Below are positions 1 through 44,062 of a DNA stretch of 44,062 nucleotides, one piece after another. This DNA is from a virus. Taxonomy: Duplodnaviria; Heunggongvirae; Uroviricota; Caudoviricetes. Position numbers and translations under genes: made by a program. The stretch is from the IMG/VR virus record IMGVR_UViG_2529292906_000019, positions 1 to 44,062 of that record; one strand, 5' to 3'. Positions within the stretch are counted from its first letter, which is position 1; every line of letters starts with the position of its first letter. The notes below the pieces were generated by a model, which worked only from the letters and a program-made list of their open reading frames with translations, was not told where the DNA came from and ran no database searches.

Positions 1-8141: not shown

Positions 8142-8716
8142 GCAGACCCCAGGAAACCGATAAATTTTTGCAGCAGCGAGGTGTTGCTCACTGGAACTGG
8201 CGTTTTCGTACCGATGTCTTGGACAGGTGCCGTGCTTAAACCGTCCTGCATATTCGCTTTATCAGCCACAGAGACGCTCTGAGTTTGCGTTAATAGCACC
8301 TCGCGTAGCGTCAATACGCACGACAGTACGTTCTCGCTGGTGCGGTCTGTCGTCACCTCAATGGCGCGAATCAGCATGTTACTGTAGGTGCGCTTACCAG
8401 TGACCACGTCGAACGGCAACCGGGAAGACTGAAGATCCAGCAACTGCTGGTAAACCTCCTTTGGGCTCAGGCCAATTCCCAGACCGATTCCCGAGACATC
8501 CACAAAATCGAGAATGGATCCGCCACCAGAAAACCCGCACTCCATAGTGACTTCGCTGGCGCGTTTATAGGCGTGATCATTCACCGGAGCGCCAATTTCC
8601 ACCGGATGCTCAGTGATTTCGAGCGCATCAACATGCTTTTCTGACACCACAACATCTGGCACTAAGATGCCGATTTTGCGTGACTGCAGCCGGAAGATTG
8701 CCGACAAGATATCCAT
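8138..8716 (-). CDS. tail protein (P2 gpU-like position)
   Basis: 192-aa ORF immediately after the tape measure gene. Confidence 0.4.
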   Translation of the reverse strand: MDILSAIFRLQSRKIGILVPDVVVSEKHVDALEITEHPVEIGAPVNDHAYKRASEVTMECGFSGGGSILDFVDVSGIGLGIGLSPKEVYQQLLDLQSSRLPFDVVTGKRTYSNMLIRAIEVTTDRTSENVLSCVLTLREVLLTQTQSVSVADKANMQDGLSTAPVQDIGTKTPVPVSNTSLLQKFIGFLGSA

Positions 8717-10671
8717 CAGTAGACCCTCGGTTGAAGTTGCTGTGTGAGGCGAGAATTAACACCTGATTGGCGGTCTGCCACTTCCCGGCCGGTAGATGCT
8801 GGGTCATTCGCACCGTAAATATTGATGTTGGTTTCCTGGCTTATCTGGGAGGCCGCCTGGTTTGCCGCGAGGCTCGCCAGTGGGGAATTCCATTGCCCGT
8901 AACCTTCCTTGCGTGACATCGCCTGCAGGAGGTTACTGAACTGCTGCGGATCGCTCAGATTCAGCTTATCTTTAGTTCCCACGCCCATCATGTTGGCGAC
9001 AAAGTTGGAGTACGCCTCCGGATCGTTGTTGTCACTAGCCGGGGCGTACTTGTGGATGATGTCCCAGATTGTCTGTAGCTTCTGGAAGCCGGCAGCAGCA
9101 CTTTTCCCGGTGAAGTAGAGCCGAATCTGCCGGGCCATTGCCATCCACCCATCCATCGGCGTTGCATGAGAAGTAAACCCGGTACCGCCTACCGGGCGCA
9201 GATTACCCGGGTTGTTGTTCCGGTCTGCAAGTGTTTTGCCTGATCCGCCGCCATCTCCTAACAGCCATCCATTGAAAGTCTGCCCGATGCTTCTCGGGTC
9301 AAAGCCAGTCCTGTTTTTAATCCATTCGGCAGTGTTATTGGCGCTATCCGATACAGCAGGAAGTGCATCCTGCCCCTTCCCCTGAGAAAGCAGGTTTTTA
9401 CCAATTGCGTAAGCATCTGACCATCGCCCCTCGTTGATGGCGTTTATCAGGTCGCCAATCATCTTGATCATCTTGCCAAATTCACCAAATTGCTTGGTGA
9501 GGTTGTCGATGTCGCCTTTCAGGGTCCAGTTTTTGAGGTTGATATTGAGCAGCTTGGCTATCTCGACACCGATCGCTTTCACTGAATCTCGCAGTTCCCC
9601 CAGTGACTTCAGGGCAGCGTTAATCTCCGGCTCCCATTTATCCCAAGCGATAAGACTTTTCCCGCCCTCCTTCCACGTCTGGTAATCCTCAATAAGCGCC
9701 AGTATTGCGCCGCCGAGGGCTATCACAAGGCCGATTGGCGACTTGAGAAACTCCGAGTTAAGAACCTGCCAGGCGGATACCAACGCAGAAACTAGGGCAA
9801 TCAGCTGCTGTATATCCGGCGGCAGCTTTTTAAACCACTCAATCAGGCCGCCGACCGCTTGCGAGACGCGCCACGCCATCTGAGCTATCACATCCGCCGC
9901 GAAGAGCACACCCTTCACAACCTTTGTGACGACGTCCTCTATCTTCGGCCAGTTCTCCAACATCTGCTTACTGAGGTTATTCAGCGTGCCGCTCAGGCCA
10001 CCAGCCAGGTTTGAGCCGACCTTATCGCGCAGGATCCCCAGCAGCGACACAAATTGCCGCATTGAGGTCATGAATTTGTTGGACTGCTGCGCCGCCTTAT
10101 CCGCGTCAAAACCAGTCTTCTGCATCATCGACTGGTATTCAGCCGTGAAGCCAGACATCCCACGGCGCATCGACATCAGGGTGTTTTCGTCGATGCCCAG
10201 CATCTGCGCGTACTGGTTTGCCCGGTAATACGGCATATTGCTGAGCCGCTGACCAACACCAGTGAAGATGGACGACATATCGCGCATTTGCCCGGACGCA
10301 TCACGCGTCTGCACACCCAGACGATTCAGGAAGCCTTCAGCTCCCGGATTGCTTCGCATAAAACGCGCCAGGCTCTCCAGTGAGTTCTGGGCCGCCTCAG
10401 CACTGGATCCGGTTTGGGATGCAGCGTAGCCAAGGGCCTTAATACCGTTTACCGAAGCACCGGTCCGCTGTGACGCCCAGTAGAGCTTATCCAGTCCATT
10501 CGCGATCGAGGTGGTAAAACCGACAATGGCCAGCGCCGTGGATTCCACTGCGGCCCCCAGCTTAACAACGTTTGCCGCTACGCCTTTGAGCGTGGCTTCA
10601 AACTTCGCCTGGCCCGCGCCGTCGATATCGAACCCCAGAGAGACCAGGTAATCACGGATAGTATCAGCCAT
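8716..10671 (-). CDS. tail tape measure protein
   Basis: 651-aa ORF directly after the frameshifted chaperone pair; Ala/Gly/Gln-rich helical N-terminal part; largest tail gene. Confidence 0.8.
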   Translation of the reverse strand: MADTIRDYLVSLGFDIDGAGQAKFEATLKGVAANVVKLGAAVESTALAIVGFTTSIANGLDKLYWASQRTGASVNGIKALGYAASQTGSSAEAAQNSLESLARFMRSNPGAEGFLNRLGVQTRDASGQMRDMSSIFTGVGQRLSNMPYYRANQYAQMLGIDENTLMSMRRGMSGFTAEYQSMMQKTGFDADKAAQQSNKFMTSMRQFVSLLGILRDKVGSNLAGGLSGTLNNLSKQMLENWPKIEDVVTKVVKGVLFAADVIAQMAWRVSQAVGGLIEWFKKLPPDIQQLIALVSALVSAWQVLNSEFLKSPIGLVIALGGAILALIEDYQTWKEGGKSLIAWDKWEPEINAALKSLGELRDSVKAIGVEIAKLLNINLKNWTLKGDIDNLTKQFGEFGKMIKMIGDLINAINEGRWSDAYAIGKNLLSQGKGQDALPAVSDSANNTAEWIKNRTGFDPRSIGQTFNGWLLGDGGGSGKTLADRNNNPGNLRPVGGTGFTSHATPMDGWMAMARQIRLYFTGKSAAAGFQKLQTIWDIIHKYAPASDNNDPEAYSNFVANMMGVGTKDKLNLSDPQQFSNLLQAMSRKEGYGQWNSPLASLAANQAASQISQETNINIYGANDPASTGREVADRQSGVNSRLTQQLQPRVY

Positions 10672-11041
10672 TGTTCTGGGCTCTCCATTTGGCTACGCGC
10701 GCGTCATTATCGTCACGCATATCAAGGTAATCGTTAAGCAGCGCGATGCGGCACAGGTCAACTGCACCGCTATCGAGGTCTTTCTGATCGAGGTTGAAGG
10801 CGAGCGCCGGGCGAAGGATGTAATCCTCACCGCCCGGCAAGGTGTTGAAGGTTATTCCACTGGCAGGGTATTCGTCTCGCCGGTAGGAAGTCCTTGCAAA
10901 AAATTTCCCAGAGAATCCGCGACCACCCGCGCCACCAACTGCAGCATTACAAACAGGTCGATATCGTCGAATGCCATGGTGCCCTGCTGACACACTGGCA
11001 CCCAGGCGTTTAGGTGTTTTCGTGCAACCACCTGCAGGCAA
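10664..11041 (-). CDS. tail assembly chaperone frameshift extension (T-like), expressed as a fusion after a -1 shift
   Basis: Open frame -1 relative to the upstream chaperone ORF, overlapping it over 10852..11041; slippery run AAATTTTTTG (coding strand) at 10895..10908. Confidence 0.55.
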   Translation of the reverse strand: MPAGGCTKTPKRLGASVSAGHHGIRRYRPVCNAAVGGAGGRGFSGKFFARTSYRRDEYPASGITFNTLPGGEDYILRPALAFNLDQKDLDSGAVDLCRIALLNDYLDMRDDNDARVAKWRAQNNG

Positions 11042-11277
11042 GGGAACAGGATCGCATCCACATCAGCATCGCTTAGGCCGGAAACAGCATCAGCAATCTT
11101 CGGCACGATGCTCTCCAGCGCGCCTTCGGTGTCTTTATCACTTAGCTTTAACTGGATATTACGGAAGTCCGAGACCAGACCTGCCAGCACCGGCAATAGC
11201 TTGCGGGATACTTTCAATTGCTCGAACACGCTCAGCTTAGCGATACGGTACTGCTCATTTTTGATGGTGATTTCCAT
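10852..11277 (-). CDS. tail assembly chaperone (G-like)
   Basis: 141-aa ORF between tube and tape measure genes with an overlapping -1 frame ORF, the conserved G/GT arrangement. Confidence 0.65.
   Translation of the reverse strand: MEITIKNEQYRIAKLSVFEQLKVSRKLLPVLAGLVSDFRNIQLKLSDKDTEGALESIVPKIADAVSGLSDADVDAILFPCLQVVARKHLNAWVPVCQQGTMAFDDIDLFVMLQLVARVVADSLGNFLQGLPTGETNTLPVE
10895..10908 (-). other. putative programmed -1 ribosomal frameshift slippery site
   Basis: Coding-strand GGGAAATTTTTTG; zero frame reads GGA AAT TTT TTG, -1 frame reads GGG AAA TTT TTT. Confidence 0.5.
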
Positions 11278-11280
11278 GGA

Positions 11281-11721
11281 TTAGTACTCCCCCAGGAATG
11301 GGTCGATTTTGATGCAGTCGAAAACCCAGGCCACTGTCCCGCCTTCTTTAGCATTCTGCCAGTCAGGGTGTTTCTGGAATGCCCCACCGCGCGCTGTCAT
11401 GATGTCGCCGGAGGCCGTATTGCGAAATACGAATACGTTGTTGCCCCACAGCGATGAGGACTGGCTCTGTGCGTTATACGCCAGCGACAGTTTTTTGTTC
11501 ACCGGAGATGTCTTCAGCAGGTTGACGGTTACCGTCCCGGCTTTACCCGCGTGCAGGGAGTGCATACCTTCGCCATCTGCCCCAATCGTCATGGTGTTTT
11601 TGTTTTCCACCATGGCGACGGTGATACCTTCTTCGGAGTTTGCGGAACCTGCACCAAGATCAATCACCCCGGTTGGGCCAGTCATTGACCCCGTGATATC
11701 CAGAAAAGAATAAGTGCTCAT
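11281..11721 (-). CDS. tail tube protein
   Basis: 146-aa ORF between sheath and chaperone genes; assignment by size and order. Confidence 0.6.
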   Translation of the reverse strand: MSTYSFLDITGSMTGPTGVIDLGAGSANSEEGITVAMVENKNTMTIGADGEGMHSLHAGKAGTVTVNLLKTSPVNKKLSLAYNAQSQSSSLWGNNVFVFRNTASGDIMTARGGAFQKHPDWQNAKEGGTVAWVFDCIKIDPFLGEY

Positions 11722-11732
11722 TCAGGGTCTCC

Positions 11733-13226
11733 TTAGCGCACCACGTCGATTAATACGTCAGCGAAGTGGATAGCACCCGTCAGTTTGGTTGCCACCTGGA
11801 TCACCGGAGCTTTTCGCGCCTCACGGTCTGCCTGAGCTTGCGCATTGAGCGAGTTAGCGAAGACGTAATAGCCTTTGGTCAGCATATCCCCTGCCGTCAG
11901 TTGCCCGACGTCACCACCGTTCCAGATACCCGGAGCCACCAGGCCGTTATTCGCTGACTGGTCCATCGATTGCTCAATGTTGGTTACCAGGCGCGTCACA
12001 CCGGCTTCAGTCTGTGGAATTTTGGTGGTGGAGGTGTAAAGCAGGTTCCAGAGGTTGTTCTGGACGTAGTTCTGCAGCCAGTCGAGCCCGTGACGTTCGT
12101 CGAAGAAGTCGCCGTTAGACATCACCCCTTCCTGGATGATTGCTGTGTCGTTGGCATAACGCACGAACACGTTGCAGTTTTTGGCCTTCAGCGTATCGGC
12201 TTGCTGCGCGGTGATAGTCTCGGCAGTGATGCCCGGCTCCTGCTTGAACTTCAGGGTAATGGTGGTGTTATTGCCCAGGAAATTGACAGTGAACGCACGC
12301 CCGAACGCAGAAGCTGCTGCATAAGGCGTTTTGCTGTACTGGCAGAACACGCGCCCGTAACCCGCAGCTTTAAGCTTGCTGGCAATGTCCATGGCGTTCG
12401 TACCATCAAGCACCGTGGCATCAGCTGAAGTCACGCCGTACACGCGAGAATCACTGGCAGAGCCAATCAGCGCGGCGACATCGAGGTGATCCTGGTCTGT
12501 CATCGTCGCATCAGCAATCACCAGGCCATACCAGTCAGCGGAATATCCCAGCGCCGCCGCGACAGAAGGAACAGCAGAGCCTGCATGTGCCGCTGTACCG
12601 TTTACTGCAACCGGATGGCTACCCGCATCGATACCCATCAAAGGAGCCAGATCCGTTCCTGCCCCTGCTGCTGATGGAATGCCAACAATGGATGCCGCAC
12701 CGGTTGTTGGTGAGGTGATCAGGAAGTGCGAGGTCACCGCATTCCACGTCACAACCGCGCCTGCCAGTTTGGTGCTGATGGCCGTTGCCACTTCTGCCAG
12801 GGTTGTCACCGCCGACAGGTCAACAGCACTGATATTTTTTGCAGCACCATCAATGGTGATATTCAGCGCGCCATCGGTGACAGCGCTGAAGTTTTCAATA
12901 CGCTGCTCAGAGGCATTCAGCTGCGCACCCGTGAGTGTGCCTGCGGTTGCTGGAATTGGCGTTCTGTCCATTTTGCCAATGTACAAATCCAGTGGCTGGG
13001 GCGACTGCTGGAAGTAAAGGTTTGCGGCCTTGTACTCTTCTGACGTGGTGCCGAAGTCAGCGGCCACACTTTCAATATCGTTATACAGACGCATAACTTC
13101 TGGCGCGGTCAAAACACCGGACGTGCCGAGAGCCAGCAAAGCGCCGAAGTCCCGGCCCTGCGCGGCTCGTAGCGCGAGCGAAACCTGCACGCGTACGACG
13201 CGTGAGACTGATAAGCCGTTAGGCAT
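11733..13226 (-). CDS. tail sheath protein
   Basis: 497-aa ORF immediately upstream of the tube gene. Confidence 0.65.
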
Positions 13227-13228
13227 GA

Positions 13229-13771
13229 TTATTCTCCGAAAAATTTAACTGGAGCAGAGAGGAGCGATTTGATGCCGTACTCACGTACCGTCTTGCGGCG
13301 AAGTGTCACAGACAGGTCGTAGCGGCGTTGCCACTGGTTATTGATAAGTTCTGGTGCCGGAATGATGCGACCAACCTCGCCAAGCGTCAGGCCAACCCGA
13401 TTCAACTCCGCATTGTTCTGCGAGACGAACAGGCCGCTGCGGAACGTTTTGGCAAATGACTGGCCTGCTGGGCCGTAAAAGCAGCAGAGCACCACAAGCG
13501 TTTCGTATTGCCACTGGTAATCGGTGTCTTCATCTTTGGTTACAGAGGCCGGGTTTGCGGCGTCCTGAAAGTCTGAGATGTTGAACCCGCACCAGTTGGT
13601 ACCAAGCTCCGGGATCGTCGGCTGAGGATCGGTAAATCGAGGTCGGGACATTCCGTCAGGTAGACCGGATACACCGCGTATCCAGCGGCTAAGTTCACGC
13701 TCCAGCTCCTGATCATACTGTGGCACCGGACTGGTTGGCGTCAGGTATCCGGGTTGCGTGGTGTTATTCAA
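13229..13771 (-). CDS. tail completion / neck protein
   Basis: 180-aa ORF between head genes and sheath; by position. Confidence 0.35.
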
Positions 13772-14150
13772 CTGACGTACCTCCGTTGAACTCCATCAGC
13801 TCGCAGTGTGCCTGAACGAATCCTGCACCGTAGGACGTGTACGGATCCACAAACGTGACGCGGTAATGTCGCCCGTTATAGGTCACCACATCAGCATCCA
13901 GCCCAGGCTTGCCCTGAGTCAGTCTGAACTGCGTCACCACGAGGATCGCCCCTCCAATAGACTGCCCGGCGGCCATACGCTTTGCTTCCAACGAGCGGTC
14001 AACCGTAACTACCCCGTTGAACGGGATGTCCTGGCCGGTGTTAGTAGCGAAGCCATCAGCGTCAAGCACCTGCGTCTTCCGCGTGCACACCAGTGTGTAA
14101 TCACAGAAATCAGGGTCTAGCAGGACATCCGTCACATCGAGAAAAGGCAT
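13764..14150 (-). CDS. head-tail joining protein
   Basis: 128-aa ORF in the head-tail connector block; by position. Confidence 0.35.
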   Translation of the reverse strand: MPFLDVTDVLLDPDFCDYTLVCTRKTQVLDADGFATNTGQDIPFNGVVTVDRSLEAKRMAAGQSIGGAILVVTQFRLTQGKPGLDADVVTYNGRHYRVTFVDPYTSYGAGFVQAHCELMEFNGGTSVE

Positions 14151-14695
14151 TATTTTTTACCTCTCACAACGTAGGTGATTGAGCGCAGGAGATAGCCATG
14201 GGCATAGAGTGGCTTGTCGCCTGGCAATCCCTGCGCCCGGCGGTTAGCTTTGGTCATGTCAGAGATAGGAATTAGGCGATCGCCATCAGTAATAACGCGC
14301 TTCGCACCGTTTGAGGCAACCAACCCGGCCTTTTCCAGCTCATTCTCTGCAGCTGAGAATTGCCCATCCAGCGCCATGCCTGCAGCGGCCTTGAGGTGCT
14401 CCGACGTCACTGCCTGAGTATCCTCGATCCCGATATCCAGAAAAGGACGCGGAGGTAATGTCACCTCGCGGCCGCCAAGCCTGACTGTTGCCCCTGTAGA
14501 CTGCAGATAGCCAATCTCAGCGTTATTCAACTCTTCCCCGTCCTCGCGAACCGCGTTGGATTCTGGTATGCCCACCAGCACATCCATCTTCGACAGCCTG
14601 TCCAGGCCAGCGAGAACAGAGGCGGCGTTATCCGCCCTGACTTTCACGCCGCTCATAGCAGTTGCCGCCCGCCAGCACCCGACATCGACCACCAC
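14150..14695 (-). CDS. head-tail joining protein
   Basis: 181-aa ORF in the connector block; by position. Confidence 0.35.
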   Translation of the reverse strand: MVVDVGCWRAATAMSGVKVRADNAASVLAGLDRLSKMDVLVGIPESNAVREDGEELNNAEIGYLQSTGATVRLGGREVTLPPRPFLDIGIEDTQAVTSEHLKAAAGMALDGQFSAAENELEKAGLVASNGAKRVITDGDRLIPISDMTKANRRAQGLPGDKPLYAHGYLLRSITYVVRGKK

Positions 14696-15060
14696 CAGTA
14701 GAATTCGCGCCCATACCCGGTGTTATTCCAGAAACCTGCATCAGGGTTAATCACGCCAGAGACGTCATAGCTAGCGGATACCTTGTCCACGGATTTGGAT
14801 GTGAGGATGCCGCCGCCGGAGGAGTTGACGCCGCCAGCTGCTGCGCCTGCAATAGCCTTACCACGAAGCTCTGTATAGTGGGCCGTGAACAACTCAGCGA
14901 GGTAAACGAACTGGCAGCCGAACACATCCTGGTTAAGCAGGCAATCAGCCTGATTCAGATAGAAGTTGACGGATGCGTCAGGATAACGAGTAGCGTCGGA
15001 AAACTCAGGGAAGTCGATGCGGAACTGATCACTTGTTGGCAGAAGGCTGTTTTTTGCCAT
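14653..15060 (-). CDS. head completion / connector protein
   Basis: 135-aa ORF downstream of the capsid genes; the true start is probably internal. Confidence 0.35.
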   Translation of the reverse strand: MAKNSLLPTSDQFRIDFPEFSDATRYPDASVNFYLNQADCLLNQDVFGCQFVYLAELFTAHYTELRGKAIAGAAAGGVNSSGGGILTSKSVDKVSASYDVSGVINPDAGFWNNTGYGREFYWWWSMSGAGGRQLL

Positions 15061-15415
15061 TAGCAGCCTCCAGCGCGGTCAGCTTTTCGGTCAGCTCACC
15101 CAACTGCTGCTGCAGACCGGTGATGGTGCCGTCTTTCTCTTCGATTTGTTTTAGATGATCGTCGATGGTGGAGGCATTTTCACCCAACTGCTGCTGCAGA
15201 CCGGTGATGGTGTCTTCCAGACCTGAGACCTTCAGCATAAGGTCTTCATCATCCTGGCTCTGCTTCAGCTCATCTTCAGTGATGGGCTGAGCATGCGCAC
15301 CAAACGCCCAGTGCTCGGTCACGCGCTTTTCAAAGCTGTGCACGCCTGGCGTCAACTCAACATGCGAGCCGTCGGTGAAGCGCAGAACAGCACCGGAAGT
15401 TACGAGATATTTCAT
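15029..15415 (-). CDS. coiled-coil protein with internal repeat (TITGLQQQLGE twice)
   Basis: 128-aa ORF; a 32-bp DNA segment is repeated at 15097..15128 and 15181..15212. Confidence 0.4.
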   Translation of the reverse strand: MKYLVTSGAVLRFTDGSHVELTPGVHSFEKRVTEHWAFGAHAQPITEDELKQSQDDEDLMLKVSGLEDTITGLQQQLGENASTIDDHLKQIEEKDGTITGLQQQLGELTEKLTALEAANGKKQPSANK

Positions 15416-15452
15416 ACTCTCTCCAGAACGGCGGGTTACCCCGCCATAAGGG

Positions 15453-16403
15453 TTACGCTACAGGAACGTCCATGTAGGCGATGGTGTTGCCGTACGGGGT
15501 TTCAACCTGGCCCAAACGACCGTAGTAGGTTGTCAGTTGATACAGACCGCGGTATTCCAGCGGGGTATTCAGCAGCGGCACCAGAGGGAAGCGAATGAAC
15601 TTCTCGTCCTGGGTATATGCCACCATGCGATGAGCGCTAGCTGCGCCACGTTTGGAAGCCCACTTCATGGACACGATTTCCAACGGCACGCCGTTCTCCT
15701 GGAACGCGATGCTGTTGATCCTGATGTACTCCATTACGGAGATGTTTCCGGCATCAGAAACTTTACGGCTCACCAGGATGCTGAACAGTTCAGGGGCCAG
15801 GCCGATTTTTGCAGGACAAATGGCATAACCTGAATTTACCCATGCCTGAGACAGCACAAGGTTTACATCCCCGAGAATTTCATCTGGCGTTGTTGCTGGA
15901 TCTGCCCACGCCTTAGCAGCGCTGATTGGTGTTACCTGAGAGAGGTTCAGAAGGCCGGTGACACCCAGATCGTTATCGCCAATGTAAACCTGCTCGTCGA
16001 TGTCCATGTTCCATTTGAGTTGCATGGCATCGTACTTCTGGCTGTCTACCGGGCGTCCTACCTGCTGAGCAGAAGCCAGCTCTGGCAGTGTCCAACCCAG
16101 CTCCATGCCCCACAGGCTCAGTGGTTGAGCGGTCTTCTCGATATAGATATTGGTCTGCGGGATAGCAGTGGAGTTTTTGCCGATCCAGTTTTTGCCGTTC
16201 GGGTTCACACCACCAGCGGCCGCGATATCGGTGTTGGTGAAGGAGGACTGCTCATCAGCGATAGAAACGTCGCTGCGCAGCGGCATATCACGCGACCACT
16301 TATAGCTAACCAGCGGCAGGTTAAGCGTCTGGTCAAGGCGCTCAAGTTCGCCGACCAGGAATACGCCAGCAGCGTCTACGGTGGCTTTATCGATAGTAAA
16401 CAT
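15453..16403 (-). CDS. major capsid protein
   Basis: 316-aa ORF downstream of the scaffold and decoration genes; by size and order. Confidence 0.6.
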   Translation of the reverse strand: MFTIDKATVDAAGVFLVGELERLDQTLNLPLVSYKWSRDMPLRSDVSIADEQSSFTNTDIAAAGGVNPNGKNWIGKNSTAIPQTNIYIEKTAQPLSLWGMELGWTLPELASAQQVGRPVDSQKYDAMQLKWNMDIDEQVYIGDNDLGVTGLLNLSQVTPISAAKAWADPATTPDEILGDVNLVLSQAWVNSGYAICPAKIGLAPELFSILVSRKVSDAGNISVMEYIRINSIAFQENGVPLEIVSMKWASKRGAASAHRMVAYTQDEKFIRFPLVPLLNTPLEYRGLYQLTTYYGRLGQVETPYGNTIAYMDVPVA

Positions 16404-16413
16404 TCATCGTTCC

Positions 16414-16932
16414 TTAGATGTTGTAGGCGATTTCAACGTTGCCGTGGGTGGTGGTTGCTGCTGCATCGCCGGGGCCCATCACTTTCGCAATGGTCAACTC
16501 AGGGGTGTTAGATGCGGTGCCATCAGGAGTTAGTACCACAGAACCTAAAGGACTTGCCGTCGTAGGCGCAGCGACACGGATGTAAACCTTGTCACCCTTC
16601 TTGGCAGTACCGGCCTGAGCCGTAGGAACGGCCACGCAGATATAACCACGCTTCAGTTGGTCTCCTGTGTAGCCAGCCGTTACACCCAGCGCGCAAGCAT
16701 CAGTCGGGTTGGTAGTTGGGTACGGACGAACGAACAGGCCAGCTACGTCAGCAACGGTGTCACCGGCCTCCAGCGGCACGAATTTACCGTTGAGATTCTT
16801 ACCCGCTAGGCCATAAGAAGGGAATGGCTTAGTGGCATCGAGGATTGCAGGCTCTGCGGTGAGGTCCTGTGGACGAGTAACGGCACCAGGGAAACCGATC
16901 CCCATACGAGTTAAATAAGCTTTACCAGCCAT
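16414..16932 (-). CDS. head decoration / structural protein
   Basis: 172-aa Gly/Thr/Ala-rich ORF immediately upstream of the capsid gene. Confidence 0.4.
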   Translation of the reverse strand: MAGKAYLTRMGIGFPGAVTRPQDLTAEPAILDATKPFPSYGLAGKNLNGKFVPLEAGDTVADVAGLFVRPYPTTNPTDACALGVTAGYTGDQLKRGYICVAVPTAQAGTAKKGDKVYIRVAAPTTASPLGSVVLTPDGTASNTPELTIAKVMGPGDAAATTTHGNVEIAYNI

Positions 16933-16943
16933 TGTTGGTTACC

Positions 16944-18107
16944 TTATTGGTTGCGTTTCCAGAAATCGGCGTTGATTTTGTTCAGCTCAGCCGGGGACAT
17001 AGGGCCGCGAGCGCGATCACCAGTTGGTTTGCCAGATGGCGGGGTGATCCGATTTTTGGCTTTGTTCAGTTCCAGCGCGCCGCTGAATACCGCGTCCACC
17101 TTGGCTTTCGGCACCTTGTCATAGTCCTGAATGCCAAATGACTTGAGGTATGTGCTGTCGCCGGTACGCATCGCGTGATTCAGTACCTGACGCTTCAGGC
17201 CTTTGTCGCCACTAGGCTGGAAGCCTGGACAGATGATCTCCGCGTCACCGATGAGGTTGCGCTTATACGCCGCATCTCCGGTTACCTTCGCATCTTCTTC
17301 TGCGTCTTCATCACCGGTTTTCTTATCCAGATCGGTTTCTTCGTCGGTCGTGGTCTTCTGGTCTGCCGGCAACGCGGTAGCCTGAGAAGGCACGTTCATG
17401 TTGATAGTTAACCCGGGGATCGAACTCATACCGTCTGACGGCATATCGGGAGCTTCATCTGCAAGCTTCGCCAGCGCATCTTCATCTTTGGTGCGAATGG
17501 CATTGGCCAGCTTCTGAAACCAGTTCTGCTGTTTCATGTTGCTTCCTTTGGTTGATGGGGCTGAATCCCCTATGGCACATCGGGAACCAGCCCGCCCGCG
17601 GTCGATACCGACGGCCAGATGGTTGCCTGTGATTTGGTGTTGTTTTCCCTTGCCGGGCGAGAGCTGCTTATAGAGCGCGTCGTATCCGCAGCTGACATCG
17701 GTCAGACCAGCCTCGATTGCGTCGATTGCTTCCAGGCGCTTAACCAGCACGTCGGCAATGAGCAGGTCTGCTTTATCGCCTGTGCCGCGCCTGACGTTCT
17801 GAATATGACCGTGGGCCAGTTCGGAATAGTTGGTGGGGTTAACGAAAAGGATGCCGCCACCAGCGTCTTCTGGGTGCCCCAGCGTGACGGCGACGCCCTC
17901 AAAGCTCGCCATCGTTTCAGGAGAGAACACCTCATCTTCCGTTCGCCAGACAGTGACGGTACCGCTCGCGTCGGGCTCAAGGTCGATTTCTTCCGGCAGA
18001 TAGACCTGAGATCCCGTTCTGGCAATCGGCACGTCCTTGCAGAGCAATGAGCCGTCCGCCATGCGGAACCGGGTTTCCCCGAGCCTGGTCTCAAAAAAGT
18101 ATTTCAT
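16944..18107 (-). CDS. prohead protease / scaffolding protein
   Basis: 387-aa ORF between the MuF-like and capsid genes with an acidic, low-complexity C-terminal half typical of scaffolds. Confidence 0.45.
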   Translation of the reverse strand: MKYFFETRLGETRFRMADGSLLCKDVPIARTGSQVYLPEEIDLEPDASGTVTVWRTEDEVFSPETMASFEGVAVTLGHPEDAGGGILFVNPTNYSELAHGHIQNVRRGTGDKADLLIADVLVKRLEAIDAIEAGLTDVSCGYDALYKQLSPGKGKQHQITGNHLAVGIDRGRAGSRCAIGDSAPSTKGSNMKQQNWFQKLANAIRTKDEDALAKLADEAPDMPSDGMSSIPGLTINMNVPSQATALPADQKTTTDEETDLDKKTGDEDAEEDAKVTGDAAYKRNLIGDAEIICPGFQPSGDKGLKRQVLNHAMRTGDSTYLKSFGIQDYDKVPKAKVDAVFSGALELNKAKNRITPPSGKPTGDRARGPMSPAELNKINADFWKRNQ

Positions 18108-18127
18108 GGGTTACCTGCTGAATTGCG

Positions 18128-18160
18128 GGCAAATAAAAAGGCCTGCATAAGCAGGCCTCT
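18128..18160 (-). terminator. rho-independent terminator-like hairpin
   Basis: Minus strand AGGCCTGCTTATGCAGGCCT followed by TTTTATTTG. Confidence 0.45.
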
Positions 18161-18163
18161 TTC

Positions 18164-18328
18164 TCAGACTAGAAATCCACGTCGCCTCAACTCGACAAGA
18201 ATTGAATCGATAGCACCGTGGATGATGTCAGTGTTGTAATCCTGCGAATTTCCTGACTGATAAATATCATCAAGCAATTTGCGATTGTGCCTTAAGCTGT
18301 CAATAAGTCGTGCGTTGGTAAGTGCCAT
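18164..18328 (-). CDS. small protein of unknown function (54 aa from MALTNARLIDS...)
   Basis: ATG at 18328 preceded by AGGAGG; sits between the MuF-like gene and a terminator; the track ORF extends to 18367. Confidence 0.35.
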   Translation of the reverse strand: MALTNARLIDSLRHNRKLLDDIYQSGNSQDYNTDIIHGAIDSILVELRRRGFLV

Positions 18329-27852: not shown

Positions 27853-28152
27853 TCAATCCGTTGATATTATGATATCAGAGGGTTGGGTGATGCGGTAGCC
27901 AAGTCGGCGAAGAAAACGAGTCCCAGATGAAAGGTTGAAGACCCCTTCATCCTCCAGTAATGGACGGCATGATACCAGGCCATTTCTGCTATAGACGAGA
28001 TACTGACGATCCAGTGGCATTGAGGCCATAAGCCTTCCATCTGAACGCCTGATAATGTCGTACCAATCGCCTTGCTCCTGACTTTCCTTCACAAAACCCC
28101 CTTCTTTGCTATCAACAAATTTCACTCTTCCAGCCGGGATAATCCCGTCCAC
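27853..28152 (-). CDS. hypothetical protein
   Basis: 99-aa ORF with a GTG start and no clear RBS; first ORF after a 440-bp AT-rich gap. Confidence 0.3.
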   Translation of the reverse strand: MDGIIPAGRVKFVDSKEGGFVKESQEQGDWYDIIRRSDGRLMASMPLDRQYLVYSRNGLVSCRPLLEDEGVFNLSSGTRFLRRLGYRITQPSDIIISTD

Positions 28153-28588
28153 AGAACCAACATACCAAATGGCGCAAATTTCCTAATAGGTTGGCTGGAA
28201 GAAAAAATAAAAATATTTACTGCAACATCTTAACTATACCCCAAAACAACTGTACATATAAACAGTATTCGTCTGTTTTGCTTAAGTATGCACATGAAAT
28301 CCCTGTTTGCGCAAGGTCATTTATCCGATTGATTTAGATAAATTTTATTGCTACTTTCGCGCAAAAATTGATCGTTATTTTTAACAGTTGACTACGTCAA
28401 AACTGTCGACTGTAAATATCTGATTGGAATGCTCTCGTCAGGTAAATGACAAAGGTGTAGATGTCGTCAGGGGACATATTTCACTGACAGCGAGGAAAGT
28501 CAGGTTGGTAATTTGTTGCTGCGCTGTGCTTATTTGATAATCGATTTCATAGATCAATTTTACCAAATCGATCGGTATTATCGATCGA

Positions 28589-28843
28589 CTAATATTTGTA
28601 GCGTTTTTCCGGGAGAAGAGCGTATTCGTAGGTGAAGTTGAATGCCTCGTTTTCAGTGTTAAATCGGCGTTCTGAGATATCTCTCCAGTGCCCTACCCTG
28701 AAATACTTCTGAGCAACCCACTTTCCCTCGAACGGGAACACAGCGTAAGCGCCCACGTACTGATGATCAGCGTGCGGGTCGGGATATGACTCCCCCTCTA
28801 CCAGAGAGTAAAACTTGATGCCGCTTATAATTATGCAGCTCAA
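28589..28843 (-). CDS. hypothetical protein
   Basis: 84-aa ORF with a TTG start directly after the upstream TAA; its stop abuts a GATC-rich segment. Confidence 0.35.
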   Translation of the reverse strand: MSCIIISGIKFYSLVEGESYPDPHADHQYVGAYAVFPFEGKWVAQKYFRVGHWRDISERRFNTENEAFNFTYEYALLPEKRYKY

Positions 28844-29086
28844 TTATTTTTTCTCGTTCTGCGCGGCCAGATCCAGATAGCGCGGATCGGACGCTCTTGG
28901 CAACGTCATGCTCTGCTCGCGGTAGTTGAAGTATTCACGAAGATGCTCTGGTTTCTCACGCGCTACCTGCTCATCGATAACAGGCATGTTCATGCGCTCT
29001 TTGTACGCTACGCCACTGGCAGCTAGGTCGACGTTAACCTTGTCCTGCTCTTCTTTCGATTTTGCTGCGATGTTATGACCAGACAT
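28844..29086 (-). CDS. hypothetical protein
   Basis: 80-aa ORF with an ATG start; its SD-like GAGAGGGA lies inside a perfect 9-bp hairpin. Confidence 0.4.
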
Positions 29087-29091
29087 GATGA

Positions 29092-29117
29092 ATCCCTCTC
29101 GATGCTTTGAGAGGGAT
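29092..29117 (-). promoter_or_regulatory. RBS-sequestering hairpin before the 80-aa gene
   Basis: ATCCCTCTC / GAGAGGGAT perfect 9-bp inverted repeat with an 8-nt loop, ending 5 nt before the ATG at 29086. Confidence 0.4.
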
Positions 29118-29277
29118 TATAGGTCAGGCTGCTATTTGTTTCGACTGACAAAATTCCGGCAATTTAGCACGTACTCAGTGCTTCAGCGACCGGCTGAGGA
29201 ACTTCATCAGCTCAAGGTTGCGAAGAAGGAAACCGCCAAAGTGGAACTTCTGCTTAGAATAATTTATTGATAGAAGA

Positions 29278-29556
29278 TCAGTGAATAAAATCAGTTGGGA
29301 CAGGTGTGACGCCGGATGAAATAATTAACTCAGGAAGCTCGCTACCATTCAAAGTTCTACCCACGCCTACAGCGTATGTTTCACCGTTAACCTGTATCAG
29401 ATGCACATCGTAAGAACGGTGGGACCCAGCTGAAGGTGGAGAGTTGTTACTACCAATCGACGCCTCGAAAAAATTCAACCGCTGCTTGAGTTCAGTATCC
29501 TCATAAATTTCACCATCACGTCCAAAGCCAACAAGTAAATATTTGATCATAGCCAT
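29278..29556 (-). CDS. hypothetical protein
   Basis: 92-aa ORF with GAGG upstream of the ATG. Confidence 0.4.
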   Translation of the reverse strand: MAMIKYLLVGFGRDGEIYEDTELKQRLNFFEASIGSNNSPPSAGSHRSYDVHLIQVNGETYAVGVGRTLNGSELPELIISSGVTPVPTDFIH

Positions 29557-29914
29557 GCTAACCTCAGTTCCAAGTCGTTTTTGACCTTCAATCGCTACCT
29601 AGTGGGTAACTCCCAATAACTAAGGAATAGATCAGTAGCTTTTGCCCTTAATCTCAAGAACTTTCCTTGCCTTAGATGAAGAAATCAGCACTCGATCAAA
29701 ATTTCTATTTTTTTTCTCAATTATTGACATCCCTGCCAGGCCTTATAAGACGCGCGCTTAGCGATCCTCACCCTTTTTCAAGCTCAATTTAACCTCAAAA
29801 TCAACTATTGTGCTGAAAAGAATCCCTACTACAATGGGCATCAGGAAGCAAGATATAGCAAATGGAAGTCTAAAAAACGCAATATGTTGCGTTTGGTTGG
29901 AAGGCTAAATGCGG

Positions 29915-29945
29915 ATATGAAAAACCCGGCTGATTAGACCGGGTC
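29915..29945 (-). terminator. rho-independent terminator (minus strand)
   Basis: Minus strand CCCGGTCTAATCAGCCGGG followed by TTTTTC. Confidence 0.45.
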
Positions 29946-29977
29946 TTCAATCGGTAACAGAGTTACAGCTCCGTTGC

Positions 29978-29999
29978 CGTGCCGTAAAACACTGGCGAC
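29978..29999. repeat. 22-bp direct repeat, copy 1 (CGTGCCGTAAAACACTGGCGAC)
   Basis: Identical to 30154..30175, 176 bp away, in a region with no ORF of 60 aa or more. Confidence 0.7.
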
Positions 30000-30153
30000 T
30001 TGAAGTAGCTTAATCAAATGCAGCGCATTCTTCAAGTAACCAGGAACGCCCTGAAGCACTCTGGTACACCCAGTAACAACTTAGGGACTGATATAGCTGT
30101 GAATTTTTAGTCCGGGTTTTTGGTGATTCTTAAACCCCACCCCAACAATTAAT

Positions 30154-30175
30154 CGTGCCGTAAAACACTGGCGAC
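30154..30175. repeat. 22-bp direct repeat, copy 2
   Basis: Identical to 29978..29999; lies ~70 nt upstream of a 27-codon hydrophobic ORF. Confidence 0.7.
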
Positions 30176-30246
30176 ACAGTGAAAACTGCAAAGGCAAGCC
30201 CATGGGTGTTTGCAGCTAGGCGCGATAAAACTAAGAGAGTCCCATA

Positions 30247-30330
30247 ATGGCTGACTTACTTATCAAAATCGTACCTCCGATTATCGTGATTGTTACTGCG
30301 ATCATTGAGTACGTAAACCAGCGCCCGTAA
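30247..30330 (+). CDS. possible small hydrophobic peptide (27 aa, MADLLIKIVPPIIVIVTAIIEYVNQRP)
   Basis: ATG with a weak SD, followed 14 nt after the stop by a + strand terminator; not matched to any known family. Confidence 0.2.
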   Translation: MADLLIKIVPPIIVIVTAIIEYVNQRP

Positions 30331-30343
30331 GCATGGTATAGCC

Positions 30344-30374
30344 CAAAGGCCCAGAAATGGGCCTTTCCTTTTAC
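30344..30374 (+). terminator. rho-independent terminator (+ strand)
   Basis: AAAGGCCCAGAAATGGGCCTTT followed by CCTTTTA. Confidence 0.5.
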
Positions 30375-30389
30375 GCAGCAATTCCCCTC

Positions 30390-30540
30390 AGGTTACACAG
30401 CTCAGGAAAATTAGCTCGCACCAAAGCCTCAGCAAACGGCGGAGGAACAGCGTTACCGCAGCGGGCAACCTGCTTATCCTTCACGTACTTCTTATCGCTG
30501 TAGTCCTGAATAATGATATACAACTAAGGAACATACAGCC
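30390..30540 (-). pseudogene. 3' remnant of a DNA methyltransferase gene (C-terminal ~50 codons only)
   Basis: Minus-strand translation LYIIIQDYSDKKYVKDKQVARCGNAVPPPFAEALVRANFPELCNLRGIAA*; GNAV resembles C5-methyltransferase motif X; a stop lies immediately upstream in frame, so no N-terminal part is present. Confidence 0.35.
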
Positions 30541-30626
30541 TCATACCAAGATGTTCGGTACCCAGTATCAATTGACCTCAACACATAGCAAGAAGTTATT
30601 GCACTCGTTCTCAAAGTAAAACCACC

Positions 30627-30655
30627 TTGAAAAAGAGATATCATTTTGATATCAT
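30627..30655 (+). promoter_or_regulatory. promoter with overlapping palindromic operator for the AT-rich cassette
   Basis: TTGAAA, 17-bp spacer, TATCAT; 17-bp perfect palindrome GATATCATTTTGATATC (30637..30653) overlaps the spacer and -10. Confidence 0.5.
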
Positions 30656-30688
30656 GTCTTGAGAAACCTCTAGAGGTAAGGATTCATT

Positions 30689-31054
30689 ATGCCCTTAAGC
30701 ACAGATGTTGATCGTGTGTTAACGTTCACTGAAAGACTTGAACAAATTTTAATGGAAATGGTCGAAAAACATGACCATTTCTTTGACTTCCTTCGAGTAC
30801 GGGGTGGACAAAATCTTCCCCAAACTGTTTCAGTAAAAAATGAAAAATTCAAAATTAGCATCCCATTGATTATGCTAATTTTGTTAATCACACGCTTAAT
30901 AGTCTTCAAACTTGCGATTATGTATAAGCTCATAAGATCCAAAATGCTTGAAGTGAAAGCACTGTCTAAAGTAGGCCAAAACACGCATATCTATCTTTTT
31001 GATTTAGATACAGTTCGGAAATTGAACATTAAGGAGACCTTATGTCACGCATGA
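30689..31054 (+). CDS. first gene of the three-gene cassette, unknown function
   Basis: 121-codon ORF in AT-rich DNA; RBS AGGTAAGGA before the ATG; overlaps the next gene by 13 nt. Confidence 0.45.
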   Translation: MPLSTDVDRVLTFTERLEQILMEMVEKHDHFFDFLRVRGGQNLPQTVSVKNEKFKISIPLIMLILLITRLIVFKLAIMYKLIRSKMLEVKALSKVGQNTHIYLFDLDTVRKLNIKETLCHA

Positions 31055-31317
31055 AAAAGCCTGACAGCTTTCTCCTTAGATTCAAAGAAGAAGATGGTAT
31101 CAACGGTATCAGTTCTGAATCCTTTGAAAAACTAATGAAAGCTACTGGCATGAGTAAAACAGACCTCATGCATTTTGCACTCGTAAACTTAGTGGAAAAA
31201 TACATCCCGGCTTATGAGCAAGATGATGGGCCCTTGACCGAAGCTCAATTCCGGACACTACATGAAAGATCGAAAACTAACCAAACGCCGGATGAGAGTT
31301 TCGAAATGCTATTGTAG
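31042..31317 (+). CDS. putative antitoxin, DinJ/RelB-like ribbon-helix-helix
   Basis: 91 aa; ...FKEEDGINGISSESFEKLMKATGMSKTDLMHFALVNLVEK parallels the DinJ N-terminal pattern recalled from memory; RBS AAGGAGA; directly upstream of the MazF-like gene. Confidence 0.5.
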   Translation: MSRMKKPDSFLLRFKEEDGINGISSESFEKLMKATGMSKTDLMHFALVNLVEKYIPAYEQDDGPLTEAQFRTLHERSKTNQTPDESFEMLL

Positions 31318-31325
31318 GTATAAAA

Positions 31326-31727
31326 ATGCATTCGAAAATAGAACCATTGCCAAAGACCGGCGATATTGTTTGGCTACAACCATCTGAAGAATGGGGAGTT
31401 GATACTCCCAAAAGGAGACCAGGTGTGGTATTAGGTGTATCGAAACTAAGGCATGAAATCATAGTTGCATTCGGTACGAGCCAAAAAACACACAAACTCT
31501 ACCCATCAGAGTTTCTTATTCAAAAAGCTGATGGCGATGATGTTTTTGGTCTATCTGGGTTAAGCTACGATACTAAATTTGACTTAGCCAGAACATCTAT
31601 CCTGCCTTTTACTACAGAGTTTTTCTCTAAGGCACCAAGAAAAAATAATGTCCCTTATCCAAAGCTTGGTAGTGTTCATATAACGTACTACAAAGCGATG
31701 TGCAAGGCGAAAAACAATAGTAATTGA
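31326..31727 (+). CDS. putative toxin, MazF/PemK/Kid-like fold
   Basis: 133 aa; GDIVWLQP...RRPGVVLGVS...IIVAFGTSQ...SEFLI parallels MazF GDLIWVDF...HRPAVVLS...VPCTTQ...FEVVL from memory. Confidence 0.6.
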   Translation: MHSKIEPLPKTGDIVWLQPSEEWGVDTPKRRPGVVLGVSKLRHEIIVAFGTSQKTHKLYPSEFLIQKADGDDVFGLSGLSYDTKFDLARTSILPFTTEFFSKAPRKNNVPYPKLGSVHITYYKAMCKAKNNSN

Positions 31728-31744
31728 CTTCTGAAGTGCTGTAG

Positions 31745-31780
31745 TATCCACTACAGCACAATTTTCTAAGCAATCAATAA
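31745..31780 (+). terminator. terminator-like hairpin after the cassette
   Basis: Perfect 9-bp inverted repeat GTGCTGTAG / CTACAGCAC followed by AATTTTCT. Confidence 0.45.
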
Positions 31781-31869
31781 ACTTACTATTTCAAATCATT
31801 CCCCCTGCCCCAATAGGATCTGATCGCGTTCGTCATCGGTTACTGGTGCTGACTCAGTTAAGTTAATTT

Positions 31870-32354
31870 TCATACCGAACCGCTTTTAACAAAGATAATC
31901 CAGTGAGTTTTGTCGTTCTTTCCGGTACGCTGACCAATTGCAGGTTTCACATCTGTAAGTGCCAAAATCTGGCTAACAGGGATCTGCGTCTCGTTCCATT
32001 TGAATATGAGAACGCCGTGTGGCCACAGTACGCGAAAAGCCTCTTTGAATCCGCTTCGTAAATCAGAACGCCACGTTTTTTGTTCAGTCGCCCGTATTTT
32101 TTACCCATCCAGGCAGACTGGCCAACGCGCTCGAGGTGCGGCGGGTCAAACACCACAACCGGAAAAGAAGAATCAGCGAACGGCAGTGAACGAAAATCGG
32201 CAATCAGGTCGGGACTGATAACCAGGCGGCGACCGTCGCACAGTTCGTGCTCTTCGGCGCGGATATCAGTGAACACGGCGCGGGTGTCCTGCTTGTTGAA
32301 CCAGAACATGCGGGAGCCGCAGCACATATCAAGAATCGTCGTGCTGTCGGTCAT
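31870..32354 (-). CDS. small DNA methyltransferase (DPPH motif), frame-disrupted at a homopolymer
   Basis: N-terminal frame MTDSTTILDMCCGS...VVFDPPHLERVGQSAWMGKKYGRLNKK (stop at 31947), then protein-like sequence continues in the -1 frame ...TWRSDLRSGFKEAFRVLWPHGVLIFKWNETQIP... to 31870; they join if the T6 run at 32076..32081 (coding A6) were one base longer. Confidence 0.5.
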
Positions 32355-32662
32355 ACTGATGTTCTCCCGTAAAACGCCAGAACCCGCTGCATCGCCGGAC
32401 TTGTGCGGCATACTGATGCGACCACGTTTTTTCTCATGCTCGATTTGAGCTGCTTGATGTTCAGATCCCCGCCGGGCTGAAGCATGTAGACCGGGTGATG
32501 CGGATCGCCAGTGCGGATAACTACCGCTCTGCGTACCAGGTGAAGCAGCAGGTTGTGTGCCTTCTTGCAGTCGCATCCCAGAAGGTTCTGAACCTGACGC
32601 GGCGTTACGGTCTGGTTAGCCTGAAGAAAATCAACGATTGCCCACAGTGATTTGCTTGCCAT
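32351..32662 (-). CDS. hypothetical protein, possible winged-helix DNA-binding
   Basis: 103-aa ORF between the DnaC-like and methyltransferase genes, translationally coupled. Confidence 0.4.
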   Translation of the reverse strand: MASKSLWAIVDFLQANQTVTPRQVQNLLGCDCKKAHNLLLHLVRRAVVIRTGDPHHPVYMLQPGGDLNIKQLKSSMRKNVVASVCRTSPAMQRVLAFYGRTSV

Positions 32663-32680
32663 AGTGATTTGCCCTCGAAG

Positions 32681-33430
32681 TTATTTAACGATCCGGAGAT
32701 GACTAACGTTCTTGCGATAGCTGCCCCAGTCAAAGTTCACCCACATTCCGCCATCCATCTGGAGGCGATCGATAACCCGCGCACCCAATGCGCCGAGAAG
32801 TTCGTAATGGTTCAGATTCGTCAGAACGCCAACCGGGCGCATCGACGACAGCCGACGATCGATAACCTGATTCAGAATGACTTTCTCCCCGTTGCTACCG
32901 CGCTGAATACCGACTTCATCCAGCACCAGCAGATCGACTTTGCAGAGGTCATCCAGAAGTGAAGCCTCGGATTGACCACCGTCGTAGCACTCGCGAACGC
33001 GTAGCATCAGGTCAGGGATTGTCACCACCAGCACTGATTGGCCACCGGACAGGAGATGATTTCCGATCGCTGCTGCCAGATGGTTTTTCCCGGTACCAGG
33101 TCCACCGCTAAACACGAAGCTCGCAAAGCCAGCACCAAAGTTCTGTGCGTAGCTTTTCGCCATGGTGTAGGCCTTGCGCTGTTGCTCACCGGATACTTCG
33201 TAGTTGGCGAACGTGCAGCTGCGGTGCAGGCCCTGGATGCCAGAACGCCCGAAGATTTTCTCTGTGCGCGCTTTCTGATTCCGCTTGCCCAGCTCTTCGC
33301 AATGTTTCAAGCCTTCTTCCCGCTGCCACGCCAGCAGTTCTGCTGCATTGGTGAACTTCGGCTGTACGCCTGGCGGAATGAGTTTCTTCAGGCGCTCAAG
33401 AGCGCTGCCGGAATTAACAATGTTTTTCAC
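32681..33430 (-). CDS. replication protein, DnaC-like helicase loader
   Basis: 249 aa with Walker A GGPGTGKNHLAAAIG and Walker B LLVLDEVG; directly downstream of the O-like gene. Confidence 0.8.
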   Translation of the reverse strand: MKNIVNSGSALERLKKLIPPGVQPKFTNAAELLAWQREEGLKHCEELGKRNQKARTEKIFGRSGIQGLHRSCTFANYEVSGEQQRKAYTMAKSYAQNFGAGFASFVFSGGPGTGKNHLAAAIGNHLLSGGQSVLVVTIPDLMLRVRECYDGGQSEASLLDDLCKVDLLVLDEVGIQRGSNGEKVILNQVIDRRLSSMRPVGVLTNLNHYELLGALGARVIDRLQMDGGMWVNFDWGSYRKNVSHLRIVK

Positions 33431-33432
33431 CG

Positions 33433-34377
33433 TTACCCCCTGAATCCGGTTGGGATGGTTTTATCTGGCTCAGAAATGCGGTTCACATCCCTTCCCGTTT
33501 TGCGGTCGTTGAGAGCGAACTTCGGTTTGAACAGTCCCTGGTAGCCGTTGGCGATACTGGTGTTGATCACGTCAACCGGGTCATGCCCTGCGTCCAGGCA
33601 TGCCTTCAGCAACTTGAACGCTTTGGTGACCGTCAGTTCGGTCTTGATGGCTTTGCCAGACTGCTGGCGATAGGAAACCCACTCACCCCAGGACACAGAA
33701 TCAAGCCACTCAGGAACGAGAATTGTCAGCGGGTCAAACTTCACCTTCCCCCCTGGGGGATTAGAGGGGGTTAGATCTGTTTTTATATTTGTCTTTGGAA
33801 GAATGTCTTTGGTGTTCCCTGTTTTCAGGGATACCTCTCCCTGTTTTTGGGGATGGTTATCCCCGTTTTCAGGGATAGCTGAAGGGGTAAAATTGCTATC
33901 CCTGAATTCGGGGATGGTAATAACCCATGTAACAACTTCAGCAGCAGGAAACACCGCTGGACACTTCATGCAATTTGGCTTGGTATACGCCCATTTATCC
34001 AGGCTGGTATTAATCCCAATGTATCTGGTTTGCCCAATGCGGCGCAGGATGATGATGTTCCGATAGGCTAGGCTCAGCACGGCTTCTGAGACGTGTTTCA
34101 CCTTAAGCGTCGTTTTGTCTGCAATGAGGCTATTGGCGATGCGGTCCGAACTCTTGGACCAGCCATAGGTCAGACGAACGATAGCGTTCAGCACCCGGAA
34201 CTCACGCCCGGATAGTTCGACGATACACAGGGCATCCTGAATCTGGTTGGCCAGGCGCAAATAGCCTTTCTCCAGCTCAGCCATGCTGCTCTCCTGTTTC
34301 CCCTGCTGCGTGGGGAATTTGAATATTTCAGCGGTATTTGACATACTGTTCTCCGCAATTACCTTCCGTTTTTGCAC
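33433..34377 (-). CDS. replication initiator, lambda O-like
   Basis: 314-aa ORF that contains an iteron array plus an AT-rich tract in its coding sequence, as for lambda ori in O; followed by the DnaC-like gene. Confidence 0.7.
   Translation of the reverse strand: MQKRKVIAENSMSNTAEIFKFPTQQGKQESSMAELEKGYLRLANQIQDALCIVELSGREFRVLNAIVRLTYGWSKSSDRIANSLIADKTTLKVKHVSEAVLSLAYRNIIILRRIGQTRYIGINTSLDKWAYTKPNCMKCPAVFPAAEVVTWVITIPEFRDSNFTPSAIPENGDNHPQKQGEVSLKTGNTKDILPKTNIKTDLTPSNPPGGKVKFDPLTILVPEWLDSVSWGEWVSYRQQSGKAIKTELTVTKAFKLLKACLDAGHDPVDVINTSIANGYQGLFKPKFALNDRKTGRDVNRISEPDKTIPTGFRG
33816..33915. repeat. origin iterons, four ~18-bp inverted-repeat units
   Basis: TCCCTGTTTTCAGGGATA, TCCCTGTTTTTGGGGAT, ATCCCCGTTTTCAGGGATA, ATCCCTGAATTCGGGGAT, with an adjacent AT-rich tract at 33770..33815. 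Confidence 0.7.
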
Positions 34378-34428
34378 CTGAAAGCCGTTGGTGTTCTAGC
34401 ACCGCGGCTTTCGCCATTTTTGAACCCG

Positions 34429-34968
34429 TCATACAGCCCCCAGCATCAACTGCACCATCTCCATCAGCGGACCGGTTAAGCCAGGGTCAACGCGGTACAT
34501 CTCCACGATCCCCTCGCTCAGCTCTTTCAGCTTCTGATGACGCGGCGCATCCATTGCGACAGCTATCTTCGCTTCGCTGGTTTCCTTCTCCATACGTGCC
34601 AGACGGGCCATGACGTTGTCTTCTGGCAGCAGGCGACTGCGGTACACAATCGGCAGAACGGCGAGGATTGCAGGAGTCAGCTGGCGGACGTTCTCGCGGT
34701 AACGTTCGCTGTTGAAATGGTTATCCAGGAAGCGGAAAAGCTTCTGGCGCTTTCGGCAGAGATCGTCAGGGAAAGTGATGTCATCACCACCCTGTGCCTG
34801 GTACTCTTCGATGATCAGAGCCGTAACTACGTCCTGACCATCGGCACCAGCCCAGGAGCGGACCGCGTCACGAATATCTTCGTGGCTCGGCCCCCTACGT
34901 GCTTGAGCGCGATTTATCATTACCCCTTGAGTAATGTCGCTATCATTCTGGTAAGTAAGTGTCTGCAT
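34429..34968 (-). CDS. YdaT-like protein
   Basis: 179 aa; IIEEYQAQGGDDITFP and RQLTPAILAVLPIVYRSRL parallel E. coli Rac YdaT ITEEYLRQGGGELP and QKLIPAILAILPRELRHRL recalled from memory. Confidence 0.5.
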   Translation of the reverse strand: MQTLTYQNDSDITQGVMINRAQARRGPSHEDIRDAVRSWAGADGQDVVTALIIEEYQAQGGDDITFPDDLCRKRQKLFRFLDNHFNSERYRENVRQLTPAILAVLPIVYRSRLLPEDNVMARLARMEKETSEAKIAVAMDAPRHQKLKELSEGIVEMYRVDPGLTGPLMEMVQLMLGAV

Positions 34969-34979
34969 GGTTAATGCTC

Positions 34980-35189
34980 CTACTTTGGTAAACCGTCAGT
35001 GGGATTTGGGTAGAGATCTGGGCGCAGCTCGTGTGGCGTTACGCCGGTTGCCTCAAACACTGGTAGCACTCGTTCGGCAGGAATTCCTTTACGGCGCCAC
35101 AGCGAAACAGCCATTTTTGAAACGCCGATCAAAGCTCCAAGCGCGCTGGCCGAGCCAGATCGGAGAATTGCATTTTCAATACCAGTCAT
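34980..35189 (-). CDS. Cro/YdaS-like HTH DNA-binding protein
   Basis: 69 aa with an HTH segment (ALIGVSKMAVSLWRRKGIP); perfect SD GGAGG before the ATG; divergent from the repressor. Confidence 0.6.
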   Translation of the reverse strand: MTGIENAILRSGSASALGALIGVSKMAVSLWRRKGIPAERVLPVFEATGVTPHELRPDLYPNPTDGLPK

Positions 35190-35210
35190 AGGACCTCCTT
35201 AAGTGAGCAA

Positions 35211-35229
35211 AGTAAAGCACCAATTTACT
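35211..35229. promoter_or_regulatory. operator (right), 19-bp AGTAAAGCACCAATTTACT
   Basis: Inverted repeat AGTAAA-N7-TTTACT between the divergent cro-like and repressor genes; near-identical in reverse orientation at 36454..36472; adjacent palindrome TATTGAGTCAATA at 35229..35241. Confidence 0.5.
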
Positions 35230-35283
35230 ATTGAGTCAATACACGCCTGCCTACCAACTGGTAAAGCTATTGTTTACAATCCC

Positions 35284-35670
35284 TACATGAACAAAAAAGA
35301 TCCTAACCAGAGCCTTATTTCCAGGCTGACTGAATTGAATGGCAAAGGCTTCTCAAAAACAGAGATGGCCAAGGTTGCTAATGTCAGTAAGCAGGCGGTA
35401 ACCGGATGGTTTAGAACCGGTAAAATCAGCAAAGAATCTGCCCTCGCTGTTGCAGACGCTGCTGGCGTGTCTGTGCCATGGCTACTCGGCGAGGATGTTG
35501 GAGAGAAAGACGGCCTTAAGCCGGACGAACAGCGCCTGCTGGAGCTCTATCGCCAGTTGCCGGAAGAAGAGCAGCAGAACATGCTCCGCATCTTTGCCAT
35601 TCGCCTGAAAGAGTTGGACGAGTTGTATGAGAAATACATGAAGGGGCGTATTCGTTCTCAGGGAGAGTGA
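35284..35670 (+). CDS. prophage repressor, HTH XRE-type (RacR/CI-like, no peptidase domain)
   Basis: HTH segment ...FSKTEMAKVANVSKQAVTGWF...; start set at the internal ATG 35284 so that the operator lies in the intergenic region; the track ORF starts at GTG 35203. Confidence 0.5.
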   Translation, partial: YMNKKDPNQSLISRLTELNGKGFSKTEMAKVANVSKQAVTGWFRTGKISKESALAVADAAGVSVPWLLGEDVGEKDGLKPDEQRLLELYRQLPEEEQQNMLRIFAIRLKELDELYEKYMKGRIRSQGE

Positions 35671-35839
35671 TGTGTTCTGGTCGGAGAATGGCTGGTAGTG
35701 AACGGCGTGGCATTGCGCCAAGGCAATTAATTCAACCTCTTAGTCGCCATATCCCATAAAGGATTCCGGCTAAATTTGTTACCGATACTACCAATGCAAT
35801 TGTGGCAAAAATATCTGAACCGGACATAAGGAAATCTCC

Positions 35840-36271
35840 ATGAGTTATAGCGACATTGTTGCAACTATTGCAATGATTGTATCTATCACTGCTGTTCCTG
35901 CAAGTGGTTATTTAAGCTATCGTTACGCAATTGAGGGAGAAAAGAGGAAGGAGTGGAATGGTGTTGTTGAGCCAATTCTTGAGTATTTAGAGGGGCATGA
36001 ACTATTTCTAAGCAAAAAGAAATGCCCTGATTATACTTTCCACAGCTTTCCATCAAAAAACTGGGATGCAGCGATTAGAAGATCTAAAGATCCAAAAAAA
36101 TACCAACAAGCGCTTCAAGATTACCGGTCAGTATTGAATGAAATAAAAACATCTCCGGCACCAGTTATTTATTTTGGGCAATCTGAGTCTGAGCGCGAGG
36201 AGTGGATTGACCGATACCCTGACGGGATAAACAGGCTTAATGAACTAATGACAATTCTAGCGTTGAAATAA
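35840..36271 (+). CDS. membrane-anchored protein in the rex/sieB position (candidate exclusion protein)
   Basis: 143 aa with an N-terminal TM helix (IVATIAMIVSITAVPASGYL); RBS AAGGAA; same orientation as the repressor; followed by two tandem terminators. Confidence 0.5.
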   Translation: MSYSDIVATIAMIVSITAVPASGYLSYRYAIEGEKRKEWNGVVEPILEYLEGHELFLSKKKCPDYTFHSFPSKNWDAAIRRSKDPKKYQQALQDYRSVLNEIKTSPAPVIYFGQSESEREEWIDRYPDGINRLNELMTILALK

Positions 36272-36396
36272 CCCGGCCACCGAGCCGGGTTTTTTATACC
36301 CCCCACCGGATCGCCTCCAAGCGTCTGCCCCGAACTCCCCAATCCCGGCCTTAGCGTCGGGATTTTTTTTGTCTTCTATTGCTCAATTTCATACTC
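36272..36396 (+). terminator. two tandem rho-independent terminators
   Basis: CCCGGCCACCGAGCCGGG followed by TTTTTT, then ATCCCGGCCTTAGCGTCGGGAT followed by TTTTTTTT. Confidence 0.6.
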
Positions 36397-36453
36397 CAAA
36401 ACAATCAGGTAAAGCATTGCTGTACTTTTTATCACCTCATTGCTTGACCATTT

Positions 36454-36472
36454 AGTAAAGTGGTGATTTACT
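36454..36472. promoter_or_regulatory. operator (left), 19-bp AGTAAAGTGGTGATTTACT
   Basis: Matches the reverse complement of the right operator with two mismatches; lies at the start of the + strand early-left operon. Confidence 0.5.
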
Positions 36473-36718
36473 AGTATCACCAAGACGCACCACGAACCAC
36501 TCAGGCAGGACGCCCACGAAGTAGCCGCCGACGGCATATGAATAGTCGGATGAGGTGGTTAGATTAACGCGCATCAGGTTTAACGCTCAGCTGGCCGGCT
36601 ATAAGGCAAAACAGAAGTGAGCTTCGCGGTGGTGAACTGCAGAGTTAAATCGCTCAACTGTGAAGATCAGCACCACGGCACCACCAGCGAAGTTCACTCA
36701 GCAATAGTGGAGAACATC

Positions 36719-36925
36719 ATGGTTCATCAGCACTACGGTACACAGACGGTAAACCGCGGCGCGGTTCAGCCTGGAATGCTCGTCAAACACAAGGATTCAA
36801 CCTGGACGGCATCAGCTAATGCTCGTGGTCGTTTGTATCTGCATCGCGGCGTTGAGATGACTTACACCAGGGATTTGCTGGTTGAAGTTTATCTGAACGG
36901 TCTGGGGAATGGCCTCAGCCATTAA
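36719..36925 (+). CDS. small early protein (68 aa), unknown
   Basis: ATG at 36719 preceded by GGAG; first gene of the early-left operon; the track ORF extends upstream to a GTG at 36617. Confidence 0.35.
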   Translation: MVHQHYGTQTVNRGAVQPGMLVKHKDSTWTASANARGRLYLHRGVEMTYTRDLLVEVYLNGLGNGLSH

Positions 36926-36936
36926 CGGAGAGTGTC

Positions 36937-37098
36937 ATGCAAGACAAGAAATGCGGTTACTGCAGCAAGCCGGTTAAACCGGAAGAAGTAATCAAAGGCA
37001 CCCTTCTCTACCGCAACGGCTCACTGCTGGCGCGCAAAGAGAAAGAGTACTGTTCCAGACGTTGCGCTTCGCACGACCAGATGGCTCACGAAGGCTAA
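36937..37098 (+). CDS. small zinc-ribbon-like protein (53 aa)
   Basis: MQDKKCGYCSKP...EYCSRRCASHDQ with two CxxC-type pairs; RBS GGAG 6 nt upstream; below the ORF-track length cutoff. Confidence 0.4.
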   Translation: MQDKKCGYCSKPVKPEEVIKGTLLYRNGSLLARKEKEYCSRRCASHDQMAHEG

Positions 37099-37237
37099 CG
37101 TACACCCCGCGCAAGGCGGGATCTACGTCCGGTGGCACCGACCAAAGTTACACCGGAAACAACATCAAAACCAAAGTTAACCCAATGGGCGCTATCAATG
37201 GCCCGGGGATTCTAACACCCAAAAATGAGGATCTCAC

Positions 37238-37879
37238 ATGGAATTCTTTAATGTGGTTAAAGCCACTCAGAAATCCGGAAAACAAGATGCAGTGGTCTGG
37301 TTCACTGCGAAAACCGAGGCTCGCGCCAACCTGCAACTGGACGTTGCACTGGAAGATGCTGGCATCGAAATGGGTCGCGGTAAGGACTACGCCAAACCGA
37401 TTCGCACAGATTTTCCTGTTGTTGATGACCTGCCAGAAGAAGGCGAAGTTGATTTCACATGGTGCGAACGTTACGAACTGGCCGAAGACCAGCGCACCTG
37501 GAATGTTAAGCAACAGGCTGAAGATGAGTCTGTCGACGACGCCGATACTGAAGACAGCACCGCAGAAGAATCTCAGCAGTCAGAGCAGCCGAACCTGATC
37601 GTCGTTGCCACCCTGCCATTCCGTCAGCGCGTACTGGCTCAGTTCATCGGTGATGGTGAATATCTCTATCACGTCGACGCTGGGCAGAAAAACGAGATTG
37701 TCCGCCTTGAGATGGACACTGATAACGCGTACGCCCAAAACCTGCTGCTGGCTGCTGAGAATGTGGAAGCATTCAAAAAAGCCATTGAGCACGATATCCA
37801 TAAAGTCGTGAATGCCGTTAAGAAAGCCTTCCCTGTCGACGGTAAAAACCGGAACTGGCAACAGTTATCCAGTTCCTGA
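37238..37879 (+). CDS. recE: exonuclease VIII (RecE), N-terminal fragment
   Basis: 213 aa; ...TDFPVVDDLPEEGEVDFTWCERYELAEDQRTW matches the E. coli RecE N-terminal region (...[28 protein letters not shown]) from memory; separated from the rest of recE by a frame change near 37844..37850. Confidence 0.65.
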   Translation: MEFFNVVKATQKSGKQDAVVWFTAKTEARANLQLDVALEDAGIEMGRGKDYAKPIRTDFPVVDDLPEEGEVDFTWCERYELAEDQRTWNVKQQAEDESVDDADTEDSTAEESQQSEQPNLIVVATLPFRQRVLAQFIGDGEYLYHVDAGQKNEIVRLEMDTDNAYAQNLLLAAENVEAFKKAIEHDIHKVVNAVKKAFPVDGKNRNWQQLSSS

Positions 37880-37881
37880 CG

Positions 37882-39996
37882 GTGTGGTTCAACACTGATT
37901 ACATCGACCGTGGCATCCTGGCGCGCGAATGGACCGCCGGTAACCGCATCAGCAATGTTCAGCGCACCGATTCCGGTACCAACGCCGACGGCGGATATGT
38001 CACTGACCGTGGCGAAAATGCTTACCACACGCTGGATACTCTGGATTTAGAGATTGCCTGCGCCCTGCTCCCAATGGACTTTAACCATCTTGAAATCCCG
38101 GGCAGCATCCACCGCCGCGCCAAAGAGATAGTGGCCAACAAAGAACAACCATGGAAATCATGGAGCAGCATCCTGCGCAATCAGCCTGGCGTTCTGTCGG
38201 TAAACCGCGCTGCCATCTTCAATCTGGTGCGCATCGCGCCGGAAAATATTCACCTGACGCCAGTTGCACATCTGGAGTTCGTTAACCAGACCATGACAGC
38301 TGAGTTCAATTCAGCAACTGAGTTGCTGCCGTTGCCAGTAGCTGGCGCGCAGGAACCAAACAGTCAGGATCAACCTCGAGTTGAGAATCTTGGCGCTGGA
38401 ATTTTCTCCATAGAAAGCCTGATGGGTGATCAACAACCAAAAACAGATGACCGTTCACCACTTAATGAGGAAACCACCAGCGATGTGCAGATGGAAGAAA
38501 CTGTCAGTGATGAAGAACAGGCTGGTAATGAAGTGCAGCCAGGCGAAAGCAGTCTGGAAACTGGTGAAGAGTCACATACCGGCCAGCAAGCCGATGTAAA
38601 CCAGAATGCGGACTCTGTCGTCCAAAATAGCGATTCTGTAAACCAAGCCGAACCAGTTGCTGCGCAAACCGAGCCAGAAGCGAAATCTGACGAACCGGCT
38701 GTTGTGTATCCCGCTTACTTCGAGCCTGGGCGCTATGAAGGTCTGCCGAACGAGGTTTATCACGCAGCGAACGGGATCAGCAGCACGCAGGTAAAAGATG
38801 CCCGCGTCAGCCTGATGTACTTCAACGCACGCCACGTCGCCAAAACGATCACCAAAGAGCGTTCTCCAGTTCTGGACATGGGTAACCTGGTGCATGGACT
38901 GGCGTTGCAGCCAGAGCAGCTTGATGAAGAGTTCAGCGTTGAACCGATGATCCCGGAAGGCGCGTTCACCACGACGGCAACAATCCGCGCGTTTATCGAT
39001 GAGTACAACGCAGGTCTGCCAGAGCAATTGAGCGCCGACGACATAAAGACATTGCTCGAGGAATACAACGCCACTCTGCCTGCTCAGGTACCACTGGGTG
39101 GTTCAGTCGAGGAAACTGGCCAGAGCTACATGTCGCTGCCAGAAGAGTACCAGCGGATCGAAGCGGACCAGAAGCAGACCGCAGCGGCGATGAAAGCCTG
39201 CATCAAGGAATACAACGCCAATCTGCCTGCCCAGGTGAAAACCAGTGGTAGCCGTGATGCCTTACTCGAGCAGCTGGCAATCATCAATCCTGACCTGGTG
39301 GCGCAGGAAGCGCAGAAACCGCAACCGCTGAAAGTGTCCGGTACCAAAGCGGATCTGATTCAGACCGTGAAGTCTGTGAAACCAGACGCCGTCTTTGCCG
39401 ACGAACTGCTGGATGCGTGGCGCGAGAATCCGCAAGGGAAAGTACTGGTCACCCGCCAGCAACTGAGCACCGCACTGGCCATTCAGAAAGCCCTGCTACA
39501 GCACCCAACTGCCGGGATGCTGCTTCAGTACCCGAGTCGCGCCGTTGAGGTCAGCTATTTTGGCTTTGACGATGAAACCGGTCTGGAAGTCCGCGTTCGT
39601 CCAGACCTTGAGATCGACCTGGACGGAGTGCGCATCGGTGCCGACCTGAAAACCATCAGCATGTGGAACATTAAGCAGGAAGGCCTGCGCGCCAAGCTGC
39701 ACCGGGAAATCATCGACCGTGACTACCATCTGAGCGCCGCCATGTATTGCGAGACCGCAGCACTGGACCAGTTCTTCTGGATTTTCGTCAACAAGGACGA
39801 GAACTACCACTGGATCGCCATCATCGAGGCATCCGCCGAACTGCTGGAGCTGGGCATGCTTGAGTACCGCAAATCAATGCGTGCTATCGCTACCGGCTTT
39901 GACACTGGCGAATGGCCAGCGCCCATCACAGCTGATTATACCGACGAACTGAACGACTTCGACCTGCGCCGCCTTGAAGCGCTGCGTCTGGCTTAA
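37882..39996 (+). CDS. recE: exonuclease VIII (RecE), central and C-terminal nuclease part
   Basis: 704 aa from a GTG; ...WFNTDYIDRGILAREWTAGNRISNVQRTDSG... matches RecE (...[31 protein letters not shown]); the C-terminal region contains the ...GRYEGLPNEVYH... segment; frame is open upstream to 37846. Confidence 0.7.
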   Translation: MWFNTDYIDRGILAREWTAGNRISNVQRTDSGTNADGGYVTDRGENAYHTLDTLDLEIACALLPMDFNHLEIPGSIHRRAKEIVANKEQPWKSWSSILRNQPGVLSVNRAAIFNLVRIAPENIHLTPVAHLEFVNQTMTAEFNSATELLPLPVAGAQEPNSQDQPRVENLGAGIFSIESLMGDQQPKTDDRSPLNEETTSDVQMEETVSDEEQAGNEVQPGESSLETGEESHTGQQADVNQNADSVVQNSDSVNQAEPVAAQTEPEAKSDEPAVVYPAYFEPGRYEGLPNEVYHAANGISSTQVKDARVSLMYFNARHVAKTITKERSPVLDMGNLVHGLALQPEQLDEEFSVEPMIPEGAFTTTATIRAFIDEYNAGLPEQLSADDIKTLLEEYNATLPAQVPLGGSVEETGQSYMSLPEEYQRIEADQKQTAAAMKACIKEYNANLPAQVKTSGSRDALLEQLAIINPDLVAQEAQKPQPLKVSGTKADLIQTVKSVKPDAVFADELLDAWRENPQGKVLVTRQQLSTALAIQKALLQHPTAGMLLQYPSRAVEVSYFGFDDETGLEVRVRPDLEIDLDGVRIGADLKTISMWNIKQEGLRAKLHREIIDRDYHLSAAMYCETAALDQFFWIFVNKDENYHWIAIIEASAELLELGMLEYRKSMRAIATGFDTGEWPAPITADYTDELNDFDLRRLEALRLA

Positions 39997-40010
39997 TGGA
40001 GGATTTGACC

Positions 40011-41051
40011 ATGCAAAATACCAACATCATTACTACTGAGCAGGCACCAAACACCATTTCCGCCAGCAATGCCGTATTCAACGTGCAGGCGCTCGGGCAG
40101 CTCACCTCTTTTGCTGAATTGATGGCGCAGTCTGCCGTCACCGTACCTAAACACCTGGCGGGGAAACCCGCTGACTGTATGGCGATCGTCATGCAGGCTA
40201 TGCAGTGGGGAATGAACCCATATGCAGTTGCCCAGAAAACGCATCTGGTCAACGGCGTTCTGGGTTACGAAGCGCAACTGGTCAACGCAGTAATCTCCAG
40301 CTCCAGCGCCATCGTGGGCCGCTTCCATTACGAATACGGCGGTGACTGGGAGAAGATCGCCGGCAAAAAAGACGGCCGCGATGAATTAGGACTGTTTATA
40401 CGGGTTGGCGCCGTACTGCGCGGAGAAGAAGAAATCACCTGGGGTGAGCCAATCTACCTGGCTGATATCACCACACGTAACTCTCCATTGTGGAAAACAG
40501 CACCGAAGCAGCAGATCGCTTATCTGGCAGTGAAGTACTGGGCGCGCTTGTACTGCCCAGAAGTCATCCTTGGCGTCTACAGCCCAGATGAAGTTGAACC
40601 GCGCACAGAGAAGGAGATTAACCCGGCGCCGCAACGCGTTAGCCTGGCGGATATCTCAGGTGACACCGTCACAACCACGCAGAGCGCACAGGAATCATCG
40701 GTAAATATCGGCTCACCGGCCGATGATTTCCGCGAACGCATCGATGCTGCACAGGATGTTGATAGCGCCAAAGCACTGCGCGCTGATATCGAAAGCGCGA
40801 AGGTCACGCTCGGTTCTGCCCTGTTCACCGAGCTGAAGAACAAGGCAGTTAAGCGCTATTACCTGGTTGATTCACGTAACAAGGTTGAAGCCGCGATCAA
40901 CTCTCTACCGTCTCCGGATGAACCGGGCGCAGCAGAACGATTCGCCGAAGTTGAGCGCGTGCTGGCAACCAATAAGCGTCACATGGGCGACGAGCTGCAC
41001 GATCGGTTCAGCATCACCCTGGCGGATATGAAACCGGAATACGTGGCCTAA
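40011..41051 (+). CDS. RecT-family single-strand annealing protein
   Basis: Follows recE as in Rac; ATG at 40011 preceded by GGAGGA; ...MQAMQWGMNPYAVAQKTHLVNGVLGYEAQLVNAVI resembles the RecT core pattern; the track ORF starts at 39996. Confidence 0.55.
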   Translation: MQNTNIITTEQAPNTISASNAVFNVQALGQLTSFAELMAQSAVTVPKHLAGKPADCMAIVMQAMQWGMNPYAVAQKTHLVNGVLGYEAQLVNAVISSSSAIVGRFHYEYGGDWEKIAGKKDGRDELGLFIRVGAVLRGEEEITWGEPIYLADITTRNSPLWKTAPKQQIAYLAVKYWARLYCPEVILGVYSPDEVEPRTEKEINPAPQRVSLADISGDTVTTTQSAQESSVNIGSPADDFRERIDAAQDVDSAKALRADIESAKVTLGSALFTELKNKAVKRYYLVDSRNKVEAAINSLPSPDEPGAAERFAEVERVLATNKRHMGDELHDRFSITLADMKPEYVA

Positions 41052-41085
41052 GGGAGGCGGGAGGGTTCGCCCTCCCGGTAACGAC

Positions 41086-41763
41086 ATGACGAAAATTACG
41101 GAACGCCCAATGATTTTCAATGGTGAGATGGTTAGCGCCATTCTCGACACCGGGAAGACGCAGACCCGGCGGCCAGTAAAGTTCCCGCATATTGATAGAG
41201 ATGCAATGTGCGAACTGTCAGGAAATGAATTAGCCGGTGAACTATTAGCGGGGAATTATAGAAACAGTCCACACGGCAAACCAGGCGATCGAATTTGGGT
41301 GCGCGAGACATGGTGGCAGGCTGGACAGAGTTACGCCCGTTACCCTGATGATGATGAATACGGCTGGTATGGTTCACGACGGGTTCTCTTTGCGGCAGAT
41401 GGTAATCCGCCAAACGAACCTAACGACCATAACCCAAACGGATTGGGTGGTGGAAAATTCTCTGCTGCCAAGCCAAATCATTTATGGCGTAAGCGCCCAT
41501 CTATCCACATGCCGCGCTGGGCATCCCGCATCCTACTGGAGATCACCGATGTACGCGTGGAACGGTTGCAGGCCATTACCCTGGGAGATATCTGCAAAGA
41601 GATCGGCTGTGGTCTTTACGACTTCCGCCCCGCCACTTATGGCTTTCAGGTGTGGGAAGAACTGTGGGAATCCATCTACGGAGAAGGCAGCTGGCAGGCT
41701 AATCCGTGGGTGTGGGTGATCGAGTTTAAGCGTATCGAAGGAGGTGACCATGCGACTAATTAA
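41086..41763 (+). CDS. hypothetical protein, possible ASCH/PUA-like N-terminal domain
   Basis: 225 aa; N-terminus MIFNGEMVSAILDTGKTQTRRPV resembles ASCH-type starts; low certainty. Confidence 0.4.
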   Translation: MTKITERPMIFNGEMVSAILDTGKTQTRRPVKFPHIDRDAMCELSGNELAGELLAGNYRNSPHGKPGDRIWVRETWWQAGQSYARYPDDDEYGWYGSRRVLFAADGNPPNEPNDHNPNGLGGGKFSAAKPNHLWRKRPSIHMPRWASRILLEITDVRVERLQAITLGDICKEIGCGLYDFRPATYGFQVWEELWESIYGEGSWQANPWVWVIEFKRIEGGDHATN

Positions 41764-41992
41764 CCGTGGAAATCAGCAATCCCCATTAGCGCGCCAGGCA
41801 TGCGACATCGCACTGGCTACCCACCAGCAACGCTACGGCGACTACGGGCGTAGCAAGATGAAAGAGACGTACACGGTGAGAGTTGAAGGCGTGAAGGTCT
41901 GGGTAGAAGTAGTGAACCGCAAGGCCAGCTACGTGGCCACGGCGATGACAGGTATGCGCCGGCTGCGCGCACTGCCGGGTCAGGTTTCTTGA
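41750..41992 (+). CDS. small protein (unknown) upstream of xis
   Basis: ~80-aa ORF overlapping the previous stop. Confidence 0.3.
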   Translation: MRLINRGNQQSPLARQACDIALATHQQRYGDYGRSKMKETYTVRVEGVKVWVEVVNRKASYVATAMTGMRRLRALPGQVS

Positions 41993-42055
41993 TAACGATA
42001 TTTCATTAACAGTTTTCCGGCAGCTCTATAATGAGTTGCCGGATCCGGAGGTAGT

Positions 42056-42328
42056 ATGGCCAAGCTTCTTAATCTGCAGGAATGGGCGAATTCGACTTAT
42101 TCAACCCCGCCGTCTCTTTCAACACTTCGCCGCTGGGCGCGGGAGGGGCGCATTTACCCTGCTCCGGAACTTCACGGAAAAGAATATAAGGTTCAGCCTG
42201 ACGCCATCTATGTGGATCCGAGCAAAAAGAACCTTCGTCCCAAATCAAAACGCTTAGCGCTGCCAACTGGCGGCACTCTACTGGAGAGACTGACTCATGG
42301 CGAAAAGGCCAGTACGTTACGACGCTAA
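42056..42328 (+). CDS. xis: excisionase (lambda Xis-like)
   Basis: LNLQEWANS...PPSLSTLRRWAREGRIYPAPELHGKEY parallels lambda Xis LTLQEW...RPRSLETVRRWVRECRIFPPPVKDGREY; precedes int with overlap. Confidence 0.65.
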   Translation: MAKLLNLQEWANSTYSTPPSLSTLRRWAREGRIYPAPELHGKEYKVQPDAIYVDPSKKNLRPKSKRLALPTGGTLLERLTHGEKASTLRR

Positions 42329-43382
42329 CCTGCCCCGTAACCTGACCTATCGTAAAAGAGACAGGCTTTATAGCTGGCGAAACCCGATTACCGGTCAAGA
42401 ATTATCTCTTGGCCGGATCGACAGAAAGGACGCCATTTCTCAGGCCATCGAGGCCAACAACTACATCGACCAAAATTACCTTCCGTCAGCGCTGCTTGAC
42501 CGCATAAAGGAAACACCAACATTTACGGTGAAAGCGTGGCTCGAGCGCTACGAAGTAATTCTTGAGCGAAGAGAATTGAAGCCCAACACGATGAAGGTCA
42601 GGCGCAATCAGATCGCCACTATCAGTGATGAATTCGGACGTATGCCGCTATCGGCGGTCAGCACAAAGGACGTATCTACTTTCCTGGAGAGTTACATACT
42701 CTGCGATAAGAAGAGCATGGCCTCTGGCCTGCGATCGGTATTGTTGGATATTTTCAGGGAGGCGATCGTCGAGGGACATATTGAAAGGAACCCGGCAGAG
42801 CCGACAAGAACGCCGACACCAAAAGTGAAGCGTGAGCGTCTTTTGCTCGAGCAGTTTGAGATAATAAGGGATGCCGCAACTGCTCATTCTGGATGGGCTG
42901 CAAATGCATGTGACCTGGCGCTGGTCACCGGGCAGAGAAGAGAGGACGTATCGCTGTTCAGATTCAGCGATATCAGGGATGGAAGATTGTTTGTCACACA
43001 GGAAAAGACAGGTCACAAATTGGCGTTGCCACTTGATTTGCGACTGGACTCTGCTGATTTGGTATTGCAGGATGTTATCGACCGTTGTCGTAAAAACAAC
43101 CCGTCAGACTTCATGCTTTATTCTGCGGTAAGGCGTGGTGGCCGGAAGCCAGGTCCGTTAACTCCGGACGGAATCACCCAAGCATTTTCTGATATCAGGG
43201 ATTCTACAGAGTTAAAGTTTGGCCCCAACCCTCCCCCGTTCCATGAGATCAGGAGCTTGGCGAGCAGGCTCTATGAAAGGGAGCGCGGAGAGGATTTCGC
43301 ACAGAGACTGCTGGGGCATAAAAATTTAACAATGACCAAAAAATACCTGGACGCACGCGGTGCAGAATATGTTATGGTTTAG
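42297..43382 (+). CDS. int: site-specific integrase (tyrosine recombinase, lambda Int family)
   Basis: 361 aa; C-terminal catalytic region ...HEIRSLASRLYERERG...RLLGHKNLTMTKKYLDARG (conserved R, H-x-x-R and Y); adjacent to attR. Confidence 0.85.
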   Translation: MAKRPVRYDANLPRNLTYRKRDRLYSWRNPITGQELSLGRIDRKDAISQAIEANNYIDQNYLPSALLDRIKETPTFTVKAWLERYEVILERRELKPNTMKVRRNQIATISDEFGRMPLSAVSTKDVSTFLESYILCDKKSMASGLRSVLLDIFREAIVEGHIERNPAEPTRTPTPKVKRERLLLEQFEIIRDAATAHSGWAANACDLALVTGQRREDVSLFRFSDIRDGRLFVTQEKTGHKLALPLDLRLDSADLVLQDVIDRCRKNNPSDFMLYSAVRRGGRKPGPLTPDGITQAFSDIRDSTELKFGPNPPPFHEIRSLASRLYERERGEDFAQRLLGHKNLTMTKKYLDARGAEYVMV

Positions 43383-43455
43383 ACAGGATATGGAAATTTC
43401 GAGTAATTTTCGTGGGATTTCGTGAAAGCACCGAAAAAACCCAATGAAAACAGAT

Positions 43456-43485
43456 AGATAAAAAGAGACCGAATACGATTCCTGT
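43456..43485. repeat. prophage attachment site attR (integrase side), within the sdsR 3' end
   Basis: AGATAAAAAGAGACCGAATACGATTCCTGT; direct repeat of 1064..1093 with one mismatch. Confidence 0.6.
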
Positions 43486-43562
43486 ATTCGGTCCAGGGAA
43501 ATGGCTCTTGGGAGAGAGCCGTGCGCTAAAAGTTGGCATTAATGCAGGCTTAGTTGCCTTGC
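43458..43562 (-). ncRNA. sdsR: small RNA SdsR (RyeB)
   Basis: The minus strand reads GCAAGGCAACTAAGCCTGCATTAATGCC...GACCGAATACAGGAATCGTATTCGGTCTCTTTTT, matching SdsR as recalled, with a terminal hairpin and U-tract; CTATTCTTAA (sigma-S type -10) lies just upstream at ~43566..43576. Confidence 0.75.
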
Positions 43563-43720
43563 CCTTTAAGAATAGATGACGACGCCAGGTTTTCCAGTTT
43601 GCGTGCAAAATGGTCAATAAAAAGCGCGGTAGTCATCAGCTTAAATGTTAAAAACCGCCCGTTCTGGTGAAAGAACTGAGGCGGTTTTTTTATTGGAAAT
43701 CAAAAGGCTATTTTAGGTAA

Positions 43721-44062: not shown

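Follow-up and report, generated by a model that had tools for sequence, protein, structure and literature searches.

The window, by which we mean the whole 44,062-nucleotide stretch of DNA that was analysed, contains a compact locus in which the signals for two oppositely directed short RNAs lie around a direct repeat. On the left is the gene of a predicted antisense RNA read on the minus strand, and on the right is a predicted mRNA with a long structured leader that encodes a small hydrophobic peptide. The features of the locus are as follows.

29918..30000, minus strand: predicted antisense (antitoxin-like) sRNA of about 81-84 nt, placed by a promoter footprint and a U-tract
29920..29948, minus strand: intrinsic terminator of the sRNA, stem ACCCGG/CCGGGT followed by UUUUU
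29952..29979, minus strand: internal stem-loop of the sRNA, with substitutions that change both sides of pairs (alignment A3, columns 24-50)
29978..29999, minus strand: repeat copy 1, whose reverse complement is nt 2-23 of the sRNA, the predicted target-recognition sequence
30007..30035, minus strand: predicted sRNA promoter, -35 TTGAAG (30035->30030), 17-nt spacer, -10 TAAGCT (30012->30007)
30098..30106, plus strand: candidate extended -10 element (TGtGAATTT) of the peptide mRNA, a weak assignment
30114..30137, plus strand: P0 hairpin at the predicted mRNA 5′ end, GGGUUU...AAACCC
30138..30151, plus strand: C/A-rich linker immediately 5′ of the target site, unpaired as judged from its mean unpaired probability
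30152..30226, plus strand: multibranch leader structure P1+P2+P3, from independent folds and covariation
30154..30175, plus strand: repeat copy 2, the predicted sRNA target in the 5′ UTR, 72-93 nt upstream of the AUG
30233..30239, plus strand: Shine-Dalgarno (SD) sequence AAGAGAG, 7 nt upstream of the start codon
30247..30330, plus strand: ORF of 27 codons for a hydrophobic single-helix peptide, MADLLIKIVPPIIVIVTAIIEYVNQRP, coding as judged from conservation and codon bias, the toxin candidate
30268..30275, plus strand: ORF segment AUCGUACC (codons 8-10), alternative partner of GGCGCGAU in a helix P1′, purely a thermodynamic prediction
30345..30372, plus strand: intrinsic terminator of the peptide mRNA, AAAGGCCCA-GAAA-TGGGCCTTT then CCTTTT

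The repeat, CGTGCCGTAAAACACTGGCGAC, is 22 bp long and is present in exactly two copies on the plus strand, at 29978-29999 and 30154-30175, with no third copy in the 44-kb window even when 3 mismatches are allowed. As 100 dinucleotide shuffles yielded 0 matches (0 expected by chance), the perfect direct repeat described in the initial annotation is correct at both positions and chance is ruled out as its origin. The pair is kept in 57/57 occurrences of the locus (33 distinct versions) at a spacing of 152-179 nt, and its boundaries are sharp and are kept even between lineages that are only about 70% identical. The core of the repeat is variable (for example, GTAAAACA), and among the 33 distinct homologs about 4 alleles can be recognized: a window type, a ATAAGTAT type, a AAATGTAT type and a GTTGTTAA type. 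Both copies always change together.

Differences between copy 1 and copy 2 are exclusively C to T or A to G. When copy 1 is read as a minus-strand sRNA and copy 2 as a plus-strand mRNA, the 11 allele pairs, compared over 19 core positions each, give 199 Watson-Crick pairs, 10 G·U pairs and 0 mismatches; the reversed strand assignment turns the differences into 10 mismatches, a directionality that rests on about 4-6 independent substitution events. The earlier proposal that a minus-strand RNA pairs with the leader of the peptide mRNA is thus borne out by substitutions that are all G·U-compatible in the proposed orientation. Predicted duplexes between cognate sRNAs and mRNAs range from -39 to -44 kcal/mol; in every comparison the cognate duplex either ranks first or comes within ~3 kcal/mol of the most stable one. 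Between closely related core alleles cross-pairing is about equally good, and different core types pair much more weakly. For the 5′ end of the sRNA, copy 2 is the sole strong trans target in the 44-kb window (-45.3 kcal/mol, with the next best at -29).

The predicted sRNA begins with the pairing region at its 5′ end, continues through a stem-loop and an A/U-rich linker, and closes with an intrinsic terminator. Its 5′ end is placed by the promoter footprint and its 3′ end by the U-tract. Its minimum free energy (MFE) is -31.8 kcal/mol (z = -3.7), and the consensus structure of 19 distinct homologs includes 6 pairs with compensatory changes. The terminator stem is formed by 29924-29929 and 29939-29944, with the U-tract encoded by A29920-29924, and homologs carry the compensatory variants CCCGG/CCGGG, GCTCGG/CCGAGC and GCCCAG/CTGGGC, so that the minus-strand terminator noted earlier is both present and conserved as a hairpin. 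Upstream of the sRNA, the footprint TTG[AT][AT]G-17-TAA[GT][CA]T-6-pairing region is found in 23/23 distinct versions with 13 different spacer sequences. This sigma-70 footprint predicts a transcription start site (TSS) at about 30000 and places the predicted 5′ end of the sRNA exactly at copy 1. A consensus promoter and terminator scan reported nothing inside the module: the sRNA promoter was absent from its output because the -10 matches at only 3/6 positions, and a simple terminator scan missed both terminators owing to a 9-nt loop in one and, in the second, a T-run that partly overlaps the stem. Since neither the conserved TAAGCT -10 nor either terminator satisfies the scan criteria, phylogenetic footprints were relied upon instead. 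The initial annotation had also pointed to an additional CTTGAAG/CTTCAAG stem-loop between the repeats; the inverted repeat does exist in the window, but as a conserved element it was rejected, as homologs do not conserve it and its right arm forms the -35 of the predicted antisense RNA promoter.

The promoter of the peptide mRNA is less well defined. A consensus scan and a position weight matrix (PWM) found no confident sigma-70 site for it in the window, and homologs have a recurrent weak -10-like element that ends 43-55 nt upstream of copy 2. The candidates remain weak and only loosely co-located when scored by PWM across homologs, and for this reason the promoter is given as a putative one, with a predicted mRNA start at about 30113. 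The P0 hairpin at this end covaries (GGGUUU/AAACCC, AGGUUU/AAACCU and GGGCUC/GAGUCU). Between P0 and the target site, the C/A-rich linker has a mean unpaired probability of 0.66 across alleles and of 0.84 for the window allele, and by comparison with tisB it is possibly a ribosome standby or loading region (PMC7708055).

The target site itself is embedded in a multibranch structure. P1 is formed by AUCGUGCC (30152-59) and GGCGCGAU (30219-26) and shows compensatory changes, P2 is formed by CACUG (30166-70) and CAGUG (30177-81) around a GCGACA loop, and P3 is an invariant hairpin at 30186-30215. The 3′ arm of P2 is in effect a third segment that co-varies with the repeat core (CACUG/CAGUG, AUCUG/CAGAU and GUUAAC/GUUAAC). 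Each leader was folded on its own and alignment-based pair counts were left unused, since MAFFT mis-registers the short variable hairpin P2; P1+P2+P3 was recovered in 17/19 of these independent MFE folds. The covarying leader is predicted to display the sRNA target site. The whole peptide mRNA has a z-score of -3.56, and in models of full-length mRNAs the alternative helix P1′, which would enclose the SD and the AUG, has a mean probability of 0.71. For the window allele this predicted probability is 0.41 with the target site free and 0.82 with the site blocked, and P1′ shows class-specific compensation (GAU:AUC versus GAG:CUC); modelling thus lends some support to a P1/P1′ switch, for the window allele only.

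The 27-codon hydrophobic ORF that had been proposed at 30247..30330 is confirmed as a coding sequence. It is preceded by an SD sequence, which in homologs is AAGUGAGG or AAGUAAGG, and in all homologs 59-64 nt separate the beginning of the invariant hairpin from the ORF start. Variable columns are distributed 10/3/16 over the three codon positions with a pN/pS of 0.23, and across three peptide subfamilies pN/pS is about 0.22-0.37, which indicates purifying selection. The peptide is 59% hydrophobic, is 26-28 aa long among homologs, and possesses a PP motif and a polar EYVNQRP tail; in some versions of the module two different peptides are encoded in tandem under one leader. A terminator hairpin is retained after the last ORF in homologs, in agreement with the plus-strand terminator seen directly downstream of the ORF at the outset. 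No family for the three peptide subfamilies was found in Pfam, NCBIfam (both E<=10), PHROGs or PADLOC, in line with the earlier remark that the peptide matched no toxin family; the sole PHROG listing has E = 0.16, and an exact look-up of the peptide returned two records only, unnamed or ‘hypothetical’.

The ~460-bp module is widely distributed. More than 100 enterobacterial plasmids carry it, most of them phage-plasmids of ~100-120 kb, and it is also present in contigs of viral and metagenomic origin and in 115/5426 complete E. coli genomes. Its backbones are unrelated to one another and include a lambdoid prophage, where it sits in the nin region, the ~100-120-kb phage-plasmids, conjugative IncF plasmids and sites adjoining rep genes, and across the backbones examined no conserved neighbouring protein gene travels with it. 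Among its carriers are phage-plasmids and other plasmids from clinical isolates of E. coli, Klebsiella, Citrobacter and Enterobacter. The module is annotated in none of the 115 E. coli genomes and 128 plasmid records. Rfam yielded no family for it, either at gathering thresholds or, with 28100-30750, at E<=10; a weak match to isrK (17.5 bits, E of about 1) was dismissed, being confined to the terminator region. By blastn, no similar chromosomal E. coli locus was detected beyond copies of the module itself. The literature searched yielded no description of the locus or its peptides, which may nevertheless have appeared in an earlier, purely computational listing of about 2000 predicted ORFs (Fozo et al. 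2010).

Conserved signals of both RNAs, strand-specific covariation of their pairing, a structured leader and coding constraint on the ORF are thus evident in silico. A small (<60 aa), hydrophobic and genuinely coding ORF with an SD is present in all loci, as is a locally encoded predicted antisense RNA with 19-22 nt of complementarity to the toxin-candidate mRNA. Overall, the locus is probably a self-contained, horizontally mobile, RNA-regulated two-gene module of the type I toxin-antitoxin kind, and it looks like a new family of such systems. The type I toxin/antisense RNA interpretation put forward in the initial annotation is supported by the co-variation of the repeats, the sRNA promoter footprint, the conserved ORF and the divergent layout.

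For transcription, toxicity, a mechanism involving RNase III or a standby site, and the biological role, we infer the following. A sigma-70 promoter of constitutive appearance (30035-30007) would drive leftward synthesis of an antisense RNA of ~84 nt, which opens with ~22 nt that are the reverse complement of repeat copy 1, and an mRNA of ~260 nt would be read rightward from about 30113, with copy 2 in its 5′ UTR followed by the SD and the 27-codon ORF, whose product would be a hydrophobic membrane peptide. First contact would be made by the sRNA 5′ end (AGUCGCC...) at the GGCGAC(U) loop of target hairpin P2, and pairing would then grow to a duplex of 19-22 bp, unzipping the closing helix P1. 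Repression would have to be indirect, because about 70-90 nt separate this duplex from the AUG downstream. A simple SD-sequestration switch was rejected: in the folding models, SD accessibility is unchanged whether the target site is blocked or free (0.405 versus 0.406), and AUG accessibility is likewise unaltered. The mechanism of repression is consequently proposed by analogy. The most likely routes would be cleavage by RNase III with decay of the mRNA, occlusion of the adjacent unpaired C/A-rich loading region, and a possible shift of GGCGCGAU onto codons 8-10, enclosing the SD and AUG. Toxicity of the peptide is assumed from its size, hydrophobicity and context. Loss of the element, or of a short-lived sRNA, would then allow the peptide to be made and to damage the membrane, which could serve to stabilise the prophage or phage-plasmid or to exclude competitors. 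The variable core of the repeat would determine which sRNA controls which mRNA.

Among known type I systems, ShoB/OhsC, TisB/IstR-1, Zor/Orz and DinQ/AgrB share a layout wherein the antisense gene lies 5′ of the mRNA gene, divergent and non-overlapping, and the sRNA uses its 5′ end to pair with about 20 nt of the 5′ UTR (PMC8594479, PMC3919570). This subgroup is defined by an antisense RNA gene on the opposite strand at <300 nt and an interaction of at least 15 nt in the 5′ UTR (PMC8594479), and the module falls within it: the sRNA is predicted to start at about 30000, the mRNA at about 30113, and 19-22 nt can pair at 30154-30175. The resemblance to tisB/istR, zorO/orzO and shoB/ohsC that was originally claimed matches the published descriptions (PMC8594479, PMC3919570). 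The zorO/orzO and zorP/orzP pairs of E. coli O157:H7 are likewise divergent, with an antisense gene that lies 5′ of the toxin gene and does not overlap it. Their sRNA pairs through its 5′ end over about 18-22 nt of a long 5′ UTR, at a site far upstream of the SD; a short variable region (V1) dictates sRNA-mRNA specificity among paralogous alleles, and the toxin has about 27-29 aa, comparable in size to the peptide of the module (PMC3919570, PMC5397157, PMC8594479). The two differ in that there is no similarity in peptide, sRNA or DNA, in the PP motif and polar tail of the module peptide, in the tandem peptides of some module versions, and in location, the module having phage-plasmids and prophages as its carriers and no fixed site in the chromosome. 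Searches of Rfam, Pfam and NCBIfam gave no homology to the ZorO or ZorP peptides or to the OrzO or OrzP RNAs.

As in tisB/istR-1, the predicted sRNA would pair through its 5′ end about 100 nt ahead of a sequestered RBS, a standby site could be provided by an unpaired stretch beside the target, and the mRNA is, as modelled, highly structured and inert (PMC7708055). Unlike tisB, the module has no tisA-like upstream ORF. No LexA box (CTG-N10-CAG) occurs in 27 distinct module loci, and LexA control was rejected for lack of it; nor was homology found to TisB (Pfam/NCBIfam, E<=10) or IstR (Rfam, E<=10). The shoB/ohsC pair has the same divergent layout, with the OhsC 5′ end sharing 19 nt with the shoB 5′ UTR (PMC3919570), but it is chromosomal and single-copy, and the Rfam, Pfam, NCBIfam and blastn searches showed no sequence homology between it and the module. 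The DinQ-like dqlB/agrB system of pOXA-48 and other plasmids is an experimentally validated addiction module (PMC12365149). Similar to the module described here, it is plasmid-borne and usually unannotated, and it has a trans-acting sRNA with complementarity to the 5′ UTR of the mRNA for a small hydrophobic toxin; this complementarity is 35 nt in dqlB/agrB versus 19-22 nt in the module, and the host replicons are IncL/M, I1 and X versus phage-plasmids and prophages. No DinQ-like peptide homology was recorded in NCBIfam or Pfam, libraries that presumably include DinQ/DqlB models. Hok/Sok is of a different design, with a toxin of about 50 aa, an overlapping mok frame and an antisense Sok RNA that overlaps the mok translation initiation region; the module peptide is 26-28 aa, the antisense gene and the mRNA do not overlap, and neither Sok (Rfam) nor Hok (Pfam) was matched.

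An alternative that accepts the RNA pair is that the peptide is an sRNA-regulated small membrane protein, such as a modulator of a transporter or kinase or a factor in superinfection exclusion or lysis timing, with no toxin-antitoxin or addiction module involved. Many small hydrophobic proteins are non-toxic regulators, and in the family libraries searched no known toxin family resembles the peptide, both of which count in favour of this reading. We nonetheless regard it as unlikely, since the tight linkage of a self-contained gene pair that moves as a unit among plasmids and prophages, often next to replication genes, the allele-specific matching of sRNA and target, and a translation start that is predicted to be buried within a structured, apparently inert mRNA are hallmarks of type I systems and argue against a housekeeping small protein. 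Adjacency to repA or repB in some plasmid copies also brings to mind a cassette for control of replication or copy number, of the CopA/CopT or Inc-RNA type, in which the antisense RNA would control translation of a leader peptide coupled to a downstream rep gene; systems of this type likewise combine an antisense RNA with a structured target loop and a short leader ORF. Such a cassette is very improbable: a terminator directly follows the ORF and in no locus is a rep gene downstream, the rep neighbours being upstream on the opposite strand (locus L006) or on the same strand upstream of the antisense gene (locus L009); the module also resides in the lambdoid nin region and on phage-plasmids far from rep genes; and purifying selection acts on the whole peptide, beyond its mere existence. 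A further reading takes the repeats as DNA-level features and the small ORF as fortuitous; protein-binding sites or recombination scars were among the scenarios that the initial annotation named as telling against its proposal. Paired operators could in principle take the form of direct repeats about 175 bp apart, but iterons, operators and recombination or duplication scars can be dismissed as exceedingly improbable because the differences between the copies are strand-asymmetric, which is meaningless for binding of double-stranded DNA, and further because a third, inverted segment co-varies with the core as expected of an RNA hairpin, no conserved protein gene accompanies the module, the ORF has codon-position bias with pN/pS of about 0.2, and the sharp repeat boundaries persist at only about 70% lineage identity.

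If the type I toxin-antitoxin reading is confirmed, the small enterobacterial type I set would gain a toxin peptide family and an antitoxin sRNA family, both of them new. Current annotation misses it completely, and it is missing from Rfam, Pfam, NCBIfam, PHROGs and PADLOC; on plasmids of clinical isolates it could be a determinant of addiction or exclusion, as with the overlooked DqlB/agrB on pOXA-48. The approximately four matched sRNA/target alleles with their co-varying third hairpin arm are a natural series on RNA-RNA specificity, suited to studying how specificity evolves and how cross-talk between co-resident elements is avoided.

In most lineages, including this prophage, a promoter of the nrdAB type is directed into the module, antisense to the antitoxin gene, and the transcript architecture may for that reason exceed two short RNAs. 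Its recurrence suggests a link between nucleotide-pool sensing and toxin activation, and we consider it a rather doubtful, speculative proposition that the module is wired to the nucleotide-pool sensor of the cell through this nrdAB/NrdR-type promoter. Should the promoter read through, de-repression of NrdR, whether brought on by a dATP/ATP imbalance, by replication stress or by a phage that takes over nucleotide metabolism, would have two simultaneous effects: the antitoxin RNA would be titrated or interfered with, and a long transcript of the toxin would be made. This would amount to a nucleotide-pool-triggered type I toxin-antitoxin or abortive infection switch. Plasmid loci have a recognizable NrdR operator with two boxes 14-15 bp apart, one of these boxes being 14/16 identical to the experimentally defined box 1 of E. 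coli nrdAB, and in the window their counterparts are a promoter of sequence TTGTGC-16-TACAAT and a single good palindrome resembling an NrdR box.

The locus is very probably a genuine sRNA/mRNA pair controlling a conserved small membrane peptide, and the type I toxin-antitoxin interpretation given in the initial annotation is supported, as far as sequence analysis reaches, by co-varying repeats, an sRNA footprint and coding constraint. The module (about 460 bp) joins a predicted minus-strand antisense sRNA to a plus-strand mRNA for a 27-codon peptide, and contains the following features.

29920-29948, minus strand: hairpin with T-run (sRNA terminator), compensatory substitutions in homologs
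A30000, minus strand: sRNA start predicted from the promoter footprint
30012 to 30007, minus strand: sRNA -10, homolog footprint, 3/6 match to consensus
30035 to 30030, minus strand: sRNA -35, homolog footprint
30114-30137, plus strand: P0, 5′ hairpin of the mRNA, compensatory changes
30138-30151, plus strand: C/A-rich unpaired linker after P0, unpaired probability 0.84 in the window allele (the repeat-core version found here)
30152-59 x 30219-26, plus strand: P1, closing helix (AUCGUGCC x GGCGCGAU), its left arm taking in the 5′ end of repeat copy 2
30166-81, plus strand: P2, variable core of copy 2 paired with a co-varying downstream segment
30186-30215, plus strand: P3, hairpin almost invariant among homologs
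30345-30372, plus strand: GC-rich hairpin with T-run 3′ of the ORF, hairpin conserved in homologs

The perfect 22-bp direct repeat that had first drawn attention, CGTGCCGTAAAACACTGGCGAC, is found on the plus strand at 29978-29999 (copy 1, at the sRNA 5′ end) and 30154-30175 (copy 2, the mRNA target site). Allowing up to three mismatches, neither strand of the 44-kb window has a further copy, and none arose in 100 dinucleotide-preserving shuffles. Homologs were collected with a degenerate pattern on the invariant hairpin (P3), which picked up 28 contigs of viral origin, 2 from genomes and 17 from metagenomes; together with plasmid loci these amount to 57 occurrences and 33 distinct sequences. 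The repeat pair is present in every homolog: 30-34 nt separate copy 2 from the invariant hairpin downstream of it, and copy 1 precedes copy 2 by 152-179 nt. The outer parts of the repeat (GCC... and ...CTGGCGAC) are kept and the core varies by lineage (GTAAAACA, [A/G]TAAGTAT, [A/G]AATGTAT and GTTGTTAA, with CTGGCAGC and CTGGCTAC as further variants), each core change being found in both copies alike.

When 11 distinct allele pairs are compared over core positions 4-22, copy 2 departs from copy 1 solely by C to T and A to G changes (two sites each). If the minus strand of copy 1 (sRNA) is paired with the plus strand of copy 2 (target), 199 pairs are Watson-Crick and 10 are G·U, with no mismatch; under the opposite strand assignment the 10 G·U pairs all turn into C·A or A·C mismatches. 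At positions 1-3 and 23-24 mismatches occur freely among homologs, which bounds the duplex to 19-22 bp. Cognate duplex energies are -39 to -44 kcal/mol, and the window allele reaches just -18 to -36 kcal/mol with other alleles; among trans targets of the sRNA 5′ end in the window, copy 2 is the sole strong one (-45.3 kcal/mol, runner-up -29). By these substitutions the repeat copies behave as the two halves of a co-evolving RNA duplex of defined polarity. The alternative readings, protein-binding sites or recombination scars, would not be expected to produce strand-asymmetric differences between the copies.

The proposed antisense RNA has a conserved minus-strand footprint: all 23 distinct versions show TTG[A/T][A/T]G, exactly 17 nt, TAA[G/T][C/A]T, exactly 6 nt and then the pairing region, with 13 different spacer sequences between the -35 and -10 elements. 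Given a start at A30000, nucleotides 2-23 of the sRNA are the complement of copy 1. The 84-nt sRNA folds at -31.8 kcal/mol (z = -3.7), and in the consensus of 19 distinct sequences the 5′ pairing region is followed by a stem-loop, then an A/U-rich linker and finally the terminator, with compensatory changes at six pairs. The flanking terminators proposed initially hold up, both hairpins being present and conserved, the minus-strand one with compensatory substitutions. A consensus promoter/terminator scan reported no promoter and no terminator inside the module because its criteria are strict (one hairpin has a 9-nt loop, one T-run lies partly within the stem, and the -10 matches at just three of six positions). 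The predicted pairing through the sRNA 5′ end is like that described for OrzO, IstR-1 and OhsC (PMC3919570).

The 27-codon ORF of the initial annotation (30247-30330, plus strand) was likewise confirmed; it encodes MADLLIKIVPPIIVIVTAIIEYVNQRP and has the Shine-Dalgarno (SD) sequence AAGAGAG ending 7 nt before the ATG. Every locus has an SD-preceded ORF whose start codon is 59-64 nt away from where the invariant hairpin begins. The peptides form three subfamilies, for which variable columns by codon position (10/3/16, 11/5/17 and 12/9/19) and pN/pS values (0.23, 0.22 and 0.37) mark the ORFs as real coding sequences. The window belongs to type A, with a single ORF (MxxLLxK[I/V]VPPxxxIxxA[I/L]IEYV[N/H]QRP); a second locus class has two tandem ORFs, MQMLLLFLKLAHPVAVIIMTLLGYWKDR then MVSLLLKILPPLVAIITTIIDYINKR. 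In the class B loci (L001 at 5060-5830, L003, L006, L007, L009 and L014) one leader and target site precede two different hydrophobic ORFs, of 28 aa and then 25-27 aa, each with a separate SD, and locus L011 has the first type of class B ORF only. No match to the peptides was found in Pfam, NCBIfam, PHROGs or PADLOC.

In the mRNA leader, P1, P2 and P3 were recovered together in 17 of 19 leaders, each folded independently, and the whole predicted mRNA has z = -3.56. The arms of P2 co-vary (CACUG/CAGUG, AUCUG/CAGAU, GUUAAC/GUUAAC), and its loop shows GCGAC(A/U), complementary to the sRNA 5′ end. The model is weakest at the mRNA promoter. All that homologs have in common there is a -10-like element, loosely conserved, whose end lies 43-55 nt upstream of copy 2, and TGtGAATTT (30098-30106) could be its counterpart in the window.

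The predicted duplex lies 72-93 nt upstream of the AUG, so that direct masking of the SD is impossible, and in silico blocking of the target site left SD/AUG accessibility unchanged (0.405 vs 0.406). Repression would likely involve RNase III cleavage of the sRNA-mRNA duplex, which is required in the case of OrzO (PMC3919570); it is also likely that a neighbouring single-stranded standby region for ribosomes becomes occluded, the route known for tisB (PMC7708055), with the C/A-rich linker as the candidate standby region. An alternative helix, P1′, could pair GGCGCGA[U/G] with ORF codons 8-10 ([A/C]UCG[U/C]GC) in place of copy 2, enclosing the SD and the AUG. By thermodynamic prediction it has a mean probability of 0.71 and predominates in most full-length mRNAs, and target-site occupation raises its probability from 0.41 to 0.82 in the window allele. 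Compensation in P1′ is class-specific (GAU:AUC vs GAG:CUC), a covariation confounded by the coding constraint on codons 8-10. In its P1′ form the modelled mRNA is reminiscent of hok, dinQ and tisB, whose full-length mRNAs are inert.

The architecture is that of the ShoB/OhsC, TisB/IstR-1, Zor/Orz and DinQ/AgrB subgroup (PMC8594479), and the variable core that dictates the cognate partner has its counterpart in V1 of OrzO/OrzP (PMC3919570). On sequence, the module does not qualify as a member of any of the four families. Rfam gave no match to the module even at E<=10, no LexA box was found in 27 distinct loci, and in a blastn search of 5426 complete E. coli genomes the module resembled no other E. 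coli locus; tisB, shoB, zorO and dinQ, ubiquitous on the chromosome, went unmatched. The module looks like a new family in the known class of divergent, 5′-UTR-targeting type I toxin-antitoxin systems, with the peptide as the candidate toxin. The nearest ecological analogue is DqlB/agrB, a plasmid type I module that is often unannotated and for which an addiction role on pOXA-48 was shown in 2025 (PMC12365149). A literature search found no paper with the peptide sequences, a bare ORF listing in the prediction tables of Fozo et al. 2010 being possible, and no description of a type I system on these phage-plasmids.

A distant blastn search placed the module region in 128 plasmid records (Escherichia, Citrobacter, Klebsiella, Enterobacter, Kosakonia and others) and in the phage genomes Cyrano and CMS-2020a; among the annotated records listed, nothing but one 'hypothetical protein' lies beneath the match. 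The module occurs in 115 of the 5426 complete E. coli genomes, at 116 places, 106 of them plasmid-borne (plasmids mostly about 90-120 kb), and PGAP annotates it at none of these places. Flanks are wholly different between records (RepB, RepA, IS3 transposase, phage-plasmid genes, S24 peptidase). The module is a mobile and conserved unit found on phage-plasmids and in prophages, one that goes unannotated and that current annotation fails to see. A copy of the E. coli phage-plasmid type in a 'Bacillota bacterium' MAG (L015, JAEWTL010000044.1) is probably from a mis-binned enterobacterial or phage-plasmid contig and not a true Bacillota occurrence.

The window itself is Escherichia chromosome carrying a lambdoid-type prophage. 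Its right end is the yebY - SraC/RyeA - SdsR/RyeB region, with 95-99% or more identity to the yebY region in all 5426 complete E. coli genomes. The minus strand carries the late genes. Within 42297-43600 the integrase gene (42297-43382) abuts the SraC/RyeA - SdsR/RyeB sRNA locus beside yebY, which places the integration at that locus. The module is located in the accessory ('nin-like') region, with replication genes on one side and the late-gene regulator on the other, among these neighbours.

28844-29086, minus strand: prophage-encoded DNA polymerase III theta homolog (HolE-like), Pfam E = 3e-29
29640-29892: nrdAB-type upstream DNA, directly left of the module
29808-29813 and 29830-29835: nrdAB-type promoter TTGTGC-16-TACAAT, pointing into the module
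29877-29892: box B, NrdR-box-like palindrome ACGCAATATGTTGCGT
30371-30523, minus strand: C5 DNA cytosine methyltransferase remnant, last ~50 codons, GNAVPPPF motif
30627-31727, plus strand: three-ORF cassette behind promoter-like TTGAAA-17-TATCAT with TG (30627-30655)

The pieces neighbouring the module are evidently mosaic. The methyltransferase remnant shares 75-91% identity with lambdoid and Klebsiella phage methylase genes, and the remainder of the gene is missing, which points to mosaic insertions on both sides. The last ORF of the cassette (31326-31727) shows weak similarity to PemK/MazF toxins that falls just short of the Pfam cut-off (E = 1.4e-4), and the 91-aa ORF preceding it could be its antitoxin; PADLOC gave no match to the cassette. 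In the ORF-poor stretch left of the module (28152-28590 and 28441-28608, minus strand) there is a sub-threshold match to the Rfam IS102 RNA (29 bits, gathering score 46; E = 0.026) with the perfect palindrome TCGATCGATAATACCGATCGA at its centre.

Window positions 29640-29835 are 93% identical to the Citrobacter freundii ubiG-nrdA intergenic region. This nrdAB-type block is found upstream of the module, in the same orientation, in all lineages but the abundant E. coli phage-plasmid version, and its promoter is conserved (TTGT[G/A]C-16-TA[G/C]AAT). In plasmid loci two NrdR-box-like 16-mers, 14-15 bp apart, follow the promoter; one of them, CCCCTATATGTAGTAT, matches E. coli nrdAB box 1, as defined by experiment, at 14 of 16 positions (oligonucleotide sequences in PMC12176259). 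Any transcripts from the block that pass the reverse-oriented sRNA terminator would yield RNA antisense to the putative antitoxin and in the sense orientation for the putative toxin. In one E. coli chromosome the block alone precedes an unrelated gene, and it thus acts as a portable promoter cassette.

Follow-up and report, generated by a model that had tools for sequence, protein, structure and literature searches.

A probable autoregulated MazF-family toxin–antitoxin operon, extended by an orphan gene, in a Citrobacter prophage

Results

An AT-rich three-gene cassette between two methyltransferase remnants

The window (the whole 44,062-nucleotide stretch of a Caudoviricetes record, IMGVR_UViG_2529292906_000019, that was analysed here) contains three plus-strand open reading frames, referred to below as g1, g2 and g3, all of which were found at the positions given in an earlier note made from the sequence alone (Table 1). 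That note had also described the surrounding DNA as markedly AT-rich, and indeed the GC content is 0.35–0.40 over positions 30450–31800 versus 0.53–0.57 in the replication region to the right. The orientation of the cassette, said to oppose that of the surrounding early operon, does so: it runs antisense to the replication and nin genes of the prophage, with replication protein O, a DnaC/IstB-like ATPase, YdaT, pol III theta and DUF1367 encoded by neighbouring genes on the minus strand.

Table 1 Features of the cassette and its flanks, in window coordinates
Feature	Position	Strand	Remarks
3′ remnant of a phage DNA cytosine (C5) methyltransferase gene	30402..30493	-	91% identity to the end of an intact 2-kb gene
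Sigma-70-type promoter	30627..30655	+	-35 TTGAAA 30627-30632; 17-nt spacer; extended -10 TG-n-TATCAT 30650-30655
Operator GATATC-ATTTT-GATATC	30638..30654	.	two palindromic hexamers, 11 bp centre to centre
g1, 121-aa orphan protein	30689..31054	+	pI 9.5; Shine-Dalgarno AAGGA 30678-30682
g2, 91-aa acidic antitoxin (predicted), probable operator-binding autorepressor	31042..31317	+	unclassified family; strong Shine-Dalgarno AAGGAG 31031-31036
g3, 133-aa MazF/PemK-fold toxin (predicted), putative sequence-specific endoribonuclease	31326..31727	+	pI 9.5; starts 8 nt past the g2 stop
Intrinsic terminator	31736..31767	+	10-bp perfect stem GTGCTGTAGT/ACTACAGCAC, 4-nt loop, then AATTTTCT
Class I SAM-dependent methyltransferase gene, probably degenerate	31879..32356	-	right boundary of the cassette; coordinates projected from alignment

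Methyltransferase gene fragments had been noted on both sides of the cassette, and both could be traced. The left one is a C5 methyltransferase 3′ remnant that falls within a block common to E. coli prophages; the open reading frame on this flank (30371–30523) codes for ...CGNAVPPPFAEAL... On the right, from window position 31886 onward, the sequence aligns with methyltransferase genes from E. coli prophages and Salmonella phage Oslo, and the E. coli counterparts are annotated as frameshifted or incomplete. Adjoining these methylase remnants, the cassette is carried by a Citrobacter lambda-like prophage, where it occupies the nin-proximal variable slot as cargo, consistent with its initial description as accessory cargo. 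We likewise agree with the view of the cassette as a self-contained unit with its own promoter, operator and terminator, since every three-gene copy carries a hairpin 3′ of g3 that is not homologous to the others. Taken together, these features—an operator in about 85 loci and terminators of their own—are far beyond chance.

Promoter, operator and terminator

A near-consensus promoter had been proposed ahead of g1. This TTGAAA-17-TATCAT element matches the consensus at 10 of 12 positions, carries a TG extension, and is the sole sigma-70-like site in 30300–32000. All three-gene loci share a TTGnnn-16/17-TATCAT layout, despite flanks that cannot be aligned.

The promoter spacer is filled by an operator-like element that overlaps the –10 box. 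This 17-bp element, GATATCATTTTGATATC (30638–30654), had been taken for a perfect palindrome. It is not quite one: seven of the eight pairs are complementary and one T/T mismatch lies beside the centre, while the Pantoea copy, GATATCATTATGATATC, is perfect. The idea of an operator at the promoter itself held up well. The element is kept upstream of g1 in all three-gene loci, and in loci with only g2 and g3 an ATAT-N7-ATAT core stands just upstream of g2 in 70 of 77 cases, 36 of them with the exact GATATC-N5-GATATC sequence. The exact motif was found 0 times in 666 kb of background, and about 0.002 occurrences are expected per 80 nt. Judged by this conservation, the predicted operator is real, family-wide and goes with g2.

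Downstream of g3 there is a perfect hairpin, as had been claimed, with a stem of ten rather than nine base pairs (arms 31736–31745 and 31750–31759; folding energy –18.3 kcal/mol, z = –5.2 against shuffled sequences). At this position the other three-gene loci also have a strong hairpin, which differs from locus to locus.

g3 is a divergent member of the MazF/PemK fold

The suggestion that g3 is MazF/PemK-like gained support from profile, structure and residue comparisons. Against the Pfam family PemK_toxin (PF02452), g3 scored E = 1.4e-4 and 22.4 bits, where the gathering cut-off is 23.1. Among 15 family members, 12 matched PemK_toxin at E ≤ 0.01 (best 3.3e-7), and several g3 homologues carry a precomputed PF02452 match. 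All PHROG and NCBIfam matches of g3 are to MazF/PemK, and a PDB profile search matched the MazF N-terminus; the sequence alignment to MazF covers the N-terminal half only. Proteins identical to g3 bear the NCBI label PemK/MazF family toxin.

An AlphaFold2 (AF2) model of g3 reached a pLDDT of 74.6 and a pTM of 0.68, with three of the five models poor. When compared with the PDB by Foldseek, its top 50 matches were all MazF, with a probability of 1.00, TM scores of 0.6–0.74 and about 130 aligned columns. In hhalign, g3 aligned with E. coli MazF at 87% probability, using a MazF sequence whose N-terminal part agrees with the PDB alignment. R31 of g3 thereby aligned with R29 and T51 with T52—the residues that we take to be catalytic in E. 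coli MazF—and both are invariant in 15 of 15 family members. On the strength of profile matches and the model, g3 is thus predicted to be a divergent MazF/PemK-fold toxin. We infer that it is toxic and acts as an RNase. Frameshifted or truncated g3 alleles recur beside intact g1 and g2, a pattern that would fit a toxic g3 product.

g2 is the predicted antitoxin and belongs to no described family

In 77 of 80 representative loci, and in every close locus, the gene immediately 5′ of a g3 relative is a relative of g2. The two proteins form an acidic/basic pair (g2 has a pI of 5.1 overall and 4.3 for its C-terminal tail), and g2 is the most constrained of the three genes, with 0 nonsynonymous changes relative to E. 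coli. By position, charge and conservation, g2 is therefore the predicted antitoxin of g3. Since the operator precedes g2 in 70 of the 77 loci that lack g1, the operator-binding protein would be g2 or a g2–g3 complex; we infer DNA binding by g2 from one observation, the co-occurrence of the operator with its gene.

The earlier note had called g2 a RelB/DinJ-like antitoxin. Its antitoxin assignment stands, while the family label does not: g2 and 15 diverse homologues gave no Pfam or NCBIfam match to RelB/DinJ at E values up to 10, and hhalign returned probabilities of 0.3% against DinJ and 0.8% against RelB. Probabilities against CcdA and B. subtilis MazE were also below 1%. Pfam and PDB profile searches detected no swapped-hairpin AbrB/SpoVT-type domain, as in MazE/PemI, in g2, and the predicted secondary structure is helical. 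More generally, no family match to g2 was obtained in Pfam, PHROGs, NCBIfam, PADLOC or PDB sequence and profile searches; searching the wider g2 family against Pfam gave scattered weak HTH-type matches only. Without a Pfam, PDB or NCBIfam match, the putative antitoxin belongs to no described family.

The g2 sequence runs from an FLLRFK strand into two helices with a G-x-(S/D)-(K/E)-T turn between them. Read by eye, this N-terminal strand-helix-helix part suggests a ribbon-helix-helix-like domain, and such a pattern would fit an operator of two self-palindromic hexamers 11 bp apart. The AF2 model of g2 is weak (pLDDT 58), with helices at residues 25–35 and 39–59; Foldseek found no match to it, the model being too weak for a meaningful search.

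The g2–g3 pair is widespread without g1

The two-gene g2–g3 family has 259 relatives in representative genomes, mostly Betaproteobacteria, and also occurs on IncF-type plasmids. Its settings include prophage variable slots, an island that also carries an insertion sequence and an integrase fragment, a position beside a SIR2 gene, a position beside repA on IncF-type plasmids, and IMG/VR viral contigs; these are places in which a mobile addiction or defence module would be expected. The claim that the cassette is a tripartite module was not upheld in this light, as the two-gene pair with the same operator is far commoner and apparently the ancestral form, to which g1 was added as a lineage-specific insertion. 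Pantoea osteomyelitidis L014, in which g1 is missing and the operator stands about 176 nt before g2, may represent an intermediate or a deletion.

Among the sequenced phage genomes of INPHARED, there was no DNA or protein match to the cassette, and the defence models of PADLOC-DB 2.0 returned 0 families for g1, g2 and g3 at E values up to 10. When the literature was searched by protein accession and for MazF systems that are tripartite or prophage-borne, no description of the g2–g3 family was retrieved. In the public records examined, g1 and g2 are labelled "hypothetical protein" throughout and g3 in most.

g1 is a genuine orphan gene tied to the pair

g1 is present in nine of nine close Enterobacterales loci and in none of 80 distant ones. 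It is limited to mobile elements of the Enterobacterales, including prophages of Citrobacter, E. coli, Enterobacter, Pectobacterium and Pantoea, and always lies between the operator-promoter and g2. Every g1 homologue with readable context is followed by g2–g3, and none was seen away from the pair. Across genera, at 20–50% identity, the reading frame and its length are kept and the 13-nt overlap with g2 is fixed, which rules out a spurious open reading frame and bears out the initial call of a genuine third gene. g1 is the fastest-evolving of the three genes (dN/dS = 0.44) and is rare, with only six cluster representatives among 1.84 billion proteins.

As the earlier note had found no family for g1, so did we: sequence and profile searches of Pfam, PHROGs, NCBIfam, PADLOC and the PDB were empty. 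When g1 was searched together with ten homologues, neither SecB nor any other consistent Pfam family emerged, and the PDB profile search again returned nothing. g1 is not a diverged copy of g2 or g3, having similarity to neither. Its conserved core, SVKNEKFKISIPL...LIVFKLAIMYK, includes a probable transmembrane helix at about residues 58–78 by hydropathy, a segment that is not hydrophobic in the most distant homologues. g1 is basic and probably membrane-inserted.

Two further features of g1 were considered and set aside. A conserved Cys near the C-terminus was rejected as a functional residue, as the g2 start codon that overlaps it (TTATGT) dictates its presence. A 12-bp inverted repeat within the gene is not a conserved structure, divergent copies being without it.

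Based on its distribution, g1 would be an orphan gene added ahead of g2. Given its place between the ancestral operator-promoter and g2, it should be expressed and repressed together with the pair.

Discussion

We consider it highly probable that the cassette is an autoregulated type II toxin–antitoxin (TA) operon of the MazF family, carried as cargo by a Citrobacter prophage and extended by g1. In such an operon, g3 would act as a MazF-fold endoribonuclease that arrests translation by cutting RNA, and the labile, acidic g2 would neutralise it through its C-terminal tail. The two GATATC hexamers, 11 bp apart, would be bound by the strand-helix-helix region at the N-terminus of g2, probably with g2 acting as a dimer of dimers. 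As these hexamers fill the spacer and –10 box of the operon's sole promoter, g2 or the g2–g3 complex would switch off its own transcription. If the prophage were lost, or if an infecting phage blocked host gene expression, the resupply of g2 would end and g3 would be freed. A role of the cassette in abortive infection or prophage stabilisation is plausible. For g1, our best guess is that it serves as an accessory modulator or contributes a phage-exclusion function, rather than being a regulator or a second antitoxin.

Alternatively, g1 may be independent cargo—for instance, a small membrane protein that excludes superinfecting phages or modulates the host—that merely uses the TA promoter and profits from the addiction exerted by g2–g3, in which case the three genes would not amount to a single functional system. 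The pair is complete and widespread without g1, and g1 itself, with its rapid evolution, its dissimilarity to either partner, its transmembrane-like helix and its confinement to mobile-element settings, would suit such a passenger. We grant this reading a minor but appreciable probability. However, g1 was never found apart from g2–g3 among its few known representatives and has the identical overlap wherever the context is readable; an exclusive and fixed linkage across genera at this level of divergence argues for a functional tie.

If that tie were taken to its furthest, g1 could be the sensor or trigger of a true three-part abortive-infection system. Anchored in the membrane, it would sense an entering phage or a damaged envelope and then release or activate the MazF toxin, for example by sequestering or destabilising g2, and as such a sensor or adaptor it would have turned a MazF addiction pair into a phage-triggered abortive-infection or superinfection-exclusion device. 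Exclusive co-inheritance with g2–g3, coupling of its translation to that of g2, its occurrence in prophages and beside defence genes, and the hydrophobic helix all point in this direction. Yet g1 is homologous to none of the known sensor or defence proteins, its hydrophobic stretch does not persist as a transmembrane helix in distant homologues, and the argument is wholly one from context, so we deem this reading unlikely. Were it true, the device would be limited to the prophage-borne branch of the family, and the insertion of a distinct gene into the leader of a TA module would have provided that module with an input domain.

That g1 is instead the operon's transcriptional regulator, with g2 merely a neutralising antitoxin, is very improbable: g1 is basic and comes first, as does the regulator in the paaR2-paaA2-parE2 and omega-epsilon-zeta modules, but it gives no DNA-binding family signal and the same operator persists before g2 in the two-gene loci from which g1 is absent, on which ground we rejected this role. 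We give equally little credence to g3 being a CcdB-like gyrase poison or an inactive MazF-fold protein and not an RNase, since—even though MazF and CcdB share a fold and the sequence similarity to MazF is confined to the N-terminal half—the 50 best structural matches consist of MazF RNases only, with no CcdB among them, the positions aligned to Arg29 and Thr52 are invariant, and all family matches are to MazF/PemK.

Under the favoured reading of an autoregulated MazF-family operon with an added g1, the cassette is an ordinary kind of module, except for a predicted antitoxin of no described family and the small orphan gene in front. If confirmed, the g2 family would constitute a new, structurally uncharacterised class of MazF antitoxin. 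Its clear and phylogenetically deep operator, GATATC-N5-GATATC, would then be convenient for studying antitoxin–DNA recognition and conditional cooperativity, and g1 would represent a natural experiment in a two-gene module gaining a third component. Because the same pair occurs with g1 in Enterobacterales prophages and without it in Betaproteobacteria and on IncF-type plasmids, the contribution of g1 is directly testable. Moreover, toxin, antitoxin and operator can now be annotated in public records.

Comparison with known systems

The cassette resembles E. coli MazEF/ChpA and Kis-Kid (PemIK) of R1/R100 in several respects. g3 is small, basic and predicted to adopt the MazF/PemK fold, sharing the N-terminal P-x-x-G-D-(I/L)-(I/V)-W motif and the positions aligned to the catalytic Arg and Thr; a gene for an acidic putative antitoxin lies immediately 5′ of the toxin gene; and a palindromic operator covers the promoter. 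In contrast to these systems, g2 is without the AbrB/SpoVT (MazE/PemI) signature, g3 is about 20 residues longer with a conserved C-terminal half of its own (SGLSYDTKFD...ILPFTTEFF), and a third gene stands upstream.

The best structural matches of the g3 model are B. subtilis EndoA/EndoAI (YdcE/YdcD), B. anthracis MoxXT, S. aureus MazEF and M. tuberculosis MazEF-mt1, although g3 is only 14–20% identical to these Gram-positive and mycobacterial toxins. The antitoxins of YdcDE and MoxXT have a ribbon-helix-helix N-terminus (PMC3879964). A similar N-terminus is suggested for g2 by its strand-helix-helix pattern and the operator hexamers; nevertheless, g2 has no sequence or profile similarity to B. 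subtilis MazE (probability 0.2%).

A partner other than MazE had struck the earlier note as unusual, which it is not: known MazF partners include AbrB, CopG/RHH, DUF3018, winged-HTH, RelB-type and unclassified antitoxins, and according to the survey by Chopra et al. 2013, MazF pairs with several unrelated antitoxin folds, some without a conserved domain, each MazF subfamily having its own upstream palindromic motif (PMC3879964). MazF and CcdB are treated as one superfamily in work cited there. Compared with the subfamilies of that survey, the g2 family has no Pfam match at E values up to 10, DUF3018 included, and the GATATC-N5-GATATC operator does not appear in its text.

Three-gene TA modules have been reviewed (PMC4803016). 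Like omega-epsilon-zeta, paaR2-paaA2-parE2, pasABC, TAC, SpoIISABC and HipBST, the cassette comprises three small, presumably co-transcribed genes that include a toxin and an antitoxin. Its extra gene comes first in the operon, as do paaR2 and omega, and with paaR2-paaA2-parE2 of an E. coli O157 prophage it also shares the prophage setting. Unlike PaaR2 and omega, g1 would not be the regulator, as the operator goes with g2; unlike the third component of TAC, it is not SecB-like; and, with respect to the other modules, it is not part of a split toxin and is unrelated to g2 and g3. What further sets g1 apart from the third components of these systems, none of which is to our knowledge membrane-associated, is its own probable association with the membrane.

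Organization of the cassette

The three plus-strand ORFs proposed in the earlier note are present as described: an orphan gene (g1), a putative antitoxin gene (g2) and a putative MazF/PemK-fold toxin gene (g3). The first two overlap by 13 nt, and 8 nt separate the g2 stop codon from the g3 start. The cassette has a GC content of 0.35–0.40, against 0.53–0.57 in the replication region on its right. A palindrome of 17 bp, described as perfect, had been placed over the promoter. The element is there and consists of two GATATC hexamers, 11 bp apart; taken as a 17-mer, however, it carries one T/T mismatch and is not strictly perfect. Similarly, the downstream hairpin exists, with a perfect stem one base pair longer than the 9 bp first reported (folding energy −18.3 kcal/mol, z = −5.2). 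Terminators are non-homologous among loci carrying all three genes, each locus having its own.

Features of the three-gene cassette in the window
Feature	Position	Strand	Description
g1	30689-31054	+	121 aa ORF
g2	31042-31317	+	91 aa ORF
g3	31326-31727	+	133 aa ORF
Promoter	30627-30655	+	sigma-70-like, TTGAAA-17-TATCAT with TG extension; sole such site in 30300-32000
Operator element	30638-30654		GATATCATTTTGATATC; occupies promoter spacer, overlaps -10
Terminator hairpin	31736-31759		3' of g3; 10-bp perfect stem, then AATTTTCT

A predicted MazF-fold toxin with an unclassified antitoxin

Profile searches and structure prediction both mark g3 as a putative toxin of the MazF fold, as the earlier note had supposed. 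The window copy matched Pfam PemK_toxin over its N-terminal half only (E 1.4e-4; 22.4 bits, cut-off 23.1 bits), and 12 of 15 g3 family members matched the same model (best E 3.3e-7). Further matches were to PHROG 1936 ("MazF-like growth inhibitor") and, with the family profile searched against PDB, to the N-terminus of E. coli MazF. An AF2 model built from the family alignment (pLDDT 74.6, pTM 0.68) retrieved MazF toxins as all of its best 50 Foldseek matches in PDB, with CcdB not among them (probability 1.00, TM 0.6–0.74, ~130 columns); these included the toxins of S. aureus, M. tuberculosis (mt1 and mt3), B. subtilis, B. anthracis (MoxT), and E. coli. When aligned to E. coli MazF by hhalign, R31 corresponds to R29, T51 to T52, and YPSEF to YPFEV, and both R31 and T51 are invariant across the g3 family. 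The protein is basic (pI 9.5), and some identical proteins already bear the NCBI name "type II toxin-antitoxin system PemK/MazF family toxin".

Frameshifted or truncated g3 alleles follow the usual decay pattern of a toxic gene. In E. coli O27:H7 B4103-1 (L001 8827-9227), one of four E. coli copies, a 1-nt deletion frameshifts g3 and leaves g1 and g2 intact; assemblies of E. coli and Citrobacter repeatedly contain truncated alleles (100, 104, and 111 aa).

The predicted antitoxin of g3 is g2, which lies directly upstream and encodes an acidic protein (pI 5.1 overall, falling to 4.3 in the C-terminal tail). Constraint is stronger on g2 than on the other two genes: it shows no nonsynonymous change relative to E. 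coli and remains 70–99% identical across genera. Its reading as the antitoxin stands, but the DinJ/RelB affiliation suggested for it does not: searches of Pfam, NCBIfam, PHROGs, PADLOC, and PDB returned no match, even with 15 diverse homologues or a family profile, and hhalign against DinJ, RelB, CcdA, and B. subtilis MazE gave a probability of <1% each. The empty Pfam and PDB profile searches likewise reject a MazE (AbrB) antitoxin. By eye, a FLLRFK strand, a helix, a G-x-(S/D)-(K/E)-T turn, and a second helix ((I/M)H-x-A-L) make the N-terminus look ribbon-helix-helix-like. A weak AF2 monomer (pLDDT 58) has helices at 25–35 and 39–59 and an unstructured N-terminus, and retrieved no Foldseek match. 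MazF toxins pair with several unrelated antitoxin folds, unclassified ones included (PMC3879964), and a non-MazE partner for g3 is therefore not remarkable in itself.

The core is a two-gene family with a deep operator

Using the g3 alignment as query, a GTDB scan of one genome per species returned 259 relatives, of which we kept 80 (nearly all from Betaproteobacteria, plus two Pantoea; 37–45% identity). In hmmsearch of the locus ORFs, a g2 homologue lay immediately upstream of g3 in 77 of the 80 and a g1 homologue was present in none. The core of the cassette is a large two-gene family. Relatives of g3 at 46% identity also occur on 54 plasmids of Klebsiella, E. coli, and others; on the one examined, K. 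pneumoniae pCuAs (L103 2177-2899), a g2-like partner was confirmed, the pair lying downstream of IncFII repA with both genes annotated as hypothetical. The GATATC operator was not seen in the ~140 nt upstream of this pair.

The operator is equally deep in this family. Exact GATATC-N5-GATATC precedes g2 in 36 of the 77 two-gene loci for which the upstream 80 nt were available, with no hit in a 666-kb background from the same loci, and the core ATAT-N7-ATAT precedes it in 70 of 77 (19 background hits, ~0.002 per 80 nt), usually at −35 to −37 from the g2 start. Sub-clades carry the variants TATATA-N5-TATATA or GTATATA-N5-TATATAC, and the Pectobacterium three-gene copy has GCTAGC-N5-GCTATC. Because the operator accompanies g2 where g1 is absent, the protein binding it is most readily taken to be g2, by itself or in complex with g3, rather than g1. 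The hexamers are each self-palindromic, and those of one locus (L049) stand as a direct repeat. From this symmetry, a dimer of dimers might be expected to bind, one symmetric dimer on each hexamer.

g1 is a conserved orphan inserted behind the operator

All three-gene loci have the operator and a TTGnnn-16/17-TATCAT promoter 52–59 nt upstream of g1, not of g2, which places g1 between the ancestral operator-promoter and g2. A two-gene locus of Pantoea osteomyelitidis (L014 5480-5510) has a promoter-operator like that of three-gene loci (TTGACG...GATATAgatttGCTATCAT). No g1 ORF occupies the ~176 nt that separate it from g2, and the locus may represent an intermediate or a g1 deletion.

Prophages of E. 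coli and Citrobacter carry three-gene cassettes, as do one Enterobacter and one Pectobacterium carotovorum prophage (the g1 ORF of the latter being present but not called as a gene). Others lie in a Pantoea ananatis island, together with an insertion sequence and an integrase fragment, and in a metagenomic contig (L008 152-3349). In the last, the cassette adjoins, and is divergent from, a 1065-aa SIR2_2-domain protein, which suggests a defence-island setting.

We conclude that g1 is a real gene, an orphan, and an insertion. Conservation, which the earlier note had made a test of the three-gene reading, is evident: homologues of 121–141 aa share down to 20–50% identity, dN/dS is 0.44 relative to E. 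coli, and the 13-nt overlap with g2 is identical in every three-gene locus examined. As the earlier note had anticipated, no family matched in Pfam, PHROG, NCBIfam, PADLOC, or PDB; 1.84 billion representative proteins, searched exhaustively with a profile, yielded only six cluster representatives, and comparison ruled out kinship with g2 or g3.

The g1 protein is basic (pI 9.5), with a conserved core SVKNEKFKISIPL...LIVFKLAIMYK. In the window and Pectobacterium copies, the 21 residues at its centre reach a hydrophobicity sufficient for a transmembrane helix (Eisenberg mean 0.71 and 0.87; Kyte-Doolittle 2.57 and 2.93), but those of the most distant homologue do not (0.32); membrane insertion is therefore probable for the clade of the window copy and not a proven family trait. 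One conserved Cys, close to the C-terminus, is artefactual: the overlapping g2 ATG forces it. Within the most conserved codons lies a 12-bp perfect inverted repeat (CAAAATTAGCAT / ATGCTAATTTTG, 10-nt spacer, 30850-30883), which is present in the window and E. coli copies and probably not functional, since those of Pantoea, Enterobacter, Pectobacterium, and L008 lack it.

As to its role, the predicted helix is compatible with a hitch-hiking membrane cargo gene, which we regard as a tentative possibility. It seems unlikely that g1 acts as a sensor or adaptor and so completes a genuinely tripartite defence system. A regulator of the operon is very improbable, given that the operator persists upstream of g2 in loci without g1.

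Mobile cargo in a variable prophage slot

The minus-strand neighbours are lambda-like (YdaT, replication protein O, a DnaC/IstB-like ATPase, pol III theta, and DUF1367). All three proteins have exact matches in a public protein collection, those of g1 named to the Citrobacter freundii complex and those of g2 and g3 to E. coli too; a lambda-like prophage of Citrobacter is the most likely identity of the window. Of 5426 complete E. coli genomes, 4 have prophages that share a block of ~1.7 kb (30399-32086) with it at ~92% identity. The block ends, on one side, in what remains of the 3' end of a phage DNA cytosine methyltransferase gene and, on the other, inside a class I SAM-dependent methyltransferase gene annotated as frameshifted or incomplete.

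We compared a single related E. coli prophage without the cassette (2018-10-1CC, L012), which has the same replication genes and methyltransferase. There, a tRNA-Ile and small hypothetical genes (3180-3271) fill the slot between the SAM methyltransferase and pol III theta genes. Because the shared block ends in methyltransferase genes and the slot content varies, the flanking methylase fragments and the accessory hotspot of the earlier note both hold, and the cassette is mobile cargo in a variable prophage slot. It is absent from every genome of the sequenced phage collection and present in seven IMG/VR viral contigs.

In the window itself, a 209-aa minus-strand ORF (31947-32576) looks like a class I SAM-dependent methyltransferase gene in decay. 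An unrelated N-terminal stretch, rich in Arg and Ser, runs into a part resembling methyltransferases (ILDMCCG...DPPH); the C-terminus is seemingly out of frame, and Pfam gave no match.

Proposed mechanism

Fold, gene order, charge, operator, and genomic setting together point to standard type II logic. Firing of the operon promoter would yield one mRNA from which g1, g2, and g3 are translated; the acidic tail of g2 would neutralise g3, and g2 or the g2-g3 complex, seated on the two hexamers, would block RNA polymerase. Were g2 synthesis halted by prophage loss or a phage-imposed shut-off, g3 would be freed to cleave RNA.

The g2 Shine-Dalgarno AGGAG can pair with CUCCU in g2 codons 11-12 (31030-31078). 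All 7 three-gene loci preserve this pairing, with compensatory changes at two of the pairs; both arms are, however, under Shine-Dalgarno and coding constraint as well. Judged from the sequence, it may sequester the ribosome-binding site and start codon and so couple g2 translation to g1.

Comparison with known systems

PADLOC matched none of the cassette proteins to a defence system. The cassette is not a chaperone-type three-gene module (g1 has no Pfam or PDB match), nor a regulator-first one (the operator is found with g2 in loci without g1). By contrast, g3 fits MazF/PemK in predicted fold and catalytic residues, although the window copy scores just below the Pfam cut-off. We found no paper describing the g2-g3 family or its accessions; the nearest precedent is a catalogue (PMC3879964) of MazF subfamilies whose antitoxins are unclassified and whose upstream palindromes are specific to the subfamily. 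What is undescribed, as far as we found, is the antitoxin family with its operator and the orphan third gene. In its logic, the cassette is an ordinary MazF-type operon, and it would be of greater interest if g1 proved to be a functional input to the toxin.

Follow-up and report, generated by a model that had tools for sequence, protein, structure and literature searches.

The window analyzed here, a stretch of 44,062 nucleotides, raises two connected questions: whether a single repressor governs both early promoters of the prophage that it carries, and how such a repressor would be switched off after DNA damage. An earlier note, made from the letters of the DNA, had read the locus as an immunity region. 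In keeping with this, the repressor and cro genes diverge, two operator sites lie inside the 97-bp gap between them, and the same operator type occurs at PL, as in lambdoid switches. From sequence, conservation, covariation, homology and synteny, we consider it highly probable that the region controls immunity and induction in a lambdoid prophage of the Rac/Gifsy kind, with a non-cleaved repressor, shared operators and a LexA-controlled antirepressor. The window also encodes a replication module, Q-region genes, an integrase, an intact LexA-antirepressor unit and a long run of large minus-strand ORFs (taken as a group); recE is frameshifted, so the prophage may be partly decayed. No close copy of the immunity region was found in the complete E. 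coli genomes searched, and nothing relevant on "mEp237" was found in the literature searched. The features are listed in Table 1.

Table 1. Features of the immunity region, the early-left operon and the antirepressor unit (positions in the window)
Feature	Position	Strand	Description
DUF1367/irsA homologue	27218-27817	-	directly downstream of antirepressor, as in Gifsy prophages; Pfam DUF1367 5.9e-91
Predicted antirepressor	27853-28092	-	GfoA/GfhA homologue by sequence homology; 79 aa, GTG start
LexA box CTGT-N8-ACAG	28250-28265	-	reads TACTGTTTATATGTACAGTT on minus strand; overlaps -35 of promoter-like site
YdaT-family protein	34429-34968	-	179 aa; CII-analogue position downstream of cro; Pfam YdaT_toxin 8.8e-25
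Cro analogue, YdaS family	34980-35189	-	69 aa; first gene of PR operon; Pfam YdaS_toxin 1.6e-12
PR -10-like hexamer TTTACT	35211-35216	-	inside OR1
OR1	35211-35229	.	19-bp predicted operator over PR spacer and -10-like hexamer; kept in all class-A relatives
PR -35 hexamer TTGACT	35234-35239	-	inferred promoter assignment
OR2	35260-35278	.	second predicted operator; overlaps -10 of predicted leaderless repressor promoter
Repressor-promoter -10 TACAAT	35275-35280	+	predicted; ATG 35287 6 nt after
Repressor	35287-35670	+	127 aa; GfoR/GfhR family; five-helix Xre/434-type HTH and conserved C-terminal helix-turn-long-helix domain
143-aa protein	35840-36271	+	function unassigned; PHROG 34525; co-oriented with repressor, in variable cargo slot before PL
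Two tandem intrinsic terminators	36270-36372	+	predicted to end repressor transcript and insulate PL
OL2	36408-36426	.	auxiliary predicted operator; centre 46 bp upstream of OL1 centre
PL	36444-36472	+	-35 TTGACC 36444-36449, 4 nt, OL1 36454-36472; OL1 3' half TTTACT is -10-like hexamer
PL leader RNA	36497-36558	+	conserved structured element, ~62 nt, three-helix; 25 nt after OL1
Kil (KilR-like)	36719-36925	+	first ORF of early-left operon; PHROG 294 at 7e-35
YdaE-like ORF	36937-37098	+	after Kil; followed by frameshifted recE

We examined the 19-mer that the earlier note had placed between the repressor and the cro-like gene (AGTAAAGCACCAATTTACT, 35211-35229), together with its near-exact reverse complement at the head of the early-left operon (AGTAAAGTGGTGATTTACT, 36454-36472). 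Both were found at these positions, and 17 of the 19 letters agree once the first is reverse-complemented; the pair was also recovered as inverted repeat I2 in a repeat search of the window. Both are imperfect palindromes of the form AGTAAA-N7-TTTACT, and a TTGACY -35 hexamer lies 4 nt upstream of each, so that the match spans 29 nt. The combined pattern TTGACY-N4-AGTAAA-N7-TTTACT occurs exactly twice in the 44-kb window, on opposite strands, compared with no occurrence in 100 shuffles. When the palindrome alone was searched with up to two mismatches, five matches were obtained in the 44 kb, four of them inside the two regulatory regions. The picture of one 19-mer in each control region thus held for the two places named but missed a further site in each, GGTAAAGCTATTGTTTACA at 35260-35278 and GGTAAAGCATTGCTGTACT at 36408-36426. 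The centre-to-centre spacings within the pairs (49 and 46 bp, approximately 4.4-4.7 helical turns) do not lend themselves obviously to cooperative binding side by side.

The 13-bp sequence that had been described as a second palindrome abutting the right operator (TATTGAGTCAATA) is present at 35229-35241, but its palindromy is not kept in class-A loci, where only GTCAA is conserved; this core is the PR -35 hexamer, and we rejected the palindrome as a separate element. The A that is near-invariant at position 2 of a -10 hexamer is missing from TTTACT, so that a sigma-70 scan of positions 34900-36800 returned no promoter; the exact promoter registers are uncertain. The layout of PL (-35, 4 nt, operator) is common to all immunity classes. 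The tandem terminators upstream of it were borne out, with stems at 36270-36291 and 36341-36364 and a T-run after each.

We then compared the operators among relatives. Every relative that shares the HTH has the 19-mer at both places, which is what the proposal of the earlier note required. All four sites are kept in the six tabulated loci of this class (class A), which stem from Leclercia, Enterobacter, Superficieibacter and Franconibacter and consist of the window plus five relatives; the contig L036, a seventh class-A member, also has all four, the seven prophages representing at least five genera. GTA(A/C)A is found in 48 of 48 half-sites of the six loci, the central bases being variable, OR2 is nearly invariant among the six members aligned, and the OL2-OL1 spacing of 45-46 bp is kept in relatives. 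Thirteen further relatives have the same C-terminal domain with three other HTH classes and three other operator types, and in each of these the OR sequence is found again 153-2442 bp beyond the stop codon of the repressor, always 4 nt after TTGAC. In 19 relatives, a change in the HTH class of repressor and Cro goes with a change in the operators, at both promoters together. Because the sites at PR and PL change together with these HTHs, this covariation indicates that one immunity specificity governs both early promoters, in agreement with the expectation of the earlier note that one repressor would control the two.

The repressor itself was searched against Pfam, where it matched HTH_3 and Phage_CI_repr only. 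The view that it has no autocleavage domain is consistent with the lack of a peptidase (S24) match, its short length (127 aa) and its all-helical AlphaFold model (pLDDT 83.7), and a repressor of this kind would indeed need another route to SOS induction, as had been proposed. Being short and having neither an S24 domain nor an Ala-Gly site, it resembles the GfoR/GfhR type. Its start is most likely ATG 35287 rather than GTG 35203 (155 aa), given that in the other immunity classes the frame upstream of the ATG is closed. By sequence, the repressor is a member of the GfoR/GfhR family of Salmonella Gifsy-1/Gifsy-3. It shares 85% identity with P0141, a GfhR-type protein of Salmonella, to which Salmonella P0148 (loci L029-L032) is near-identical; the published primers le110 and le111 (long and short starts of gfhR) match both start codons of P0148, the gfoR start primer le108 matches class-D relatives of the repressor, and both 3'-end primers, le101 and le103, encode the C-terminus of the family. 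The family comprises 799 clusters, every one labelled only "HTH domain protein" or similar. The earlier comparison with RacR did not hold: the alignment covers only 28 HTH residues (36% identity), homology over the full length is absent, and the operator, AGTAAAG-N5-ATTTACT, is unlike the RacR operators, (T/A)TAGGC-n3-GCCTA(T/A) (PMC9638921). Foldseek searches of the PDB with the repressor model matched the HTH domain alone, with every E-value above 0.01. The top PDB sequence match, ubiquitin, rests on a short biased stretch (residues 71-93) and was treated as spurious.

The YdaS and YdaT assignments were confirmed, as both Pfam matches exceed their gathering cut-offs (PF15943, 47.5 bits against 30; PF06254, 87.4 bits against 21). 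The Cro analogue shares 40% identity with Rac YdaS. The HTH at its N-terminus changes with the class of the repressor, and the tail at its C-terminus, TGVTPHELRPDLYPNPTDGLPK, is conserved. The YdaT-family protein is 32% identical to Rac YdaT and is matched by the CII-like activators of PHROG 163 (3.7e-55); YdaT is now described as a CII analogue (PMC9986795, PMC11879457). A cro gene followed by a YdaT-like gene had been likened to Rac, and this is right for family and order, but the YdaT gene is a shuffling cassette that is not tied to the immunity class: three variants occur among relatives and shuffle independently of it. Searching for the YdaT box TTGATT-N6-AATCAA with up to three mismatches gave 20 matches in the window against 21.9 expected, none of them at the cro/ydaT junction; as recognition helices vary across the YdaT family (PMC9986795), another type of box is possible. 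An inverted repeat at the junction, GGTTTACC...TTAACC, was rejected as a YdaT box, being conserved only as coding sequence for the Cro tail DGLPK.

Between the repressor and PL, relatives carry different cargo. The 143-aa protein found here has a hydrophobic N-terminus (read from the translation) and gave no Pfam or PADLOC match, and PADLOC on the neighbouring small ORFs was also empty. Downstream, Kil is 33% identical to Rac KilR. The leader RNA of PL is unannotated and exhibits strong compensatory covariation. In 55 phage records it occupies the corresponding place directly after the repressor gene, irrespective of the repressor type, the hosts being Escherichia, Salmonella, Shigella, Klebsiella, Yersinia, Pectobacterium and Aeromonas. 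Rfam searches of the whole window and of 34300-37000 gave no match for it, its covariance model matched nothing in HK022, Rac or Gifsy-2, and the literature searched held nothing relevant on its sequence. No N gene was seen at the operon head in these Rac/Gifsy-like genomes, and the leader could for this reason be a cis-acting antitermination element. We put forward as a tentative and rather unlikely idea that the operators are only half of the early-left control, the other half being this leader as an undescribed antitermination or RNA-polymerase-modifying RNA that acts in cis like HK022 putL.

A canonical LexA box (CTGTACATATAAACAG) is located at 28250-28265, upstream of a 79-aa ORF lying 7 kb from the immunity region. 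The published gfoA primers pp866, pp867 and le117 match a Salmonella ORF with which this ORF shares 51% identity (E 2e-27). The link to Gifsy was made through GfoA rather than through Gifsy-2 GftA, to which direct likeness is weak and suggestive only (BLASTP E 0.14, hhalign probability 39%). Among 50,697 phage records, the eight that carry a homologue of the ORF are the eight best repressor matches, and in three HTH classes the ORF family strictly accompanies the repressor C-terminal domain. Nine further contexts, spanning three different HTH classes, repeat the order LexA box, (dinI), antirepressor, DUF1367. The window and L033-L036 lack dinI, the opening gene of the SOS operon in Gifsy, which is present in phage and Salmonella relatives; irsA/DUF1367 is present here. 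According to the Gifsy study (PMC3121763), GfoR and GfhR stay uncleaved during induction, the LexA-controlled GfoA/GfhA inactivate them, and deletion of dinI is without effect. These observations suggest that an antirepressor induced by DNA damage and encoded in the same window is the most likely means of switching the repressor off. The target of the antirepressor is probably the repressor C-terminal domain, to judge only from the conservation of this domain across heteroimmune classes.

We propose the following circuit. The repressor, presumably dimeric, would bind the 19-bp pseudo-palindromes through half-sites of the form (A/G)GTAAA(G). Occupancy of OR1, downstream of the PR -35 hexamer and over the -10 region, would block the cro(ydaS)-ydaT-O-dnaC operon, and occupancy of OL1, in the identical position at PL, would block kil-ydaE-recE. 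OR2, placed over the -10 of the leaderless repressor promoter, would provide negative autoregulation, and OL2 would contribute cooperativity or loop formation between OL and OR. For the lytic state, the YdaS-type Cro would be expected at the same sites; its recognition helix and that of the repressor co-vary. DNA damage would inactivate LexA and free the promoter at 28250-28265, and the 79-aa GfoA-type antirepressor, as its homology implies, would then bind the uncleaved repressor and take it off the DNA.

Could the 19-mers instead be mainly sites of the YdaS-like Cro, or duplicated promoter sequence, with the repressor acting elsewhere? They overlap core promoter elements, and covariation alone cannot tell Cro from repressor, since the Cro HTH also changes with the sites; but the 19-mer varies with the HTH class next to an unchanging -35 TTGAC, which is not expected of plain promoter similarity, and a lysogen must silence both PR and PL, for which no other motif common to the two regions was found. 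Repressor and Cro of lambda-type switches use common operators, which makes the two readings complementary rather than exclusive, and an arrangement with the repressor acting elsewhere appears very improbable. A distinctly improbable account, too, is that the LexA-controlled 79-aa ORF is an unrelated SOS gene and that the prophage is induced by some other signal. The ORF has no Pfam match, and none of its 65 homologues has an annotated function, which would allow such an account, but its homology to the ORF amplified as gfoA, its strict co-occurrence with one repressor domain and the Gifsy synteny of the whole unit all argue for an antirepressor.

The frameshift in recE and the confirmed YdaS and YdaT families might also be taken to indicate a RacR-type addiction module, that is, a cryptic-prophage repressor that is essential through toxic YdaS/YdaT and has no real induction pathway, as RacR of Rac is essential because of the toxicity of YdaS/YdaT (PMC5700377, PMC5700373). 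To this explanation we give very little credence: the repressor is no homologue of RacR, immunity classes exchange YdaT cassettes freely, YdaT is described as a CII analogue that is non-toxic in CP-933P (PMC9986795; PMC9638921), and the window has the phage functions named above, from the replication module to the intact LexA-antirepressor unit.

The preferred reading, a non-cleaved repressor removed by a LexA-controlled antirepressor, assigns two genes, an unannotated repressor and a 79-aa ORF labelled "hypothetical", to the antirepressor circuit that experiments have defined in Gifsy, and operator sequences are now given for four immunity classes. The analysis also points to a pairing, common to heteroimmune phages, of a single antirepressor family with a single conserved C-terminal domain. 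If true, this pairing would account for cross-induction between prophages that share a host cell in Enterobacter, Leclercia, Klebsiella and Salmonella exposed to SOS-inducing antibiotics.

Among known systems, Bacillus SinR-SinI is alike in architecture only, with an Xre-type HTH and a C-terminal helical domain targeted by a small antagonist; SinR chains are among the best fold matches of the repressor, all at Foldseek E-values above 0.01, and as there is no sequence relationship beyond the HTH, this is analogy and not membership. Qin DicA-DicC-Rem and CP-933P PaaR2-YdaS-YdaT have short HTH repressors of the same broad group; the CI/Cro/CII analogy holds for modules of this type (PMC8630535), and Rem, found through its similarity to GfoA, acts as an antirepressor (PMC10448788). 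They differ from the present switch in their operators, and PaaR2 also controls a toxin-antitoxin pair. E. coli K-12 Rac has the same gene order, homologues of YdaS, YdaT, KilR, YdaE and RecE, and a cargo slot between repressor and kil, whereas its repressor and operators are unrelated beyond the HTH residues and no YdaT box was found here. As in lambda, operators lie between divergent repressor and cro genes, the operator type is repeated at PL beyond genes cotranscribed with the repressor and a terminator, and an operator overlaps the repressor promoter, the repressor mRNA being predicted to be leaderless here; in contrast to lambda, each region has two sites 46-49 bp apart instead of three adjacent ones, there is no S24 cleavage domain and no N gene, and induction is predicted to occur by an antirepressor.

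The closest likeness is to Gifsy-1/Gifsy-3 (Salmonella ATCC14028; Lemire et al. 2011, PMC3121763). In the sections covered here, which were not found to give operator sequences, these prophages have the same repressor and antirepressor families, a short repressor classed as non-cleavable (here from sequence), heteroimmune HTHs on a common C-terminal domain, a LexA box and antirepressor followed by irsA/DUF1367, and a recE/kil left operon; the gfhR promoter of Gifsy-3 maps between two in-frame starts, a layout also predicted for the window. The differences are that the HTH here is a close variant of that of GfhR (85% identical) in a different host group (Leclercia/Enterobacter), that the LexA box and the antirepressor have no dinI between them, and that the CII position is occupied by a YdaT-type gene, compared with a lambda-CII-like gene in the Salmonella relatives examined. 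The switch belongs to a family already studied in Salmonella and is an ordinary member of it, one that extends the known picture and does not change it.

Both 19-mers that the earlier note had proposed as a shared operator at the divergent early promoters PR (cro(ydaS)-ydaT) and PL (kil-ydaE-recE) were found exactly where it had placed them (OR1 and OL1 in the table). Each is an imperfect palindrome (AGTAAA-N7-TTTACT), OL1 is identical to the reverse complement of OR1 at 17 of 19 positions, and the likeness extends outward to a –35 hexamer at both. Two copies of the composite of –35 hexamer and operator were found in the 44-kb window, compared with none in 100 shuffles, and the pair also constitutes inverted repeat I2. 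When up to 2 mismatches were allowed, four of the five matches in the window fell inside the two control regions, and two of these sites (OR2 and OL2) had previously gone unnoticed. The tandem terminators were confirmed, as was a 13-bp palindrome described beside the right operator, although only its GTCAA (the PR –35) was kept among relatives. On the plus strand, the repressor is followed by a 143-aa protein, two terminators, Kil, a YdaE-like ORF and recE.

Coordinates of features in the window
Feature	Position	Strand	Remark
Exact CTGT-N8-ACAG match	4687-4702		CTGTGTCAAACGACAG
LexA box	28250-28265	minus (reading)	TACTGTTTATATGTACAGTT; overlaps promoter-like site
DNA polymerase III theta (HolE-like) gene	28844-29086	minus	
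Gene pair (91-aa and 133-aa ORFs)	31042-31727	plus	
DnaC-like gene	32681-33430	minus	
O-like gene	33433-34377	minus	
YdaT family gene	34429-34968	minus	
YdaS family gene	34980-35189	minus	Cro analogue
Upstream in-frame GTG extension	35203-35286	plus	155-aa repressor form
OR1	35211-35229		predicted operator
PR composite	35211-35239	minus	TTGACT-CAAT-AGTAAATTGGTGCTTTACT
OR2	35260-35278		predicted operator
TACAAT	35275-35280		
Repressor	35287-35670	plus	ATG at 35287
Repressor stop–PL interval	35671-36443		
32-nt inverted repeat	35784-35883	plus	
OL2	36408-36426		predicted operator
PL composite	36444-36472	plus	TTGACC-ATTT-AGTAAAGTGGTGATTTACT
OL1	36454-36472		predicted operator
Conserved structured RNA (~62 nt)	36497-36558	plus	PL leader; core 36502-36553
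recE	37238-39996	plus	frameshift around 37849
Integrase gene	42297-43382		
SraC/RyeA and SdsR/RyeB sRNA genes	43456-43600		

OR1 at PR and OL1 at PL would each cover the 17-bp promoter spacer together with a –10-like hexamer (TTTACT). A consensus promoter scanner reported no promoter in the control region because the second base of this hexamer is not the usual A; shifting the register by 2 nt could instead give TACTTT and TACTAG, and a spacer of 19 nt. A TACAAT hexamer ending 6 nt ahead of the repressor ATG is overlapped by OR2; from this, the repressor mRNA is predicted to be leaderless and the repressor to repress its own gene through OR2. This placement agrees with that of Gifsy-3 gfhR, whose promoter, according to PMC3121763, was placed by experiment between two in-frame start codons. 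The 155-aa repressor form of annotation pipelines begins inside OR1, and its "conserved" extension is no more than operator sequence in translation; the GfhR* long form of Gifsy-3 is reported to accumulate on induction.

Scanning one genome per species, we found 19 enterobacterial repressor relatives with 67–100% identity. They have a modular build, with a nearly invariant C-terminal stretch of ~60 residues (WLLGEDVGEKDGLKPDEQRLLELYRQLPEEEQQNMLRIFAIRLKELDELYEKYMKGRIR) and an HTH half that belongs to one of four classes. The window is in class A, together with five of the scanned relatives (L001–L004 and L018) from Leclercia, Enterobacter, Superficieibacter and Franconibacter. All four sites were kept in these six loci (24 sites), with GTA(A/C)A in 48/48 half-sites and variable central bases, and a seventh class A locus, on contig L036, also had all four; thus, none of the class A immunity regions examined lacked the operator. 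The other classes carry GTAAACC-N5-ATTTAC (three sites at 24-bp spacing), TTAAGCC-type or TTAAAC-N5-GTTTA sites. In each of them, the OR sequence recurs 3' of the repressor, 153 to 2442 bp beyond its stop codon, usually paired ~46 bp apart and always 4 nt behind a constant TTGAC. The Cro N-terminus shifts along with the repressor class (recognition helices SKQAVTGWF in the repressor and SKMAVSLWR in Cro for class A, SSQSVNNWF and SAMNVSHWR for class D), the Cro C-terminal tail is constant, and the YdaT cassette has three variants independent of immunity class. Since the sites co-vary with the HTH class of both proteins, the pattern is as expected for operators of one immunity specificity at both early promoters.

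The gene order resembles that of lambda and is the same as in Rac, whose YdaS, YdaT and KilR are 40%, 32% and 33% identical to their window counterparts; however, the alignment with RacR, a comparison proposed in the earlier note, was limited to 28 HTH residues. The family question was settled by published Gifsy primers (PMC3121763, Table 2 and supplement). Primers le108 and le144 (gfoR start, encoding MKEKTHQIN) matched class D relatives with 0–2 mismatches; in the Salmonella loci L029–L032, le110 (gfhR long start, MTKVKHH) matched with one mismatch and le111 (gfhR short start, MSDNT) matched exactly; le101 (gfoR 3' end) and le103 (gfhR 3' end) encode EKYMKGRIRTRED and AKYMSRRIKGEGA, both the family C-terminus. 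The protein encoded by L029–L032 (P0148) and the near-identical P0141, whose N-terminus is exactly MTKVKHH, are each 85% identical to the window repressor. Sites of the form AGTAAAG..TTTAC are present at both OR and PL in these Salmonella loci, which occupy the attachment sites of Gifsy-1 (rseC) and Gifsy-2 (pncB). GtgR of Gifsy-2 is a more distant relative (26% identity, the LLxLxxQLPExE motif included). By sequence, the repressor is GfoR/GfhR-like, and this label replaces "RacR-like". Its structure model (mean pLDDT 83.7) comprises a five-helix HTH, a linker and a helix-turn-long-helix, matches only HTH repressors (e.g. SinR, P22 C2 and 434) and contains no peptidase fold, consistent with the previously noted lack of an autocleavage domain.

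Conservation of the PL transcript over its first ~135 nt extends to all immunity classes, and this leader contains a structured RNA whose core is present at the same position in 55 phage records with unrelated repressors. In the eight records examined, the core lies in unannotated DNA 90–340 nt 3' of the repressor gene and on its strand, with S24-type and short repressors alike. The structure predicted by RNAalifold has a closing stem and two hairpins, one invariant (GGC/GCC) and one variable. In an alignment of 17 sequences, which was fitted to the model and thus favours structure, 97.3% of cells were pairing (74% in shuffles), double-change cells numbered 49 (14 expected) and the covariation score was 0.62 (at most 0.13 with partners slid); compensatory changes occurred in 9/13 pairs. 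An Rfam search gave no match, and a covariance model found one copy per locus and none in HK022 (putL), Rac or Gifsy-2. By analogy with putL of HK022, which occupies a similar position (PMC9378689), the RNA may be a put-like or nut-like element.

A variable cargo slot (153–2442 bp in relatives) separates the repressor stop from PL. In the window, it encodes the 143-aa protein, with a hydrophobic N-terminus in translation; in L029, L033, L035 and L036, it encodes HipA_2 with DUF3037, an AAA_23/SMC_N ATPase, DUF6932 or DUF6414. Such a slot resembles a hot spot for morons or defence genes expressed in the lysogen. The start codon of the 143-aa gene is flanked by an imperfect inverted repeat of 32 nt (78% complementary), possibly a structure that controls translation or transcription. 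Beyond PL, a frameshift splits recE: residues 8–229 of Gifsy-2 RecE align in one frame and 230–959 in another, with the junction near an A5 run (GGTAAAAACC). The gene could be a pseudogene or subject to programmed slippage, or the frameshift could be a sequencing error. The sRNA genes (178 and 116 bits) adjoin the integrase gene, which places both the attachment site and the prophage end at the ryeA/ryeB locus. Among the cargo that separates the replication genes from the LexA box are the HolE-like gene and the gene pair, whose 133-aa ORF is weakly MazF/PemK-like, below the Pfam cut-off. Leclercia, Pseudescherichia and Enterobacter are the sources of the closest relatives of the repressor and of the putative antirepressor.

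Only two exact CTGT-N8-ACAG boxes exist in the window, and the one at 4687, among large minus-strand ORFs, is probably due to chance because its centre is GC-rich. The putative antirepressor ORF 3' of the other was listed at 99 aa; a start at the GTG behind its best ribosome-binding site (AAGGGGG) gives 79 aa, the length of nearly all of its 65 database homologues, and irsA/DUF1367 is the next gene. Homologues were present in exactly 8 of 50,697 phage records, namely the eight best matches of the repressor. In five of six distinct phages, the order was LexA box, dinI, antirepressor ORF and DUF1367, which is the Gifsy arrangement (PMC3121763); the sixth, SW-37, yielded no LexA box. The Salmonella relatives have a corresponding 82-aa ORF, which is matched by the gfoA primers pp866, pp867 and le117 and is 51% identical to the window's putative antirepressor (E 2e-27). 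As in the window, dinI is missing in four further genomic contexts where the ORF follows a canonical LexA box, and the three that reach the immunity region combine the conserved repressor C-terminal domain with three different HTH classes. The antirepressor family would therefore be paired with this C-terminal domain. Together, the LexA box and the ORF would supply the SOS route for induction that a repressor lacking a cleavage domain needs.

We infer each mechanistic step from sequence, covariation, synteny and homology. On these grounds, the immunity feature is real and functional-looking, and the core of the earlier reading (an immunity region with a shared operator at both early promoters) stands without its RacR-like label. 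The proposed pairing fits the action of GfoA and GfhA, each of which, according to PMC3121763, acts on both heteroimmune repressors, GfoR and GfhR; by homology, the immunity region of the window is a member of this already characterised system.

Follow-up and report, generated by a model that had tools for sequence, protein, structure and literature searches.

This locus raises the question of what a phage keeps in the slot between its lysogeny repressor gene and its left operators, and whether the gene found there could protect the lysogen against other phages. The window, meaning the whole stretch of 44,062 nt that was analysed (positions 1 to 44,062 of IMG/VR record IMGVR_UViG_2529292906_000019), carries in this slot an ORF for a protein of 143 aa, which an earlier note on this DNA had proposed to be a membrane-anchored superinfection exclusion or abortive-infection gene. 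This gene, called the large gene below, does not stand alone; together with a second gene it makes up a conserved, for the most part unannotated pair that is located immediately 3' of the repressor gene in numerous enterobacterial prophages. As it is paired head-to-head with the gene of a small, predicted membrane peptide, the likely mechanism changes.

The neighbourhood of the large gene is a Rac-type immunity region (Table 1), in which kilR, ydaE and recE follow the large gene on the same strand. Copies of the 17-bp operator begin at 35212 and 35261 and again at 36409 and 36455, and the large gene is therefore flanked by the left control region on one side and by the repressor gene on the other. 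The ORF and operator coordinates agree with the earlier note, which had placed the gene in this interval and in the same orientation as the repressor. The true start of the repressor is probably the ATG at 35287; the mechanically called GTG start is 13 nt from the start of the cro-like gene, and the ORF that begins there spans both right operators. Between the repressor ORF and the large gene, which are on the same strand, there are 169 nt, and scanning of this interval found neither an intrinsic terminator nor a consensus promoter. The repressor gene is the probable promoter donor for the large gene.

Just past the terminators of the large gene, a candidate early-left promoter would, judging by its hexamers, drive kilR, ydaE and recE. 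A consensus scan of both strands of 34900-36950 returned no sigma-70-like promoters, and all promoters proposed for this region are weaker matches that are put forward on the grounds of their conservation alone. In Rfam searches, positions 35100-36900 gave chance-level matches only, and the matches in the window as a whole were confined to SraC/RyeA and SdsR/RyeB, at the window's end.

Table 1. Features of the immunity region and of the two-gene cassette, with their positions in the window.
Feature	Position	Strand	Basis and remarks
Replication O-like gene	33433-34377	-	ORF; homologous gene in related locus L001
ydaT / CII-like gene	34429-34968	-	Family searches
ydaS / cro-like gene	34980-35189	-	Family searches
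HTH repressor gene, RacR/CI type, without S24 domain	35203-35670	+	Pfam HTH_3 and Phage_CI_repr; phrog_8
Right operators, 17-bp GTAAAG-N6-TTTAC	35212-35228, 35261-35277		Repeat analysis; adjoin the ydaS/cro-like gene
Small gene, 31 codons and stop, MSGSDIFATIALVVSVTNLAGILYGIWRLRG	35732-35827	-	ORF; conservation; pN/pS
Shine-Dalgarno AAGGA of the large gene	35828-35832	+	Sequence; 7 nt 5' of the ATG
Shine-Dalgarno GGAG of the small gene	35836-35839	-	Sequence; 8 nt before the ATG
Large gene	35840-36271	+	ORF from ATG; 143 aa, predicted bitopic membrane protein
TTGCAA-CTA-TTGCAA, two self-complementary hexamers	35859-35873		Palindrome search (I1/I2/I6); conserved across loci
Candidate sigma-70 promoter of the small gene	35876-35903	-	Suggested by conservation; within codons 13-22 of the large gene; -35 TTGCAG (35898-35903), 16-nt spacer, -10 TACAAT (35876-35881)
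Intrinsic terminator 1	Hairpin 36270-36291, with T-run to 36297	+	Terminator scan; hairpin begins within the stop codon of the large gene
Intrinsic terminator 2	Hairpin 36341-36364, to 36374	+	Terminator scan; 9-bp stem followed by TTTTTTGT
Left operators, 17-bp GTAAAG-N6-TTTAC	36409-36425, 36455-36471	+	Repeat analysis; just past the terminators
Candidate early-left promoter	TTGACC (36444-36449)-17-TTTACT (36467-36472)	+	Suggested by sequence; overlaps the left operators
kilR	36617-36925	+	Family search
ydaE	36937-37098	+	Family search; homologous gene in related locus L001
recE	from 37238	+	Family searches

The large ORF is no chance reading frame, because a word-indexed search found 58 homologues and an exhaustive profile search (E <= 0.001, with matches over most of their length) found 185 cluster representatives. 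Nearly all of the homologues are 120-155 aa long, and the few shorter ones are apparently truncated. The GC content is approximately 0.38-0.42 over the large gene and approximately 0.50-0.53 in its flanks. The earlier note had credited the gene with its own RBS and with two tandem terminators directly after it, and both readings were borne out by the AAGGA before the ATG and by two hairpins with T-runs. A hairpin nearly identical to the first is located 3' of the homologue in another locus (L011), while the second terminator is a direct-repeat relative of the first. In the region as a whole, the scan found 5 terminator-like sites, compared with 1.9 expected.

For comparison between loci, 96 related loci were collected and their ORFs called, with one family gene per locus. 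A conserved gene of 31 codons, on the opposite strand and 12 nt upstream of the large gene, had been overlooked in the earlier note. The ATGs of the two genes face away from each other across a spacer of 12 nt, AAGGAAATCTCC (35828-35839), which carries the RBSs of both, and the GGAG or GAGG upstream of the small ORF is conserved across loci. The small ORF is present in approximately 90 of the 96 loci (88 by motif search, and about 91 when the criteria are relaxed). In most of these it starts at an offset of -12 or -13 from the large gene, and it has 31-37 codons and a hydrophobic product. The products fall into several subfamilies, which share A-L-x-x-S-x-T-N-(L/A), followed by tryptophan and basic residues. 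In the distant loci linked to Mnt-type repressors, a divergent hydrophobic ORF of 30-31 codons is found at the start of the large gene.

The small gene is protein-coding, because its Nei-Gojobori pN/pS was 0.26 in its own frame, compared with 0.97 and 1.60 in the two alternative frames of this strand, and because substitutions between copies fall mostly at third codon positions; it is under purifying selection. The opposite-strand frames over the same stretch gave pN/pS values of 0.45-2.07. The product is predicted to be a single-TM peptide, its N-tail is acidic and its C-tail basic, and its maximum hydrophobicity over 17 residues was 2.11. With 2.06 K+R in the C-flank, compared with 0.02 in the N-flank, the peptide is predicted to be oriented in the same way as the large protein, with the N-terminus out and the C-terminus in. 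Searches against Pfam, NCBIfam and Rfam gave no family match for it, and in the databases the peptide is either absent or labelled hypothetical. A histidine kinase of 547 aa that is clustered with a single 32-aa peptide in a database was unrelated on inspection, and the clustering was spurious.

As the divergent starts are only 12 nt apart, each promoter has to be located within or beyond the other gene, and both mRNAs would therefore be complementary over their 5' ends. For the small gene, a candidate promoter could be located within the first codons of the large gene; its hexamers, TTGCAG and TACAAT, keep their place in 35 of the 52 distinct homologues that are in register. Codon choice in this part of the large gene is almost frozen, with GTA for V14 (38/46), CCT for P20 (40/44) and GCA for A21 (43/51), and GCA is frozen at A8, A11 and A18 as well. 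At the invariant residues A30, G33 and R36, every synonymous codon is in use. Over longer stretches, pS was 0.49-0.62 in codons 1-24, compared with 0.87-1.05 in codons 25-40. In three loci (L040, L041 and L052), a decayed -10 hexamer (TACAAC) coincides with a change of the small gene's ATG to ATT. The 5' synonymous constraint in the large gene fits an embedded opposite-strand promoter for the small gene, and there is good but indirect evidence for a promoter or some other nucleic-acid element in these codons. The constraint could instead reflect translation initiation, an RNA element or a DNA element for self-immunity similar to aba. At the mirror position on the plus strand, the sequence reads TTCCGG...TACTAC, which makes a poor promoter for the large gene.

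The two self-complementary TTGCAA hexamers are in codons 7-12 of the large gene, a stretch that presumably belongs to the 5' UTR of the small gene, and a hairpin of 6 bp is possible on either transcript. The N-termini of the two products are also alike, in inverted orientation, with 12 of the first 17 residues identical. Since most of the differences between the arms are synonymous, the likeness is one between proteins rather than that of an RNA stem. A long RNA hairpin that hides the RBS of the large gene was considered and rejected, as plus-strand RNA of 35671-35960 showed no folding beyond that of shuffled sequence (z = +1.07). RNA of the minus strand folds better than shuffled controls (z = -2.2).

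The position of the cassette is conserved in relation to repressor genes. In most of the 96 loci, the large gene is preceded on its own strand by an ORF, at a distance of 45-267 nt (mostly 100-200 nt). These upstream ORFs form 30 clusters at 70% identity, 23 of them with HTH_3 and 21 with Peptidase_S24, and these data considerably strengthen the argument from position of the earlier note, which had described a rex-type slot after the repressor. The large gene follows RacR-type and many lambda-CI-type repressors, and the replication and early-left modules beyond it differ between loci. The distant members, from Providencia, Morganella and Pectobacterium, are located just after or close to a Mnt/Arc-type repressor in an immI-like region; P22 has orf59a and sieA in the region that matches their Mnt-adjacent site. 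The temperate Edwardsiella phage GF-2 is annotated with CI, the large gene and N in this order. In many loci, approximately 13 nt separate the stop codon of the repressor from that of the small gene, giving a gap of 121 nt between repressor and large gene (13 + 96 + 12). Rac had also been named as a precedent for the slot, which is loosely right and at the same time imprecise: in K-12 Rac, the racR-ydaG interval of 308 nt has no annotated gene, and sieB is located further on, on the opposite strand.

A few copies of the cassette adjoin integrase or terminase genes instead of a repressor gene, and the cassette therefore behaves as a self-contained accessory unit that is able to move alone. The two genes are also not always kept together. 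The large gene is intact in the three loci in which the start codon of the small gene has been lost, and in one contig (L089) an intact small ORF is located beside a frameshifted large gene. Therefore, strict toxin-antitoxin dependence between the two partners is not evident.

The cassette is rare. It was found in 0 of 5,426 complete E. coli genomes and in none of the classical lambdoid phages, and among deposited phage genomes it was found only in one Klebsiella phage and two Edwardsiella phages. In Klebsiella pneumoniae, a prophage type with the cassette (P0047) is listed in 129 blocks of the indexed collection. The prophages with the cassette are from Escherichia, Salmonella, Klebsiella, Citrobacter, Serratia, Yersinia, Edwardsiella, Pectobacterium, Providencia and Morganella. 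Our literature searches returned no description of the family or of the cassette.

The large protein consists of an N-tail of 5 residues, a TM helix at approximately residues 6-27, an R36-K37-E38-x-N40 motif and a variable C-terminal domain. The juxtamembrane R-K-E-x-N is invariant in the alignments, with (G/R)(E/D)KRKE(W/F)N as its typical form. The only hydrophobic segment covers residues 6-24 (mean Kyte-Doolittle 1.76), which is in line with the single N-terminal TM helix and remainder of about 115 aa described in the earlier note. Over the N-terminal 50 residues or so, family members are 74-86% identical, and over the C-terminal 90 or so, identity falls below 20%. A conserved N-terminus with a divergent C-terminal domain is the pattern that an arms race would be expected to leave if the latter determines specificity.

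The earlier note had seen no obvious family for this protein and had suggested a profile search and a structure prediction. No family match was found for the window protein in Pfam (E <= 0.1), NCBIfam, PADLOC or the PDB sequences, and searching solved structures with its sequence gave nothing meaningful. Among 59 family members, Pfam gave two stray hits only. PADLOC-DB v2, which covers known and candidate defence proteins, gave 0 hits for the window protein and seven stray hits, each to a single member, among the 59 relatives. The only database family that contains the large protein is phrog_34525 (full-length match, E = 3e-97). This family is without annotation, and it covers the close subgroup only and misses the distant members. 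The AlphaFold2 model (pLDDT 81.8) has one helix through residues 3-58 and three more helices, packed as a C-terminal domain that resembles a four-helix bundle. Fold searches with the large protein gave generic helical bundles only.

In the large-protein family, the K+R count was 4.2 in the C-flank of the TM helix and 0.4 in the N-flank, and it was higher in the C-flank in 57 of 59 proteins. From this excess of basic residues after the helix, the N-terminus is predicted to be outside and the bundle in the cytoplasm. A soluble domain in the cytoplasm, if the prediction is right, makes it less likely that the protein simply blocks DNA injection from the periplasm.

The interval between cI and N is a mosaic hotspot, with rexAB in lambda and bstA in BTP1 (PMC8585504). 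The likeness of the cassette to rexA-rexB of lambda is that of a slot 3' of the repressor gene, in the same orientation, before the left operators and ended by a terminator (t_imm in lambda). The features of this location, namely the interval between repressor and left operator, the co-orientation and the terminator at the end, are found both here and in related loci. The genes rexA and rexB are in tandem and co-oriented, and RexB has several membrane helices while RexA is soluble. In contrast, the genes of the cassette are divergent, with their starts 12 nt apart, and each product has one predicted helix. Both systems are two-gene modules with a membrane component, and rexAB is expressed in the lysogen (PMC8585504). 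In Pfam searches, the large protein did not belong to the RexA or RexB families, with only the two stray hits mentioned above among its 59 relatives.

BstA is a soluble protein of approximately 300 residues with a KilA-N-type N-terminal domain and is not known to have a divergent small-peptide partner. The large protein, with 143 aa and a predicted TM helix, is set apart from it by this description and by Pfam; as it has no Pfam family at all, nothing ties it to BstA by sequence. The likeness is again one of position, as bstA is just 3' of cI, presumably on the repressor promoter, and has its own Rho-independent terminator (PMC8585504), and a gene just downstream of the repressor with a terminator of its own is what is found here. 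The aba element consists of 29 bp upstream and the first 34 bp of bstA (PMC8585504), and its overlap with the start of bstA is paralleled by the 5' synonymous constraint of the large gene.

The small gene resembles type I toxin loci such as zorO-orzO, shoB-ohsC and ldr-rdl, which have a hydrophobic single-helix peptide of 30-37 residues with an aromatic-basic C-tail, and a partner transcript that overlaps the 5' region of the toxin mRNA, as the geometry implies here. The small peptide falls within the size and hydrophobicity range of such toxins (less than 60 aa, with a single helix). The cassette differs from them in that the partner is a conserved protein-coding gene rather than a small RNA, and there was no match between the cassette and the type I toxin or antitoxin families of Rfam, Pfam and NCBIfam.

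SieA of P22 and SieB of Rac, P22 and lambda are, like the large protein by its prediction, prophage-encoded inner-membrane proteins; they have approximately 160 residues. SieA has three predicted TM helices and an FxRYPxEAxxFNK motif (PMC10883804). It was rejected as a relative, since hhalign gave a probability of 10% over 23 TM residues only, the large protein has one hydrophobic segment, and the motif is absent from the alignments. For SieB, comparison of the family profile with Rac SieB by hhalign gave a probability of 0.2%, and there was no Pfam hit. The cassette is similar to rexAB and bstA in position and to type I toxins in the layout of its small gene, and it has no homology to any of these systems.

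Our best guesses for what the cassette does are defence against phages and a role as a toxin-antitoxin module. In the reading that we prefer, to which we give a probability of about 0.4, it would be a membrane module that is expressed in the lysogen for phage exclusion or abortive infection, with the small peptide as a restrained effector and the bundle of the large protein providing specificity. The locus would be a compact, moron-like accessory cassette, whose two divergent genes have been inserted 3' of the repressor gene and ahead of the left operators. The large gene would most likely be without a promoter of its own, as the distal gene of the repressor operon that is read through in lysogens. 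This is the simplest reading because neither a consensus promoter nor a convincing terminator was found between the repressor gene and the large gene and because, in many loci, the stop codons of the repressor and the small gene are separated by only approximately 13 nt; rexAB in lambda and, presumably, bstA in BTP1 would be parallels. The two terminators could then stop the lysogenic transcript short of the toxic early-left genes.

The large protein would be located in the inner membrane with its N-terminus outside, its four-helix bundle in the cytoplasm, and RKE(W/F)N forming a basic collar at the membrane. The small gene would be transcribed from the candidate promoter inside the first codons of the large gene and, with this placement, the transcript of repressor and large gene would be fully antisense to the small mRNA, including its RBS and start. 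The peptide of 31 residues, which resembles type I toxins, could be a membrane-perturbing effector. The lysogenic transcript and the large protein may restrain it, alone or together, through an RNA-RNA or a protein-protein interaction, while the fast-evolving cytoplasmic bundle may determine specificity. Set against the preferred mechanism, the cassette is without homology to known defence, exclusion or toxin families, and a cytoplasmic domain would be unexpected for a classical injection blocker. The generic fold hits, the weak match of the candidate promoters to the consensus, the loci that have kept one intact partner only and the rarity of the cassette also count against it.

A more specific version, which we consider quite unlikely, is that the lysogenic transcript of repressor and large gene acts as a cis-antisense silencer of a membrane-toxin gene. 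Shut-off of the promoter, for instance by a superinfecting phage that takes over host transcription, would then free the peptide and abort the infection, and the bundle would be a second gate at the level of the protein. If this were true, the survival of the cell would hang on the continued activity of the repressor promoter.

The same parts could also make up a type-I-style toxin-antitoxin module that stabilises the prophage and has no role against other phages. In this case, the transcript of the repressor operon or the 5' end of the large mRNA would be a cis-antisense antitoxin, and the toxin would be freed when lysogenic transcription or the prophage is lost. The hydrophobic peptide with its aromatic-basic C-tail, the obligatory 5' overlap of both transcripts, the folding of the minus-strand RNA and the nucleotide-level constraint in the overlap are all in keeping with such a module. 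So is the one locus (L061) in which the cassette is next to an integrase gene and beside another gene that we take, from its sequence, to be toxin-antitoxin-like. However, no Rfam antitoxin RNA or toxin family was matched, the large gene persists where the small gene has no start codon, and killing upon loss of an integrated prophage would be an unusual scenario. A module of this type would also leave the conserved, fast-diversifying cytoplasmic domain of 100 residues in the large protein unexplained, and we therefore regard it as unlikely. A role in the phage's own lysis-lysogeny switch seems more improbable still. The small-gene promoter could fire convergently into the repressor gene and tune the level of repressor, or the membrane proteins could aid the lytic transition, as has been suggested for RexA and RexB of lambda (preprint 'Bacteriophage lambda RexA and RexB Functions Assist the Transition from Lysogeny to Lytic Growth'). 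The small gene is indeed convergent with the 3' end of the repressor gene, as close as approximately 13 nt and with no strong terminator between them, and the cassette is tied to three unrelated kinds of lysogeny repressor. Yet both products are under selection at the protein level, which makes a role by RNA or interference alone insufficient, many related prophages are without the cassette, which would make it dispensable for the switch, and some copies are located away from repressors, near terminase or integrase genes.

The two other explanations that were considered concern the target and the location of the large protein. A lysogenic-conversion factor that acts on the membrane physiology of the host rather than on phages, for instance as a small protein that regulates a transporter, a sensor kinase or a protease, is very unlikely. 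No host pathway is specifically linked to the protein, its fold hits are of a generic kind, and the hypervariable C-terminal domain fits a conserved host target poorly. There is an even slimmer chance that the N-terminal segment is a cleavable signal peptide (V-P-A|S-G), with a mature, soluble and helical periplasmic protein that blocks phage at the envelope. Classical exclusion proteins are periplasmic or outward-facing, and a near-invariant AVPASG stretch obeys the -3/-1 rule, as this explanation would have it. However, the hydrophobic segment is preceded by an acidic N-tail that lacks basic residues and is followed by a strong basic cluster, the distant members have no A-x-A site, and the AlphaFold2 model runs as one continuous helix through residues 3-58.

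To summarise, a conserved head-to-head cassette of two genes for predicted membrane proteins, linked to lysogeny repressors, is described here. The stretch from the repressor gene to the early-left promoter is among the few parts of a prophage that are transcribed in the lysogen, and it has already yielded rexAB and bstA; the cassette is a third and unrelated occupant of this slot, and annotation pipelines almost always miss its small gene. If the cassette is a defence or toxin-antitoxin module, it would represent a new family with an unusual layout, in which the RBSs of two protein genes share one spacer of 12 nt. It may also be a case in which codon choice in one gene is fixed by the candidate promoter of its neighbour. 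Even if its function is a different one, the peptide of 31-37 residues enlarges the catalogue of real small membrane proteins.

Among the loci compared with the window, many carry a conserved, acidic and soluble ORF directly after the large gene, which encodes the membrane-anchored protein, and convergent to it (examples are listed in the table). The corresponding place in the window is taken by two terminators instead of this ORF. For the small gene, which is arranged head-to-head with the large gene, two terminator-like hairpins on the opposite strand of the repressor gene could serve to end its transcript; the count of these hairpins was no higher than the shuffled expectation for the region.

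Features in the window and in three related loci
Feature	Location	Strand	Remark
Convergent 67-69-aa ORF	L008 5440-5643	-	
Convergent 67-69-aa ORF	L011 5482-5691	-	
Convergent 67-69-aa ORF	L012 1695-1904	-	
Two weak terminator-like hairpins	window 35511-35589	-	in 3' half of repressor gene
SraC/RyeA	within window 43456-43600	+	chromosomal small RNA, window end
SdsR/RyeB	within window 43456-43600	-	chromosomal small RNA paired with SraC/RyeA, window end

The repressor ORF was called mechanically, and also in the database, from a GTG at 35203, which is only 13 nt from the start codon of the cro-like gene, and both right operators fall inside the ORF when it is read from there. The ATG at 35287, which has no obvious Shine-Dalgarno sequence, is more likely to be the true start than the GTG. 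Started at this ATG, the repressor mRNA may be nearly leaderless, a likeness to that of lambda cI.

In the near-identical contig L001 (99.98% identity), yebY and copD come directly after the genes for integrase and excisionase, and therefore the integration site of the prophage probably adjoins the SraC/RyeA-SdsR/RyeB small-RNA locus. The same contig encodes an unbroken RecE of 919 aa, whereas recE in the window (37238-39996) is broken into two ORFs of 213 aa and 704 aa, with one A fewer in an A-run at about 37844. The missing A could be either a true frameshift or a homopolymer sequencing error. A second single-base difference was seen at about 32075, where a T-run has 6 T in the window and 7 in L001.

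The neighbours of the cassette formed by the small and large genes also vary. In the distant members from Providencia and Morganella (L101-L104, about 3660-4440), the repressor neighbour is a Mnt/Arc ribbon-helix-helix protein, adjoining arc and antirepressor genes, and the ATG of the small divergent ORF and the annotated ATG of the large gene overlap within a palindrome, ATGCAT. Among the ORFs upstream of the large gene in related loci, one neighbour (in L014, L018 or similar) gave a hit to the Pfam domain EACC1 (Effector Associated Constant Component 1; E = 4e-9), which is linked with conflict systems. In another locus, L061, the cassette is located beside an integrase and not a repressor, and the gene next to it (2484-2951) has an N-terminal sequence which, recognised by eye, we take to resemble a SocA/Panacea-type antitoxin domain. 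The surroundings in L061 hint at a small islet with an accessory or defensive role.
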